Origin: an uncultured cyanobacterium
GTDB taxonomy: Bacteria > Cyanobacteriota > Cyanobacteriia > Cyanobacteriales > CAWCAG01
Direction: 5' to 3'
Assembly (NCBI GenBank): GCA_963803805.1
Contig: CAWDOD010000002.1
Location: 1,152,001-1,216,000, forward strand
DNA: 64,000 bases
Positions 1 through 64,000 of this stretch are shown here, one piece after another; within the stretch, counting starts at the first letter, position 1, and each line of letters opens with the position of its first letter. Below the pieces are notes generated by a model, which was given only the letters and a program-made list of their open reading frames with translations, did no database searches and had not been told where the DNA came from. A program made the translations under genes and the position numbers.

Positions 1-2
1 CT

Positions 3-974
3 TGGGGTATCGTTTCTTGGCTTATGGTTCCAGTTCTCTATCAAGATCGACTCCTGGGCATGGTAGAACTCCACCACTGCAATTCTGAAGCTATTCAGTG
101 GGCAGAAGAAGAAGTTAGTTTAGTAGAAGCGATTGCCACTCAAGTTGGTGTAGCCCTCATTCAAGCAGAAGCCTACGCTAACCTAGAAGAGCTTAACCAA
201 CAGCTAGAGGCCCTAGACCGCACCCGCAGCAACTTAGTTGCCATTACAGGCCATGAATTACGTACCCCCCTCTCTACCATCCAAATTTGTTTAGAAAGCT
301 TAGCTAGTGAACCGGATATGCTCCCCGAATTACGCCAAACTATGCTTAGTACAGCCCTTAGCGATGCGGAAAGAATGCGGAAGTTAGTACAGGATTTTCT
401 GACCCTTTCCCGCTTAGAAAGCGGTCGAGTAGAATGGAATCCAGAACCTTTGTCCTTAAGGGAATGTATTGATTTAGCTTTAAGCAATGTTAAAGCTAGG
501 AACCTTAAACAAGCAATCCCCAATCTCAAAATTGCCAACTTACCTAACCTCCCCCTAGTTCAGGCAGATGGAGAATGGTTAGTGGAAGTATTAGCGAAAC
601 TCTTAGACAATGCCTGTAAATTTACCTCCTCAGAGGGGCAAGTAATTATTGGGGCCAAAACTAACGGTACTCAAATGATTGATGTCACTGTAGCTGATAC
701 AGGTAGAGGTATTGAAGCCACGCGTTTAGAAACAGTATTTGACCGCTTTTATCAAGAAGAAGGAGCCTTACGGCGCACTACAGGGGGAACAGGATTAGGA
801 TTAGCCATCTGTCGCCAAATTGTCAGAGGTTGGGGAGGACAAATCTGGGCTGAGTCTCAAGGTAAAGATAAAGGCTGCAAATTTCACTTTACAGTTCCTG
901 TTGCCAATAGCAATTCTAGCAATCAAACCCCACTAGCCCAGGTCAAACCCCAGCAATCAAAAAAGTTGGACTAA
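3..974 (+). CDS. GAF-containing sensor histidine kinase (5'-partial; frame open from window start)
   Basis: GAF C-terminal end (VPV...LLGMVELHHC...EAIATQVGVAL), H-box GHELRTPL, N-box LLDNACKF, DTGRGI and GGTGLGL G-boxes. Confidence 0.9.
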   Translation, partial: WGIVSWLMVPVLYQDRLLGMVELHHCNSEAIQWAEEEVSLVEAIATQVGVALIQAEAYANLEELNQQLEALDRTRSNLVAITGHELRTPLSTIQICLESLASEPDMLPELRQTMLSTALSDAERMRKLVQDFLTLSRLESGRVEWNPEPLSLRECIDLALSNVKARNLKQAIPNLKIANLPNLPLVQADGEWLVEVLAKLLDNACKFTSSEGQVIIGAKTNGTQMIDVTVADTGRGIEATRLETVFDRFYQEEGALRRTTGGTGLGLAICRQIVRGWGGQIWAESQGKDKGCKFHFTVPVANSNSSNQTPLAQVKPQQSKKLD

Positions 975-1000
975 ATTCAACTCACCAAATCCCGACAACT

Positions 1001-1018
1001 GTTACAGTTCTTGACAGT
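1001..1018 (+). promoter_or_regulatory. HLR1-like (RpaB) direct repeat upstream of psaD
   Basis: GTTACAGT-TC-TTGACAGT resembles (G/T)TTACA(T/A)(T/A)-N2 direct repeat; PSI gene promoters are known RpaB targets. Confidence 0.4.
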
Positions 1019-1083
1019 TTTAAAAAGGGAGATTTCTTCGGTGATAGCATTCCCTTGATACTCTTTATAAATAAATAAGGAAC

Positions 1084-1512
1084 ATGGCAGAAGAACTTTC
1101 TGGAAAAACTCCTATATTCGGTGGTAGTACTGGTGGCTTACTATCAGCCGCTGAGCAAGAAGAGAAATACGCTATTACTTGGACTAGCTCTAAAGAGCAA
1201 GTTTTTGAAATGCCCACCGGGGGCGCTGCAATCATGCACGACGGAGAAAACTTGCTTTACTTAGCTCGTAAGGAACAGTGTTTAGCTCTAGGAACCCAAT
1301 TTAGGACTCAATTCAAGCCCAAGATTCAAGATTATAAAATTTATCGAATCTATCCTAGCGGCGAAGTTCAGTATCTCCATCCTGCTGATGGTGTCTTCCC
1401 TGAAAAGGTTAACGAAGGTCGTCCTTATGAAGGCAAGAAAGATCGTAAGATCGGCGATAACCCAGAACCAGCACCTCTGAAATTCTCTGGTAAAGCTCCT
1501 TACGAAGTTTAG
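1084..1512 (+). CDS. psaD: Photosystem I reaction center subunit II
   Basis: FGGSTGGLL...EEKYAITW...[11 protein letters not shown]...[10 protein letters not shown]...[15 protein letters not shown]-like AAGGAA. Confidence 0.99.
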
Positions 1513-1517
1513 ACTTT

Positions 1518-1630
1518 AGCTAATAGCTAGTGGCTAATAGCTAATGGCTAATAGGGGAGTAGGTAATAAAGTAAAGGTAATGCTTCTTTTCCTAACTCCC
1601 TAACTCCCTAATTCCCTAACTCCCTGCTCC
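1518..1630. repeat. Short tandem repeats (STRR-like heptamers and octamers)
   Basis: GCTAAT(A/G)-type heptamer run followed by CCTAACTC-type octamer run between psaD and trpE. Confidence 0.8.
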
Positions 1631-1643
1631 CAACCTCCTTCTT

Positions 1644-3182
1644 ATGATTTTCCCTGAATTTTCTGAGTTTTCAGCCTTAGCACAACAAGGTAATTTCGTT
1701 CCGGTTTATCAAGAGTGGGTAGCGGATTTAGAAACTCCTGTATCAGCTTGGTACAAAATTTGTGCTGGGCAACCTTATAGTTTTTTGTTGGAATCAGTAG
1801 AAGCAGGAGAAAAATTAGGGCGTTATAGTTTCCTGGGGTGTGATCCCATGTGGATTTTGCAAGTGAAGGGAAACACTAACACTCAGTTTAATCGTGATGG
1901 TTCTATTGATATCTACGAAGGCAATCCTTTTGAGGTGCTGAGTCAATGCTTAGCTACTATCAACCCTGTCAATATCCCTCAACTTCCCCCAGGTATTGGT
2001 GGTTTATTTGGATTTTGGGGCTATGAATTAATTAATTGGATTGAACCAACAGTACCAATTTACGAAGCTACTGCTGAGGATTTACCTGATGGTGTCTGGA
2101 TGCAAGTCGATAATTTGATTGTCTTTGACCAAGTAAAGCGAAAAATTTGGGCGATCGCTTATGCTGATTTACGAGATTCTGAAACTGACCTCCAACAAGC
2201 TTATCAACAAGCCTGCGATCGCGTCACCAAGTTGATGGTGAAACTACAACTGCCCCTTCCTTTAGAAGCGAAGGCCTTAGAATGGACTCCTCGATCAAGC
2301 AATAGCAACAATTTTTCTGGGGATTTAACTTGGAAAAGCAACACTTCTCGCGCTGATTTTTGTGCCAATGTTGAGAAAGCCAAAGAATATATCCATGCTG
2401 GAGATATTTTTCAAGTAGTTCTTTCCCAACGTCTCCAGTCAAATTACCACGGCGATCCTTTTAATCTTTATCGTTCTTTACGGGTTATCAATCCTTCACC
2501 CTATATGTCTTACTATAATTTTGGAGATTGGCAGCTAATTGGCTCTTCTCCAGAAGTTATGGTCAAAGCAGAAGTTGAGTACCAAGGAGAAACTAAAGCG
2601 ACTTTACGCCCCATTGCGGGTACAAGGAGGCGGGGAAAGACCCTATCTGAAGATTTAGAGTTAGCTGAAGAATTACTCGAAGATCCCAAAGAAGTAGCTG
2701 AACATATTATGTTGGTAGATCTAGGGCGTAATGATTTAGGTAGGGTCTGTCAACACGGTAAAGTAAGCGTAGATCAATTGATGATTATTGAGCGCTACTC
2801 CCATGTGATGCACATTGTCAGTAACGTCATCGGCAAATTACAACCAGACAAGACAGCCTGGGATTTATTAAAAGCCTGTTTTCCAGCCGGAACCGTAAGC
2901 GGCGCACCGAAAATAAGAGCAATGGAAATTCTCCACGAACTCGAACCAGAGAGGAGAGGTCCTTACTCTGGTGCTTACGGTTATTACGACTTTGAAGGAC
3001 AACTCAACAGCGCTATCACTATTCGTACTATGGTGGTGCGCTCAGATAAGCCTAATCAGCAGATTGTTTCTGTACAAGCTGGTGCTGGCTTAGTAGCTGA
3101 TTCACAACCAGAAAAAGAATACGAAGAAACATTGAATAAAGCAAGAGGCTTATTAGAGGCTATTCTTTGCTTGCAAGGTTAG
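1644..3182 (+). CDS. trpE: Anthranilate synthase component I
   Basis: SFLLESVE, GDIFQVVLSQR, NPSPYM, PIAGTR, EHIMLVDLGRND, FPAGTVSGAPK, QAGAGLVADS. Confidence 0.97.
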   Translation: MIFPEFSEFSALAQQGNFVPVYQEWVADLETPVSAWYKICAGQPYSFLLESVEAGEKLGRYSFLGCDPMWILQVKGNTNTQFNRDGSIDIYEGNPFEVLSQCLATINPVNIPQLPPGIGGLFGFWGYELINWIEPTVPIYEATAEDLPDGVWMQVDNLIVFDQVKRKIWAIAYADLRDSETDLQQAYQQACDRVTKLMVKLQLPLPLEAKALEWTPRSSNSNNFSGDLTWKSNTSRADFCANVEKAKEYIHAGDIFQVVLSQRLQSNYHGDPFNLYRSLRVINPSPYMSYYNFGDWQLIGSSPEVMVKAEVEYQGETKATLRPIAGTRRRGKTLSEDLELAEELLEDPKEVAEHIMLVDLGRNDLGRVCQHGKVSVDQLMIIERYSHVMHIVSNVIGKLQPDKTAWDLLKACFPAGTVSGAPKIRAMEILHELEPERRGPYSGAYGYYDFEGQLNSAITIRTMVVRSDKPNQQIVSVQAGAGLVADSQPEKEYEETLNKARGLLEAILCLQG

Positions 3183-3197
3183 AGGATTGATGACAAT

Positions 3198-4538
3198 TTA
3201 AGTCCTATCTCTATCAGCTAAAGCATCCGTTTGCATAATCTTGGCTTCATAAGGAATTACTCCTGAATGTTCGCTACCCAAACAGCGGGCTGCTCCTAGG
3301 GACAAATCTAAAGTGCGAGGAGGAATATAAGGGCCTCTGTCATTAATTCTCACAATTGCCGATTTATTAGTATCTAAATTAGTGACTTTAAGGTAGGTAT
3401 TAAAAGGTAAAGAAGGATGAGCAGCAGTCATAGCTAGCTGATCATAAGTTTCTCCATTAGCTGTTAAACGCCCGTGAAAATAAGGACCGTACCAAGAAGC
3501 TAGCCCCTTAATTGCTCCAGAGCTACCTGCTAAATTGTACATTTGACTTTGAGCTTCGATTAAATCTAGGGGAGAAGCTCCCAAAGCGATGCGTAAATTG
3601 TTGACCCATTTGATTGCTAATAAGTCTGGGTTAGGAGCATCATGCTCAGCTACTACCTTGTCATCAATAGTAAATAAAAGCTGCCCATTTATTTTAGCTC
3701 CTGGCTGGTTATCAACTAGGGCAGGTTGAATATTATCAGGGTTGAAGCCTGGTTGAGCCAAAGCTTTATGGAGATGCTGTCGTAAAGAGTTTGCTTGAGT
3801 GCGATCACCTATTTGGGCAATAACTTGACCTTTAATAGAAACAGCATACTTTTCTCTAGATTGTTTTTTAGCAGCTTGCTGAGAAAGCCGGGGTAAAGAA
3901 AGCCAAAATCTTTTACTATTCTGGTTTTTATTCTGACGAAGCCATTCTTCTACTTTGAGCTGACTGGTACTTACTTTCTCAACAGCAATAAACTCGGCTG
4001 TTTTAGTAAAGTTTGAATTTTTGCGGTGAGAGTCTCCTGATGAACTAAAAAGATTGCGTACTATTTTCCTCAGTTTTTGAGGTATGCCAAGTTTGGCAGT
4101 TCTTTCTTTTGAGGTATTAACTACTGATACTGATTCTTCCTTAAGAGATACCGATTGTGCTTTCCCGTAAGAATAATCATTCTGAGGAACAGAAACAGCA
4201 ATAGGAGAAATATTTTCATTTTCTGCAATTAAGGTGCAGAAACTTATTCCCTTAGAGCTGTGGGTGACAGCAGAATCAGAGGAAGTTTGGGCAACATTGA
4301 CATTACTCGCCAAAATCGAGTGAGAGTTCACTTTGGCGAATAAATATTGGCTGTTAGCTGGTGCAGATGGAACTGCAGCTAGGGCAAGAGTTTGCTTTTC
4401 CCAAGAGTCGTTGATGGCTGATAAGGCATTTCCCGGTAAATGACCAGAAACATTATCAGGTAATCTTAGTAAACCGTGACTAGAGGCGAGGAAAAAGCTC
4501 ACCCAAGAAGTTACCCAAGCAAGTCTGAATATAGGCAT
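3198..4538 (-). CDS. Septal ring lytic transglycosylase RlpA family protein (long N-terminal extension)
   Basis: C-terminal DPBB: GLASWYGPYFHGRLTANGETYD...TAAHPSLPF...VRINDRGPY...LDLS; hydrophobic N-terminus. Confidence 0.9.
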   Translation of the reverse strand: MPIFRLAWVTSWVSFFLASSHGLLRLPDNVSGHLPGNALSAINDSWEKQTLALAAVPSAPANSQYLFAKVNSHSILASNVNVAQTSSDSAVTHSSKGISFCTLIAENENISPIAVSVPQNDYSYGKAQSVSLKEESVSVVNTSKERTAKLGIPQKLRKIVRNLFSSSGDSHRKNSNFTKTAEFIAVEKVSTSQLKVEEWLRQNKNQNSKRFWLSLPRLSQQAAKKQSREKYAVSIKGQVIAQIGDRTQANSLRQHLHKALAQPGFNPDNIQPALVDNQPGAKINGQLLFTIDDKVVAEHDAPNPDLLAIKWVNNLRIALGASPLDLIEAQSQMYNLAGSSGAIKGLASWYGPYFHGRLTANGETYDQLAMTAAHPSLPFNTYLKVTNLDTNKSAIVRINDRGPYIPPRTLDLSLGAARCLGSEHSGVIPYEAKIMQTDALADRDRT

Positions 4539-5812
4539 GAGAAGTAAAATCTTTAGATGAGATACACTCTGGACTGCAAACAGTATTTTAGTATACAGAA
4601 GCTATATGTCAATAGATCAGTCTTAGGACTGATCCCCAGTATTTGTTAAAAACAAAACAGAGCTTTGTTTGAAAGTGGGGATCGCTTTTGATTATTTCTT
4701 CAAAAAAAGAAAATAATCTTACTGGTCTATATAGATAGCTCAACTCTAGGTTTCCTGTTTTTTCTAATTTTTAACTTGATATTCATTAAATCGATAGAAC
4801 AGTGATGTTTATATTTGTTTTGCAAATACTGCCTCTCAATAACAATTTGTTCTGACTTTTATGAAATGAAAATAAAATTCATGACTTTATAATTTATTCC
4901 TATAGATAATTATCTATTTAGCTAATTACATTAGATAAGGATAATTTGACTTCCTTGAGATGCTTAATTTATAGTGCTTTAGTTGTATTTTACGACTCTT
5001 GAGGATTTGTTTGTCTAGATATTTTAACTATGTAGTTGAAAGTTTTCTCCGAATAATAAATAAGCTTTTAGCAAAAATAACAATTGAGTTTATCAATTAT
5101 AGACGACTTCCTAATTATTCTAGACTGAGGGAGTATCTTTTACGTCAGAATTTGATTGAAGTATTGGAATTTTTGAGAAACTATTTTAGTTCCTAATATA
5201 GAAAAAATGAGATATTTTAATATACCTATATTTTCTTTATTCTTTGATATATTATTTGGTAAACACACTTTATTTTCCACAAAATATACTACTGTTTAAA
5301 AATTGATTGGATTGTAATTTTCCAAAGCTATTTTTTCCTTTGGTAAAGTCCTTTCGTATATCTTTGTTGTTTAATTAATTTACTAAAGCTATGATGACGA
5401 GATTTATCAAGATTATAGAGAAAATAGGCAGCTAAAGAGGTATCAATGGGTCAAAATGCTTTACCTTCATTAATACGGATACTGGTTAGTCCTCTCCCTA
5501 AGGAGACTTTACATATAACTGTTTACATAAATTAAATAAAGGAAGGTGAAAGAGAGATAACACCTTTATCAACTTACGTAATGTAAGGTTTATACCTAAT
5601 TGATTTCCGTCTTTAATATTGAAGAGGAGATTAATCGTTATGTATTTTCCCTAGATATGGAAAAACAACTGTTTCTGTCAAATTATTATTTCTTAATCAC
5701 TAATAAGCAGCTTAACAAAAAAATACATATTAGATAATAACAAGCTACAAAAATGAGTAGTTGTTATCGGAGTAGAATAGGCATTTAAACTGCTCGTCAT
5801 CATAGCCTGATT

Positions 5813-7204
5813 ATGTCTACCTCCCCTGCAACCCTAGCCCAAACCCTCCAGAGAAGGCGGCAAAAACTAGCAAAATTAATTGACAGACCAGTTATTTTGT
5901 GGTCAGGACAAGCCTCTTGGCGGAACTTCCCCAGTAATCCTTTCCCTTTTCGTGCTAGTAGTCATTTTCTCTATTTTGCTGGTTTACCTATAGAAAATGC
6001 AGCTATTCGCTTAGAAAATGGCAAGTTGAGTTTATTTAAAGATGATGCAACTCCAGCTAGTATTCTTTGGCACGGAGAAATGCCCACGGGAGAAGAAATT
6101 GCTCAATTTATAGGAGCAGATACCGCTTATCCTTTAGCAGAGTTGGTATCCCAAGCAGAAGGGACAGCTACTATTGCTGTACAAGATAGGAAAACTTATC
6201 AACAGCAAATTGAAATTCTCAACAGGGCAGTAACTGAAACTCCTCAAGGAATAGATTTACAGTTAGCTAAAGCAATTATTAACTTGCGCCTCACCTGTGA
6301 TGCTGATGCCTTAGCTGAGTTACGTCAAGCTGCCCTTGTTTCAGTACAAGCCCATAAAATTGGTATGGCAACGACTCTGAATGTGAGGACAGAAGCTGAA
6401 GTGCGAGGAGCGATGGAGGGGGTGATTATTGCTAACAATATGACTTGTGCTTACTCTAGTATTGTCACAGTACATGGGGAAATACTACACAACCAAGACT
6501 ATAGCTATCCCCTTCAACCAGGAGATTTACTATTAGCCGATGTGGGGGCTGAAACAGAAATGGGTTGGGCTTCTGACATTACTCGTACTTGGCCTGTTAG
6601 GGGTAAGTTTTCTTCTACCCAAAGAGCGATTTACGATCTTGTTTTAGCTGCCCACGATGCTTGTATTGAAAAAGTAAGCCCCAATGTAGAATATCGAGAC
6701 ATACATCTTTTAGCAGCTTCTATTATTACTGAAGGATTGGTAGATTTAGGAATTTTGCGAGGTCGGGTTGAAGATTTAGTTGCCATAGATGCCCATGCTT
6801 TGTTTTTCCCCCATGGTATTGGTCATTTGTTGGGCTTAGATGTTCACGATATGGAAGATTTAGGGGATTTAGCTGGCTACGGGGCAGATAGAAAGAGGAG
6901 CGATCGCTTTGGTTTATCCTATTTGCGTCTCCACCGTCCTTTAAAACCGGGTATGGTTATTACCATCGAACCAGGATTTTATCAAATTCCTGCTCTTCTC
7001 AACAACCCTAAACATCGAGCCAGATATCATAGTGTCGTTGATTGGGAGCGTTTGGCTCAATTTGCTGATGTGCGGGGTATTCGTATCGAAGATGATGTTT
7101 TAGTAACTCAAGGGGGAAGGGAAGTTTTAACCATTGAGTTGCCAACCCAAGCTGAAGCTATCGAACAAATAGTGCAAGGAGGGCTGAGGCAATTCGCAGG
7201 ATAA
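5813..7204 (+). CDS. pepP: Xaa-Pro aminopeptidase (M24B)
   Basis: ILHN, LLADVGAE, SDITRTWP, PHGIGHLLGLDVHD, TIEPG, GIRIEDDV. Confidence 0.9.
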   Translation: MSTSPATLAQTLQRRRQKLAKLIDRPVILWSGQASWRNFPSNPFPFRASSHFLYFAGLPIENAAIRLENGKLSLFKDDATPASILWHGEMPTGEEIAQFIGADTAYPLAELVSQAEGTATIAVQDRKTYQQQIEILNRAVTETPQGIDLQLAKAIINLRLTCDADALAELRQAALVSVQAHKIGMATTLNVRTEAEVRGAMEGVIIANNMTCAYSSIVTVHGEILHNQDYSYPLQPGDLLLADVGAETEMGWASDITRTWPVRGKFSSTQRAIYDLVLAAHDACIEKVSPNVEYRDIHLLAASIITEGLVDLGILRGRVEDLVAIDAHALFFPHGIGHLLGLDVHDMEDLGDLAGYGADRKRSDRFGLSYLRLHRPLKPGMVITIEPGFYQIPALLNNPKHRARYHSVVDWERLAQFADVRGIRIEDDVLVTQGGREVLTIELPTQAEAIEQIVQGGLRQFAG

Positions 7205-7377
7205 CATCTTCAAAATCCCAGTCCCTACTTCAGACCATTTTCCTTTAAAATGATTATCCTACCTCATCTAAAATAGTATTTGATGCTTCTATCGGACTAA
7301 CACTTTAAGCCGGTTTTACACTATATTTAGAGTACTGAACTAGCTTATTACGCTATATATAGTGTTAGCCTGAATCC

Positions 7378-7749
7378 ATGAGCGCCCTTCCTCTTCCCCA
7401 ATTTGAGATCCATACAGCTTCCCAATTAGCTGACTATTTACAGTCTGCGGTAAGTTGGCGCGAAGTTGAAGCACTGACTTTGAACTATCCCGATTGGAAA
7501 GCTGAAGCTTGGGAAATGCTCTCGGAAGAAGATAGGGAGCGCATTAAAGCCTTTAAAAAATGGGCTAACCATCCCCTGGCTCAAAAATTTCCTCCTTATT
7601 CGATAGTACAACGCCTAGATGATAGAGAAGGGCAAACTGGTAAAGTGATTAACTATTGGAGTGCCTACGGTATAGATTACATAACTTTTTCCGTTGACCA
7701 GGATATTGACTGGTGTAGAGCCAGTCAATTAAAAAAAGTCAGATTGTGA
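7378..7749 (+). CDS. Hypothetical protein (possible C-terminal SH3/KOW-like barrel)
   Basis: 123-aa ORF filling the gap between genes; helical Trp-rich N-half, beta-rich C-half (GQTGKVINYW). Confidence 0.7.
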   Translation: MSALPLPQFEIHTASQLADYLQSAVSWREVEALTLNYPDWKAEAWEMLSEEDRERIKAFKKWANHPLAQKFPPYSIVQRLDDREGQTGKVINYWSAYGIDYITFSVDQDIDWCRASQLKKVRL

Positions 7750-7770
7750 ATATAACAAAAGCTTAATTAT

Positions 7771-8727
7771 TTAATTTCCAGCATACAAAGATTTAATCCA
7801 TTGCCACTCCCTCTCTAGCCCTTCTGTTAAAGAAACTTGGGGATTGTAACCCAGCAACTTCTTAGCCTTAGAAACATCAGCACTGGTATGACGGGCATCT
7901 CCCATCGCTTTAGAGATATGATTTCTTTTGATAGGCTTGCCAACAATTTGTTCCATCGTCTCAAGAACATCTGCTAGGACAACACGACTACCACCACCAA
8001 TATTAAATACCTCTCCTACTGCTGCTGGGGCTTCTGCTGCTGCTAAATTAGCAGCGATCGCATCACTAACAAAAGTAAAATCTCTGGTTTGCTGTCCATC
8101 CCCATAAATAGGTATGGCTTCATCAGCTAAAACAGCTTTAAAAAACTTATGGAAAGCCATATCTGGCCGTTGGCGAGGTCCATATACCGTAAAGTAGCGC
8201 AAGGCAGTAACAGGAACTTGAAAATTTTGGTGATAAAGCCAGCAGAGGCGCTCTGCTGCTAGCTTCGTGATACCGTAGGGAGAAACAGGTTGAGGACAAA
8301 TAGTTTCTGGAGTGGGCATAGTTTCAGCGTTGCCGTACACAGAAGAAGTAGAAGCATAAACAAATCTCTTTAAAGAAGAAGCCTCTTTTGCTGCTTCTAG
8401 CATAATTTGTGTCGCATTAATATTACGTTCGGTGTAATGGCGAAAACCACCACCCCAACTAGCACGAACTCCCGCTTGGGCCGCTTGATGATAAACTACT
8501 TCCACATCTACTAAAAGTTTTGACCAATCCAAGGTTTGAATATCGGCTTCAATTAGTTCAAAATTAGGATGATCAAGAAAATTGGCTACATTCTTACGCT
8601 TCAGTTTAGTATCGTAATAATCATTAAATTGATCAACCCCAATAACTTTATTTCCTTGTTGCAAAAGTGTTTCTACTAAATGAGAAGCAATAAAACCAGC
8701 AACACCTGTAACAATATGAGTAGCCAT
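7771..8727 (-). CDS. NAD-dependent epimerase/dehydratase (UDP-sugar epimerase family)
   Basis: TGVAGFIA, HQAAQAGVR, STSSVYG, PVSPYGITK (YxxxK), YFTVYGPRQRPDMA. Confidence 0.95.
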   Translation of the reverse strand: MATHIVTGVAGFIASHLVETLLQQGNKVIGVDQFNDYYDTKLKRKNVANFLDHPNFELIEADIQTLDWSKLLVDVEVVYHQAAQAGVRASWGGGFRHYTERNINATQIMLEAAKEASSLKRFVYASTSSVYGNAETMPTPETICPQPVSPYGITKLAAERLCWLYHQNFQVPVTALRYFTVYGPRQRPDMAFHKFFKAVLADEAIPIYGDGQQTRDFTFVSDAIAANLAAAEAPAAVGEVFNIGGGSRVVLADVLETMEQIVGKPIKRNHISKAMGDARHTSADVSKAKKLLGYNPQVSLTEGLEREWQWIKSLYAGN

Positions 8728-8859
8728 AAATATTTATTTAGTTGAAGACCTTGGAGAGTGCAAAGATAGACGGATTCTGAACTATGATGGCACAGATTTT
8801 TGGTGATAATAGTGGCTTGAGGCCTTTTATACCAAATCCAATTCAAGTAGACTCGTTGA

Positions 8860-9005
8860 TATAGCAATTCTGAGTCAGGTGAGGTACACTCTTCTTTTCC
8901 CAATGTAGCCTGCGGCAAGGCTTACGCCAACCCCGCTCCCTGCTCCCTGCTCCCTACTCCCTTAAACTAGAAATTTAGTACCTTACAAGTAAGAGAATTG
9001 CTATA
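8860..9005. mobile_element. MITE-like element with TATAGCA termini
   Basis: Left TATAGCAATTCT-N7-GTGAGGTAC versus reverse complement of right end TATAGCAATTCT-N7-GTAAGGTAC; TA at both ends; no coding capacity. Confidence 0.8.
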
Positions 9006-9015
9006 AATGTTATTA

Positions 9016-10146
9016 TCAAGCTTCCAGAAATTCATCTAAACTTGGTACATCTACCCAACGTTCTTCCTCATTTGCTTTGTGGGTTAAGTCCATTAATAGT
9101 TGAGAATAGACTCCTTCGCGTAAAGTAGGATTTTTAAGCTCCCCTGCATCTATTCCTTGTACCCAATTGTTGACGACACGAATGAAAGGTGCTAAACGCC
9201 CATCAGGGAACACTTGGGTAAAAGCGAGGTGTTTGGGAACTTCTACTATCCCCAGAGGTTTGCCTATAGTTGCGGCTTTGAGGCGGAAACCATGAACATA
9301 ATCTTTGAGGTTATCGCTGCCTAAAACTAATGTACCGCGATCGCCATATATTTCTAGCCAATGTCCTCTACCATGATGGGTAACAGAACTAATAGTAAGT
9401 TGACAAGGAGTGCCGTCAGCTAGTTCCATCATTACCATACAGGTGTCATCGGCATCTACAGGTTTTAATTTCCCTCCATCGCCAGGATCAGGGCGCTGGG
9501 GAATGGCACAGCTTAATTTACTACTTAATTTTTTGACTGGACTAAATAACCAGTTAATATAATCAAAAGCATGGGAACCTACTGCCCCTAATGCACCGCC
9601 TCCTTTATCTTTAAGGGAATACCAGTTCCAAGGGCGTTCAGGATTAGCACGGCTCACTACTAACCAATCGATTTTAATCAGACGTTTCTTGCCCACATAA
9701 TCATCAGCCAGATATTTTGCTAATAGTTGCCAAGCAGGTACGAAACGAAATTCAAAATCTGCTGCGGCGATAACTCCTTTTTCGGCGGCTAGATGGTAAA
9801 GTTCTCTGGTTTGAGCAGCATTCATTGTCATGGGCTTTTCCAATAGTAAATGCTTCCCTGCTGACAAAACCGTCTTAGCCATGTCGTAGTGTAAAAATGG
9901 TGGGGTGGCAATGCTCACTGCCTCTACTTCTGGTAGGGAAACAATTTCTGCTACGCTAGTACAGCCATGGGGAATATTGTACTGCTCAGCAATTTTTTTC
10001 GCCTTTTCCCTATCCCTGTGATATACCGCGACTACTTCTGTACGGGGATGATTTTGAAAGCCTGGTATATGAATTTTCTGCCCAAACCCAGTACCGACAA
10101 TAGCAATACCAATTTTGGGTTTGTTTTGGGGATAGAAGGAATTCAT
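9016..10146 (-). CDS. Gfo/Idh/MocA family oxidoreductase
   Basis: IVGTGFG, IATPPFLH, GKHLLLEKP, GGGALGAVGSH. Confidence 0.92.
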   Translation of the reverse strand: MNSFYPQNKPKIGIAIVGTGFGQKIHIPGFQNHPRTEVVAVYHRDREKAKKIAEQYNIPHGCTSVAEIVSLPEVEAVSIATPPFLHYDMAKTVLSAGKHLLLEKPMTMNAAQTRELYHLAAEKGVIAAADFEFRFVPAWQLLAKYLADDYVGKKRLIKIDWLVVSRANPERPWNWYSLKDKGGGALGAVGSHAFDYINWLFSPVKKLSSKLSCAIPQRPDPGDGGKLKPVDADDTCMVMMELADGTPCQLTISSVTHHGRGHWLEIYGDRGTLVLGSDNLKDYVHGFRLKAATIGKPLGIVEVPKHLAFTQVFPDGRLAPFIRVVNNWVQGIDAGELKNPTLREGVYSQLLMDLTHKANEEERWVDVPSLDEFLEA

Positions 10147-10237
10147 AAGTTAAAGATGTGTAGAAAAAGTCACTAATTATTAATTATCGGCTAGTTTCGT
10201 GATTTTGATAATTTTTCTATGCTCTCCCTGTCTCCTT

Positions 10238-12022
10238 TCAGGGTTTGACTAAGGTTTGTTTTTCAAGTTCGTAGTATTTATTGATTTGCTTTTTCTGTTG
10301 CCAGTTTGGATACCATAAAAACGCAACTAGGGGCAAACTTGTTGTTGCTAAAGCCCCTAATATGAATGGGTTAAATAAACCAAAAACCAATCCTGTACCG
10401 CAAGTCAATCCGCAAGTTATTGTTAGCAACAAGCTACTTAAAGCTAAACTTTTACTGAAGCCTCGGCTTAAGAACTCTTCTATTAAAGATTTTATTTCAT
10501 CCTTAGCTACAAACCAAACTATAGGACCAATGGTTGTACCAAATATACTACCAACAATAGCTCCTAAAGCTGTCCAGAAATCTCCAACTAATCCACTAGA
10601 GAACATAACTCCAAATCCAGCCCCAAAAACTGCCCCTAAAACAGCGCCAATTGTGGCACTAATGGTAGTTCCTCCCCAAGACATTTCTTTGGAGAAATAA
10701 AGGAACATAAATACATTACCGAATAAGGGCAAAGATAAAGGCAAAGCTAGGGATAAGATTGCATATCTAATAATTTGTAAATTAACTGTCCAATCAATTG
10801 CTAAACTAATTAGTAAACCAGCGATCGCAGCAGTAAAATAGGTTAAGAGAAGCTTTGAAGAAGGAAGTTTTTTGATTTCAGTTGCTACTGAAGCGGTGAC
10901 AACTTTGAGGGGGAAAATGTAAGGTTTTTCTCTAGTGTTAGTGTATAACAATAATTCTCGTTGATAAACTTGGTCAGCCAGTAACTTACTAGTATCAACT
11001 TTAATTTGGCATTTAACCCAATTTTGCTCAAATTCTTGTGGTGTAATACTAAGCCAATTAGAAATATCATTGGGGTGAGGGGCGATTAACCAATTACCTG
11101 CTAAGGTTGTTTCTTTAACTGAATTTTTAATAATAATATTTTTGCTTAATTTTTGACTTAATTTCTTAGCTTGAAAGTTAAATTGAGCAACACTAAGTTC
11201 TGTTTGTGCTAAGGCAAGTATTTCAAAATTCTCAAGTCCTTGTAACGCTTCCTGAGCATCGGCAAATCTATTTCTGGGGTTAGGTTCTACCATCTTTTCT
11301 AACCAAGCAACAAACCGCCTGTTTAATTGGGGAAGTAAATGCTTAAACTCGAAGCGATAGGGATTATCTGTGGTAGTTAATTCATGAATTTCTGTAGACT
11401 TCCTGCCCGTCAATAAACAAATTAAAGTTGCCCCTAAACTATACAAATCTGAGGCTTTTGTTGGTTGTCGAACTTGCTCAGGAGGAATAAAACCGGGGGT
11501 TCCTTTGAAAACACTACTACTAGAAATTTCTCGACTCCCCAAACTAGCTAAACCAAAATCAATTAAATAAACATTCAACTTGCTATCAACTAAAATATTT
11601 TCTGGTTTAATATCCCGATGTAAAATAGGAGGTAGACGATTTTGTAAGTAAACTAGTATTTCTAGAATAGCAACAGCAATAGTTTTAATTTCTTCAGGAG
11701 AAAAGGAACGAATTAAAGCGAGGGAAGAAGCATTTTTATACTCTTGAATTAAACAAAAGCCATCTTTTGTAGGAAAGCTATCTAAATAGTGAGGAATGCC
11801 GGGATGATTAAGTCCTTGGAGTATGGAAATTTCTCGTTCATAAAGCTCAAAACCAGACCAACTAGAACCTGCTGTTGCAAAACGAAATTGCTTCAGAACC
11901 GCTTCTCGATTAGTATTTACCTCTGTTACCAACCAAGTAATACGTCCTCCTTCCAAGTTACGTCCTAACTCCCTAATAATTTCATAACCTTGGCTAGACA
12001 AATCAAGTAGGTTATCATTCAT
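10238..12022 (-). CDS. Membrane-bound Hanks-type Ser/Thr protein kinase
   Basis: VLKQF, HPGIPHY, HRDIKPEN, LIDFG, GTPGFIPPEQ, SDLYSLG; several Gly-rich TM helices at C-terminus. Confidence 0.93.
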   Translation of the reverse strand: MNDNLLDLSSQGYEIIRELGRNLEGGRITWLVTEVNTNREAVLKQFRFATAGSSWSGFELYEREISILQGLNHPGIPHYLDSFPTKDGFCLIQEYKNASSLALIRSFSPEEIKTIAVAILEILVYLQNRLPPILHRDIKPENILVDSKLNVYLIDFGLASLGSREISSSSVFKGTPGFIPPEQVRQPTKASDLYSLGATLICLLTGRKSTEIHELTTTDNPYRFEFKHLLPQLNRRFVAWLEKMVEPNPRNRFADAQEALQGLENFEILALAQTELSVAQFNFQAKKLSQKLSKNIIIKNSVKETTLAGNWLIAPHPNDISNWLSITPQEFEQNWVKCQIKVDTSKLLADQVYQRELLLYTNTREKPYIFPLKVVTASVATEIKKLPSSKLLLTYFTAAIAGLLISLAIDWTVNLQIIRYAILSLALPLSLPLFGNVFMFLYFSKEMSWGGTTISATIGAVLGAVFGAGFGVMFSSGLVGDFWTALGAIVGSIFGTTIGPIVWFVAKDEIKSLIEEFLSRGFSKSLALSSLLLTITCGLTCGTGLVFGLFNPFILGALATTSLPLVAFLWYPNWQQKKQINKYYELEKQTLVKP

Positions 12023-12114
12023 TTAACATTTAACATTTATCACTTATTACCTAAATTCTAGCTTATGATCCATTAAGCTGTTGCACCTTCAAACAATTAT
12101 CAATTATCAATTAG

Positions 12115-15100
12115 CTAAAGATTCTCTTCTTCTATAATTGCATCCCGATCTAATAAAAGTAAGTTTCTTAGTTGGTCTGTATCCATTTTTGTTAACCATT
12201 GTTCCCCTGCATCTACAGTTTGTTCTGCTAACTGTTTTTTACTTTCAATAATGTCATTAATTCTTTCTTCTAAAGTACCATTGCAAACAAATTTATGAAC
12301 CTGGACATTACGTTTTTGACCGATACGAAAAGCCCTATCAGTAGCCTGATTTTCTACTGCCGGGTTCCACCATCTATCCACATGAAAAACGTGATTAGCC
12401 CTGGTTAAATTAAGTCCTGTTCCCCCTGCTTTTAAAGAAAGAATAAGTAATCTTGGCCCTTCAGGATCATTCTGAAAACGGTCAATCATAGCTTCTCTTT
12501 GAACCCGACGAGTTGCACCGTATAAAAAGAGAACTTCTCCCCCTAACTTTCTTTCTAGATAGGGTTGAAGTAGTTTGCCCCATTCTGCAAATTGGGTAAA
12601 AATCAAAGCGCGATCGCCTTCTGCCACTACTTCTTCTAACATTTCTTCTAAACGTAGTAATTTACCAGAACGTTCAGCCGATTTAATAGTTTTCTCTTTT
12701 AAAAAATGGGCAGGATGGTTACAAACTTGCTTGAGCTTTAGTAGGAGAGTTAGAATTAAACCATGGCGCTTAATGCCATCTACAGCTTCAATTTCTTTTA
12801 AGGATTTATCTACTAATTGTTGATATAATACGGCTTGTTCTTCTGACAAACCGCAAAACACATTCATCTCTTGCTTCTCTGGCAAATCTTGAATGATTTT
12901 TTTATCAGTTTTGAGACGGCGGAGAATGAAAGGTTGTACTAAAGAACGTAAAATTTGTAGAGAGTCACGATCACCATATTTTTCAATGGGAATTGCAAAG
13001 CGGCGTTGGAAAAATTGCTTGGTTCCTAAATAGCCTGGATTGAGAAAATCTAAAATCGACCACAACTCAGAAAGGCGATTTTCCACCGGGGTTCCTGTTA
13101 AGGCAATGCGAAAACCTGCGGGCAATTCTCTAACTGCTTTGGATTGTTTAGCCTGGGGATTTTTGACATTTTGGGCTTCATCTAAAACAATACCTTCCCA
13201 CTCAACCTTTTCTAAGGTTTTGAGATCGCGATAAATGAGGGCATAACTAGTAATAACTAAATTTTTCTTAGCAACTTGCTTAAGAAAATTATTGCCTTTG
13301 TTCCGTTTATCACCGTGGTGAACTACCACCGATAAACTAGGGGCAAATTTATGAATTTCTCTCTCCCAATTACCTAATACAGAAGTAGGACAAACTATTA
13401 AAGTGGGGGCAGATAAAGTTTCTTTTTCTTTGAGATGTAAAATCAAACCAATTAACTGTGCTGTTTTACCTAAACCCATGTCATCTGCTAAACAAGCACC
13501 CAAACCCCAGCGTTCTAAAAATGCTAACCAACTCACTCCTCGAAGTTGGTAAGGACGTAGGGTTCCTTGGAATTTTTCGGGAACCTTAATGGTTTTAATA
13601 GACTGATTATTATTGAGATTATCAATTAACTCTTTTAGTACTCCAGAAGCTTGGAAATCAACGACAGGTAATTTGGCTAAAGTTTGAGTATCTCCTTGAC
13701 TTAAACGTAGGGCATCTTCTACTGATAAATCCAGATTTTCATTTTGAGAAGATAAGACTGCTTGAGCTGCTTTTACATCGGCTGGTTGCAAGGCCAGCCA
13801 TTCCCCATCTACCTCAACTAAAGGGGATTTTTGTGCTAGCAAGCGTTCAAAATCTTGCTTAGAAAGAGTCTTGTCACCAATGGCAATATTTAATTTAAAA
13901 TTAAGTAAACTTTGCAATCCCAAACGCTTCTTCCCATCAGCTACTTGAGCTTTAATACTAACCCCTAAACGTTTTTCGTTACTTCCCGGAGTTAAGCCAG
14001 GAGGGAAAAGCACACCTAAACCATTATCTTGAAATTGCCAAGCGATCGCCCGAATAAATTCATAAACTTGAATCGGATTCAATTCACAAACAACAGGCCG
14101 ACTTTCTTCTAGAGTCACCTTAATTGGTTCATAAATTCGAGCAGCTAAACCTAAACCTTTAAGCAAAGTTTCTTGGGGCTGTTCAATTGTCCTATTCTCA
14201 ATGGTGATTTGTTCGGCTGGATATTGCCAAATATCTACTGCGGAAACTAAGAAATCTTCATCATCAATAGAGCGCAAATAATAATCGAGAAACCAATCTC
14301 CCCCAACTTCTTCCGGTGGTTCCAGGGCAAAACAAGTGCGAAAAGGATTTTGTCCCAACTGGTAAGCAAGAGGATCAACTAAATAGTCTTGTAAGGGCAA
14401 TTTCCACCGAGAAATAATTCTTTCCCACCCTTTAGTTAAACTTGGAGCTATTTCTAACTGATTTTCTGTTTGTGAAAGGGCTTGTAACCAAACTTTTATC
14501 TCACTTTCTTTACTAGGTTTGATATTAGTAGTCAGCCACTTTCTAATCCTAAAATCGATAACATAATTCAAAAAAGACAATAACAACTCTTGGGCTTCAA
14601 TATCTTCTTGATAAGCAAGACAAGCAGCAGGCATCAAACGAATGAATTTAGCTAAAAGTTCTTGATCAACAGCACTATCAAGCAAAGGCTGCCAAAAGGC
14701 AACCTCTTCTCCTTCCTGGGGTGAAAACAATCCCGGTAAGAATTTCCCCCTAGCTAAGATATCTAAACTCCAACGATAAACCTGACACCAAAAACGCAAC
14801 TCTGTACCCACATAATTATCTTCACTTTGGAAAGAAGTTAGGGGTAAACTATGCAAAAATTCTGCTGCTTCTTGGGTTTTAAGGACGTATCCTCCTATTT
14901 GCCAAGGTTCTAAACTAAGGGAAGCAAAATCAGTAACATTAGCGTTCGATAAAACCGGAACTAATTCTTTTTCCTTTGGCTTAGTTTTACTTTTCCCTTT
15001 ATTTTTTCCCTGATCTTCTTTTTGATAGCTAGGCAAAGTAACAATTTGTGTTTGCCACTTTTTCTCCTCCCCCGGAAGCTGATAGGATTGCCACAAAGCC

Positions 15101-15249
15101 TCTAACTCTTCTTCGTTGGTACTGTAGGGATGACAGGGAAACTTTGTTGGTTTAGTTTCTTCTGTAGTGAGGTTACGCCAGGTTTCTCCCCAAACAAAGA
15201 AATAGCCCTGATGAGATTGAAGAATCCAACTGCCATGTAGAGTTGCCAT
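12115..15249 (-). CDS. SNF2-family (DEAD/DEAH-box) helicase-like ATPase
   Basis: LRPYQ, LADDMGLGKT, LDEAQ, ALTGTPVEN, SLKAGGTGLNL, WWNPAVENQATDRAFRIGQ. Confidence 0.95.
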   Translation of the reverse strand: MATLHGSWILQSHQGYFFVWGETWRNLTTEETKPTKFPCHPYSTNEEELEALWQSYQLPGEEKKWQTQIVTLPSYQKEDQGKNKGKSKTKPKEKELVPVLSNANVTDFASLSLEPWQIGGYVLKTQEAAEFLHSLPLTSFQSEDNYVGTELRFWCQVYRWSLDILARGKFLPGLFSPQEGEEVAFWQPLLDSAVDQELLAKFIRLMPAACLAYQEDIEAQELLLSFLNYVIDFRIRKWLTTNIKPSKESEIKVWLQALSQTENQLEIAPSLTKGWERIISRWKLPLQDYLVDPLAYQLGQNPFRTCFALEPPEEVGGDWFLDYYLRSIDDEDFLVSAVDIWQYPAEQITIENRTIEQPQETLLKGLGLAARIYEPIKVTLEESRPVVCELNPIQVYEFIRAIAWQFQDNGLGVLFPPGLTPGSNEKRLGVSIKAQVADGKKRLGLQSLLNFKLNIAIGDKTLSKQDFERLLAQKSPLVEVDGEWLALQPADVKAAQAVLSSQNENLDLSVEDALRLSQGDTQTLAKLPVVDFQASGVLKELIDNLNNNQSIKTIKVPEKFQGTLRPYQLRGVSWLAFLERWGLGACLADDMGLGKTAQLIGLILHLKEKETLSAPTLIVCPTSVLGNWEREIHKFAPSLSVVVHHGDKRNKGNNFLKQVAKKNLVITSYALIYRDLKTLEKVEWEGIVLDEAQNVKNPQAKQSKAVRELPAGFRIALTGTPVENRLSELWSILDFLNPGYLGTKQFFQRRFAIPIEKYGDRDSLQILRSLVQPFILRRLKTDKKIIQDLPEKQEMNVFCGLSEEQAVLYQQLVDKSLKEIEAVDGIKRHGLILTLLLKLKQVCNHPAHFLKEKTIKSAERSGKLLRLEEMLEEVVAEGDRALIFTQFAEWGKLLQPYLERKLGGEVLFLYGATRRVQREAMIDRFQNDPEGPRLLILSLKAGGTGLNLTRANHVFHVDRWWNPAVENQATDRAFRIGQKRNVQVHKFVCNGTLEERINDIIESKKQLAEQTVDAGEQWLTKMDTDQLRNLLLLDRDAIIEEENL

Positions 15250-15444
15250 GTTTTTAGTTTAAGTTAGGAGGAGAAGGGAAAGCTTAAAAAGCACTCTATT
15301 TATTTAAACCCAGTTTAACCCCATTACCCCTACCAACGCCTAAGCAGGTGAAGAAGTAGCCATTAAATTAATAATTCATCAATTCAGAAAGTGCTAGGAT
15401 CGCTGCTAGAAAGTAAAAGCGACGAAAATAAGGAAAAGTTTTGA

Positions 15445-17594
15445 ATGCAAGAGATGGAAAAGTCAATATCCTTTGATGGACGGGATATTCGACTCAAGAT
15501 TGGTCTGCTAGCTCCCCAGGCAGGAGGTTCAGTTTTAATAGAATCAGGGGAAACTTCTGTTTTAGTAACAGCAACCCGCGCTGAGGGTAGAGAAGGAATT
15601 GATTTTTTACCTTTATTAGTTGATTACGAAGAAAGACTCTATGCAGGAGGGAAAATTCCTGGTAGTTTCCTGCGTAGAGAAGGAAGACCCTCAGAAAAAG
15701 CAACTCTCACTTGTCGTTTAATTGATCGCCCTCTACGCCCTTTATTTCCTCAGTGGTTGCGAGATGATATTCAAATTATCGCCACTACCATGTCCATGGA
15801 CCCCCAAGTTCCCCCGGATGTTTTGGCGGTAACGGGAGCTTCTATTGCTGTACTCTTAGCCCAAATCCCCTTTAATGGTCCCATGGCAGCAGTACGGGTG
15901 GGCTTAGTTGGGGATGATTTTATTATTAACCCCACCTATAAAGAAATACGAGAAGGGGACTTAGATTTAATTGTTGCCGGTTCCCCTGACGGAGTTGTGA
16001 TGGTAGAAGCGGGGGCTAACGAATTACCAGAACAGGATATTATCGAAGCCATTGATTTTGGTTACGAAGCTGTTCAGGACTTGATTGAAGCTCAAAATGC
16101 CATCCTCAAAGAATTGGGGCTAGAATTAGTCACTGAGGCAGAGCCGGAAGTTGATTCTACCTTAGAAGAATTTGTCAGCGATCGCGCCACCGCCGGAATC
16201 AAAAAAGTTCTCGCCAACTACGATTTCGATAAACACGCTAGGGACGAAGCTTTAGAGCAGCTTAAAGAAGCAGAAGTTATCGAAGCGATCGCTCAATTAC
16301 CAGAAGAAGATCCTCTTCAAGTTGCCGTAGCAGAAAATAGCAAAGCCGTAGGTAAAGTCTTTAAAAAGATCACCAAAAAACTGATGCGGGCGCAAATTGT
16401 TGAAGAAGGGATTCGGGTTGATGGTCGTAAATTAGATCAGGTACGGCCTATTTCCTGTCGTGTGGGACTCCTACCCAGACGGGTTCACGGTGCAGGATTA
16501 TTTGCTCGTGGACTAACCCAAGTCCTATCTATCGCCACCCTAGGAACTCCAGGTAATGCTCAAGATTTAGGGGACGATCTTCACCCCCAAGATGAAAAAC
16601 GCTACCTCCACCACTATAACTTCCCACCCTATTCCGTGGGAGAAACTAGACCGATGCGTTCTCCCGGAAGAAGAGAAATTGGTCACGGTGCGTTAGCGGA
16701 AAGGGCTTATTACCTATACTTCCTCCTAAAGAAGAGTTCCCCTATGTCATTCGCGTTGTCTCAGAAGTACTCTCTTCTAATGGTTCTACTTCTATGGGGT
16801 CTGTGTGCGGCTCTACCCTAGCATTAATGGATGCAGGAGTACCGATAACCAAACCCGTGAGTGGGGCGGCTATGGGCTTAATTAAAGAAGGAGAAGAAGT
16901 TCGCATTCTCACGGATATTCAAGGAATAGAAGACTTTCTAGGGGATATGGATTTCAAAGTTGCAGGAACCGATACTGGTATCACTGCTTTGCAAATGGAT
17001 ATGAAAATTACCGGTCTTCCTGTAGAGATCATTGCCAACGCCATCGCCCAAGCCAAACCAGCCCGACTGCATATCCTAGAAAAGATGCTGGCTACCATAG
17101 AAGAGCCTCGCACCAACCTTTCTAATTATGCACCGCGCTTACTAACCCTGAAAATCAACCCTGACCTCATTGGTTTAGTTATCGGGCCTGGAGGTAAAAC
17201 CGTTAAAGGTATTACCGAAGAAACCGGGGCTAAGGTAGATATTGAAGATGATGGCACTGTTACCGTCTCAGCAGTGGAAGGAGATAAAGCCGAAAAAGCG
17301 GCGAAGATTATTCGGGATATGACCCGTAAGCTCAACGAAGGAGATGTCTGCGTTGGTAAAGTTACTCGCATTATCCCCATCGGTGCTTTCGTCGAAATCA
17401 TGCCCAAAAAAGAAGGGATGATTCATATTTCTCAACTAGCTGAACACCGGGTAGGTAAAGTAGAAGATGAAGTTGCCGTAGGAGATGAGGTGGTAGTTAA
17501 GGTACGGGAATTAGATAGTAAAGGTCGCATCAACCTAACCCGTCTAAACATTCACCCCGACGAAGCCGCCGCCGCCCGCGCCACCGCAGATTAA
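15445..17594 (+). CDS. pnp: Polyribonucleotide nucleotidyltransferase, split by a 1-nt deletion at about 16707-16708
   Basis: [32 protein letters not shown] in first ORF; adding one T restores [38 protein letters not shown], continuing into [11 protein letters not shown] (IGPGGK) and S1 domains. Confidence 0.95.
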
Positions 17595-17601
17595 ATTTAA
17601 C

Positions 17602-17713
17602 GTAACGGTAAGACCCATTGTCCCTGCCGTTACCAATATCTCAAAAAATAGAGTAAGGGTAGGTTTATCTAGATTTCAGGCGACAGCATAGATTTTGTAA
17701 AACCTACCCCTGC
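17602..17713. repeat. Two REP-like hairpins downstream of pnp
   Basis: GTAACGG(T)A...TGCCGTTAC (17602-17633) and GTAAGGGTAGGTTT...AAACCTACCCCTGC (17653-17713); possible terminator or mRNA-stabilising role. Confidence 0.55.
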
Positions 17714-17766
17714 AATAAATTTTTAATTCTGAACTTACCATTGCTCCCTGCCCTAACCAATAACCT

Positions 17767-18381
17767 ATGCCACAAGACAACTTAACCACCGAACAATATC
17801 AGCAAAAAATGCAGCGACGCAAAGAGATACAAGCAAAAAGATTAGCTGAGCGATCGCAAGAAAAAGGTTTAATTATTGTTCATACAGGTAATGGTAAGGG
17901 GAAAACCACTGCGGCTTTAGGTATGGTACTCCGTTCTTTGGGTCATGGTTATAAAGTGGCCATTATCCAATTTATTAAAGGAGCCTGGGAACCGGCAGAA
18001 AAAGAAGTATTTAGTCATTGGCCAGAACAATTGGTTTTTCAAGCTTTAGGAGAAGGTTTCACCTGGGAAACCCAAGACAGAGAAAGAGACAGGCAAAAAG
18101 CTAATCAAGCTTGGCAAACAGCCCTGCAATATATCCGCGATCCTGAATATAAGTTTGTTCTTTTAGATGAAGTTAATATTGCCTTAAAACATGGTTACTT
18201 AGATATTGAAACAGTGCTACAGGGTTTAGCCGAAAAACCTGACGACTCCCATGTAGCCCTCACCGGAAGAGGCGCTCCCCCTAGCTTAATAGAAAAAGCA
18301 GACTTGGTAACAGAAATGACTCTGGTTAAACATCCTTTTCGTGAACAAGGAGTCAAAGCCCAACCAGGAATCGAATATTAA
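17767..18381 (+). CDS. cobO: Cob(I)yrinic acid a,c-diamide adenosyltransferase
   Basis: TGNGKGKTTAALG, QFIKG, GEGFTW, LLDEVN, LTGRGAP, KHPF...AQPGIEY. Confidence 0.96.
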   Translation: MPQDNLTTEQYQQKMQRRKEIQAKRLAERSQEKGLIIVHTGNGKGKTTAALGMVLRSLGHGYKVAIIQFIKGAWEPAEKEVFSHWPEQLVFQALGEGFTWETQDRERDRQKANQAWQTALQYIRDPEYKFVLLDEVNIALKHGYLDIETVLQGLAEKPDDSHVALTGRGAPPSLIEKADLVTEMTLVKHPFREQGVKAQPGIEY

Positions 18382-18452
18382 TAACTAATAGCTAGTTGGA
18401 AACCTTATTTGACCCCTGACCCTTGACCCCACTCCTTTTTCTATGAGATTTA

Positions 18453-18470
18453 GTTACAAATCTTTATAAG
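18453..18470 (+). promoter_or_regulatory. HLR1-like (RpaB) direct repeat upstream of crtR
   Basis: GTTACAAA-TC-TTTATAAG matches HLR1 spacing, 57 bp before the start codon. Confidence 0.4.
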
Positions 18471-18527
18471 TTAGCCCTTCTAGCGTATACTACGCGGAGA
18501 AAGCATAGAAAGGAGCAATAAGCGAAT

Positions 18528-19415
18528 ATGGGGTCGGCTCAGATAGCAGTAAAAGTACCAAAAGAGTTTCTTCAGGCTCCTGGCGGCTTGAATATAACCC
18601 TGACCATATTTTTAATAGCGATCGCCCTGATTGTTATCTCAACCTGTGGCTATTGGCTGTGGGGGTGGCCTAGTTGGTGCTGTTTTTTTACTAACGTTCT
18701 TGCCTTACATATGGCAGGGACAGTTATTCATGATGCTTCCCATAAGTCAGCCCATAAGAACCCCACACTTAACTCTATTTTGGGCCATGGTAGCGCTTTG
18801 ATGTTGGGGTTTGCTTTTCCGGTTTTTACCAGGGTTCATATCCAGCACCACGCTAATGTTAATGATCCTCAAAATGACCCAGATCATTTTGTTTCTACCG
18901 GGGGGCCGTTATGGTTAATTGCGGCTCGATTCTTTTATCACGAAATATTTTTCTTTAAACGTCGTCTTTGGCGCAAATATGAATTACTAGAATGGTTTTT
19001 AAGCCGTTTGTTTGTCATCACTATAGTTTTGATCGCTTGTCAATATGGTTTTATCGGCTACATTCTCAATTATTGGTTTTCTCCTGCTTTGGTAGTAGGA
19101 CTTGCCCTGGGGCTATTTTTTGATTATCTACCCCACCGTCCTTTTAGGGAGCGCGATCGCTGGAAGAATGCCAGAGTTTATCCTAATCCGATTCTGAATA
19201 TACTAATTTTGGGCCAGAACTATCATCTTATTCATCATCTTTGGCCTTCTATTCCTTGGTACAAATATCAAGCTGCTTATCGGGCAACTAAACCTTTACT
19301 TGATTCTAAAGGTTGTCATCAATCCCTTGGCTTGCTTAAAGGGAAAGACTTTTTGAGCTTTGTCTACGATATTTTTCTTGGTATTCGCTTCCACCGTCCC
19401 AAGTTAGACAAATGA
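18528..19415 (+). CDS. crtR: Beta-carotene hydroxylase (fatty-acid desaturase-like)
   Basis: His boxes HDASH, HIQHH, HLIHH; FAFPVFTRVH, DPDHFVSTGGPLW, FFDYLPHRPF. Confidence 0.95.
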   Translation: MGSAQIAVKVPKEFLQAPGGLNITLTIFLIAIALIVISTCGYWLWGWPSWCCFFTNVLALHMAGTVIHDASHKSAHKNPTLNSILGHGSALMLGFAFPVFTRVHIQHHANVNDPQNDPDHFVSTGGPLWLIAARFFYHEIFFFKRRLWRKYELLEWFLSRLFVITIVLIACQYGFIGYILNYWFSPALVVGLALGLFFDYLPHRPFRERDRWKNARVYPNPILNILILGQNYHLIHHLWPSIPWYKYQAAYRATKPLLDSKGCHQSLGLLKGKDFLSFVYDIFLGIRFHRPKLDK

Positions 19416-19562
19416 GCAAAAGTCATCACTCCCCTTGCTCCCTCTCTCTACCTATGCCACTAAACACCGATCTGGTATAACCTTAACTCTAAATGCTGAT
19501 TACTAGTTCTAGGTTAAGAAGACTGTTTATGTGGCACCGTTAAACTCAAATGGGGGGAGACT

Positions 19563-21203
19563 ATGATTGAACAAAAATCTCAGGGTAGCAAAAAGAAACT
19601 CATTTTCCGTGGCTTAGGGATAATCACTTCCTTTATTTGTATTGCAGGGCTAGCAGTTGCTTTTGCCCCCACTGAAGAAACAAAAAAGAGCGAAAATACA
19701 GATGTAATCTTGGAAGTTGGGGTTGTTCAGCGTTTTGGTGAGGAAACAACCGATGAACTAACTATTTCGGCAACAGGAGGGGGAAAACTAACCCTACAAT
19801 TCCTCGCTGGGGATATGAGTTCAACTACCGTAGAAGCGACAGAAGTTAAGGTACAACTTAGTAGCACTCCCTTAACTGAGGCAAAAGTAGTCGAAAAAAT
19901 TATCCTTAGCGATCGCTCTACTTTTGAAACAGCAGAAGATAGTTCCCTGGGCTGGGAAGAGTTGGGGGTAGCAACAGAAGTTACCCAACCTGGGCGGTGG
20001 CAAGTTTGGGCAAAAAGAGATGTTTACCAAACTCCTTTACTACGACGCTTACTTTTGGAGACTTTACAGGCTCAAGGTTACGAGGATACCTATTTAGAGA
20101 CGGAGGTTTTAGAAGCAGAAAAGAAAATTGCTTTTACCGTAGGAGGTTATCGTTATAACCGCCAAAAATTAACTATTACTGCGGATAATGAGTTAATCCA
20201 AGTCCTAGACAAAGAAGATCAGCGTAGCCCCTATTTATACTCTGGGTATTTGGAATTTCAGCCTAACGCCTACGGGGACTTCAGCTTAGTTAACCATGTT
20301 CCCCTAGAAACCTATTTACGGGGGGTCGTTCCCCACGAGATTGGTCCCAACGCCCCTTATAATGCTGTCGAAGCTCAAACAATTATTGCCCGTACCTACG
20401 CCCTCAGAAACCTACGGCGCTTTAAAGCAGATGATTACCAACTTTGCGCTACAGTTCATTGTCAAGTTTATCGTGGCTTAAGTGGCACTAGTGCCTCCGC
20501 TGATAAAGCGATCGCTGCTACCACAGGGCTAGTTTTGACCTACGAAAATGAATTAGTAGATGCCCTTTATTCTGCTGCCACAGGAGGAGTTACAGCCTCT
20601 TTTGGTGATATTTGGGATGGTGAACAACGCCCCTATCTTCAGCCTGTAATTGACTCTCCTAATCCAGTGTGGGATTTAGCCCAAAAACCCCTAGAAAATG
20701 AGGCCAATTTCCGCCAATTTATTGCTTCTAAAGCTGGTTTCAATGAAAGCGATGTTGATGCTTTTCGTTGGGATAAACAAAGTAGCATTGAACAATTAAC
20801 TAAAGATTTACAACGCTACCTCACCAATACGAAAAGTCCTTTAGCAAGCTTCACTACCATTAATAAAATGGAGATTACCGAGCGATCACCTTCGGGAAGA
20901 GTACTTACCTTAGTGGTGGAAACCGATAAAGGTTTAGTAGAACTCCATAAAAACGAAGCCCGCAGTGCCTTCGCACCCCCTCGTAGTACCCTATTTTATC
21001 TAGAACCCGTTTATGGGGCCAACCAAAACTTAACCGCCTACAAATTTATCGGCGGTGGTTTTGGTCACGGAGTTGGTATGAGTCAATATGGTTCTTATAA
21101 CCTAGCTAATCTTGGTTGGTCTTCTCAAAAAATTCTCGATTTCTACTATCCCAATACGGAAATTAAGCCCCTAGATGATTCGATTATTTTTTATCGTCAG
21201 TGA
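19563..21203 (+). CDS. SpoIID/LytB domain protein
   Basis: VPLETYLRGVVPHEI, AQTIIARTYA, CQVY, GGGFGHGVGMSQYG, ILDFYYP; N-terminal TM anchor. Confidence 0.92.
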   Translation: MIEQKSQGSKKKLIFRGLGIITSFICIAGLAVAFAPTEETKKSENTDVILEVGVVQRFGEETTDELTISATGGGKLTLQFLAGDMSSTTVEATEVKVQLSSTPLTEAKVVEKIILSDRSTFETAEDSSLGWEELGVATEVTQPGRWQVWAKRDVYQTPLLRRLLLETLQAQGYEDTYLETEVLEAEKKIAFTVGGYRYNRQKLTITADNELIQVLDKEDQRSPYLYSGYLEFQPNAYGDFSLVNHVPLETYLRGVVPHEIGPNAPYNAVEAQTIIARTYALRNLRRFKADDYQLCATVHCQVYRGLSGTSASADKAIAATTGLVLTYENELVDALYSAATGGVTASFGDIWDGEQRPYLQPVIDSPNPVWDLAQKPLENEANFRQFIASKAGFNESDVDAFRWDKQSSIEQLTKDLQRYLTNTKSPLASFTTINKMEITERSPSGRVLTLVVETDKGLVELHKNEARSAFAPPRSTLFYLEPVYGANQNLTAYKFIGGGFGHGVGMSQYGSYNLANLGWSSQKILDFYYPNTEIKPLDDSIIFYRQ

Positions 21204-21468
21204 TACAAGATACTTGAATGTCGAGTAGGTCAGGACTTTCCGAGTAAGGATTCTCAAAATATTTCAGGCGATTTCGACGAGGTAAAATCTCTAAAGCTGA
21301 TTTTTTCGTTATGCGATTGGGGACAGCGGCCTTTCCTGTCTTTCTTCTGAGCTACTTGATATTATTCTATATAATGCTAGAAGTATTTAGTTGGCAAGAA
21401 ACACGAAGAATAAAACTAGAAGAGCAACTATCAAGACAAATCATTGATTTTGTATTTAGCCCGGATAG

Positions 21469-21562
21469 TATAGCAGTAGCCAAGAAAGTTAGGACGTTCT
21501 CTGTTCCCTAATTCCTTTGAACTACAGTTTATGATGTCCTAAACAGCCTGACTGTTGCTATA
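21469..21562. mobile_element. MITE-like element with TATAGCA termini
   Basis: Left TATAGCA-N13-TTAGGAC, right GTCCTAA-N13-TGCTATA (imperfect 27-bp inverted termini), 94 bp. Confidence 0.7.
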
Positions 21563-21588
21563 AATATGAAGTGGAATAGAGAAATAGA

Positions 21589-21948
21589 ATGGCATATCAA
21601 CAAATAACGGACTACTTCAACTTTCTCACTCCTACGGATATCCGTCTCAAAGAAACAAGAGTCGGCATTGAAACCATCTTGTATGACTACTTAGATCGTA
21701 GTTGCACTCCAGAAGAAATTGCCCAAACCTACACATCTTTAACCTTGGAGCAAGTTTACGCCACAATTCTCTATTACTTGCAAAATCAAGAAGATGTTGG
21801 TCTATATATGAGAAACTGGATTGAACACGGTCACAGAATGAGAGAACAACAACGACTAAATCCACCGCCTGTTTCAGAAAAGCTGCAACAACTGAGAGCT
21901 GAAAGGAAAGCTAAACAACAAGCTAATGAGTCTTCAATACCTAATTGA
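21589..21948 (+). CDS. DUF433 domain protein (putative antitoxin)
   Basis: IRLKETRVGIETIL...TPEEIAQTYTSLTLEQVYATILYY; overlaps downstream PIN-like gene. Confidence 0.88.
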   Translation: MAYQQITDYFNFLTPTDIRLKETRVGIETILYDYLDRSCTPEEIAQTYTSLTLEQVYATILYYLQNQEDVGLYMRNWIEHGHRMREQQRLNPPPVSEKLQQLRAERKAKQQANESSIPN

Positions 21949-22288
21949 TGAAAACGTAGACCCTCTCTATCCCAAACAAATTAGGAGAAGAGAGCCAAGC
22001 ATAATCATCAAAGTGGTGGGAGAATTAGAAGCTCCTCCTAAAGGAACTCTCGACCCAGAAATTCTTTACTGGTGTGAAGAAAATCGCTTTGTACTAGTCA
22101 CAAACAACCGAACTTCTATGCCAGTTCACTTGGCTGAGCATACAACTGAAAATCGCCACGTACCAGGTATTTTTATCCTCAACCCTAATCTGAGTATTGG
22201 AGAAAATTTGGATGAGCTAATATTATTAGCCCTCGCTTCCTCTAAGGATGAGTATCAAGACCGTATTGTCTATTTACCTTTACCATAA
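21926..22288 (+). CDS. DUF5615 family PIN-like protein (putative toxin)
   Basis: YLIDENV, GTLDPEILYWC, VLVTNNRTSMP, PGIF, IVYLPL. Confidence 0.85.
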   Translation: MSLQYLIDENVDPLYPKQIRRREPSIIIKVVGELEAPPKGTLDPEILYWCEENRFVLVTNNRTSMPVHLAEHTTENRHVPGIFILNPNLSIGENLDELILLALASSKDEYQDRIVYLPLP

Positions 22289-22462
22289 ACAGAAAAGGTA
22301 ATCTTCCTAACAACTATTTTGCTTGATACTTCTTTCAAGTGTGTAATATACATCCTTGGCCCAAACGCTGGTTTATTGGGGATTTTATGAGGAGATAGCC
22401 CTTATTTACTCTACATTTTGCTACTCTTATTGACCACTAAATTTAGTTGCACATCGCGTTAA

Positions 22463-24544
22463 TTACTTATTACTATTCCCCCTAACTTCTGTATCTGCCA
22501 ACCCTAAACGATCTAATAAAAAAGCATATTCAAAAGCTGTTTCTTGCAAAGAATCGTAACGCCCTGATGCGCCACCATGACCTGCTCCCATATTAGTTTT
22601 GAGTAATAAGAGGTTATCATCGGTTTTCATCTCCCTTAACTTTGCTGTCCATTTGGCAGGTTCCCAATATTTAACACGGGAATCATTTAAGCCAGCGATT
22701 ATTAATAGATCCGGGTAGGCTTTGGCCTCTACATTGTCGTAGGGGGAATAGGACTTCATGTAGTTGTAGTAAACTTTATCGTTGGGGTTGCCCCATTCTT
22801 CCCATTCCATAAAAGATAAAGGCAAGGAAGTATCCAAAATTGTGGTTACAACATCTACAAAAGGAACAGAAGCGATCGCAACTTTAAAAAGATCAGGACG
22901 CATATTGAGTACTGCCCCCATTAATAATCCCCCCGCACTACCTCCAGAAATAGCTAGTTGGTTACTACTTGTCCAGTTCTCTTGGATTAAATGTTCGGCG
23001 CAGGCGATAAAATCAGTGAAAGTATTCTTTTTCTTGAGGAATTTTCCTTCTTCATACCATTTGCGCCCCATTTCCCCACCACCACGAATATGGGCTAAAG
23101 CACAGACTATACCCCTATCTAATAAAGAAAGGCGAATGGAGGAGAAGTAAGCCCAATAGGGATAGCCGTAGGAACCGTAACCCGTTAGAAAGAGGGGATT
23201 TTTACCTTCTTTTTCGAGTCCTTTTTTATATACCAAGGAAATCGGAATTTGCGTACCATCTTCTGCGGTGGCGAAAATTCTTTGGGAAGTATATTGAGTG
23301 GGATCATAACCCCCAAGAACTTCCGTTTCTTTTTTTAACTCTCGTTCTTTTGTATCAAGGTTGTAATCAAATACTGAAGAGGGAGTAATAAAGGAACTAT
23401 AACCAAACCGCCAAGTATTAGTATCAAATTCAGCGTTGCTACCTTCATAAACAGCATAAGTAGGTTCAGGAAAACTAAGGTAATGTTCTTCACCAGTAGC
23501 TAGTTTACGAATCCGTACTGCGGGAAGCCCTTCTTTCCTTTCAAAAACAATTAAATGATTAATAAAAACACTTACCCCGGAAACCATAGCATCTTCCCGA
23601 TGGGGAATTACCGTTTGCCAATTCTCCTTATTAGGGGCATTTACCGGGGCTACCATTAACTTAAAATTAATCGCCTCATCGTTAGTAACAATATAAAAGC
23701 GATCGCTATGGTGTTCGATACTATACTCCATTTCTTGTTGGCGGGGATGAATCACCTGAAAAGAACCTGTGGGGTTATTAGCATCTAAGTAATGGGATTC
23801 TGAAGTTACTTTACTATCCAAGCTTAAAATTAAATAAGCTTTGCTAAGAGTTTTGCTGATAGAAAGGAAGTAAGATTCATCCTTCTCTTCATAAACCAAA
23901 ACATCCTCTTCTACCTTCGTACTTAAAACGTGTCGCCATAATTGATAAGGACGATTAGTACTATCGACTTTTGTGTAGAAGACAGTGCGGTTATCATTGC
24001 CCCAAGCAAAAGAATAATAGGTATCTTGAATAAATTCGGGATAAAGTTCAGTAGTGGTTAAATCTAAAAAGTAAAGGGTATATCGTTCTGCACCACTATA
24101 ATCTACAGAATAAGCGAGAAGTTGATGATTGGGACTAACGCTGACAACTCCTAATTCACAAAACTCTTTTCCTTGGGCTAGCTGATTTTGATCGAGAATT
24201 ATTTCTTCAGGGGCATCCAGATTTTCCTGTTTGCGGCATTCAATAGAGTAGGGTTTACCTTCTTCAGTACGAGAATAATAAAAATATTCTCCTTCGCGAT
24301 AAGGTACAGAAAGATCAGTTTCTTTAATCCGTCCTAACATTTCCTGATAAAGGGCTTGTTGCAACTCAACCCTATGGGCCATCATTTTATCTGTATAAGC
24401 ATTCTCTGCCTCCAAATAAGCAATGGTTTCCTGTTGCTGGCTATGGCGCAACCAAAAGTAATTGTCTACCCTTTTGTCACCATGATTTACCAACTCTTCA
24501 GGCTGCTTTCTGGCTTGAGGAACTTCTATTTCTGGCTTTGTCAT
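22463..24544 (-). CDS. ptrB: Oligopeptidase B (S9A serine peptidase)
   Basis: DNYFWLR, GYGSYG, HIRGGGEMG, GGSAGG, DSRVKYWEPAKW, GHGGASGRY. Confidence 0.93.
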   Translation of the reverse strand: MTKPEIEVPQARKQPEELVNHGDKRVDNYFWLRHSQQQETIAYLEAENAYTDKMMAHRVELQQALYQEMLGRIKETDLSVPYREGEYFYYSRTEEGKPYSIECRKQENLDAPEEIILDQNQLAQGKEFCELGVVSVSPNHQLLAYSVDYSGAERYTLYFLDLTTTELYPEFIQDTYYSFAWGNDNRTVFYTKVDSTNRPYQLWRHVLSTKVEEDVLVYEEKDESYFLSISKTLSKAYLILSLDSKVTSESHYLDANNPTGSFQVIHPRQQEMEYSIEHHSDRFYIVTNDEAINFKLMVAPVNAPNKENWQTVIPHREDAMVSGVSVFINHLIVFERKEGLPAVRIRKLATGEEHYLSFPEPTYAVYEGSNAEFDTNTWRFGYSSFITPSSVFDYNLDTKERELKKETEVLGGYDPTQYTSQRIFATAEDGTQIPISLVYKKGLEKEGKNPLFLTGYGSYGYPYWAYFSSIRLSLLDRGIVCALAHIRGGGEMGRKWYEEGKFLKKKNTFTDFIACAEHLIQENWTSSNQLAISGGSAGGLLMGAVLNMRPDLFKVAIASVPFVDVVTTILDTSLPLSFMEWEEWGNPNDKVYYNYMKSYSPYDNVEAKAYPDLLIIAGLNDSRVKYWEPAKWTAKLREMKTDDNLLLLKTNMGAGHGGASGRYDSLQETAFEYAFLLDRLGLADTEVRGNSNK

Positions 24545-24653
24545 GGTTATACTATCTTTTGCTAATTAAAAGTCATTAAGTTATTAATTCAGTCTACGGC
24601 AAAGGCTACGCTGTATACCGATTGGCTTCTCAAAGAGACACGATAATAAGGAA

Positions 24654-26166
24654 ATGATTAAACAAGCAATTTTGTGTGTTGATGACGAACAAATCATTCT
24701 CACTAGCCTCAGAGAACAACTCAAACGTCACTTTGGTGCAAATTATCACATAGAAGTTGCTAGTAGTGGAGAAGAAGCCTTAGAAATTATGGCAGAATTA
24801 TTCGCAGAAGAAATTGAAGTACCGGTGGTGATTTCTGATGAAATTATGCCTGTTATGAAGGGGGATGAACTTTTGATTAAAATTCATCATCAATATCCCC
24901 AAACTTTGAAAATACTTTTAACAGGACAAGCTACAACAGAAGCGATCACCAATGTAGTTAATGGAGCATCTCTTTACCACTATATTTCTAAACCTTGGCA
25001 GGAAAGTAATCTTTTACTAACCGTCGGGGAAGCCTTAGAGCGCTACAACCTAGAACAAGAGTTAGCACAACGCAACCAAGAAATCAAAAAAGCTAATCAA
25101 GAATTTGCTCAACTTAATGCTTCATTAGAGCAGAAAGTTAGCGATCGCACTCAGGAATTACAAAAAGCTAAAGAAGCTGCTGAAGTTGCTAGTGAAGCAA
25201 AAAGTACTTTCATCGCTACGGTTAGTCATGAGTTACGTACCCCTCTCAATGCGATTCTTGGCTTTTCTCAAATCCTTAATTCCAGTCCTCAACTTTCTGC
25301 CCAAGATCGGCAGCATTTGAGTATTATTAGCAGTAGCGGAGAGCATTTACTAGCAACTATTAATCAAGTTTTAGATTTTTCTCAAATCGAAGCAGGAAGA
25401 ATGACTCTTCATCTTGATGGTTTTGATTTGTATCATCTACTTCAAAAGGTAGAAAATATATTCCATTTTAAAGCATCTAAAAAAGGATTGGAACTAGTTT
25501 TTGATTGTCAAAATCAAGTTCCCCAATACGTTAAAACTGATGTTACAAAACTGCGTCAAATTTTATTTAATTTAATTGATAATGCTATTAAGTTCACTCA
25601 AAAAGGGCGAGTGACAGTGAGTTTAGAAGCTAAACCAGAAAACCCGACTCATCTTACTTTAAGAGTAGAAGATACAGGGCTAGGAATTGCACCAGAAGAA
25701 ATGGATGCTCTTTTTGCTCCTTTTGTACAAACCGAAACAGGGCGACAATCTCAACAAGGAACAGGTTTAGGTTTATCCATAACTCGCCAATATCTGCAAT
25801 TAATGGGAGGGGATATTATCGTAACTAGTTCACCTCAAGGTAGTAAATTCACTTGTCACTTTCCTGTGGGGATCGTTGATGTTGAGGAAACCAAAGAATT
25901 ACCAACAGAATTAATACATTTAGAACCAGAAGAACCTCCTGTCCAGTTTTCTGAAGATATCTTACTTGAACAATTATCCCAAATGCCCCAGACTTGGAGA
26001 GAACAATTATGTAAGGCAGCGATTCTCAGGTTCCGATGATCAGATCCTGGAACTAGTTAAGCAAATTCCTCAGTCTAAGACTCCCTTAGCCCAAACTTTG
26101 ATAACTTGGACTGAAGATTTTTATTTTGAGCAAATTTTTAACTTACTCCAACAGCTAAGAAAATGA
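24654..26166 (+). CDS. Hybrid receiver-histidine kinase; C-terminal tail frameshifted at about 26020-26030
   Basis: REC (CVDDE, ISDEIMP, ISKPW), [32 protein letters not shown] stops at 26039 but the helical tail [15 protein letters not shown]...FYFEQIFNL continues in another frame to 26166. Confidence 0.85.
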
Positions 26167-26208
26167 GATAATTCCCATTAGACCTAATCTTGAAGCGTGG
26201 GGTAATAG

Positions 26209-27777
26209 ATGACTTATCGGCGGTTAATTTTAATTATATTGACCTTCTTTGCAATTACAAAAGTGCTTCTTTCTTTAGGGGATAGCTTAGGTCAACCCCA
26301 AGTCCAGAGTCGTTTAGAACTTTATCAGACTAATTTAGTACTTCATAGTGCAGAGTATCAAGTTGGGGAGAACAATGATAATTTAACTGTCGCCTTGAAA
26401 AGCATTATCGGCGAAAATCCCTACATCGCAGCTAAAAAGCAGTATGAAAAAGCTCAAGAATTTGCTCAGGCAAGTTTAAGTAATTTAGAAGAACAACTAC
26501 TACAAGTTACTAAAAACAATATTCTAGTTACTGACCAAGGTAAAAGTAAAGCTACAACTGAGCAAATTCCTCCCCCTCCAGAACAAGCATTGCGCCAAGA
26601 AATCTCAACTGTAGAAGATTTCATTGCTAATCTTAATTTACATTTAGGTATACTCCAAGCTCAATTAGGAGAATCCCAAAAAGCCCAGAAAACTTGGCAG
26701 AATTTAAGCAAAAATAATCATGATTCTGCTGCTACTCAAACAGCCCAAACCTTAATCGATCTCTGGGACAAATCTCCACAAGCCTTCCCCAATGCCCAAT
26801 CCCAATTGGAAAAAAACTTAGATAGTTGGTTTCGTTACCGTAGCTTAAGTAAATTGTACCAAGTACAAAACAAGTCAGAAGCCTTAGCCCAACTACAAGA
26901 AAAAGAACAAAAAAGAGCAGAACAAGCTTTAACCAAACTGGCTGTAATTAGTGGATTACCAGCTTTAGGAGGAATATTAGGGATAGCCACAATCGTCTTT
27001 TTATTAGTACAACTAGCCATCAAAGGTCAAGAATCTCTCCTAGCTACTAATAATAATTTAGCTTGGGATACTCCTTGGGATTGGGAAATTACTTGGCAAG
27101 TATTAATTGTAGGCTTCTTTGCCATTAGTCAATTACTATTACCTCTATTATTGCCCTTATTCTTCAGTCTCTTAGGAATTAACCCCGCAACTTTTAGCCT
27201 TCGGGCTAAAGCTTTTTATATTCTGATTAGCTATTTATTGATGGCTGGGGGTGGGTTGTTAGTACTTTATGTATCCCTGAAAAAATACTTTCCTTTACCA
27301 GAAGATTGGTTTCGTTTACGCTGGTTAAATAATTGGTTTCTTTGGGGTATAGGAGGCTATTTAGTCGCCCTCCCCATTGTGGTGATAGTATCTTTGGTCA
27401 ATCAACAAATTTGGCAAGGGCAAGGGGGCAGCAACCCCATCATCCTTTTGGCCCTACAATCCCAAGATCAAGTAGCCCTAATTATCTTTTTCTTCACTGC
27501 TTCTATCGCTGCCCCTATATTTGAAGAAATCATCTTTAGAGGCTTCTTGCTGCCTTCTTTGACCCGCTATATTCCGGTTTGGACAGCAATTGTGATTAGT
27601 AGCTTAATCTTCTCCATTGCCCACCTGAGTCTTTCAGAAGTTCTGCCCCTAACTGCCTTGGGTATGGTTTTAGGTTTCGTTTACTCGCGATCGCGCAATC
27701 TCCTCGCCCCCATGCTACTTCATAGTTTATGGAATGGCGGTACTCTGTTGAGTTTGTTTGTTTTGGGTAGTGGTTGA
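26209..27777 (+). CDS. CPBP (CAAX/Abi) family intramembrane metalloprotease
   Basis: APIFEEIIFRG, FSIAH, LHSLWN; multiple TM helices and a large soluble N-terminal domain. Confidence 0.92.
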   Translation: MTYRRLILIILTFFAITKVLLSLGDSLGQPQVQSRLELYQTNLVLHSAEYQVGENNDNLTVALKSIIGENPYIAAKKQYEKAQEFAQASLSNLEEQLLQVTKNNILVTDQGKSKATTEQIPPPPEQALRQEISTVEDFIANLNLHLGILQAQLGESQKAQKTWQNLSKNNHDSAATQTAQTLIDLWDKSPQAFPNAQSQLEKNLDSWFRYRSLSKLYQVQNKSEALAQLQEKEQKRAEQALTKLAVISGLPALGGILGIATIVFLLVQLAIKGQESLLATNNNLAWDTPWDWEITWQVLIVGFFAISQLLLPLLLPLFFSLLGINPATFSLRAKAFYILISYLLMAGGGLLVLYVSLKKYFPLPEDWFRLRWLNNWFLWGIGGYLVALPIVVIVSLVNQQIWQGQGGSNPIILLALQSQDQVALIIFFFTASIAAPIFEEIIFRGFLLPSLTRYIPVWTAIVISSLIFSIAHLSLSEVLPLTALGMVLGFVYSRSRNLLAPMLLHSLWNGGTLLSLFVLGSG

Positions 27778-27969
27778 GGAAAGACACCTGAATTGTTATG
27801 GTAATTGTTCTCCCTAATGTTGTTGATAGGGAGATAGAGGTATGTCCTTTACTCAACTTTATGAAGTTTTGTAAGGTAAATGAAAAAGTTGTCAGGCCAG
27901 ACAGGTAGTATGTGAATTGGATTTCTATATCTTTAATATTTAGCTTAGATAAAAACGCAAGGAGAGGAA

Positions 27970-28110
27970 ATGGGCATATTATCAGGATTGGTTGATGTTA
28001 TAACCAGTATCAACTGGGAAGTAATTGCTAATTTAGTATTTGTCAGTTTAATTATGATTGCTGGGCCGGCTGTTATTTTTGTCTTGGCTTTTAGCGGCGG
28101 AGATATGTAA
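27970..28110 (+). CDS. psb30: Photosystem II reaction center protein Psb30 (Ycf12); absent from the supplied ORF track
   Basis: Translated by hand: MGILSGLVDVITSINWEVIANLVFVSLIMIAGPAVIFVLAFSGGDM (46 aa) with NWEVI...IAGP.VI.LA..GG motif; RBS AGGAGAGG. Confidence 0.93.
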   Translation: MGILSGLVDVITSINWEVIANLVFVSLIMIAGPAVIFVLAFSGGDM

Positions 28111-28111
28111 A

Positions 28112-30142
28112 TCAGTTATCAAGGTGATATGTATTTTGTTTTGCTAAGGCAGCTAAGGCAGCTTTGATGACGAAGTAGTAAGGGGAACTTCTACCCACAT
28201 TAACTTCTTGGGCATCATCTCTGGTTATACCAAGGAGGGCTGTGGTTTTCCCTTTACTAACTGCAAGGACTTTTCCTTGGGGATTTTTGATTCTCAATTC
28301 GTTTACTGATTCCCAGAGACTACAGCTATAGAAGCGGCCTTTATAGCTAAATTGGGCTTTTTGAGTGGCAGAAGTTTGAGTTAACCCTTGAGAGGCGGTT
28401 GAACTAGGAAGCCGGATACCGACAATTTCTAACTCTACATTAGTTTTACCATTCCAGTGATTTTCCTTTAGCTTATAAGCTACATCAAGGCGGGAAGGGA
28501 CAGGAAAATATTCTCCCCAACGCCAGGCGATCGCCTTAATTGTTGAGGTTGGTTTGCCAGCATCTTCGGCTTCCCCTAGAACCAGTTTCAGATGTCCTTT
28601 GCCTTTACCAACTCTTTCTTGTTCTAAAACCCTCAAATTTGGTGTCCAGAAGACGGGGGCAGGGTTTTGGATTCCCCATGGTTGCAAACTATCAATTTGT
28701 TTGTATAAGTAAGCATTAATTTCCCCTAAATGTGCCTCCCCATCAATTTTGATTAAGGGTTTAAGGTGATCTGGTTCTAAAGATTGTTGGGCAAATTCAG
28801 CTAACTTAGCTTCAAAATCTGTTAAGTTCTCAGTAGCTAAGCTAAAGCCCCCAGCCGCTTTATGACCCCCAAATTTCCCTAAAAGAGGTTGGCAATATTG
28901 TAGGGCTTCAAAAATATCAAATTCAGGTATTCCCCTGGCTGATCCCCTAATTTTGGTGTCGTCATCTTCTTCGTAAGTACCAATAAAAACAGGTACACCA
29001 TAACGCTCTACTAAACGCGAAGCAACAATACCAATTACTCCATGATGCCAACCTGGTTGCACAATAACTAAAACTCGCTTTTTATACCAATCACTTTTTC
29101 TTTCTTTGAGGATGGTAATGGCTTGTTGTTCAATTTCTTCACAGAGAGTTTGCCGTTGACGGTTGATTTGTTCACATTGCATAGCCCTTTCTAAGGCGAT
29201 ACCTTCGTCGCTGGTAGTGAGAAGGTCAATAACAATTTGCGGGTCTGCTAAACGCCCAACAGCATTGATTCTGGGTCCTAAACGGAAACCAATATCATCA
29301 GGTTGTAGGGCTTTTTGTTCTTCACTTACCCCGGAAACTTGAATTAAGGCTTGTATTCCGGCTAATTGAGATTTGGGTAACATACGCAAACCCCGCTTTA
29401 ACCAACGACGGTTTACTCCTACTAAGGGGGCTAAGTCTGCGATAGTTCCTAAGGTGAATAGTTCTAATAATTGGTTGGTTAAACCTTTGAGTTGACCCAT
29501 TTCCTGGGCCGTAGTTATGGCTAAAATGTAAGCAACTCCTACTCCTGCTAAACCATAATAAGGAGAAGATTTAGGTAATAATTTAGGATTAAGAATAGCA
29601 TCGGCTTCTGGCAGTATGGCTGGCAAATCGTGGTGATCGGTAATAATTACACTTAAACCTAATTCCACTGCCCTAGCGATGGGTTCCACTGCCGAAATAC
29701 CATTATCTACGGTTAAAATTAACCCTACCCCCTCCTTAGCAAATTCTTCGACAATTCTATTATTGATGCCGTAACCATCTTTCATACGACTAGGAATGGC
29801 ATAACTCACCTCCGCCCCTAAATGTCCTAAAGCTCGCCATAACAAAGCGGTACTGGTCATACCATCGGCATCATAATCTCCACAAATAGCAATCTTCATT
29901 TCTTGGGCGATCGCCTCACAGATTAAATCAACGCTAATACCTAAGTCCGCAAATTCATCAATGGGGGGAGGCAAAACTTGGGATTCTGGGTCAATATAAA
30001 TTTCTGCTTGTTCCGGGGTTTTGATACTACGATTAATGACAACTTTAGCAAGGAGACTAGGTAAACCCGTCCCTTGAATGAGTTGAGAAACTTGTTCTGG
30101 GGAAGGGGAGGCAATTTGCCAGCGTTGGTTGGGTAATACCAT
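28112..30142 (-). CDS. recJ: Single-stranded-DNA-specific exonuclease RecJ
   Basis: GDYDADG, TVDNG, TDHH, GTIADL, GPRINAVGRL, WHHGVIGIVASRL, GSARG, GGHKAAGG. Confidence 0.97.
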   Translation of the reverse strand: MVLPNQRWQIASPSPEQVSQLIQGTGLPSLLAKVVINRSIKTPEQAEIYIDPESQVLPPPIDEFADLGISVDLICEAIAQEMKIAICGDYDADGMTSTALLWRALGHLGAEVSYAIPSRMKDGYGINNRIVEEFAKEGVGLILTVDNGISAVEPIARAVELGLSVIITDHHDLPAILPEADAILNPKLLPKSSPYYGLAGVGVAYILAITTAQEMGQLKGLTNQLLELFTLGTIADLAPLVGVNRRWLKRGLRMLPKSQLAGIQALIQVSGVSEEQKALQPDDIGFRLGPRINAVGRLADPQIVIDLLTTSDEGIALERAMQCEQINRQRQTLCEEIEQQAITILKERKSDWYKKRVLVIVQPGWHHGVIGIVASRLVERYGVPVFIGTYEEDDDTKIRGSARGIPEFDIFEALQYCQPLLGKFGGHKAAGGFSLATENLTDFEAKLAEFAQQSLEPDHLKPLIKIDGEAHLGEINAYLYKQIDSLQPWGIQNPAPVFWTPNLRVLEQERVGKGKGHLKLVLGEAEDAGKPTSTIKAIAWRWGEYFPVPSRLDVAYKLKENHWNGKTNVELEIVGIRLPSSTASQGLTQTSATQKAQFSYKGRFYSCSLWESVNELRIKNPQGKVLAVSKGKTTALLGITRDDAQEVNVGRSSPYYFVIKAALAALAKQNTYHLDN

Positions 30143-30324
30143 TCTTTAAAAGCGATGGGGCGAGTTGATTAATGAAGAAAAGGGGGAATGGGTAAAGGGT
30201 AAACGAGAAGACTGGTTCTTGATTATTGTTTCTTTGTTTTCGTTTTTTTGTCAATTGGTTTATTGTCTTAGTGAAGCAGGATAATGAATGATGAAATTCG
30301 GTGATCTTGCTTCCCCAATTCAAA

Positions 30325-31134
30325 ATGATTAAACTACCTCTAAGCCAAAAGACAATTTTAGTAACTCGTTCGGCTCAACAATCAACTACATTTACTAACC
30401 TTTTAGAAGAACAAGGGGCTGAAGTAGTTGAGATGCCCGCTTTGGAAATTATTCCTCCTTCTAGTTGGCAAGGTTTAGATGAGGCGATCGCACTTTTAAA
30501 AGATTTTGATTGGTTAATTCTGACTTCTGCTAATGGCGTAACTTACTTTTGTGATCGCCTTTTAAGTTTGGGAAAAAGTATTGAGGATTTGGCTGGGATC
30601 AAGATTGCTGTGGTAGGTAAAAAAACTTCTCAGTATCTTCAGAAACACAGTTTAAAACCTGATTTTATTCCCCCTGCTTATGTAGCGGATTCTTTAGTAG
30701 AAGAGTTTCCAGAATCTTTACAAGGTAAAAAAGTTCTTTTTCCGAGGGTAGAAACTGGAGGGCGAGAACTTTTAGTCGAGGCTTTAACTGAGGAAGGGGC
30801 AAAGGTTACAGAGGTTCCTGCTTATCAGTCTGCTTGTCCGAAAGAAATTCCTTCTTTAACCTTAAAGGCGATGAGACAGCGCAATATTGATATTGTTACA
30901 TTTGCTAGTTCTAAAACAGTCAAAAACTTCCACCGGCTTTTAAAGTCAAATTTTTTACCCGCAGAGTTAGATGATTTTCTTACCCAAATCATTATCGCTT
31001 CTATTGGCCCCCAAACCTCCCTTAGTTGCCAGGAAATTTTTAATCGGGTAGATATAGAAGCCCAAGAATATACATTAGAAGGTTTAACTCAAGGAATTGT
31101 AAGCTGGGTCACAGACAAAAGAAAACAGTCCTAA
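30325..31134 (+). CDS. hemD: Uroporphyrinogen-III synthase
   Basis: ILVTR, LTSANGV, AVVGKKT, FASSKTV, SIGPQT; ATG at 30325 preferred over GTG at 30301. Confidence 0.92.
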   Translation: MIKLPLSQKTILVTRSAQQSTTFTNLLEEQGAEVVEMPALEIIPPSSWQGLDEAIALLKDFDWLILTSANGVTYFCDRLLSLGKSIEDLAGIKIAVVGKKTSQYLQKHSLKPDFIPPAYVADSLVEEFPESLQGKKVLFPRVETGGRELLVEALTEEGAKVTEVPAYQSACPKEIPSLTLKAMRQRNIDIVTFASSKTVKNFHRLLKSNFLPAELDDFLTQIIIASIGPQTSLSCQEIFNRVDIEAQEYTLEGLTQGIVSWVTDKRKQS

Positions 31135-31394
31135 ATACTACCTTATAAGGGAAGTTATTTACTTTATCAGTAATCAGTCATTTCACCGTTGGAGATATGT
31201 AAAAAGCAGGATGTGATAGTAGAGTTCTAAGATTTACACTTAATCCCAGGCAAACAGTCTGTTAATACTCTTGTGGTAGTTAAAGCTACTTTATTGAAAA
31301 TAATTGAGAAGTTGGTTTAAACTCAGGAATATTACTGAATAGGTCATAAAAATTGCTTACTCAAACCTTTCCCAAATCTACAAAATGAAAAGAC

Positions 31395-33107
31395 ATGAAT
31401 AATGACACTAGTTGGATATTCCAGCAACCCCGCAATCTCATCAGTGTTTATGTCTTACTTAGTAGTGTCTGGATATTACTCTTTGACTTTTTATTACAGC
31501 AATTAATAGATGACCTTGAATTATTAAGCCAAATACAAAGTGTAAGAAGCTGGATTTTTGTCTTTACTACAGGTTTGTTTGTTTATTTGTTGTTACGTTG
31601 GCGGCTAAAAAACAAAAAACTTCCGAAAATAGAAACACTCAATCAAGATTCTCATACCGTGCTTCAATTAATTAGTAATAATTCTGACCAATCCCTGAAA
31701 AATTCACCTGGAAACTCCAAAGTCAAGAAGCAAAATAAAAATAAGCTTACTGATTGCGAACAATTAGAAAATGAGCTTGAACGAGTTGCTTTTTACGATA
31801 ACTCAACAGGATTACCAAACAAAGCTTGGTTTTTGAAACACTTAGATAAGCTTCTCAAATCAGAAAAAAATCAAGATCAAAAAGTATTTGCTGTAGTTTT
31901 TATTAATCTAGATCGCTTCGCCACGATTAAATATAGTTTAGGTCATAAAATTGCTGAGCAGTTAATTGCTACCATCGCTAAAGAAATTCAAGGAATCTTG
32001 GCATTAAATGAATCCATCGTGCGAGTAGGAGATAAAGCCTTGGCAATTTTATGGCAAGAACAATTATTTGAACTAGATGTTATCTCCCTTGCTAAACTCG
32101 TTTCCAAAAAATTAAACTCTCCCCTTAACTTAAATGATTATGAAATATATTCTCCTGTTAGTATAGGAATTGCTTTTGGCAACAAGAATTCTCAAACAGA
32201 AAAAAACTGCTTTTCTCAGCCAGAAGATTTACTAGATGCAGCAGATACGGCTATGAATTATGCCAAAACTGAAGCTAAAGCTGGTTATGCTGTCTTCAAA
32301 CCCCAAATGCACCAGCAAGCTTTAGCACGTTTGCAGTTAGAAACAGACTTGCGACGAGGTATTCAAAATGAGCAACTGAAAATTGTTTACCAACCAATAG
32401 TTTCTCTAAAAACCGGCGTTATTACTGGATTTGAAGCCCTAGTGCGTTGGAAACACCCTACAGAGGGCTGGATTTCTCCCAACAAATTTATTCCTTTAGC
32501 AGAAGAAAGCGGTTTAATAAGTTCAATTGATTGGTGGATTTTAGAAAAAGCTTGCCAACAAATCAGCACTTGGCAAAGAGAAGGTAAAGTAAGTGATTCT
32601 TTTGCTGTAAGTGTGAATATGTCTGGGCAAATGCTCTATCAAATCGGTATGCAGTCTCGTTTGGAGAGTATTTTAAGTAAAACTCAAATTAAAAGAGGTA
32701 GCTTGAAGCTAGAAATCACTGAAAGGGTGATGATGAAACACAATGATGTCGAAACAGGAATGCTGCAACAGCTTAAGTCTCTCGGTATTAAACTTTCTAT
32801 TGACGATTTTGGTACAGGTTATTCTTGTTTGGAAAGATTGCATCAACTGCCCATTGATACTTTAAAGATAGACCGTTCTTTCGTTAGTCGTATGGATTCT
32901 GACGAAGAAAGTTTAGAAATTATTCGCACCATTATTACCTTAGCCCACGGCTTGGAAATGGATGTGATTGCCGAAGGGATTGAAGAAGCAGAACAAATTT
33001 CTCAACTACTTTGGTTACAGTGTGAATATGGACAAGGATATTTGTTTTCTAAACCTCTTCAAGGGAAAGCAGCAGAGAAGTTGTTAGCAGAAAAATTGTA
33101 TTGGTAA
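31395..33107 (+). CDS. Membrane-anchored GGDEF(degenerate)-EAL protein, probable c-di-GMP phosphodiesterase
   Basis: Two N-terminal TMs; GLPN and NLDRF, with RVGDKAL at the GGDEF position; intact EALVRW, LEITE, DDFGTGYS, KIDRSF, AEGIE, QGY. Confidence 0.9.
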   Translation: MNNDTSWIFQQPRNLISVYVLLSSVWILLFDFLLQQLIDDLELLSQIQSVRSWIFVFTTGLFVYLLLRWRLKNKKLPKIETLNQDSHTVLQLISNNSDQSLKNSPGNSKVKKQNKNKLTDCEQLENELERVAFYDNSTGLPNKAWFLKHLDKLLKSEKNQDQKVFAVVFINLDRFATIKYSLGHKIAEQLIATIAKEIQGILALNESIVRVGDKALAILWQEQLFELDVISLAKLVSKKLNSPLNLNDYEIYSPVSIGIAFGNKNSQTEKNCFSQPEDLLDAADTAMNYAKTEAKAGYAVFKPQMHQQALARLQLETDLRRGIQNEQLKIVYQPIVSLKTGVITGFEALVRWKHPTEGWISPNKFIPLAEESGLISSIDWWILEKACQQISTWQREGKVSDSFAVSVNMSGQMLYQIGMQSRLESILSKTQIKRGSLKLEITERVMMKHNDVETGMLQQLKSLGIKLSIDDFGTGYSCLERLHQLPIDTLKIDRSFVSRMDSDEESLEIIRTIITLAHGLEMDVIAEGIEEAEQISQLLWLQCEYGQGYLFSKPLQGKAAEKLLAEKLYW

Positions 33108-34040
33108 TAACATTTATTATTAGACATCCAGTAAGGGAGATTCAATTAAATAAGTATCCAACCACCCCATCAAATATCTAATTGGTTTGTCGATATTTTC
33201 CCTGCACCTGAATAAACTTGGATGTTTTATTTTCTGGAGTTCCCTAACTAGCTATGAGCCATCTAGAAAGATTTTTTAGATATTCTTTCCGGCTGTACGA
33301 AAAAGGAAAAAAGCATTGCCGCTTAAAAATGCCTTTGAAAACTTGTTTTTAGGAACGCACCTTTTCCACCATGTACAGAATATCATGTCAAGGAAGGAAA
33401 AAGCAAAGTTTGGTTTAATTTAAACACTGATAAGCAAAACTTTTGTTTTTATTAGTTAACCTAAAAATAATCTAAACAAAGCAAGTTTTTAGAGCTTTTA
33501 TAAAGCTATATTAAGAAGGGTTTTAGCAACGTATTTTCAAGGTTATCTTCTGTAGTACTATAATTAGTGAATTATTAAAGAGTGTTATTTTGGGTTTTTT
33601 GTAACTATAAAAGTTTGTTCTTGATAAAGCTAACGCAACATCAAGCTTTATCTCCAACTTAACGGCTATTGAAAAGTATTTGGTTCATAATACAACTGGC
33701 CTTACATTTACTTCATACTTCGCAATAAAACAAGCTACCTCTTGACAAAGCATGAGTAAGGTGCAATCGCTTAGTTGAAAAATAGGTTGCCGTGAACCAC
33801 AATTCTAGAATTTCTTAGGATTTAAGTGAGATTAGGAGAAAGAGTGTTTGTCTCTGCGACTTCCTGAGTAGAAAAATGCTATAGCTATTTAAAAAGGTTG
33901 CTGTAGCTGAATTCAAGAATATTAGCTAGCAAAAAAACCATCACAAGTATGCTCATATAACTAAGATTTGACATTCTCACGTAAATTGACTATAAAAGTG
34001 ATATCTCACATAAATGAAGTAATTTTATTGGTTTTAAGCT

Positions 34041-35429
34041 ATGAAAACTATTTATACAAAAATCCTCATCTTTCCCCTCACTTTTGTATTAGGTTTATCT
34101 ACCGTAGGTTGCGGCGAAACTCGGTCTGTACAATGCAACAAGATTGGTGATATTGTCAACGACACAAGCTCCAAATTACGCGGGGCCGGAACCGGAAAAG
34201 CAGGATTGCTCGAAGGTATTAACATTGCTAAACAAGGAGCAGATCAGTTAGAGAATCTTCAAGTGAGGGATAAAAGCCTTAAGAATTTGCAATCTCACTT
34301 AATAGAAAATTATCGAGAATACAGCCAAGCTTACCAAGAACTAACTCAATTTGTAGACAAACATGGAGTCGTTCAAGGCAACAACCCTCAAATAGAAAAA
34401 CTTATTGTCCGCAGTGCTGAAATTGGTAAAAAATCAAACTCTATTGTTGCAGGATTAGAAAGCTATTGTAGTGGAGATAGCCTCCCCGAAGAGTTTAAAG
34501 CACCTGCTGTCAGCGAATTAATACTTGCAAAGGAAGAACAACCTCAAGTACAAACAGTTTCTGACACTTCTGTAACCTCTACCCCACAAAAACAACAACG
34601 CAACAACTTTACTAAAGCTCTTGATCTAGGTATGAGTGCTGCTGTCATGGGACAAACAGCACTTTCTGCTGAAGATTGGCAGTTAGTAGCTAAAAAATGG
34701 CAAGGTGCGATCACACTTTTAAAAGCTGTTTCCTCATCCAATAGTAATTACAAACAAGCCCAGAACAAAATCTTTGAATATCAATCTAACTTAGAGATTG
34801 CCCAAAATAAAGTTGCTCAATACCAACGCAACTACTTTCAAGAAGCTTTAAATAGCGGTAGACGGGCTGCCAATGGTGCAAGTTCAGCTAATAGTGCCAA
34901 AGATTGGCAACAAGTAGCCCAAAACTGGCAACAAGGTATCAAACATTTGCAAGCAGTATCAAAAACTAGCTCCAATTACAACAAAGCTCAAAACAAAATC
35001 TATGAATATGAGAATAACCTTGCCATTGCTAAATATCAACAAGAGCAATACCTTTACCGAGAAAATCCTTGTCTTTTAGTCGCCAAAGAAGCTAATTCCT
35101 CTCAGCTTGTGGAATTAAATCAAGTCGGATTTTACCCAACCTCTTCTGGGCAAAGCAACTATATTACGGGTTGCCTTACCAACCACAGTGGCAAAAGTTT
35201 AAGCAATGTTAGGGTTAGCCTAAACTATGCCGGCTTAAACCCCGCTACTGGCATTATTTTTGGCCAAAAAACTTCTTCCCTCACCTTTACTAACAGCACT
35301 GTTAAACCTGGACAAACAGTACCGTTTCAACTTAATTCTTCCCTAAACAGAGATATACTATACGTAGAAATAACCACCCTATCCTCAGAACTAGGAACAA
35401 CTCCTTTATATGTTGAGGTAGGTGGATGA
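34041..35429 (+). CDS. Putative lipoprotein with two helical repeats and a C-terminal Ig-like (FxLYD/DUF3426-like) domain
   Basis: Lipobox LSTVGC; duplicated A.DWQ.VA..WQ..I..L.AVS...SNY..AQNKI.EY..NL.IA; ITGCLTNHSGK...VKPGQTVPF. Confidence 0.75.
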   Translation: MKTIYTKILIFPLTFVLGLSTVGCGETRSVQCNKIGDIVNDTSSKLRGAGTGKAGLLEGINIAKQGADQLENLQVRDKSLKNLQSHLIENYREYSQAYQELTQFVDKHGVVQGNNPQIEKLIVRSAEIGKKSNSIVAGLESYCSGDSLPEEFKAPAVSELILAKEEQPQVQTVSDTSVTSTPQKQQRNNFTKALDLGMSAAVMGQTALSAEDWQLVAKKWQGAITLLKAVSSSNSNYKQAQNKIFEYQSNLEIAQNKVAQYQRNYFQEALNSGRRAANGASSANSAKDWQQVAQNWQQGIKHLQAVSKTSSNYNKAQNKIYEYENNLAIAKYQQEQYLYRENPCLLVAKEANSSQLVELNQVGFYPTSSGQSNYITGCLTNHSGKSLSNVRVSLNYAGLNPATGIIFGQKTSSLTFTNSTVKPGQTVPFQLNSSLNRDILYVEITTLSSELGTTPLYVEVGG

Positions 35430-35898
35430 GGGGATGAGATACGGGAGAAAAAACTGTTGCCTATTGCCTACTGCCCATACCAGATAAAGTTAATTGATTT
35501 AACTCTTAATAATTATTCTGATAAGGGTATCATACCTATAGTTGAACTTGCTTACCTGTGTTAATTTTGAAGCTAAACTTGTTGAAAGTAACCAAGCTAT
35601 AAAATCAGAGAATTTTTATGGTGTAAGTAGAGATGATTATTTTAAATAAAAGAATTTCTTCACTAAAATAAGCTATTTTGAGCCTAATAAAACAGGTATC
35701 TATGGTTAAAACAATTGATTATTCTCTCTGTAGAGTGATGCGTAAGTATTCAAAATTAGTTTATTACTATCTCAAGTATATTTTGATAGCTAGTTTTCAC
35801 TGTTAAAGGTTCTCCTTTACTTGTCAATGTTCAGTTGACAAACTAGGAATTGTATTAGTTTATAACTTAACTCTTTCCCTATTGACTAGTTTCACCAA

Positions 35899-37344
35899 AT
35901 GAAATTCAGTATCATTATCACTACCTACAATCGTCTGCCCTTATTAAAGCGTGCTATTGAAAAATCTTTGGCTCAAACTATTCCCTGCGAAGTTATTGTC
36001 GTAGATGATTGTTCTGAGGATGGAACCCAAGATTACGTCACTACTTTTATCAAAAAAACCGGTAATAAATCCTTGGTTTATCATCGCAATCAGGTTAACC
36101 TAGGTCATTCCCAGAGTGTTAATGTCGGGGTTAAAATTGCTACAGGAGAATGGCTTAAATTTCTTGATGATGACGATTATCTTGCCCCTAATTGCATCGA
36201 AGAAATTACTCAAGTTGTTTCTCTACATCCTCAAGGGGTAATTTGCTCTGTACAAGCAGCCCAAGTAGATGAAAATGAAGTAGAAATCACCAGAACTAGA
36301 CAAATCACTGCTGGTAAAGCTTTTTATATCCCTCAAGAAGACATTCACTACGGTATGCTGCTAGAGATGGTTCCTTTTGGCACTCCGGTTCAAGTTGCTT
36401 GTCGCCGAGATGCTTTCCTCAAATCGGGGGGTTGGGATTCTGGTTTGGACGCTAATTTTGATGATATAGATTCTTGGATTAAAATTGCTCAGTTTGGAGA
36501 TGCTATTTTCATCAATGAGTGTTTAGCTTATCGTACTATTTGGTCTGGTGCATTTAACCAAAAGTTTTCTTTAGAAAAGCGGCTAGAAACCAACCTATTA
36601 ATTAAGCGAAGTATTCATGGTTTAATACATCCTAAACATCGCCACACGACCCCCAGCATTGAAACTATTGCTAGATATCTTAAGTTACATTGGAGCTTGG
36701 TTGCCCTCAAACAAACCAAATTTAGCACAGCTTTTCAATTAATGTTTCCCAACGTCTTTTTCTGGCCTGCTTGGCAAGTAATCTTAGGCAAAGCCGGAGA
36801 AAGCTATCGCAATCGTAACTTACATCAAATTGTGGTTAAACAGGATGTTAAGAAAGTCACTCAAGAGCAACAGTCTTACCAGGAAATAATAGAGCAAATC
36901 AGAAGCTATTTAAAGCTACGTTGGGGGCTAAAAGCTTTTCAAAAAGGTGAGTTTGCTCTAGGTATTCAAGCAGCTTTATCAGCTTTATTTTCTTCTCAAG
37001 TTTGGGGTATCACCTTCGCAGCCGCTCTTCCAAGATTGTATCAAGAAAATCTGGACTTTAAAAAGCAATTAAACCAGAATATTTTGGTAATGGAAGGGAT
37101 TTTCTCTTTGCTTAATGACAAGTATCAAGAAACATTACCTAACCTCCAAGAATTAGAAAAATATCTTAAAGTACGTCTATTTCTTTTAGCTTTTCGTGAA
37201 GGGAAACTGAGGGTTGCTATGAGGTTGGCTTTACCAACAATTCTCTCACCGGTGGTCTGGAAGCTATTATCGAGAATTGCTATCTTAACCCGTATTAGTA
37301 AGCAAAAACCCGCTATTCGTAGATTTATTTTATTAGAATCATGA
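35899..37344 (+). CDS. Glycosyltransferase family 2 protein
   Basis: SIIITTYNR, VVDDCSEDGT, FLDDDD; repeated helical C-terminal extension. Confidence 0.93.
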   Translation: MKFSIIITTYNRLPLLKRAIEKSLAQTIPCEVIVVDDCSEDGTQDYVTTFIKKTGNKSLVYHRNQVNLGHSQSVNVGVKIATGEWLKFLDDDDYLAPNCIEEITQVVSLHPQGVICSVQAAQVDENEVEITRTRQITAGKAFYIPQEDIHYGMLLEMVPFGTPVQVACRRDAFLKSGGWDSGLDANFDDIDSWIKIAQFGDAIFINECLAYRTIWSGAFNQKFSLEKRLETNLLIKRSIHGLIHPKHRHTTPSIETIARYLKLHWSLVALKQTKFSTAFQLMFPNVFFWPAWQVILGKAGESYRNRNLHQIVVKQDVKKVTQEQQSYQEIIEQIRSYLKLRWGLKAFQKGEFALGIQAALSALFSSQVWGITFAAALPRLYQENLDFKKQLNQNILVMEGIFSLLNDKYQETLPNLQELEKYLKVRLFLLAFREGKLRVAMRLALPTILSPVVWKLLSRIAILTRISKQKPAIRRFILLES

Positions 37345-37471
37345 TAAGCTGATGTGCATTTAAACTGCGTATTACTCAACTCGGAAATAAGCCCTAAAAC
37401 CCTCCCCCCATCTCCCTATCCCCCTATCTCCCCATCAAACCTAATAAGTAAATTAAATGCCTGACAGCTTA
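37345..37471. mobile_element. MITE-like element (TAAGCTG...CAGCTTA), copy 1
   Basis: Imperfect inverted termini TAAGCTGATGTGCATTTAA / TTAAATGCCTGACAGCTTA; near-identical copy at 57126-57236. Confidence 0.85.
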
Positions 37472-37478
37472 TCATTTA

Positions 37479-38900
37479 TCACCCTAGCTTTTCTTGACAG
37501 CGTTCTACATAAATACGAGCAGTTTTATCTTCAGGATTCTGCTCTACACATTCACAGAAAAGCATTTCTGCTTCAGCATAATACTTTTGGTGGAAAAACA
37601 GTAATCCCTGTTCAAATCTAATTTTAGTCTCCAATTTTCCTTGGCGTACTTCGGGAGGATCACCATCAAACACCTCATAAATAGTAACCCAATCCGATTT
37701 ACCTTTAACTTTAACCCGGTCAATAATACGAATACAATAATTGTTAGCGTCTTTTAATTTTAAGAAAGTATGATGGGAAATAAAGAAAGATACCCCATAA
37801 CTTTCGGTTATTTCTTCTAGTCGAGCAGCTAAATTAACCGTATCACTAATAACAGTACCATCCATACGATTTTTGCCTCCAACTGTACCCAACATCAAAG
37901 AACCTGTATTAATACCAATACCAATTTTAATCGGCGCACGTCCCGGTCTTTGTCTGGTTTGATTATATTCATCTAAAAGTTTTAACATAGAAATGCCAGC
38001 GGTAACAGCATCATCTGCACTACCACTAAAAAGAGCCATAATAGCATCGCCAATATATTTATCAATGAAACCATTATTATTAATAATTGCTGGCTCCATG
38101 CGGCTTAAATAGGCATTAATAAAGTTAAAGCTATCTTTTGAACTCATGCGTTCAGAAAGACTAGTAAAAGCTCGAATATCAGAAAATAAAACCGACATTT
38201 CCTTTTCTACAGATTCTCCTAATTCCACATCAATAATACTTTTTTTATTTAAGAACTGGAGAAACTCATGGGGAACAAAACGTTCGTAAGCTTGGTTAAG
38301 TTTAAATAATTGGTTAGTATATTTGCGAAGCTCTAACTCAGCATTTTTGCGTTCTGTAATATCAGCAAAAGCCGCGATCGCATAAATAATTTCTTTCTTT
38401 TCATTAAAGATTGGTGTCGCCCAAACTTCCACAGAAATAGTTTTATTTCCTTGGCGTATTTCTACATCATCAACAGCAACACTTTCTCCTTGCAAAGCCC
38501 TTAATAAAGGTTGGCGATCGCCAGGATAAAATTCAGCAGTTTCTGATAGATAAAATTGATATACTTCTGATAGCTTCTCGGCGGTGATTTCTGGAGCGAT
38601 ACCTTTACCTAACAATTGTTCTGCTCTTTTATTAGCGTAAAAAGGTTTGCCTTGAGCATCAACAACAAAAACGCCTATGGGCATAGCTTCTAGAAATTGC
38701 TGCAATCTCTTCTTGCTTTCAACTAAAACAGTTTCTGCTTGTTTGTGTAGTTCTGCTTCAATAGTGTCAGAATGTTCAGTAGTTGTCTCTAGGAGAATTT
38801 CTAGGTCAACTTTTTCCTGCTTTAACTCCGCAAGTTCCTGACGCAGATTTTCTATCTCTAATAAGAGTTGTTCTGTAGAGGGTGGTTCTTCTTGCTGCAT
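37479..38900 (-). CDS. Class III adenylate cyclase with N-terminal coiled coil, PAS domain and C-terminal TPR-like helix pair
   Basis: LFSDIRAFT, IDKYIGDAIMA (Lys, ATP-specifying), GIGINTG, DGTVISDTVNLAARLE, VKGKS; PAS (MPIGVFVVD...DITERK). Confidence 0.93.
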   Translation of the reverse strand: MQQEEPPSTEQLLLEIENLRQELAELKQEKVDLEILLETTTEHSDTIEAELHKQAETVLVESKKRLQQFLEAMPIGVFVVDAQGKPFYANKRAEQLLGKGIAPEITAEKLSEVYQFYLSETAEFYPGDRQPLLRALQGESVAVDDVEIRQGNKTISVEVWATPIFNEKKEIIYAIAAFADITERKNAELELRKYTNQLFKLNQAYERFVPHEFLQFLNKKSIIDVELGESVEKEMSVLFSDIRAFTSLSERMSSKDSFNFINAYLSRMEPAIINNNGFIDKYIGDAIMALFSGSADDAVTAGISMLKLLDEYNQTRQRPGRAPIKIGIGINTGSLMLGTVGGKNRMDGTVISDTVNLAARLEEITESYGVSFFISHHTFLKLKDANNYCIRIIDRVKVKGKSDWVTIYEVFDGDPPEVRQGKLETKIRFEQGLLFFHQKYYAEAEMLFCECVEQNPEDKTARIYVERCQEKLG

Positions 38901-38966
38901 TGCACAGGATGGGATTCATTTTTCAAAGTTTAATTCGATTTACTTAATTACTTATTACTTACTATT

Positions 38967-39311
38967 CTACGCCCATTCTAATTCTAAGCTAGGCATCAAG
39001 CGTTGGAGATTTTTCAAGGATTTGCCTTGCCAAGGAATTTGCTTAGATCCCTGTACTACCATAGAAACATCTTTTTTCTGGCGGACTTTAATAACAAATT
39101 TTGATAAAACATTAATACCTGAACTATTAAGAAACTGCAAGTCTTGCAAATTCAAAGTAATAATGGGAGACTTTTGTTCAAGGACTTGGTGTAGTAACTC
39201 AATAATTGGTGCATATTCTTCCATACCACTAAGTCTTAGAGTCCCTTGACAGTTTACCGTTGCTGTAGATTGTTTATAGCAAATACTGTATTCTTTTGTC
39301 TTAATCTCCAT
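38967..39311 (-). CDS. STAS/anti-anti-sigma-like protein (slr1659-like, SiaC analogue)
   Basis: 114 aa; LNLQDLQFLNSSGINVL resembles the STAS phosphoacceptor motif (D/N)SSG. Confidence 0.8.
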   Translation of the reverse strand: MEIKTKEYSICYKQSTATVNCQGTLRLSGMEEYAPIIELLHQVLEQKSPIITLNLQDLQFLNSSGINVLSKFVIKVRQKKDVSMVVQGSKQIPWQGKSLKNLQRLMPSLELEWA

Positions 39312-39326
39312 TTCTACCTCTGTAAG

Positions 39327-39908
39327 CTATAACTTTAGCTGTACTAATGTGGTTAAAGCAACTATTTCTGGATCTTGCTGCACCGTCTCTAATTTCCAGC
39401 CAACCTGTGCCATATAATCATTGATTATGGTTAAAAAGCCTAACCCAGAGTTGGTATCGTTGTCACCCTGAGCATTTTCTTCTAATTGCAGAATATATAA
39501 TTCTTGGGGATCGTAGGTTGCTAGTTTGTTGATAAAAACTTTAAGTTTATCTTGGTATTGAGAACTAATGCTATTAGTAGTAGAAAAAACCACTCTATCC
39601 CGGTGAAAATGCAAGCTAATACTGATCGGATAATCCTTTTCTTCATCATTGAACTTCATTGCATTTTCTAACAATTCATTGGCAATATAACTAACAGCAC
39701 CTTTAATCTCTGCTTGATGCTCCATCTCATTTAACTCAATTTCATTGTTAAGAAAGAAAGTGGTTAAATAGTCTCCTAAAAAATCAGCCGATAAACCATT
39801 GTTGCGCCAACGTTTCTTGATGGGAACTGAGCTAGGTGAAAATTGCAGGATCAAATATTCTTGAGTTGCAGGTAGATTGTGTCCGTAGTCTCCAAATACT
39901 TGCTTCAT
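39327..39908 (-). CDS. GHKL-type Ser/Thr kinase-like protein (slr1658/SiaB-like, DUF6272)
   Basis: N-box ANELLENAMKF, G-box SGLGFLTI, no HisKA; ATGA overlap with upstream amt fusion. Confidence 0.8.
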   Translation of the reverse strand: MKQVFGDYGHNLPATQEYLILQFSPSSVPIKKRWRNNGLSADFLGDYLTTFFLNNEIELNEMEHQAEIKGAVSYIANELLENAMKFNDEEKDYPISISLHFHRDRVVFSTTNSISSQYQDKLKVFINKLATYDPQELYILQLEENAQGDNDTNSGLGFLTIINDYMAQVGWKLETVQQDPEIVALTTLVQLKL

Positions 39909-42397
39909 GGTAATTCAATTATTTCTAACCCTTTTCTTTTAATTGCCACCAAAGTAATATCATCATAAATCTTTTGCTCCCCAATATATTCTTTGAGATG
40001 GCTAATTACCTCAGAGCAAATCTCCCCCACAGATTTAGACCAATGTTGTTGGATTACTTGACACAATCTTTCTATGCCGTAATGTAAACCATCCTCATTT
40101 TCAGCCTCGGTAATCCCATCTGTATAAAGTATTATTCCATCTCCTGGCCCTAACTCTACCTTTGTTTCTGCTAAGAACTCAACTACATCTTCAATTAAAC
40201 CTAAAGGAAAACCTAAATCAATGGTATCAATCCGCTCAATTTCGCCATTTTGGCGTACTAAAATGACTTCTTCATGTTGACCACTTAAGGTAAGAATACC
40301 TGCTTGATAGTCCAATAAACAAAGGGTAAGATTTTTGTCAGAACTCATACGTTGGACATTCTCATACACTGTCCAATTAATAGCTTCTAGGTATTTTTTG
40401 AGGTCAGTCTCGCCATTGGCTAATAGGGTTCGTACAGCAGTTTGTACCATCAACATCAGTACCCCACTCTCTAAGCCATGTCCTGTCACATCGCCAATAC
40501 CAATTTTGAAACTACCGTCATGATAGATGACATCATAATAATCTCCTCCCACTTCGTGGGCAGGTTCCATGAAACCAGCTATGTCTAACTCTGGTATTTT
40601 CCTAAGTTCTTCCTGATTAGGGAGAATCATGGTTTGGAGGCGACGGGTGATATCTACTTCTGCACTGAGGCGGAGGTTTTCTTGTTGCAGTCTTTGATTA
40701 AGGGTGGTAATTTCTAAGTTAGCTTGGGCTAAAGCTTGTTGGGCTTCTTTGCGATCGCTTATATCTCGAAAAATGCCAGTGTAGAATCCCCCGGAGGCTA
40801 ATTTTGCTTCTGATAAGCTAGCTTCTAAAGGTAGTGTTGAATCATTGGCTTGCTTACCAATAATTTCATGTAAACCTACTCCTAATAAATTCTCTAAGGA
40901 AATATCTTCCGGCAATTCCAAAAGTTGATACATCGACATTCCTACTAAATTGCTAAGAGGATAGCCGAAAATCACTTCTGCACTAGGATTAGCCATAATA
41001 ATTTGTAAATCTAGTTTGCTGAAGGTGATGATGGCATCAGTGGCGGTTTTAAAAAGAGCTTCTGTGCGGTTTATAGCTTCTTCTAAAGCATCCATTACCT
41101 GATTGTAGCGTTGGGCAATTAAGCCGACTTCAGTAAAGGGTTCTACGGGAACACGCAAACTCAAATCTTGAGTTTCGGCTTGCAAATCCATAACCTTAAA
41201 TAAGTCGTGAACCTCTGTTTTAGCGCGATGTTCTGATATATTTAAACCAACTTTCTCTTCTTGCAAAGAAACTCGTAAAGGGAAGAAACGTTTAAGGGAG
41301 CTTAGTAGCAAGTAACTTAGACCGAAAGACCAGATAAAACAGACAAAAATCCCCAACAATTGTACTAAAATTTGGTTTTCTTTGTTTAATCCGGTTGCTA
41401 ATAAATCTGCTTTGCCAAACAAAGCTACAGCTAAAGTTCCCCATACTCCTGCCCCACCATGAACGGCGATCGCATCTACTGCATCATCAATACGCCAACG
41501 TTTAAGCCAGTAGGAAACAACCATAGTAACCCCTGCACCAATAGAACCAATAATTGCTGCTTCCCCTGTATTAACCACATTACAGTTAGCTGTGATGGCT
41601 ACTAGCCCCGCTAGAGAGCCATTAATTAGTACCTCTACTTCCGGGATTTTGTGCTGCTGCCAACCAATTATTCCGGCGGTAATCATCCCTGCCACCCCAG
41701 CTAAGACAGTGTTAACAATGATGCCAGGGACTTGCTCGTTTAATTCTAGGGTGCTGCCACCATTGAAGCCTAACCAACCAATCCACAATAACATGGCTCC
41801 TAAAACAGAAAACTGTAAATTGGAGCCGTGAATTTTAAGGGGCCTTCCTTCAGGGAGAAATCTGCCAGTGCGAGAACCAATAACTAATAAAGCGGCTAAA
41901 CCTACCCAACCTCCTACGCTATGAACAACTGTAGAACCAGCAAAATCTACAAAACCAAGTTGTTTTAACCATCCGGCTTGGTTCCAACTCCAATGGCCAA
42001 AAAAAGGATAAATTGTACTGGAAACTAAACCGGTAGTGATTAGGTAAGCCCCAAACTTCATACGTTCTGCCACTGCCCCGGAAACTATGGTGGCGGTAGT
42101 GCTACAAAACATGACTTGGAAAAGGAAGAAGGCAGCTTTTTGAGGTTGGGAGTCTAAATTGGTCAAAAAGTCCGTTGAGCCAAGCCAGCCCCCCTGGGAA
42201 ACCCCAAACATCAAAGCATAACCGAATAGCCAAAAGAAGGCTACGGAAATGCCGAAATCTGCTAAGTTTTTAACCGCAACGTTAATACTATTTTTTGAGC
42301 GTGTTAATCCTGACTCCAAACACATAAACCCTGGTTGCATTAAAAATACTAAACCAGCAGAAACCAGGAGCCAGAGGATGTTAACAGTTGTCTCCAT
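39905..42397 (-). CDS. amt: Ammonium transporter fused to HAMP-like, PAS and SpoIIE/PP2C phosphatase domains
   Basis: Amt motifs MQPGF..LE.G, FQVMF, SGAVAERM, DFAGSTVVHSVGG, GWLGFNGGS, DDAVDAIAVHG, LRVS..EE..GLN.SEH; PP2C motifs VGGDYYD, GDVTGHG, YTDGITEA, DDIT. Confidence 0.95.
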   Translation of the reverse strand: METTVNILWLLVSAGLVFLMQPGFMCLESGLTRSKNSINVAVKNLADFGISVAFFWLFGYALMFGVSQGGWLGSTDFLTNLDSQPQKAAFFLFQVMFCSTTATIVSGAVAERMKFGAYLITTGLVSSTIYPFFGHWSWNQAGWLKQLGFVDFAGSTVVHSVGGWVGLAALLVIGSRTGRFLPEGRPLKIHGSNLQFSVLGAMLLWIGWLGFNGGSTLELNEQVPGIIVNTVLAGVAGMITAGIIGWQQHKIPEVEVLINGSLAGLVAITANCNVVNTGEAAIIGSIGAGVTMVVSYWLKRWRIDDAVDAIAVHGGAGVWGTLAVALFGKADLLATGLNKENQILVQLLGIFVCFIWSFGLSYLLLSSLKRFFPLRVSLQEEKVGLNISEHRAKTEVHDLFKVMDLQAETQDLSLRVPVEPFTEVGLIAQRYNQVMDALEEAINRTEALFKTATDAIITFSKLDLQIIMANPSAEVIFGYPLSNLVGMSMYQLLELPEDISLENLLGVGLHEIIGKQANDSTLPLEASLSEAKLASGGFYTGIFRDISDRKEAQQALAQANLEITTLNQRLQQENLRLSAEVDITRRLQTMILPNQEELRKIPELDIAGFMEPAHEVGGDYYDVIYHDGSFKIGIGDVTGHGLESGVLMLMVQTAVRTLLANGETDLKKYLEAINWTVYENVQRMSSDKNLTLCLLDYQAGILTLSGQHEEVILVRQNGEIERIDTIDLGFPLGLIEDVVEFLAETKVELGPGDGIILYTDGITEAENEDGLHYGIERLCQVIQQHWSKSVGEICSEVISHLKEYIGEQKIYDDITLVAIKRKGLEIIELP

Positions 42398-42731
42398 AAT
42401 GAGTTAAGGATAATCTTTCATCGCAAAAACTATTTCTCAATATAAAGGGAATACAGTACTAGTAGTTTAATGACCTCCTAGACCTTTCTAAAGCCAAGTT
42501 TTAGGAACTACAATAGATAAAACTAAGCTTGGTAATATAACGGTATATATGAGCTAGTGTCAACATAATATTTTTTTACGAATTCCCCTGCAAATTATAT
42601 TTATCTAACTCAAGTTGAACATTAAGCGAACGTGATCGCAAACGTAGCTGTCCGACTATAGAAACAATCGAGGGATAATTTATACCAATAGAAATAAAGG
42701 GGTCAACTAGATACTACTAGTCTATTAACTC

Positions 42732-45182
42732 ATGCAAATTTTAACTTCTTCTCCTTCACTACCGACCCTAGAACAAATTATTAATCCCTATCCTTTAGTT
42801 GTGCCAGCTAATGCCCCAGTTAGAGATGTGATGACTTTCTTAATACAGGGACAAAAAGATACTCACGGTGAACTTTGTGCTGTTGTTAAAGAGCAGGAAA
42901 AAATCCTGGGTATATTGACTCAACAAGATGCTATTAAATTAGCATTATTAGGAAAAAGTTTGGGATTTGTAGGTGTTGCAGATGTAGTAGAGAAAAACCC
43001 GATAGTTTTAACTGAAGCTCAATACAATAATGTTTTTCAGGTTTGTGCTTTATTGCGCCAATACCAAACTAATCACTTACCAGTTGAAGACGATCAAGGA
43101 AGCTTAAAAGGAGTAGTAACTTCAGAGTTAATTCTCAATTTTTTGCAAGGAAGTCATATTTGGCAGCAATGTCTTATTAATGAGGTGATGAATATTGAGA
43201 GCTTCAGTATTGCTCCCCAAACTTCATTACTTCAAGCGACTAAATTAATGTCTAAAAACAAGAAGAATTACGTCATTATTTGTCAAGGTATTCAACCTTT
43301 AGGATTACTAACTACCAGAGATATTCTCCAGTATCAACTGAATGACTCTAATTTGGCACAAGTCCAAGCTTCGGCAGTTATTAATACTTCTGTGTTGAAA
43401 GTATTGCCAGAAGATTCTTTAGACTCAGCATGGCCAAAACTACAGCAAAATAATTGGCAACCATTGTTAGTGATCAATAGTCAAGGAGTATTACTCGGAA
43501 CCTTAACTACAGCTAGTTTTTTGCAATGCTTTGAACCAAAGGAAATGTACAAAGATATTGAGCGATTATACCAAGAAAATCAACAGCTTAGAAACGAAAA
43601 AGCCAATCTTTTAAAGTATCAATCTCAAGAAACACAATCAGAGCTACAAGAAGCAAAAGACCAACTCCAAGCAGTTTTGGATGCTATGCCAGGAACTATT
43701 TCTTGGATTGATTCAGATTTACACTATTTAGGAGTTAACAAACAATTATCTAGTCTTTTTGAGAAGCCTACAGAAGCTTTTGTGGGCAAGCAAATTGGCT
43801 CTTTTAAACAAAATGATGAATTTGGCACTCATATGGAATGCTTCTTTTCTAGTTCCGATAAAGAGTCTTCCCTAGAAGTAGAAATGCAAGTTGGTGACTC
43901 GTTTAATAACTATTTAGTTGTTACCCGTAAGTATAACCATGATCGAGCGGCTGTGGCTGTAGGCGTTAATATAACTGACCTCAAGCGCTCAGAAATAGAA
44001 TTACGCCGCCAAAGTCTTAAATCTCGACTATTCGCTGAAATTAGCTTGAAAATTCGCCAATCTTTGCAATTAGAAGAAATCTTACAAACCACTGTTACAG
44101 AAGTACAGCAGATATTTCAAGTAGACAGAGTTTTAATTTATCATTGCTTAGCTTCTGGGCTAGATAAAGTCATTATGGAAGAAGTTTTATTTGGTTGGCC
44201 AAAAACTTTAGGGATGTCTTTTCCCCAAGAAGTTTTTTTTCAAAATCACCAAGATAGTTGGCAGCAAGGACAAGTTTTAGCTATTGCTAATTTAGAAGAA
44301 GAATATAGTCAGACTTCACCATCTTTAGTAGCTTTCTGGCGAACCTGGTTAGTGAAGGCTAAGTTAGTTGTACCTATTTTACAACAAGAGAAACTTTGGG
44401 GTTTAATCATCGTTCATCAATGTTCTAGTTCCAGAAATTGGAGTAGTTTTGAAACAGAATTATTACAACAGCTAGCTGATCAAGTAGGTATTGCCATTTC
44501 TCAAGCTCAACTTTTAAAAGAACAGCAAGAAAGTGAAGCGATGATTCGAGCATCTTTACAGGAAAAAGAAGTTTTATTAAAAGAGATTCACCATAGAGTT
44601 AAGAATAACCTCCAGGTCATTTCTAGCCTTTTTTCTTTACAGTCTTATTACCTGGAAGACTCTAAAACTTTGCGAGTACTTGAAGATAGTCAAAGTAGAG
44701 TCAAAGCCATGGCTTTAATTCATGAAAAAATCTATAATTCTCAAGATTTATCCAAGGTGGATTTTGCTAAATATATCCAAGATTTAGCAAGTTATTTATT
44801 CCATGCCTACGAACCTAACCCGCAGGTAGAGCTAGAAATTGATGTTGAACCTATCTCCCTGAATTTAGATACTGCTACTCCTTGTGGATTGTTGATTAGC
44901 GAAGTTATTTCTAATGCTTTGAAATACGCTTTCCCTAATAAAGAGCCAGGGAAAATATGGATTAAACTTCGTCATTCAAATCAAAAAGAAATGGTCTTAG
45001 AAATAGGAGACAATGGCGTGGGCTTGTCCTCTAACATTAATTTAGATAACTCAGAATCTTTAGGACTTCAGTTAGTTAGAGATTTAGCACAACAGTTAAA
45101 AGGCAAACTAGAAATAAATTGTCATCAAGGAACAAGCTTAAAAATTAGTTTTTCCGAACTACAATACCGGAGACGAATGTAA
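42732..45182 (+). CDS. CBS-PAS-GAF sensor histidine kinase (HisKA_2/HWE-like)
   Basis: CBS-like N-terminal repeats, PAS (VLDAMPGTISW...NITDLK), GAF (IRQSLQLEEIL...DRVLIY...LWGLIIVHQC), EIHHRVKNNLQ, SNALKYAF, DNGVGL, SLGLQLV. Confidence 0.9.
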   Translation: MQILTSSPSLPTLEQIINPYPLVVPANAPVRDVMTFLIQGQKDTHGELCAVVKEQEKILGILTQQDAIKLALLGKSLGFVGVADVVEKNPIVLTEAQYNNVFQVCALLRQYQTNHLPVEDDQGSLKGVVTSELILNFLQGSHIWQQCLINEVMNIESFSIAPQTSLLQATKLMSKNKKNYVIICQGIQPLGLLTTRDILQYQLNDSNLAQVQASAVINTSVLKVLPEDSLDSAWPKLQQNNWQPLLVINSQGVLLGTLTTASFLQCFEPKEMYKDIERLYQENQQLRNEKANLLKYQSQETQSELQEAKDQLQAVLDAMPGTISWIDSDLHYLGVNKQLSSLFEKPTEAFVGKQIGSFKQNDEFGTHMECFFSSSDKESSLEVEMQVGDSFNNYLVVTRKYNHDRAAVAVGVNITDLKRSEIELRRQSLKSRLFAEISLKIRQSLQLEEILQTTVTEVQQIFQVDRVLIYHCLASGLDKVIMEEVLFGWPKTLGMSFPQEVFFQNHQDSWQQGQVLAIANLEEEYSQTSPSLVAFWRTWLVKAKLVVPILQQEKLWGLIIVHQCSSSRNWSSFETELLQQLADQVGIAISQAQLLKEQQESEAMIRASLQEKEVLLKEIHHRVKNNLQVISSLFSLQSYYLEDSKTLRVLEDSQSRVKAMALIHEKIYNSQDLSKVDFAKYIQDLASYLFHAYEPNPQVELEIDVEPISLNLDTATPCGLLISEVISNALKYAFPNKEPGKIWIKLRHSNQKEMVLEIGDNGVGLSSNINLDNSESLGLQLVRDLAQQLKGKLEINCHQGTSLKISFSELQYRRRM

Positions 45183-45184
45183 CT

Positions 45185-46285
45185 ATGAAACCAACAAAAA
45201 TTCTCATTGTTGAAGATGAGATTATTACCGCTAGGGATATATCTTTGAAATTGCAAAAGCTTGATTATCAAGTAGTTGGTATTGCTGACTCTGGAAATGT
45301 TGCCCTGGAAAAAGTAGCTGAATATGAACCAGATTTAGTGCTGATGGATATAGTTTTGCAGGGAGATATAGATGGTATAGAAGTGGCTCAACAAGTTCGC
45401 CATTCCTTCAATATTCCTGTGATTTATTTGACTGCCTATGTTGATCAAGAAACTTTACAAAGAGCAAAAATAACTGAACCTTTTGGTTATATTCTCAAAC
45501 CTTTTAAAGGGCAAGAACTACGCACCCATATCGAAATTGCTTTATATAAACATAAGTCAGAAATAGAAATTCGTCGTGCTTTAGCTAAGCAAAAAGAATT
45601 AAATGAGCTTAAATCTCGATTCATTACCCTTGCTTCCCATGAATTTCGTACTCCCTTAACAGCAATTCTTGGCTCTACTGAATTGCTAAGACATTATGGA
45701 GAGAGTTTACCTCAAGATAAAAGAAATCATTATCTTGAAAAAATTAAAGCTACTATTAAAGGAATGACAGATACCTTAGATAGTATTTTAACTCTTAGTC
45801 AAGCAGAAGCTGATAAAATCATCTTTAAACCAGTAGCCTTAAATTTAAGCAAAGTTTGTCAAGAGGTGGTTAGAGAATTTCAAGGAGATGAGGAAGAGGA
45901 AAAGAGGATTATTTTTTTTGATGAATGTCAGTTAAATTCTGTTTTAGCAGATAAGAATTTGATTCGCTATATTATTGCTAATTTATTAGTTAATGCAATT
46001 AAATATTCTCCTCAAAATAGCAAAATATCATTTTCCTTAATCTGTCAGGAAGGAGAAGCTATTTTCATTATTAAAGATAGTGGTATTGGTATCCCTTCAG
46101 AAGAATTGGATAAACTATTTGATTCTTTTTACCGGGCTACTAATGTAGGAGATATTCCGGGAACTGGTTTAGGTTTATCTGTGGTTAAGCAATTGGTTAG
46201 TTTGCATGGTGGCAATATAAAAGTAGAAAGTGAGTTGGCAAAAGGGGCAACTTTTACCGTTACTTTACCATTAGGCATTGTTTAA
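45185..46285 (+). CDS. Hybrid response regulator-histidine kinase
   Basis: ILIVEDE, LMDIVL, LTAY, ILKPF; SHEFRTPL, NAIKYS, DSGIGI, GTGLGL; 2 bp after the preceding stop. Confidence 0.93.
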   Translation: MKPTKILIVEDEIITARDISLKLQKLDYQVVGIADSGNVALEKVAEYEPDLVLMDIVLQGDIDGIEVAQQVRHSFNIPVIYLTAYVDQETLQRAKITEPFGYILKPFKGQELRTHIEIALYKHKSEIEIRRALAKQKELNELKSRFITLASHEFRTPLTAILGSTELLRHYGESLPQDKRNHYLEKIKATIKGMTDTLDSILTLSQAEADKIIFKPVALNLSKVCQEVVREFQGDEEEEKRIIFFDECQLNSVLADKNLIRYIIANLLVNAIKYSPQNSKISFSLICQEGEAIFIIKDSGIGIPSEELDKLFDSFYRATNVGDIPGTGLGLSVVKQLVSLHGGNIKVESELAKGATFTVTLPLGIV

Positions 46286-46348
46286 CTTTTCGTTTTAGGA
46301 AAAAGTAACTTAAAATCAAACTATAATAGCTAACTATTCCCTAAGACT

Positions 46349-46987
46349 ATGAGTACTATTTCCCTAAGCCCAAAAACAGAATCACAAAACCCAAACTCAC
46401 CAGAAACACGATACTATTCTCCAGAGGAATATTTAGCTTTAGAGGAAACAGCAGATTACAAAAGCGAATATATTAATGGGGAAATTTTAACTATGGCGGG
46501 GGGATCTATTAATCATAATCGAGTTGCTCTTAATTTAAGTACGGAACTCAACTTTGCCTTCAAAAAGCTAGATTACCAAGTTTTCATGGCTGATGTACGT
46601 CTATGGATACCAGAAAAGAATAGCTATACCTATCCTGATATTATGGTGGTGAAAGGAGAACCAGAATATTATAAAGATCGCAGCGATACTATTACCAATC
46701 CTTTATTGATTGTAGAAGTTTTATCTAAGTCAACTCAAAGTTATGATCGTGATCTTAAATTCCGCGCTTATCGTAGTATACCAACCTTTCAGGAATATTT
46801 ACTCTTTGAGCAAGATGAAATTTATGTAGAACAATATGTCAAAACAGATACTAAGCGTTGGTCATTGCAGGAATATGATCAAGAAGATAAAGCAATATCT
46901 TTTGCTGCTGTGGAAGGTAAAATTATCCTTGCCGATGCTTATAATAAGGTGAAATTTACTCAGCAAACATCTGATACTCAAAAGTAA
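46349..46987 (+). CDS. Uma2 family endonuclease-like protein
   Basis: EYINGEI..MAGGS.NH, YPDIMVV, LIVEVLSKST..YDR..KF..Y. Confidence 0.92.
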   Translation: MSTISLSPKTESQNPNSPETRYYSPEEYLALEETADYKSEYINGEILTMAGGSINHNRVALNLSTELNFAFKKLDYQVFMADVRLWIPEKNSYTYPDIMVVKGEPEYYKDRSDTITNPLLIVEVLSKSTQSYDRDLKFRAYRSIPTFQEYLLFEQDEIYVEQYVKTDTKRWSLQEYDQEDKAISFAAVEGKIILADAYNKVKFTQQTSDTQK

Positions 46988-47072
46988 ATGTCACCCTTTC
47001 CCCTTCCCCTAAAAAAATAGTCTAATAACTAAATACGCTACATTGAGGAAGTGTGCTTTTTAAAGAGATTAA

Positions 47073-48896
47073 ATGACTATTTCCTCCAAATTACCAGGGA
47101 AGAAAAACCGCGAGAATGATTGGCGGTTATTCCTGAAACTCTTTCCCTACGCCCGTCGTAACAAAACAATCTTCTTTGTCTCCCTAGCTTTATTAATTCC
47201 TTTGTCTTTAGCTGGGGCAATTCAGCCTTTGATTATCGGACAAGCTATATCACTACTAGAAGATGAACCCAGTTGGGCTTTTCTTCAAGGTTTAGGTTTA
47301 GCAGAAGCATTGAATATTCTTATTGGTTTATTGTTAGCAACAATAGTTTTACGGTTATTATTTAGTTCTCTCCAAGGCTACTTAGTACAAAAAGTCGGAC
47401 AAGAAATTACTGCAGGGATTCGTGAGGACTTATTTGCCCACGTTACTTCTTTAGCAATGAACTTCTTTAATAAAACTCCTGTAGGCAGGCTTGTTACTCG
47501 CCTAACTAGTGATGTTGAAGCTTTAGGAGATGTTTTTGCAACTGGGGCAATTGGCATTGTTAGCGACATCGTTAATATTTTAATTATTATTGTCACCATC
47601 TTTTTGTTGCAATGGAAATTAGCTTCCCTGCTTGTCTTGATGTTGTTACCTATGACAGCTTTAATTATTTACTTTCAACATCAATATCGCCAAGCTAATT
47701 ACAAAGTAAGAGAAGAACTTTCTACCCTTAATTCCATGTTGCAAGAAAATGTGACTGGTATTAATATTGTGCAGTTATTTCGCCGGGAAGGTTTCAATGC
47801 TAAGATGTTCCGCCGGGTTAACCTAAATTACCTCAAGCAGGTAGATAAAACTATTTTCCACGACTCAGCTATCTCAGCTTCTTTAGAATGGATTTCTTTA
47901 GTAGCGATCGCCGGGGTATTATTGGTAGGAGGTAGGGCTGTTTTAGGAGATACTCTTACCTTTGGGGTTTTATCGTCCTTTATTCTTTATGCCCAACGCT
48001 TTTTCGATCCTCTTAGGCGATTTGCCGAAAAGTTTACCATGTTGCAAGCTGGTTTCACTGCCATTGAACGTATCAGCGAATTAATGAGTGAACCTGTGGA
48101 AATTAAAGATCCTGAAGGATTACAGCTTAAAAACTTGCAAGTTACCAATTCTCTAAGTAATAGTCAAAGTGGCGAAATTAGATTTGAGAATGTTTGGTTT
48201 GCTTATAAAGATGATGATTACGTCATTAAGAACTTAGATTTTACCATTCATCCAGGGGAAAAGATTGCTTTAGTCGGACCGACAGGGGCAGGAAAAAGTT
48301 CTATCATTCGCCTCCTTTGTCGCCTTTATGAACCCACCAAAGGGCGAATTATTATTGATGGTGTTGATATTCGTGACTTAACCCAGGAAGAATTACGTCG
48401 TCATGTTGGGGTAATACTCCAAGAAAGTTTTCTCTTTGCTGGGGATGTGAAGCGTAATATTACCCTGGGAGAATCTTATAGTTTAGAAGAAGTCAAAGAA
48501 GCTGCTGTAGCTACGAATATTGACGGCTTCATTCAACAATTACCCCAAAGTTACGCCACTCAATTAAGGGAAAGGGGTACTAACTTATCCGGGGGACAAA
48601 AACAACTCCTAGCTTTTGCCCGCGTTGCCATTCGTGATCCTCATATTTTAGTTTTAGATGAAGCCACAGCAAGTTTAGACGTAGGGACAGAAGCTTTAAT
48701 TCAAGAGGCATTAGAAAGTATTTTAGCAGAACGAACAGCTATTATTATTGCTCACCGCCTTTCTACCATTCGCGATGTTGATCGGATTTTTGTACTTAAG
48801 CGAGGGGAATTAATAGAGTCAGGAAGTCATGAGGAGTTGTTGAACCAAGGAGGTATGTATGCAAGTTTATATCGTTTGCAAATGCTTGAGGATTAG
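47073..48896 (+). CDS. ABC transporter ATP-binding/permease (exporter type)
   Basis: N-terminal TMD, GPTGAGKS, LSGGQKQ, ILVLDEAT, IAHRLST. Confidence 0.95.
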   Translation: MTISSKLPGKKNRENDWRLFLKLFPYARRNKTIFFVSLALLIPLSLAGAIQPLIIGQAISLLEDEPSWAFLQGLGLAEALNILIGLLLATIVLRLLFSSLQGYLVQKVGQEITAGIREDLFAHVTSLAMNFFNKTPVGRLVTRLTSDVEALGDVFATGAIGIVSDIVNILIIIVTIFLLQWKLASLLVLMLLPMTALIIYFQHQYRQANYKVREELSTLNSMLQENVTGINIVQLFRREGFNAKMFRRVNLNYLKQVDKTIFHDSAISASLEWISLVAIAGVLLVGGRAVLGDTLTFGVLSSFILYAQRFFDPLRRFAEKFTMLQAGFTAIERISELMSEPVEIKDPEGLQLKNLQVTNSLSNSQSGEIRFENVWFAYKDDDYVIKNLDFTIHPGEKIALVGPTGAGKSSIIRLLCRLYEPTKGRIIIDGVDIRDLTQEELRRHVGVILQESFLFAGDVKRNITLGESYSLEEVKEAAVATNIDGFIQQLPQSYATQLRERGTNLSGGQKQLLAFARVAIRDPHILVLDEATASLDVGTEALIQEALESILAERTAIIIAHRLSTIRDVDRIFVLKRGELIESGSHEELLNQGGMYASLYRLQMLED

Positions 48897-48959
48897 AGTT
48901 AACCAACAGAAAAAACATTCAAATCTTTCTTTTTCTTAAATTGTAATTGTCTTATAGTT

Positions 48960-49598
48960 ATGTTGATTGACTTACAACAAATTACTATCCCTCCAGGCGA
49001 TCGCCTTCTACTTAATAAAATCACTTGGCCACAGTATGAACAAATATTAGTTGAGTTGGGAGAATATCGCTCCACAAAAGTTGCTTATAGTCAAGGTTTG
49101 CTGGAAATCATGACTCCTCTTTTTAGCCATGAAAACGCCAAAGTCGTCATTGGTGATTTTGTCAAAATTCTCCTTGAAGAATTAAACTTGGATTATGAAC
49201 CAGCAGGTTCTACCACCTTCAAAAATGAGAAGATGCAACAAGGAGTAGAACCCGATGAATCTTTTTACATTACTAATTGTCAAAAGATAAGAGGTAAAGA
49301 AAGAATCGATTTAACCATTGATCCTCCTCCCGACTTAGCTATTGAAATTGACATCACTAACCGTACTAAATTCTCTAACTATCTCCTTCTTGGTGTTCCA
49401 GAATTGTGGCGTTATGACGGTAAGCAATTACAGATTAATGTCTTAGTAGAAAATCAATATGTAGAATCCCCATTAAGTAATACTTTTCCTGACTTTGACC
49501 TTAAGAAAAAAATACCTGAACTACTCCAACAAAGCAAGCAAGTTGGTAGTGCAAAAATAAGGAAAGTTTTTCGGGAATGGCTTAAAAAGGAAGTCTGA
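48960..49598 (+). CDS. Uma2 family endonuclease-like protein
   Basis: LEIMTP...HE, GSTTF, EPDESFY, PPDLAIEIDIT, Y..LGVPELWRYDG. Confidence 0.92.
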   Translation: MLIDLQQITIPPGDRLLLNKITWPQYEQILVELGEYRSTKVAYSQGLLEIMTPLFSHENAKVVIGDFVKILLEELNLDYEPAGSTTFKNEKMQQGVEPDESFYITNCQKIRGKERIDLTIDPPPDLAIEIDITNRTKFSNYLLLGVPELWRYDGKQLQINVLVENQYVESPLSNTFPDFDLKKKIPELLQQSKQVGSAKIRKVFREWLKKEV

Positions 49599-49618
49599 AT
49601 TTAGAAACAATTAAGATC

Positions 49619-49663
49619 AGAAGCCCACCCTATACCCCACAGGTTTAGTGCTGGGTAGTTCAC
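49619..49663 (+). mobile_element. Putative orphan IS200/IS605-type right-end remnant
   Basis: AGAAGCCCACCCTATA...TTAGTGCTGGGTAGTTCAC: subterminal hairpin ending in TCAC, resembling my recollection of cyanobacterial tnpB element ends; no transposase nearby. Confidence 0.45.
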
Positions 49664-49738
49664 TAACTTTATCTTTGAGGAAGTTTGTGTTACTCTTGCC
49701 GTCAGAATAATCCCAAAGTCTAAACTCGAAGGGCATTC

Positions 49739-50821
49739 ATGGGCGAACAAAAAAGAATTGGTATTCTCACTAGCGGCGGTGACTGTGCAGGTTTGAATGC
49801 TGTTATTAGGGCTGTTGTACAATGCGCCGCAGGTAAGTATAACTGGGAAGTATTAGGTATTTGTCGAGCTACCCAAGGGTTAATGAATAATCCACCGCAA
49901 GTACAGCATTTGGATTCCCATCAAGTGGATATGTGGTTAACCAGGGGGGGAACTATGCTAGGAACAACTAATAAGGGTAATCCTTTTGCTTTTCCCCTAA
50001 CTGATGGACAGGTAAAAGACTGCTCAGAAGAGATTATTGCGGGTTATCATCAGCTAGGGCTAGAAGCCTTAATTGGGGTTGGTGGCGATGGCAGTTTAGC
50101 CATCCTACGCCGTCTGGCTCAACAAGGTGGTATTAACCTGGTAGGGATTCCTAAAACCATTGATAACGATGTGGGGGTAACAGAAAGATCCATTGGTTTT
50201 GATACCGCCGTGAATATTGCTACAGAGGCTTTAGATAGACTCCATTTCACCGCAGCTAGCCATAGCCGAGTGATGGTTTTGGAAGTGATGGGAAGGGATG
50301 CTGGACATATCGCCCTCAATGCAGGAATTGCTGGGGGCGCTCATGTTGTTCTAATTCCAGAAATTCCCTATAAAATTGAGAGAGTTTGCCATAAAATTAG
50401 GCAACGCCAAGCTCAAGGACAAAATTTTTCTTTAGTGATTGTTTCTGAAGCTGTTTGTACAGAAGCAGGAGAACAAGTCACCAAAATGGAACAGTTTGGG
50501 GAATGCCGCTTAGGGGGCATAGGACAGTATATCTCTGAACAAGTTGCCCAAGGTACAGGGGCAGAAACGAGAGTAACTGTGTTGGGGCATATTCAACGAG
50601 GTGGCATACCTTCTCCGTTAGATCGGGTTTTGGGTTCAGCTTTTGGGGTGGCAGCAGTAGACTTGATCGCTCAAGAAAAATATGATCGCATGGTTAGCTG
50701 GCAAGATCGTCAAATAGTTAGCGTACCTATTGCTGAAGCGATTAAAGATTATCGAGCAGTAGATCCTCAAGGTACTTTAGCGAATACAGCTAGGGGTTTA
50801 GGTATTTGTTTAGGGGAATAG
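49739..50821 (+). CDS. pfkA: 6-phosphofructokinase (PfkA family)
   Basis: LTSGGDCAGLNA, GGTMLGT, GGDGS, PKTIDND, EVMGRDAG, LGHIQRGG. Confidence 0.96.
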   Translation: MGEQKRIGILTSGGDCAGLNAVIRAVVQCAAGKYNWEVLGICRATQGLMNNPPQVQHLDSHQVDMWLTRGGTMLGTTNKGNPFAFPLTDGQVKDCSEEIIAGYHQLGLEALIGVGGDGSLAILRRLAQQGGINLVGIPKTIDNDVGVTERSIGFDTAVNIATEALDRLHFTAASHSRVMVLEVMGRDAGHIALNAGIAGGAHVVLIPEIPYKIERVCHKIRQRQAQGQNFSLVIVSEAVCTEAGEQVTKMEQFGECRLGGIGQYISEQVAQGTGAETRVTVLGHIQRGGIPSPLDRVLGSAFGVAAVDLIAQEKYDRMVSWQDRQIVSVPIAEAIKDYRAVDPQGTLANTARGLGICLGE

Positions 50822-50937
50822 CTAATGGCTAGTTGCTAATGGCTAGTTGCTAATGGCTAGTTGCTAATGGCTAATGACTAATTATTCTATCTCCCCATCT
50901 CCCCATCTCCCCATCTCATCTCCCCATCTCCCCATCC
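50821..50937. repeat. STRR-like tandem repeats
   Basis: GCTAATGGCTAGTT x3 plus further heptamers, then CTCCCCAT octamer run. Confidence 0.9.
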
Positions 50938-50972
50938 CTAAATAAAATTTCAACAAGAACAAACTAAAAAAA

Positions 50973-51057
50973 TGGGGGTGGAGAGACTTGAACTCTCACG
51001 ACCTATTACGGTCAACGGATTTTAAGTCCGTAGCGTCTACCATTCCGCCACACCCCC
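50973..51057 (-). tRNA. trnL: tRNA-Leu(UAA), intron-less, CCA not encoded
   Basis: Reverse complement GGGGGTGTGGCGGAATGGTAGACGCTACGGACTTAAAATCCGTTGACCGTAATAGGTCGTGAGAGTTCAAGTCTCTCCACCCCCA; anticodon loop CT-TAA-AA; long variable arm. Confidence 0.97.
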
Positions 51058-51197
51058 TTGAGGTGGTTAAAGAAATTTAATCAACCGATAAATTTCTCCA
51101 TTTGTATATTCCAACATTATCTGGGTTTCTGTGCAACCTTTTTGAGCAAATAAATTATGATCTTCTTTTAAGATAGAACAAAGATACTATTTTTTCT

Positions 51198-51854
51198 ATG
51201 TGTGGTCGATTTACTCAAACTAGTTCAGCAGATGCTATTGCCACAGCCTTTAACTTAAGTGCTGTCTCTCTTCAACAACCTCAATATAATATTGCTCCCA
51301 CCCAGATGATTCCCACTATTTTATACCCTTCCTCAGAAAGCCAGAAAGAATTTAAGGAGTTACGGTGGGGATTAATTCCTAGTTGGGCAAAAGACCAGAA
51401 AATAGGTAATAAGCTCATTAACGCTAGGGCAGAAACTGTGGCGGAAAAGCCTTCTTTTCGTAGTGCCTTTCGTAAGCGTCGCTGTTTAATTGTTGCTGAT
51501 GGTTTTTATGAATGGCAACGCCAGGAAGAGGGGAAACAGCCTTTTTATATCCGCATGAAGGATGAGCAGGTTTTTGCTTTTGCCGGACTCTGGGAACGCT
51601 GGCAAGCCCCAGAGGGAGAGATAATAGAGTCTTGTACAATTATCACCACTGAAGCTAATGAGATGATGACCCCTATTCATAAGCGAATGCCGGTGATTTT
51701 AAACTCTCAAGATTATCAGCTTTGGTTAGATCCCCAGGTAACGGAAAAAGAAAAACTGCACCCTTTGTTAACGCCCTACAATAGTGAGATGATGAAGGCT
51801 GAGCCTGTGAGTAAAAAAGTTAATAATCCGAGAAATTCTTTTCCTTTCAAATAG
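51198..51854 (+). CDS. SOS response-associated peptidase (SRAP/YedK/HMCES family)
   Basis: N-terminal MCGRF, YNIAPTQ, RWGLIP, INARAET, GFYEW, HKRMPVIL. Confidence 0.95.
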   Translation: MCGRFTQTSSADAIATAFNLSAVSLQQPQYNIAPTQMIPTILYPSSESQKEFKELRWGLIPSWAKDQKIGNKLINARAETVAEKPSFRSAFRKRRCLIVADGFYEWQRQEEGKQPFYIRMKDEQVFAFAGLWERWQAPEGEIIESCTIITTEANEMMTPIHKRMPVILNSQDYQLWLDPQVTEKEKLHPLLTPYNSEMMKAEPVSKKVNNPRNSFPFK

Positions 51855-53049
51855 AATTCAACAGCAACAAGTCACCGGAGGAAACACTACCTTCAACATT
51901 ACCAAAAGCTAATAAACCTTTGCGATCGCGATAAGTTACCAGCCCTTGTTTATCAACAACAGTAAACTGCATTCCTCGTTCAACTTTACCAGGATCAATG
52001 CCACCTAACCAAAATTTAGCCTGGTTGTTTTCAACTTTAATTACTGCACCGTGGGCGGCTGATTTGGTGGGAGAATTAAAATAAACTGGTTGTTGTGCAT
52101 AATTTGTATCTACTTCCACCTCTAAAGTAGGAGTTTGTCGGAAATCTTTTCCTTTTAAGTAGTTAGTTAGCCTCTCTACTGTATAAGCAACCGCTTCTTC
52201 TGGGGTAGCATTTTCTTGCCAAAGATATTGAGTCAAGTTATAAGTAAATAGCCCAGCATGGAAGCCATTAAGACGAACATCAGCAGCATATTGGTTAGGA
52301 TTTGTTGAGGCGATTACCACCCCTTTGGCAACTCCTTGACGATAACCAGCAACGAACTCTTCAGAGGAAAGATTTAACTTACTTAACCATTGTTCTTGAT
52401 AAACTTTTTCTTTGGGAGAAACTACTGTTTTTGTCCCCCCTAAACGGGAACGAACCCGGAAATCATTTTTAGTAGCAGCACCAGAAAAACAACTATCTAA
52501 TACCGCAGTAAAGTTTTCTGTGGGTACAGCAGACATAAGAAGATAAAGGGTATGACCCATAATATCTTCAACAATAGTTTCTTCTCGAACATATCCTCTA
52601 GGAGTAGCATCAAAAGGTACAAAAGTACCGTTTAAATTACTTTCTTTCTTATCAGTATCAGTAACAATAGGATCAGGGTCAAAAATCCGGGAACCGTGAC
52701 CAGAATAGTGATAGACTGCCACATCTCCTGGTTTAACTTGATTAATTAAATACTCTTCAAAAGCCCCCAATATTCCCTCACGGTTAGCTTTTTCATCAAG
52801 AAGGATATGAATATCTTGAGGGTTAAAACCAAAGCGGTTAATTAATAACTCTTGTTGCATAAAAACATCATTCACACAACCTTCAAGAGAGCCAGCGTGT
52901 TGATAATCATTAATACCCACTAAAAGAGCAACTTTGCGGGGTGTATTTTGTGCCAAAACCTGACCATAACGCTCCCATTTACTTAAGCCTAAAGTGGCTA
53001 AGGCAGCCCCAGAAAATTGTAAGAAATGACGGCGAGATAGTTTATTCAT
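51847..53049 (-). CDS. Caspase-family (C14) peptidase with Tat signal
   Basis: SRRHFLQ twin-arginine signal; ALLVGINDY, LEGCVNDV, HYSGHG (His), LDSCFSG (Cys), GLFTY. Confidence 0.92.
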   Translation of the reverse strand: MNKLSRRHFLQFSGAALATLGLSKWERYGQVLAQNTPRKVALLVGINDYQHAGSLEGCVNDVFMQQELLINRFGFNPQDIHILLDEKANREGILGAFEEYLINQVKPGDVAVYHYSGHGSRIFDPDPIVTDTDKKESNLNGTFVPFDATPRGYVREETIVEDIMGHTLYLLMSAVPTENFTAVLDSCFSGAATKNDFRVRSRLGGTKTVVSPKEKVYQEQWLSKLNLSSEEFVAGYRQGVAKGVVIASTNPNQYAADVRLNGFHAGLFTYNLTQYLWQENATPEEAVAYTVERLTNYLKGKDFRQTPTLEVEVDTNYAQQPVYFNSPTKSAAHGAVIKVENNQAKFWLGGIDPGKVERGMQFTVVDKQGLVTYRDRKGLLAFGNVEGSVSSGDLLLLNSI

Positions 53050-53151
53050 GTTTAGATTATCTCCTTTATTTAATAGGTTAATTATTGTGATACCAGATTG
53101 GTGGCTGAAAGTTTATCAAGATTTAGTGAAGAAATAAATAATTATTCATTA

Positions 53152-53427
53152 CACGACTTGGAAGGTTGTGGGGGTGTACAAAATGATTCTTCTGTTACTC
53201 ATACCGCCCGCGAATAAATTCGGGGCTAATAGTTTAAGTCATCTCAAGATGACTGGGAGGTTGGTTTTTGTGACCCTTGCCAAATTTTTTCTTGGAGAAT
53301 CATTTAATGATTGGGAGTCATCTTAAGATGACTTAAGCTGTAAGCTGAGGATTTTAATCCTTAGCGAGTCGAGTGAACCGTCACTGGGTTTGCCCTCTAT
53401 ATGTAGGCAGCAACCTTCCAAGTCGTG
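53152..53427. mobile_element. MITE with perfect 17-bp terminal inverted repeats, flanked by TA
   Basis: CACGACTTGGAAGGTTG (53152-53168) / CAACCTTCCAAGTCGTG (53411-53427); TA at 53150-53151 and 53428-53429. Confidence 0.88.
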
Positions 53428-53432
53428 TACCT

Positions 53433-53467
53433 TATTTCGCAGCCAAATCTCAAGAATTACGCAAATC
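53433..53467. repeat. 35-bp direct repeat, copy 1 (copy 2 at 56589-56623)
   Basis: TATTTCGCAGCCAAATCT(C/T)AAGAATTACGCAAATC, one mismatch between copies. Confidence 0.9.
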
Positions 53468-53509
53468 AACTAAAATCTTCGTAGTATTACCCATTACCCA
53501 TTACCTAAA

Positions 53510-56500
53510 TTACCATTCTCCCTGAACAGTAAAAGCCGCCCAGTGATAGGGATCTTTTTCAGCACCATCACTTCGCCACATCTCTAACTGTGCCTCCCTC
53601 AAAGCCGCAGCAGGTTTGAGGTTGTCTTGGTACATCTTTTCATAAAACCTACTCATCAACTTAGAAGTAGAAAGATCCTGCACTGCCCACAAACTCACTA
53701 CCACTCGCTTAGCCCCAGCATACATAAAGCCCCTAGTTAAGCTTACTAAACCTTCCCCGGCTAACTCTTGCCCTAAACCAGTTTCACAAGCACTCAAAAC
53801 TACTAATTCTGCTGGTAAGTTGAGGTTGTAAATGTTGTTTAAACGCAGTAGAGGGTCTTGGAATTGTCCTTGGGAGTTGTAAGCTGATAGGGCTAAACCA
53901 GAAAGTTGAGGATTATCTTTGTTGAGGCAACCGTGGGTAGAAAAGTGAACGGTTTGGTAATTAGCAAGTTGAGGACTGGTTGCTGTAGCTAGGGAGGCTT
54001 CATAACCCAAGGCGGCAAAGCTTTGGTTTTCTGGGACGAGGGCAAGGATGTTTTCTGCTTCTGCGCGTGTGAATTGTAGGTTAGCTAGCTCTCGACAGGA
54101 TTTTAGAGCTTGTTGAGTTAAGTTTTCTGTGAGATACTCAGTATCTGAGTCTTCTTTCCTTTCTAGTTCGTAAATTGGATCTGCAATAACAGCTAGCTTT
54201 TTAGGGGCCGGAGTACGACCTTGAACATTTTGCCGTAGGGCGGCTAGGCTGGAGGCGGAAGGTAGGGTGATGATTTCGTGGTTTGCTAACAGAGGTTTTG
54301 TAGATTGGGGAGATGGTAAGGCAGCGAAAGGGATACTTTGCAATACTCCATCACCGACGATTAAGAGGCGTTTATTTTGTAATTCCTTGGCGGCAGGGGC
54401 AAAGAGGATATTGCTGAGTTGTTGGGCTGTTTCTGGATCTTTGATATTAACGTTGGCGATGTCGTTGCGGAATGCTTCAGCGAGTTGTTCTATTTCTGCT
54501 TGGGGAGGAAGTTGGTAGCTGGTGACTTTGTTTTTGCTGACTAGCCAAAGATAGCTTTGTTTTTCGCTGAGGTAGTATTCTAATAAGATGGTGTCTTCGT
54601 CCAGGAGTTGTTGAATTTCTTTGGTTTGTAGAGTGAATTTAGTCGGTTGATTGATGGCAGCGTAGTTAGGGCTTTTCAGGCGGATGGTGGCTTCTACTTC
54701 GTCAAGTTGGGTGAGGAGTCGATTGATTTGGTTATTGGCGGCTTCTTTTTCTGGGTTACTAGCATTTTTACTCCTTTGCAGTTTGCCTTGATTTTCCAAA
54801 GCGGCAGTGAGTTGTTGGTTAAGTTGTTTTTCTTGTGCTAAAAGTTGTGCATCTATGCCTTGGCGAATGTCTACGTTAGCTTCTTGGAGTTCGGTGAGGA
54901 GTTGGCGGGCGCGGACTCTTTCGCTGTAATGGAGTGCTTGGGCGTTGTATTGTTGGGTGGGTTTTTGTTGGTGCAACTCCATTAGTAACCTGATGTGGAA
55001 GTCGTAGTAGTCTTCAATGGTTTGGTAGAAGGAGGTTTGTAGTTGGGGGTTGAAGATTTGGTTGCGGAGAAATTCTATTTTTTCTATGGCTTGCTCCATT
55101 GTTTGGGATGCAGCGAGGAGGTTGCCTTGTTCGTATTGAAGTCGAGCAATGTTCCAGAGAGTAGTCGCTTCTCCTTTGCGATCGCCTACAGTACGAATTA
55201 GGGGTAAAGCTTGGTTATAGTAATTAAGTGCTTGTTGCTTTTCTCCTAATGAGTAGTAGACAAGACCAATGTTATTGAGGATTTGTGCTTCCCCTCTTCT
55301 ATCTTCCACAGCACGAGATAGGGGTAAAGCTTGGTCATAGTAATTAAGTGCTTGTTGTTTTTCTCCTAAATCGTCGTAGACAAGACCAATATTGTTGAGG
55401 ATTTGCACTTCCCCTGCTCTATCTTCCACAGCACGAATTAGAAGTAAAGCTTGGTCATAGTAATTAAGTGCTTGTTGTTTTTCTCCTAATGATGAGTAGA
55501 TACTACCAATGTTATTGAGGGTTGTTGCTTCCCCTCTTCTATCTTCCACAGCACGAATTAGAAGTAAAGCTTGGTCATAGTAATTAAGTGCTTGTTGTTT
55601 TTCTCCTAAATCTGAGTAGACGCGACCAATATTATTGAGCGTAGTTGCTTCCCCTCTTCTATCTCTCACAGCACGAATTAGAAGTAAAGCTTGGTCATAG
55701 TAATTAAGTGCTTGTTGTTTTTCTCCTAATGATGAGTGGACACCACCAATATTGTTGAGAATAGCTGCTTCCCCTTCTTTATCTTCCACAGCACGAATTA
55801 GGGGTAAAGCTTGGTTATAATAATTGAGTGCCTCTTGCTTTTCTCCTAATGAATTGTAAACAAGACCAAGATTGTTGAGGGTATTTGCTTCTCCTATTTG
55901 ATCTTCTACGGCACGACGTAGAGGTAAAGCTTGCTTATAGTAATCAAGTGCTTTTTGCTTTTCTCCTAAATCATCGTAGACAGCACCAATATTGTCGAGG
56001 GTAGTTGCTTCTCCTATTTGATCTTCTACGGCACGAAATAGGGGTAAAGCTTGATTGTAGTAATTGAGTGTTTTTTGTTTTTCTCCTAATGAGTTGTAGA
56101 CAAAACCAATACTGTTGAGAATAGTTGCTTCTCCTGCTCTATCGCCTACAGCACGACGTATAGTTAAAGCTTGGTTGTAGTAATTAAGTGTTTTTTGTTT
56201 TTCTCCTAATAAGTAGTAGACAGCACCAATATTATTTAGGATTAAAGCTTGTCGAGATTCATCATTTATCTGCTGCCAAAGTTTAAGTGCTTCCTTATAT
56301 TTAGCGCTCGCCTCTCGCAAAGACTCCGCCGTCCCTTCCCGATAAAGCCGCAAACCTTCCTGATAAGCTTCCTCAGCAGCAGCGCGAATATCTTCAGCAT
56401 TCGCATCACTTTCTTGGGCAACTTCTATCGCATCTGTACTTGCTACAGCAACAGCAATAGGACTAACCAAAGAAACAAACAAAGCAAAAGAAAAGAGGGA

Positions 56501-56515
56501 GAATTTTTTATTCAT
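53510..56515 (-). CDS. Secreted TPR-repeat CHAT-domain protein
   Basis: Sec-type signal peptide; nine 40-aa TPR units; CHAT motifs GDGVLQSIPFAAL, HFSTHG, LVVLSACETG, VVVSLWAVQD, PYHWAAF. Confidence 0.95.
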   Translation of the reverse strand: MNKKFSLFSFALFVSLVSPIAVAVASTDAIEVAQESDANAEDIRAAAEEAYQEGLRLYREGTAESLREASAKYKEALKLWQQINDESRQALILNNIGAVYYLLGEKQKTLNYYNQALTIRRAVGDRAGEATILNSIGFVYNSLGEKQKTLNYYNQALPLFRAVEDQIGEATTLDNIGAVYDDLGEKQKALDYYKQALPLRRAVEDQIGEANTLNNLGLVYNSLGEKQEALNYYNQALPLIRAVEDKEGEAAILNNIGGVHSSLGEKQQALNYYDQALLLIRAVRDRRGEATTLNNIGRVYSDLGEKQQALNYYDQALLLIRAVEDRRGEATTLNNIGSIYSSLGEKQQALNYYDQALLLIRAVEDRAGEVQILNNIGLVYDDLGEKQQALNYYDQALPLSRAVEDRRGEAQILNNIGLVYYSLGEKQQALNYYNQALPLIRTVGDRKGEATTLWNIARLQYEQGNLLAASQTMEQAIEKIEFLRNQIFNPQLQTSFYQTIEDYYDFHIRLLMELHQQKPTQQYNAQALHYSERVRARQLLTELQEANVDIRQGIDAQLLAQEKQLNQQLTAALENQGKLQRSKNASNPEKEAANNQINRLLTQLDEVEATIRLKSPNYAAINQPTKFTLQTKEIQQLLDEDTILLEYYLSEKQSYLWLVSKNKVTSYQLPPQAEIEQLAEAFRNDIANVNIKDPETAQQLSNILFAPAAKELQNKRLLIVGDGVLQSIPFAALPSPQSTKPLLANHEIITLPSASSLAALRQNVQGRTPAPKKLAVIADPIYELERKEDSDTEYLTENLTQQALKSCRELANLQFTRAEAENILALVPENQSFAALGYEASLATATSPQLANYQTVHFSTHGCLNKDNPQLSGLALSAYNSQGQFQDPLLRLNNIYNLNLPAELVVLSACETGLGQELAGEGLVSLTRGFMYAGAKRVVVSLWAVQDLSTSKLMSRFYEKMYQDNLKPAAALREAQLEMWRSDGAEKDPYHWAAFTVQGEW
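55172..56251 (-). repeat. Nine 120-bp tandem coding repeats (TPR units)
   Basis: Near-identical blocks, e.g. TAAAGCTTGGTCATAGTAATTAAGTGCTTGTTGTTTTTCTCCTAA, recurring every 120 bp. Confidence 0.95.
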
Positions 56516-56588
56516 GGCTTAGTAAAAGGTGCAAAATAAATCCATTGGCAGAGATTATTCTCATAACCCGAAAAAACACCCTTAACTC

Positions 56589-56623
56589 TATTTCGCAGCC
56601 AAATCTTAAGAATTACGCAAATC
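56589..56623. repeat. 35-bp direct repeat, copy 2
   Basis: Matches 53433-53467 at 34/35 positions. Confidence 0.9.
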
Positions 56624-57125
56624 CACCAGATTTCTTTTAGCCTCCTCGCCGAAAGCCTCTCACTTATAAACTTTTGAAGCGGTGAGATGATAGCCGAGAT
56701 AGGGTCTGTGCTACAATAATTGCCTCAAAATCGAATCTGTACTCGCTACAGCAACATTCAACTAAACAAAATTAAAAATCACACTGATGTCCGAAAATGA
56801 AGCGTCGGAAAATCGACATTCGGTAACAGAAAAAAAGTATTGCTATAACTAGGATATCCCTCCTTGGTTACTCTCCGAAGACATTTGCAATTTCTGAATC
56901 CTAGAGCATTGATATAGTATGGGATAAGCCTCCGGCATGGCTACGCTACGGGAGCTTTTTTCGTCCTCAAAATTATTGCGAGGAGCAAAATGCCAAAATT
57001 CGATTACCGGAGTCTGTATCCCTTAGTGTAGGCTTTGTTCAGGAAGTTCAAATAATAGGGAAAATAGCAACCTGACAGAAGAGGGATACAATTTATTGAC
57101 TAAGCCATCAAACATTTAAACGAAC

Positions 57126-57236
57126 TAAGCTGATGTGCATTTAAACTGTGTATTACTCAACTAGGAAATAAGCCCTAAAACTCTCCCCCCATCTCCCCAT
57201 CAAACCTAATAAGTACATTAAATGCCTGACAGTTTA
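57126..57236. mobile_element. MITE-like element (TAAGCTG...CAGTTTA), copy 2
   Basis: Near-identical to 37345-37471 but 16 bp shorter in the internal CCCCATCT repeat tract. Confidence 0.85.
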
Positions 57237-57250
57237 TTACCTATTACCTA

Positions 57251-58456
57251 TTACCTATTACTCAAGTTTTCACTACGTAAGCTTTGAGCCGCTAAACATA
57301 TTTTGCTCCATTCTCCTATTACTTGATGGATTTTCCAGTTGAGATTTTGAGCGATCGCCTCAAAACTTTGTTCGTCTTTCAATGCTTCAATTAACTTATG
57401 TTGAGTAGGATTGAGATTGCCGACGAATTCTTCCCATTGTTTAGGAGTTAGCCCTAGGTTATGTTCTTTCAAAGAGATTTCTAACCAATCGGTAACTAGT
57501 TCTGGCTTGCCTTTAAGGGCGAAAACTTTGATAGCATGGTAACTAACTTTTTCTCGCAAGCGATAAACTTGTTTGATGGGCAGTTCGAGAATTTTAGCGA
57601 TGGTATCTTGAGAACGTCCTTGAAGATACAATTGCAGCCAAAGTGCGGCGGTGGGGCTAATATTCTCTGCTAAGTATTTTTCAAACTCCCCTTTAACCTG
57701 GGAACGTTGAGCTTGTTTTTCTTGCCAATTTTTTGTCTCTTGCCAGTCGTTTATGGCTTGGGAGTCAAGCAAACTGATAGGAGAGTCTGATTCTTCTAAA
57801 GTGAGTTCTTCAGAAATTAAGCGTACAATATCTCCTTGGGGAACTTGCGTCATGCCTCCTCTTTGGGAACGACGGAGAAAGTTCACAAAACGGTAGACAA
57901 GAAGTGGTTGATTGCGTATGGGGCGTAAGCAATATTCTTCAATACTAGTAAGTAATAAAGTATCTCGCAGACGTTCTTCATGGGTACATTGAGCAATCCA
58001 AGCAATTTGCTTTTGTATGTAGCGATCGCTATTAAGCATTTCTTGAATTACTTCTTGAATAACATCAGCTACTGCTCTTTGGCGATCACGACTTAGAGCA
58101 ACCCAAGTGCGGATTTTGTTACGCAACATAACCAAAGAACCTAAGCGAGTAATCAAGTTTCGGTAAGCTTGGGTTGGGGCTACGCTAAAGTAACGCTGTT
58201 GGAGAATACGGTAACGATAATCCATCGATTGTCGGACAATTCTTGCCTGGCTAGGAGTCAATCCTTCAAAACGTTCTAAGTCTTCACCGATTAACCAACG
58301 TACAATACTTTGCAATCTCTCTGGCTTTTGTTGAGGATAATCTTCCTGAAGGCGAGAGCGCCAAGTTTGTTCTAGTTGTGAAGCTAGCTTAGTCATGGGA
58401 TCTGGCTCCTCTAACGCTGGCTTCATTTGCATAACACCATCTCCAATTCTCCCCAC
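57251..58456 (-). CDS. HetZ-related protein (putative DNA-binding, sigma-like); start uncertain
   Basis: Recalled family pattern SIVRWLIGED...YRYRILQQRY...EEYCLRPIRNQPLLVYRF; two HTH-like segments (QDTIAKILELPIKQVYRLREK, FEAIAQNLNWK). Confidence 0.7.
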   Translation of the reverse strand: MGRIGDGVMQMKPALEEPDPMTKLASQLEQTWRSRLQEDYPQQKPERLQSIVRWLIGEDLERFEGLTPSQARIVRQSMDYRYRILQQRYFSVAPTQAYRNLITRLGSLVMLRNKIRTWVALSRDRQRAVADVIQEVIQEMLNSDRYIQKQIAWIAQCTHEERLRDTLLLTSIEEYCLRPIRNQPLLVYRFVNFLRRSQRGGMTQVPQGDIVRLISEELTLEESDSPISLLDSQAINDWQETKNWQEKQAQRSQVKGEFEKYLAENISPTAALWLQLYLQGRSQDTIAKILELPIKQVYRLREKVSYHAIKVFALKGKPELVTDWLEISLKEHNLGLTPKQWEEFVGNLNPTQHKLIEALKDEQSFEAIAQNLNWKIHQVIGEWSKICLAAQSLRSENLSNR

Positions 58457-58671
58457 ATACTGACAATTTTAGGGTCAGCTATCTTAAATTTGACCATTTT
58501 TTCTTAGCTGTGACAGTGATTCTGAGACTTAAGCGGGATGAATAGTTATTACATCATCATTCTTTAAGTTGTTAAGCATTTGTATTACTTGCTGAGGAAT
58601 AGGGAATAGTTACAGTTTATTTTAACTAACTCAGTAATATGTCATTTAGATACGTGACAGCTTATAAATTG

Positions 58672-59541
58672 TCAAGCAAGAATCATTCCTGCTAATAAAA
58701 TAAAACCTAACCAAACATTTTGTTGGAAAATCTTGCCGTATAAAGGGCTGGGAACTTCTGCTTTTCTTAATTGTGAATATTGCCAAACCCAACCTATTGT
58801 TGCGACTACTAAAGCTAGCCAAAAGCTTAGTTGCAAATTCATAGCTATACCGAGATAAACTAATAAACCTGCGGTAATAGCGAAGAAAATACCTACAGCT
58901 TCAGCAGCATATTTACCAAAAAAGAGAGCGCTGGAATTGATACCTAGTTTGGCATCATCTTCTTTGTCTGCCATCGCATAAACAGTATCAAATCCTAATG
59001 TCCAAAAAACAGTTGCCCCCCAAAGTAACCAAGTTTCTGTGGTTAATTGTGGGGTTACAGCACTCCAACTAATCAAAACAGCAAAACCCCAAGCGAGGGA
59101 CAAAACTAGTTGAGGTACAGGGAAAAAACGTTTCGCCAGGGGATAACAAATAATTATGGGGACGGCGATCGCACAGAGCAAAAAACTGAGAGGATTAAGA
59201 TAGGTTGCCAAAACAGCAGCACATCCCAAAGCAACTAAAGCAATCACAATACCAACTTTTACAGATAAAGCTTTAGAAGCCAGGGGACGACTTTTGGTTC
59301 TTTCTACTTGAGGATCAATATTACGATCCCAGAGATCATTCACAGTACAACCTGCGGCACTTGTCGCTAAAGTACCTAAAATAACGACTCCCACTAGGCT
59401 TAAAGGAGGTTTCCCCCCAGCCGCCAAAAAAACTGCCCACAAAGCAGGTAACATCAAAATTAGTCTTCCTGCGGGTTTATCCCAACGCAGTAAACGTACA
59501 ATGGTTAACCAAATTGGTTCTTGTGGATATTGAGTTTCCAT
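58672..59541 (-). CDS. ubiA: 4-hydroxybenzoate solanesyltransferase (UbiA family, plastoquinone synthesis)
   Basis: LLRWDKPAG, NDLWDRNIDPQVERTKSRPLAS, YPLAKR, DTVYAMADKEDD. Confidence 0.93.
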   Translation of the reverse strand: METQYPQEPIWLTIVRLLRWDKPAGRLILMLPALWAVFLAAGGKPPLSLVGVVILGTLATSAAGCTVNDLWDRNIDPQVERTKSRPLASKALSVKVGIVIALVALGCAAVLATYLNPLSFLLCAIAVPIIICYPLAKRFFPVPQLVLSLAWGFAVLISWSAVTPQLTTETWLLWGATVFWTLGFDTVYAMADKEDDAKLGINSSALFFGKYAAEAVGIFFAITAGLLVYLGIAMNLQLSFWLALVVATIGWVWQYSQLRKAEVPSPLYGKIFQQNVWLGFILLAGMILA

Positions 59542-59613
59542 AATCTTTAGACAGTAAATTACAATCAGTAAATCAGGGTTCGTAGTTGTTGTTTTATATA
59601 TTTTAAAAAGCTG

Positions 59614-61254
59614 ATGCTTGATTCTATTCTCTCAGTGAAAGCTAATAGTTCTTATATTCCCGTGTCTATTTCTCAAGAAAACTGCGTTATCGCTGCTATC
59701 GATATCGGTACAAATTCTATCCATATGGTAGCGGTTAAAGTGGATTTGACTCTGCCCACTTTTACAATTATTGCCAAAGAAAAGGATACTGTTAGATTAG
59801 GAAATCGTGACCCGAAAACGGGTAATTTAACTCCAGAGGGCATTAAAAGAGCCTTAGCAACCCTGAAACGCTGTCAAGACTTAGCTGAAAGCCTCCAAGC
59901 TATCAAAGTTATTGCCGTGGCTACCAGCGCGGTTAGAGAAGCCCCCAATGGCCAAGATTTTATTGATGAAGTAAAAAAGAAATTAGACTTGTCTATTAAC
60001 CTCATTTCTGGGCAAGAAGAGGCACGGCGTATTTATTTGGGGGTTTTGTCGGGGATGGAGTTTGATAACCGTCCCCACGCTATTATTGATATTGGCGGCG
60101 GTTCTACAGAATTAATTTTGGGGGATGGCCATGCTGCTAGTTTTCTCACCAGTGTTAAAATTGGTGCGGTACGCTTAACTCAAGATTTGGTTAAGAATGA
60201 TCCCCTCACACAGCAAGACTTCCTTTATTTGCAAGCTTATATTCGAGGTAGGTTAGAGCGCCCCATTAATGACTTACTAGATGTTGATCTTTCTGGGGAA
60301 GAACTAAAATTAGTCGGAACTTCAGGAACTATCGAAGCCCTAGCTGCCATCCACGCGAAAGATAAACTTGGTTACACTCCTGATCCTCTTAATGGTTACA
60401 GTTTTAGTCGCAAAGATTTAGAAGAATTGGTAGAAAATTTAGCCAAAAAAGATTATAAAGAACGCCTAAAGGTATCGGGAATGCAAGAAAAGCGGGCAGA
60501 AATTATTGTCCCAGGGGCGATGATCCTTTTAGAAACCATGAAGATGCTGAAAGTTAAATCTATTCGCATTTGTGAAAGGGCTTTAAGGGAAGGGGTAATT
60601 GTTGATTGGATGTTAACCCATAAGTTAATTGAAAGCCGTTTGCGTTACCAAAGTGAAGTGCGTGAACGTAGTGTGATTAAAATTGCCCGTAAATATCAAG
60701 TGGATCTTACCTATGCAGAAAGGGTAGCAAATTTAGCTTTAAGTATTTTTGATCAAACTCAAAATATACTCCACAATTGGACAGAAGAAGAAAGGGAATT
60801 ACTTTGGGCGGCGGCGATGTTACATAATTGTGGTTTATATGTTAGTCATAGTTCCCACCATAAACATTCTTATTACCTAATTCGTAATGGAGAACTTTTA
60901 GGTTATACAGAAATAGAATTAGAGGCGATCGCTAATTTAGCTCGTTATTATCGTAAGAGCAAACCGAAAAAGAAGCATCAACCCTACAGTGATTTTCTTA
61001 ATGATAAATATCGTTTAGTCGTAAGTCAGTTAAGCCCCATCTTGCGTCTAGCAACAGCCTTAGATCGGCGTAAAATTGGTGCAGTTTCTCAAGTGAAGTG
61101 TGACTACAATTCCAAAAAAGAAGAGCTACTTTTAAGCATTACCCCAACTTATCCAGGGGATGATTGTAGTTCGGAATTGTGGAGTGTGGAGGATAAAAAA
61201 GTAGTTTGTGAAGAGGAGTATGGGATTAAGATAGAATCAAAAATTGATAGTTGA
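59614..61254 (+). CDS. ppx: Ppx/GppA exopolyphosphatase family protein
   Basis: AIDIGTNSIH, ATSAVREA, GQEEAR, DIGGGSTE, LREG, HD-like LHNCG. Confidence 0.93.
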   Translation: MLDSILSVKANSSYIPVSISQENCVIAAIDIGTNSIHMVAVKVDLTLPTFTIIAKEKDTVRLGNRDPKTGNLTPEGIKRALATLKRCQDLAESLQAIKVIAVATSAVREAPNGQDFIDEVKKKLDLSINLISGQEEARRIYLGVLSGMEFDNRPHAIIDIGGGSTELILGDGHAASFLTSVKIGAVRLTQDLVKNDPLTQQDFLYLQAYIRGRLERPINDLLDVDLSGEELKLVGTSGTIEALAAIHAKDKLGYTPDPLNGYSFSRKDLEELVENLAKKDYKERLKVSGMQEKRAEIIVPGAMILLETMKMLKVKSIRICERALREGVIVDWMLTHKLIESRLRYQSEVRERSVIKIARKYQVDLTYAERVANLALSIFDQTQNILHNWTEEERELLWAAAMLHNCGLYVSHSSHHKHSYYLIRNGELLGYTEIELEAIANLARYYRKSKPKKKHQPYSDFLNDKYRLVVSQLSPILRLATALDRRKIGAVSQVKCDYNSKKEELLLSITPTYPGDDCSSELWSVEDKKVVCEEEYGIKIESKIDS

Positions 61255-61347
61255 TAGTTAGTATTGTCTAGTTAAAAAGTTGGTGTTGCTAATTTGAAGT
61301 ATAAGATGCTATTGTTTTTAGTTTTTAGTTTTTAGTTTTTAGTTTTG

Positions 61348-61674
61348 ATGTCTATCGTAGCGACTAAAGCTTATGTAGAGTTGAAAAATGAAGGTTACTG
61401 GATTATTGGCACTCGAATTTCCCTAGATTCTGTTATCTACGCTTTTCGTCAAGGGTTATTACCGGAAAGTATTGCTCAATGCTACCCTTTACTTGACCTA
61501 GAAAAGGTATATGGTACTATCACGTTTTACTTAGCAAACCGTGCGGATCTTGATGCCTATATTGCCTCTGAAGAAGAAGCCTTTGCTGCTATGCCACAGC
61601 CTTTACAAAAAGATGCGCCATTTTTATATGAAAAGCTAGTTGATGCTAAAAAGTCTTCACAGCAAGCACAATGA
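61348..61674 (+). CDS. DUF433 domain protein (putative antitoxin)
   Basis: GTRISLDSVIYAF..G..PESIAQCYPLLDLEKVYGTITFYL; ATGA overlap with next gene. Confidence 0.88.
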   Translation: MSIVATKAYVELKNEGYWIIGTRISLDSVIYAFRQGLLPESIAQCYPLLDLEKVYGTITFYLANRADLDAYIASEEEAFAAMPQPLQKDAPFLYEKLVDAKKSSQQAQ

Positions 61675-62039
61675 CCATAATTAGGTTTCAGGCAGATGCC
61701 GATCTAAATCAGGCAATTGTCACAGGAGTTGTTCGCAAGCAACAGGAAATCAACTTTCAAACAGCTACTGAAGCTGCTTTAGAAGGACTAACAGATTTAG
61801 AAGTATTAGCCTTGTCTGCGAATCAGCAAGGTATCTTAGTAACACATGATCGTAGGACAATGCCAACGGAGTTCGCAAAATTTATTGTCAACAAGCAAAG
61901 TTCAGGTGTGTTAATTGTTTCCAGAAAAATAGCTATAGGAATTGTTGTTGAGGAATTGATTTTAATTGGCTTAGTAACAGTTGCCGAGGAATGGATTAAA
62001 TGTACCTTGGAATTGCTAATTAGAAATACAAATAACTAG
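61671..62039 (+). CDS. DUF5615 family PIN-like protein (putative toxin)
   Basis: RFQADADL, GLTDLEVL, ILVTHDRRTMP, SGVLIV. Confidence 0.85.
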   Translation: MTIIRFQADADLNQAIVTGVVRKQQEINFQTATEAALEGLTDLEVLALSANQQGILVTHDRRTMPTEFAKFIVNKQSSGVLIVSRKIAIGIVVEELILIGLVTVAEEWIKCTLELLIRNTNN

Positions 62040-62069
62040 CGGTGAAGATCAACTTCTAAAAGAATTCTG

Positions 62070-62108
62070 AGAAAAGGGCATTACGGCAGAATGGACGTAA
62101 GCCTTTCT
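62070..62108. terminator. Possible hairpin terminator between convergent genes
   Basis: AGAAAAGGGCATTACG...CGTAAGCCTTTCT imperfect stem. Confidence 0.35.
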
Positions 62109-62117
62109 CTACTCTAA

Positions 62118-62747
62118 TTAATAGTCGTCTCGCTCAATATTTTGAACATATCTTGTTCTACGAGGAGAAGCTAATTCTGGATGTCTTCCTGGTAAGGCTT
62201 GGGAAGTTGGTAAATTCATAGGATGGAAGACATGGGTAGTACGGGGAGTACGTTTTGGTTGGGCGGCGATTGCAATTAAACCCACTAGTAAAACACTGCC
62301 AACCACCACTAAAACCACAACTATACCACCTACAGCCCAAATCATCCCTGTTTGAAAGGTTTTTGCCTGTTCTAGGGCTTCTGGGGTAACTTGTTGACTT
62401 TGGACTTGTTCGAGAACTTGTCTTGTCTCCGTGTTTTGTTGATCAAGTTGTAATTTGAGTTGCTCGGTGGCAGTTTTTTGTTGTTCGAGTTCCGTCATCA
62501 GTTGCTCTGTAGCAACCCTTTGTTTCTCTAAATAAGCTCTTAGCTGCGGATCAACATTTAAAGCTACCGTCGCCGGATCAGAGGGCGCTGGAGTTGTTCC
62601 TAGGGGATCAGTAGTTACTGTAGGTGCGCCGGGTTGAGTTTGCATTGGGAAACTAAGTTGCCCAACTCCTTGCCCTCCTCTAAATAAAAGGAGAGTAGCA
62701 ACTCCTGCCATGGCACACCCTGTTAAGAATGCCGTAGTATCACTCAT
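62118..62747 (-). CDS. PatN-like membrane protein (N-terminal hydrophobic segment, Gln-rich coiled coil, C-terminal TM)
   Basis: MSDTTAFLTGCAMAGVATLLL; EQQK.ATEQL heptads; TM WAVGGIVVVLVVVGSVLLVGLI; size and architecture match my recollection of PatN. Confidence 0.55.
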   Translation of the reverse strand: MSDTTAFLTGCAMAGVATLLLFRGGQGVGQLSFPMQTQPGAPTVTTDPLGTTPAPSDPATVALNVDPQLRAYLEKQRVATEQLMTELEQQKTATEQLKLQLDQQNTETRQVLEQVQSQQVTPEALEQAKTFQTGMIWAVGGIVVVLVVVGSVLLVGLIAIAAQPKRTPRTTHVFHPMNLPTSQALPGRHPELASPRRTRYVQNIERDDY

Positions 62748-62912
62748 TTATTTTCTTTCCCTCACACTACGGCTGAATGCAGACCTTTTGGTTGGTTCTG
62801 GATTCACCTTGGGTTTCAAAAATTATAACTAAACTTACTCGACTATGAATGGTAGCACCAATATTCGTTTAGGGCAATTGGGTAAATTCATCCCTGGCAG
62901 TACACAATACTA

Positions 62913-64000
62913 TTATTCTAGAGCCAATCTTCTGGTATCTTCCACCATACGAATGAATTCTTGGCGATATCCTTCTCGATCTTCTCCTTTACCTTCCCTG
63001 GCTAATTCTAATATTTGATTGAAGGTAGTTGCTCCTTTATACTTAGATTCCCTTAGCATCATGCCATAGGCTGCTACAGCAGCAGAAAATTTAAAATCCC
63101 TAGAAGCTTCTTCTAGTGTGAGGTTCGCGTCAGTGAGGGGATTGGCAATCAGTTGAGAGGTTTCTCCCTGGGGTTCTTTGTAACGTAATTTTACATTTAG
63201 TAATTCATTCCCCATAGAGGTTTCTGTATTTATAGGAGGGGTTTGGTAGCGCAGAGGATCTATTTCTGGTAATTCTAGATCCGTTTCCACTCCCACAGGA
63301 ATAATTTCATAAAGGGCAGTAACAGAATGTCCTGCCCCTAATTCCCCGGCATCTTTAGTATCATCGTTAAAATCTTGGTCTTGTAAAAGACGATTTTCGT
63401 AACCGATTAAGCGATATGCTTGAACTTTTTCTGGGTTGAATTCTACTTGCAATTTTACATCTTTAGCAATAGTGAATAGAGTTGCTCCCATTTCCTTGAC
63501 AAGTACTTTTCTCGCTTCTAAAAGACTATCTATATAAGCATAGTTGCCATTACCTTTATTAGCTAATTGTTCTATTTTTGCATCTTGCAAATTTCCTGTA
63601 CCGAAGCCCAATGTAGTGAGAAAAATACCATCCTGGCGCTTTTCTTCAATCAAACGAACTAATTCCGCCTCACTAGAAACACCAACGTTAAAGTCTCCAT
63701 CCGTAGCCAAAATAACGCGGTTATTTCCAGATTTAATAAAGTTATCTTTAGCAAGTTTATAAGCAAGATTAATACCTTCTCCCCCTGCGGTTGAACCTCC
63801 CGCTTCTAAACTATTTATAGCCGCCAGAATTTTATCTTTTTGATTCCCAGGGGTAGGAAGTAGAACGACTCCTGCCGCCCCAGCATAAACAACAATGGTG
63901 ACGCGATCATTGCCATCTAATTCATTAACTAAGAGTTGGAAAGCAGACTTTAATAAAGGCAGTTTATCAGGAGAGTCCATAGAACCGGAAACGTCCAATA
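62913..64000 (-). CDS. VWA domain protein, YfbK/DUF3520 type (5'-partial)
   Basis: MIDAS DVSGSM, GSTAGG, LATDGDFNVG, TIAKDVK, YRLIGYENR, DAGELGAGHSVTALYE. Confidence 0.92.
   Translation of the reverse strand, partial: LDVSGSMDSPDKLPLLKSAFQLLVNELDGNDRVTIVVYAGAAGVVLLPTPGNQKDKILAAINSLEAGGSTAGGEGINLAYKLAKDNFIKSGNNRVILATDGDFNVGVSSEAELVRLIEEKRQDGIFLTTLGFGTGNLQDAKIEQLANKGNGNYAYIDSLLEARKVLVKEMGATLFTIAKDVKLQVEFNPEKVQAYRLIGYENRLLQDQDFNDDTKDAGELGAGHSVTALYEIIPVGVETDLELPEIDPLRYQTPPINTETSMGNELLNVKLRYKEPQGETSQLIANPLTDANLTLEEASRDFKFSAAVAAYGMMLRESKYKGATTFNQILELAREGKGEDREGYRQEFIRMVEDTRRLALE

Follow-up and report, generated by a model that had tools for sequence, protein, structure and literature searches.

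Within the analyzed window, a stretch of 64,000 nucleotides from an uncultured cyanobacterium (assembly GCA_963803805.1, contig CAWDOD010000002.1), the ORF list contains four co-oriented genes on the minus strand, here named A to D, at exactly the positions and with the spacing of the original prediction: A and B share a 4-base overlap (ATGA), B and C are 15 bp apart and C and D 66 bp apart. All features described below lie on this strand. The cluster appears to connect an ammonium-receptor membrane domain to an adenylate cyclase by way of phosphatase, kinase and phospho-switch proteins, and the genome has one each of a phosphatase of the subfamily of A, of B, of C and of a protein with the N-terminal motif of D. 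A promoter-like site (TTGACA-18-TATATT, 42534–42563, 11 of 12 matches) precedes gene A by about 137 bp; we list it as a candidate only, given that the region shows no excess of such sites over shuffled sequence (13, against a shuffle mean of 16.5).

ORF and domain searches show that gene A (39905–42397) encodes an 830-aa sensor phosphatase with an Amt-HAMP-like-PAS-PP2C architecture. Its Amt domain (residues 8–393; 41219–42376; Pfam Ammonium_transp, E 7e-122) carries the twin histidines His159 and His313 within the pore motifs VVHSVGG (at 157) and AVHG (at 311). It is followed by a HAMP-like linker (residues 394–442; 41072–41218), a PAS domain (residues 443–548; 40754–41071; PAS_9, E 3.5e-7, and sensory_box) and a PP2C/SpoIIE phosphatase module (residues 553–821; 39935–40741), which is matched by Pfam SpoIIE/PP2C over residues 627–821 (E 4e-39), by the SiaA sequence model over residues 553–819 (60 bits) and by PDB 6k4e (E 7e-11), and which has four acidic motifs, GGDYYD at 617, GDVTGHG at 635, TDGITE at 759 and DDITL at 812. 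Every motif that had been quoted for an Amt domain with both pore histidines and a PP2C domain with intact metal-binding aspartates was thus located in A. The linker, whose originally quoted string lies at 414, was confirmed as HAMP-like in one respect and not in another: residues 393–438 align with the HAMP region of Sd-Amt1 (about residues 404–448 of that protein, called HAMP by its authors), but Pfam calls no HAMP in A at E <= 0.01. A Pfam HAMP is recorded in a subset of the homologues, e.g., P0038, P0042 and P0044. Among the best 120 database relatives, 81 combine Amt and SpoIIE domains.

By sequence comparison, the closest solved relatives of the Amt domain are Sd-Amt1 and Ks-Amt5, both characterized ammonium receptors: Sd-Amt1 (8qj3) scored 394 bits, aligned over residues 7–438, and Ks-Amt5 (6eu6) 304 bits, with the transporters Af-Amt1 (201 bits) and AmtB (135 bits) below both. 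Moreover, the AmR N1/N2 signature, QX6EX15NX2D[F/T]X54-60TX2[S/T] (PMC11152129), matches A at residues 21–106 and has no match in the other three Amt ORFs of the genome; given that true transporters, plant AMT1 for one, carry it too (PMC11152129), the signature cannot separate sensing from transport. A also has the Amt fold, the twin histidines and a C-terminally fused cytoplasmic transducer, the HAMP-like linker, PAS and PP2C all being encoded by the same ORF. The receptor-first ranking and the AmR signature lend support to the idea that the Amt domain is a sensor, and its ligand would be ammonium.

Genes B and C encode the putative switch pair, assigned with the NCBIfam models NF052618, NF047703 and NF047705 for the slr1658 and slr1659 families, which lie side by side here across the 15-bp gap. 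B (39327–39908), a GHKL kinase-like protein of 193 aa, scored 271 bits against NF052618 (slr1658_cyano, cut-off 200) and 242 bits against a second slr1658-family model (cut-off 100). Its AF2 model (pLDDT 85) retrieved UsfX, SiaB (6kko_A), SpoIIAB and RsbW as top Foldseek matches, with SiaB at rank 2 and the highest TMq, 0.53. Invariant residues across 70 sequences are N77, E78, N82, K85 and G157; B has no canonical DxGxG box, the family having instead TNS with an invariant N112, so that kinase activity is assumed and B is best described as a putative kinase. C (38967–39311) is a STAS/SiaC-like protein of 114 aa, with 172 bits against NF047705 (slr1659_superfam, cut-off 100) and weak STAS and SiaC matches in the domain search. 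In Foldseek its AF2 model (pLDDT 95.5) is most similar to SiaC, where 6k4f ranked first and 7e6g_F gave a TMq of 0.73, at only 12–14% sequence identity. The predicted NSSG motif was found as N62-S63-S64-G65, in which N62, S63 and G65 are invariant among 73 family members. Ser63 (codon at 39123–39125) sits where helix 2 begins in the model, in a region that aligns with the SSG of SpoIIAA, and on the predicted interface described below, which together with its invariance makes it the candidate phospho-acceptor. The folds of B, close to SiaB and to the anti-sigma kinases, and of C, closest to SiaC, agree with the phosphatase/kinase/STAS trio that had been postulated.

Gene D (37479–38900) encodes a protein of 473 aa that ORF and domain searches resolve into an N-terminal motif, a PAS domain absent from the original prediction (residues 65–185; 38346–38708; E 1e-10) and a class III cyclase catalytic domain (residues 233–406; 37683–38204; Pfam PF00211 Guanylate_cyc, E 4e-18). 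The best PDB match is CyaB (3r5g, E 8.5e-28), and the second-best is 2w01, which we take to be the Synechocystis guanylate cyclase Cya2. The catalytic and specificity residues of class III cyclases have known roles, and alignment with CyaB finds the metal-binding aspartates in context (fsDir, igDa), the Asn (tvN) and the Arg (aaR) in D, together with a Lys (idKyigd) and a Thr (dgTvis) common to D and CyaB, whereas Cya2 has Glu and Gly at the latter two positions. Judged from this alignment, D has the metal Asp, Lys/Thr and Asn/Arg residues of a class III adenylate cyclase, and its product is probably cAMP. The cyclase assignment was upheld, but the N terminus, formerly described as a coiled coil, proved to be a specific conserved motif.

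This previously unannotated motif of 54 aa at the start of D (..DLEILLETTTEHSD..), which we call NMOD (residues 10–63; 38712–38873), is, on the basis of alignment, co-occurrence and complex prediction, a putative docking site for C. In this genome it occurs in D only, among 23450 ORFs and despite about 43 class III cyclase-like ORFs. Of the 18 cyclases that come after C, 17 carry it, as do 10/10 adjacent GGDEF proteins and 3/3 adjacent small histidine kinases, counts that are partly circular because the profile was built from proteins adjoining slr1658. The genome-level lack of NMOD where slr1658 is missing escapes this circularity. The 201 genomes surveyed within the order, which as related genomes are non-independent samples, divide into 93 with both, 22 with slr1658 only, 2 with NMOD only and 84 with neither. 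Thus 93 of the 95 NMOD-positive genomes have slr1658, and the 22 of 115 slr1658-positive genomes that have no NMOD imply that other outputs must exist. The 100 NMOD-bearing proteins drawn from a library of 1.84 billion proteins included 39 with GGDEF domains, 14 class III cyclases and 26 histidine kinases.

The original prediction had proposed modeling the complex of the STAS protein and the cyclase. A 2:2 complex of C and NMOD was predicted with an ipSAE of 0.87, a mark that in calibration 58 of 80 solved complexes attained, as did 2 of 110 mismatched pairs; the best of three controls gave 0.02. Our prediction used its own alignments and 2+2 copies and so differs from the set-up of this calibration, and some of the score may stem from resemblance to the already solved SiaC-SiaD complex, although C shares little sequence identity with SiaC. 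The runs agreed on 100% of contacts, with a partner pLDDT of 92. On D the predicted interface comprises residues 32, 35–50 and 52 (ILLETTTEHSD core), and on C it includes F60, N62, S63, S70, W94 and N101, i.e., 6 of the 10 invariant residues. NMOD is thus predicted to bind C via the Ser63 face.

Surveying 80 slr1658 loci, we found that C follows B in 75 and that a PP2C gene lies at most three genes upstream in 46, the PP2Cs ahead of slr1658/slr1659 pairs carrying many different sensor domains. In 18 of the 80 loci the gene right after slr1659 encodes a class III cyclase, which, together with the co-occurrence of NMOD and slr1658 and the predicted contact, strengthens the claim that a cyclase is an output of the switch; MscS-like channels follow C in 8, none with NMOD. 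No sigma factor was seen among 160 scanned neighbors of these loci (86 downstream, 74 upstream). All 21 genomes with a full-length Amt-PAS-PP2C have slr1658, adjacent in 15. The expectation of a conserved gene order held for the modules and failed for the whole set: the combination of Amt and cyclase in four genes was found only in this genus (G000, G001), and no class III cyclase follows C in any of the 20 Amt-PP2C loci with B and C outside it. In other genera, Amt-PP2C is paired with an NMOD-GGDEF enzyme, as at locus L071, where the order is Amt-PP2C, B, C, then NMODx2-GGDEF; an Amt-PP2C clade that lacks a linked output has a single NMOD protein, an NMOD-GGDEF enzyme encoded away from the locus.

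Drawing on the gene set and its domains, the families and folds, the conservation of the modules, the co-occurrence of NMOD and slr1658 and the predicted C-NMOD interface, all computed here, we propose as rather probable, though well short of certain, a linear pathway of the SiaABCD type whose input and output are both new, running from the ammonium receptor A through the B/C switch to the cyclase D and cAMP. The membrane Amt domain of A would act as an ammonium receptor of the Ks-Amt5/Sd-Amt1 type, whose signal, passed through the HAMP-like linker and PAS, would control the PP2C of the same protein. The GHKL protein B would phosphorylate C on Ser63 and the PP2C of A would remove this phosphate. 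Unphosphorylated C would then bind NMOD through its Ser63 face and, by analogy with SiaC and SiaD, stabilize an active D dimer, turning the ammonium signal into cAMP; the sign of each step and the activation of D by binding are the presumed ones. Every link of the chain originally put forward has gained computational support, and the cluster suggests a possible route from external ammonium to cAMP.

Other arrangements of the same parts were weighed. In an anti-sigma-like logic, B would silence D through NMOD, and unphosphorylated C would free D by capturing B. The fold of B would fit, being equally close to UsfX, SpoIIAB and RsbW, which bind their outputs, but the complex prediction favors C over the controls as the partner of NMOD and places the interface on the invariant phospho-site face of C, and SiaC, the closest fold to C, binds its cyclase directly; we consider this logic unlikely. 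A partner switch of A, B and C in which D is a mere neighbor, the real output being elsewhere or unknown, is slightly less likely still. The 66-bp gap ahead of D, the 0/20 count of adjacent cyclases in other genera and the number of cyclase-like ORFs in the genome, which makes cyclase neighbors not rare, would suit such a bystander, but not the restriction of NMOD to D in this genome, its tracking of slr1658 across genomes, the NMODx2-GGDEF gene that takes the place after C at L071, or the lone NMOD-GGDEF enzyme of the clade with no linked output.

Doubts of another kind concern the two ends of the pathway. Interplay between PII and Amt proteins is well known, and with its twin histidines and pore motifs intact and a signature shared with transporting AMT1 proteins, A could be mainly an ammonium transporter or transceptor, its PP2C targeting another substrate such as phospho-PII, rather than a dedicated receptor for B and C. 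Against this, the nearest solved relatives are non-transporting receptors, slr1658 accompanies the fusion in 21 of 21 genomes, and the SpoIIE-type PP2C of A, which stands alone in its subfamily in this genome (its nearest counterpart there is 30% identical), shares 51–63% identity with PP2C domains that in other genomes are joined to unrelated sensor domains and lie immediately ahead of slr1658, and about 30–36% with other PP2Cs, so that we hold this reading to be improbable. A shade more improbable again is that D makes cGMP or is a regulatory pseudo-enzyme; the Pfam family does span adenylate and guanylate cyclases, and 2w01 is the second-best match, but Lys and Thr are as in CyaB and the metal-binding aspartates, Asn and Arg are all present.

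The proposed linear pathway from A to D can be set beside several known systems. Like A, Sd-Amt1 (Amt-HAMP-GGDEF) and Ks-Amt5 (Amt-histidine kinase) are C-terminal fusions to a cytoplasmic transducer, and the alignment with Sd-Amt1 continues through the HAMP linker; in contrast to both, the transducer of A is a PAS-PP2C phosphatase, proposed to act on a separate phosphoprotein, and the signal would leave the receptor by dephosphorylation. SAR11 Amt-GI5 is likewise an Amt-phosphatase fusion (Amt, HAMP-like region and PPM phosphatase), proposed as an ammonium sensor on bioinformatic grounds; unlike A, it has 716 aa and no PAS, and in the available text its authors describe the fusion as exclusive to SAR11 in their marine dataset, with no partner proteins found, and draw no link to a STAS/kinase pair or a cyclase (PMC11796062).

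The NCBIfam families of B and C take their names from Slr1658 and Slr1659 of Synechocystis sp. PCC 6803; Slr1657, the third member of that set, is entered as ‘XXX-GGDEF’ in Table 1 of PMC10124867. A matching arrangement, seen at locus L133, is NMODx2-GGDEF, B, C, with a GGDEF output and no adjacent PP2C or Amt gene, unlike A–D. Disruption of slr1658 impairs recovery from iron starvation and raises pgr5 about 1000-fold (Zer et al. 2018, as cited in PMC7555055 and PMC6525291), the reported evidence being this genetic phenotype only. Parts of the system are, then, not wholly undescribed, given the SAR11 fusion (PMC11796062) and the slr1658 mutant phenotype.

The SiaABCD system of Pseudomonas aeruginosa follows the same gene logic, with a sensor-PP2C (SiaA), a small kinase of the GHKL type (SiaB), a small STAS-like phosphoprotein (SiaC) and a nucleotide cyclase, there the diguanylate cyclase SiaD, and SiaB and SiaC are structurally the closest or near-closest matches to the models of B and C. 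The acceptor of SiaC, like the candidate acceptor of C, is part of an N-(S/T)-S motif where helix 2 begins. According to PMC8457831, SiaC uses N67/T68/S69, at the beginning of that helix, to bind two tandem motifs of the SiaD stalk, and it no longer binds once T68 is phosphorylated. The outputs described here likewise bear a conserved helical motif at the N terminus, frequently in tandem copies, which recalls the SiaD stalk; no similarity between NMOD and that stalk was detected. The sequence models of the Pseudomonas proteins score below cut-off, with 60 of 700 bits for SiaA, 24 of 85 for SiaB and 18.4 of 24.5 for SiaC (Pfam). In the cluster, moreover, an Amt receptor would provide the input and a PAS-class III adenylate cyclase, not a GGDEF diguanylate cyclase, the output, and the slr1659 STAS family also adjoins histidine kinases. 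RsbU/RsbV/RsbW and SpoIIE/SpoIIAA/SpoIIAB share with the cluster the trio of PP2C, GHKL kinase and STAS protein as well as fold similarity, but differ in that the proposed outputs here are enzymes.

The original prediction placed four co-oriented genes at 37479..42397, and the ORF listing returned the same coordinates, all on the minus strand: A (39905-42397, 830 aa), encoding an Amt-HAMP-like-PAS-PP2C protein; B (39327-39908, 193 aa), a GHKL protein of the slr1658 family; C (38967-39311, 114 aa), a STAS protein of the slr1659 family; and D (37479-38900, 473 aa), a class III cyclase with a conserved 54-aa N-terminal motif (residues 10-63) that we call NMOD. The spacing was also as described, A and B overlapping by 4 bases, with later gaps of 15 and 66 bp. 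The genome holds one apiece of A-type PP2C, B, C and NMOD protein. Divergent from the cluster and upstream of it, on the plus strand at 42732-46285, a CBS-GAF-HisKA_2/HWE-type kinase (816 aa) is directly followed by a REC-HisKA-HATPase hybrid (366 aa), other genomes giving no sign that either is linked to the cluster, and a convergent glycosyltransferase lies downstream; these flanking genes are unrelated to the cluster. Since promoter and terminator scans gave counts no higher than in shuffled sequence, we report a single candidate promoter, a good -35/-10 match 137 bp 5′ of A. The NtcA box GTAN8TAC is absent upstream of A, the region's sole match, at 41133, falling within coding sequence, and the five matches over the window are fewer than in shuffles (10.8). 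A GGDEF-EAL protein lacking NMOD (570 aa, 31395-33107, plus strand) is encoded 4.4 kb from the cluster, and the window's strongest strand asymmetry occupies one 2-kb bin, 54001-56000 (GC skew +0.22, AT skew -0.24).

In protein A, an Amt domain (residues 8-393, E 7e-122) is followed by PAS (443-548) and then by a PP2C domain of the SpoIIE type (627-821, E 4e-39), and the protein retains the features first claimed for it, namely both pore histidines (His159 and His313) and the four PP2C acidic motifs. Among solved structures, its Amt domain matches the ammonium receptor Sd-Amt1 (8qj3/8qj4/8qpf) with 394 bits, in an alignment that continues through the linker to residue 438, and the receptor Ks-Amt5 (6eu6) with 304, compared with only 201 for Af-Amt1 and about 135 for E. 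coli AmtB. In the Sd-Amt1 paper, which covers those three structures, residues 404-450 are called a HAMP domain, and an ammonium-receptor signature is proposed, QX6EX15NX2D[F/T]X54-60TX2[S/T], whose class includes true transporters too, such as plant AMT1 (PMC11152129). This signature is found in A (residues 21-106) and is missing from both plain Amt ORFs of the genome. Beyond the window, a third, fused Amt paralogue (G000:C2:753713-757135 in the source genome; L214:1217-4636 in our survey) encodes a 1140-aa Amt-HisKA-HATPase-REC-class III cyclase protein, whose Amt domain is 65% identical to that of A and whose cyclase region is 66% identical to that of D; it has no NMOD and is one residue short of the signature. 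This protein could provide a second, direct route from ammonium to a cyclase, and it offers a second, independent hint tying ammonium sensing to cyclases in this genome.

Downstream of A, the curated slr1658 models recognise the product of B (271 and 242 bits), whose match to the SiaB family is weak. Because a sequence search of the PDB gave no meaningful match for B, we used a fold search, in which its AlphaFold2 model (pLDDT 85) resembles UsfX, SiaB, SpoIIAB and RsbW, the best query-normalised TM-score (0.53) going to SiaB (6kko_A). The N-box (N77, E78, N82, K85) and SGLG are kept across the family of B, which has TNS in place of the DxGxG of GHKL kinases. Protein C passes the slr1659 model (172 bits), and its predicted structure (pLDDT 95.5) is closest to SiaC (6k4f; 7e6g_F, TMq 0.73), followed by anti-sigma antagonists. 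Across 73 sequences of the family, F60, N62, S63 and G65 do not vary, and S63, aligned with the SSG of SpoIIAA, is the first residue of helix 2 in the model. The phospho-acceptor of SiaC, T68, belongs to the stretch N67-T68-S69, where helix 2 starts (PMC8457831), and N62-S63 of C occupies the same place.

The fourth protein, D, combines a PAS domain (65-185) with a class III cyclase domain (233-406), and among solved structures it is closest to the adenylate cyclase CyaB (3r5g, E 8.5e-28). D and CyaB share a Lys and a Thr where the guanylate cyclase Cya2 (2w01) has Glu and Gly; these are the positions that set adenylate versus guanylate cyclase substrate. The genome has an unusually large complement of such enzymes, with about 43 ORFs that show blastp similarity (E < 1e-5) to class III cyclase domains, 12 of them at least 46% identical to the catalytic region of D. 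Residues 1-60 of D match no Pfam or NCBIfam family. By BLAST, residues about 4-70 have N-terminal counterparts, 40-60% identical, in the neighbouring cyclases, GGDEF proteins and small kinases, and an alignment of 41 sequences gave the NMOD core consensus E.LL..I..LR.EL..LK.EK.DLEILLETTTEH.D..E..LH. With a profile built on this motif, D alone matches among the 23450 stop-to-stop ORFs of the genome.

The complex of STAS protein and cyclase envisaged in the original prediction gained support from structure prediction. Modelling two copies of NMOD with two copies of C, each with its own alignment and C as the scored partner, gave a score of 0.87 for C with the D N terminus, the best of three controls reaching 0.02; the runs agree in 100% of contacts, with a partner pLDDT of 92. 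Of 80 solved complexes, 58 reach the score mark used, as do 2 of 110 mismatched pairs; this calibration is only rough for C-NMOD because own alignments and multiple copies were used. On D, the predicted interface consists of residues 32, 35-50 and 52, i.e., the ILLETTTEHSD core, and contains the nearly invariant D32, L37 and H43. On C, it comprises residues 26, 28-30, 60-64, 66-67, 70-71, 74, 93-94, 97-98, 101-102 and 104-105, thus taking in 6 of the 10 invariant residues, N62 and S63 among them. The SiaC-SiaD study describes SiaC binding two tandem SiaD stalk motifs via N67/T68/S69 and helices 2 and 3, and T68 phosphorylation blocking this binding (PMC8457831). The predicted C-NMOD interface mirrors that solved complex, and since the latter was already solved, the C-NMOD pass may partly reflect likeness, at 12-14% identity between C and SiaC. 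The modelling supports the binding of C to the NMOD of D.

We then surveyed Amt-phosphatase fusions in other genomes. We took the 120 closest relatives of A from a collection of 5.8 billion proteins, and 81 of them carry Amt and SpoIIE domains; these are mainly cyanobacterial, with Beggiatoa included, and the named ones are all labelled just “ammonium transporter.” The rest are 34 proteins in which this Amt subfamily is joined to histidine-kinase domains, 4 in which it is joined to PAS and a class III cyclase, and 1 Amt alone, and the Amt-PAS-cyclase fusions at the surveyed Amt loci have no NMOD. Amt and PP2C share a single ORF at 33 of 80 genome loci: 20 of these are closely followed by homologues of B and C, 3 lie at a contig edge and 10 are followed by other genes; in all five tested genomes of this last kind, slr1658 is present elsewhere. 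Full-length Amt-PAS-PP2C proteins occur in 21 of 201 genomes of the order, all 21 with slr1658, which adjoins the fusion gene in 15 and is unlinked in 6, all of one genus. The neighbourhood claimed for the cluster is therefore conserved in part: B and C follow the Amt-PP2C gene at 20 of 33 loci, but none of these 20 has a class III cyclase 3′ of C, the next gene being a class I lysyl-tRNA synthetase or on the opposite strand, and in one case (L071) a GGDEF protein, the only NMOD protein at the 80 Amt loci. In the Amt-PP2C clade that lacks a linked output, the only protein with NMOD is a GGDEF enzyme of 243-278 aa, encoded at an unlinked position. What looked like a 1-kb insertion in several locus matches (about 3.5 kb for 817 residues) proved to be an artefact, since the match had taken in the PP2C domain of another PP2C gene lying upstream.

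The Amt-PP2C gene often has additional PP2C genes beside it, some with a CHASE or PilJ domain and others without a recognised sensor. Such a second gene is seen in Coleofasciculus (L048-L055, L101) and in Baaleninema, Geitlerinema and Phormidium (L058-L072), either as a CHASE-PP2C gene (605-621 aa) that separates the Amt-PP2C gene from slr1658 or, just upstream, as a gene of 453-476 aa. The presence of these genes suggests that several sensors feed one switch, such that multiple inputs may converge on a single B/C pair.

The slr1658 family itself is present in 115 of the 201 genomes, and we analyzed its neighbourhood at 80 loci, with each genus and paralogue represented roughly once. C directly follows B at 75 of them, and 46 have a PP2C gene no more than three genes upstream, with sensor parts that include Amt, CHASE-HK-REC, dCache-HAMP, GAF, REC (with CheB), Ser/Thr kinase-AAA16-GAF, MHYT, CHASE2, MASE1, Tll0287-like and HisKA-REC. 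At five loci (L147, L152, L159, L182, L187), slr1658 is preceded by a giant Ser/Thr kinase-AAA_16-GAF-PP2C protein of about 1760-1840 aa. The same-strand gene after C encodes a class III cyclase at 18 loci, one of them from a sister genome of the window; an MscS-like channel at 8; a GGDEF protein at 5; a lysyl-tRNA synthetase at 5, all of the Amt-PP2C clade; a small HisKA-HATPase kinase at 3; and an M23 peptidase, then ComFB, at 3. At the remaining 38, C is followed by some other gene or an opposite-strand gene, or is absent. A cyclase gene also stands second, behind a GGDEF gene, at two further loci and between the PP2C gene and B at one, and a GGDEF gene immediately precedes B at five. At one locus, the NMOD-GGDEF gene is followed by another slr1659-like gene (L132:8803-9141), which places a single output between two STAS paralogues.

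The NMOD profile matches 37 ORFs at 30 of these 80 loci, frequently as two tandem copies. It is present in all but one of the 18 cyclases that come after C, in all 10 adjacent GGDEF proteins and in all 3 small kinases, but in none of the 8 MscS-like proteins. The latter (533-612 aa; L136, L145, L150, L159, L162, L163, L186, L201) are joined by other channels directly after slr1659, a bestrophin (L135) and a K+ channel pair (L160), and ion channels may form a second output class with a different docking mode. The three peptidase loci (L140, L179, L204) have the order HisKA-REC-PP2C (short split ORFs in L140), slr1658, slr1659, M23 peptidase and ComFB, with no NMOD protein inside; an NMOD match lies 2-9 kb beyond the L140 and L204 stretches (genomes G019 and G153). 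Across the 201 genomes, slr1658 and NMOD are both present in 93 and both absent in 84, with slr1658 alone in 22 and NMOD alone in 2, both weak matches; because the genomes are related and not independent, we give this co-occurrence as counts, with no test probability. Searched against 1.84 billion representatives, the profile found 437 proteins at E ≤ 0.001, of which 185 reach E ≤ 1e-10. A domain scan of 100 of the best 126 (the 26 omitted being mostly short fragments) gave 39 GGDEF proteins, 14 class III cyclases, 26 histidine kinases, 3 with PAS only, 3 others and 15 with no strong domain. NMOD is predicted to mark the outputs of the slr1659 switch, namely cyclases, GGDEF enzymes and kinases.

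On these sequences and models, the cluster is best read as a real, coherent signalling system of the SiaABCD kind (the PP2C, kinase, STAS-like protein and diguanylate cyclase switch of Pseudomonas aeruginosa), with an ammonium-receptor input and an adenylate-cyclase output: A would dephosphorylate C at Ser63, B would phosphorylate it, and unphosphorylated C would bind NMOD. We ranked two other readings low. One takes the cluster as a sigma-factor switch; in a scan of 160 neighbouring proteins at the 80 slr1658 loci, no sigma factor appeared. The other takes A as a PII phosphatase; all 21 genomes that carry the full-length fusion have slr1658, next to it in 15. Extending the preferred SiaABCD-like reading, we propose, with slightly more doubt than confidence, that NMOD is a portable tag by which one phospho-switchable slr1659 STAS protein commands class III cyclases, GGDEF enzymes and histidine kinases, all dimeric.

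If the portable-tag reading is true, many sensor-PP2Cs, one kinase/STAS core and tagged outputs would make up a plug-and-play partner-switch network in cyanobacteria. In the genus of the window, this network would then connect extracellular ammonium to cAMP directly and independently of PII/NtcA, making it the first partner switch to control cAMP synthesis. Nitrogen sensing in cyanobacteria is seen as intracellular, with 2-oxoglutarate read via PII, NtcA and PipX; a membrane report of external ammonium would add a second layer, independent of that sensing, leading to cAMP in this genus and to c-di-GMP in others. The poorly understood Slr1658 and Slr1659 would gain a concrete, testable mechanism. 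Disruption of slr1658 reportedly gives a strong phenotype in Synechocystis, in work attributed to Zer et al. (2018). A predicted interaction sub-network groups Slr1657-1660 with Sll0536 and with the Amt protein Sll0537, and Slr1657 is listed as “XXX-GGDEF” (PMC10124867).

Our literature search, on partial texts, found no experimental description of an Amt-PP2C protein, although Fig. 7 or the supplement of PMC11152129 may tabulate phosphatase fusions; within the same texts, neither a mechanism for slr1658/slr1659 nor the NMOD motif was found described. A SAR11 Amt-HAMP-phosphatase was noted bioinformatically, with no partner found (PMC11796062). Already in print, then, are two ammonium receptors, SiaABCD, the slr1658 genetic phenotype and the SAR11 Amt-phosphatase. 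The addition is a conserved, predicted docking motif, NMOD, which generalises the SiaABCD-like system and would extend to class III cyclases the principle of SiaC-SiaD, in which a STAS-like protein clamps a helical stalk.
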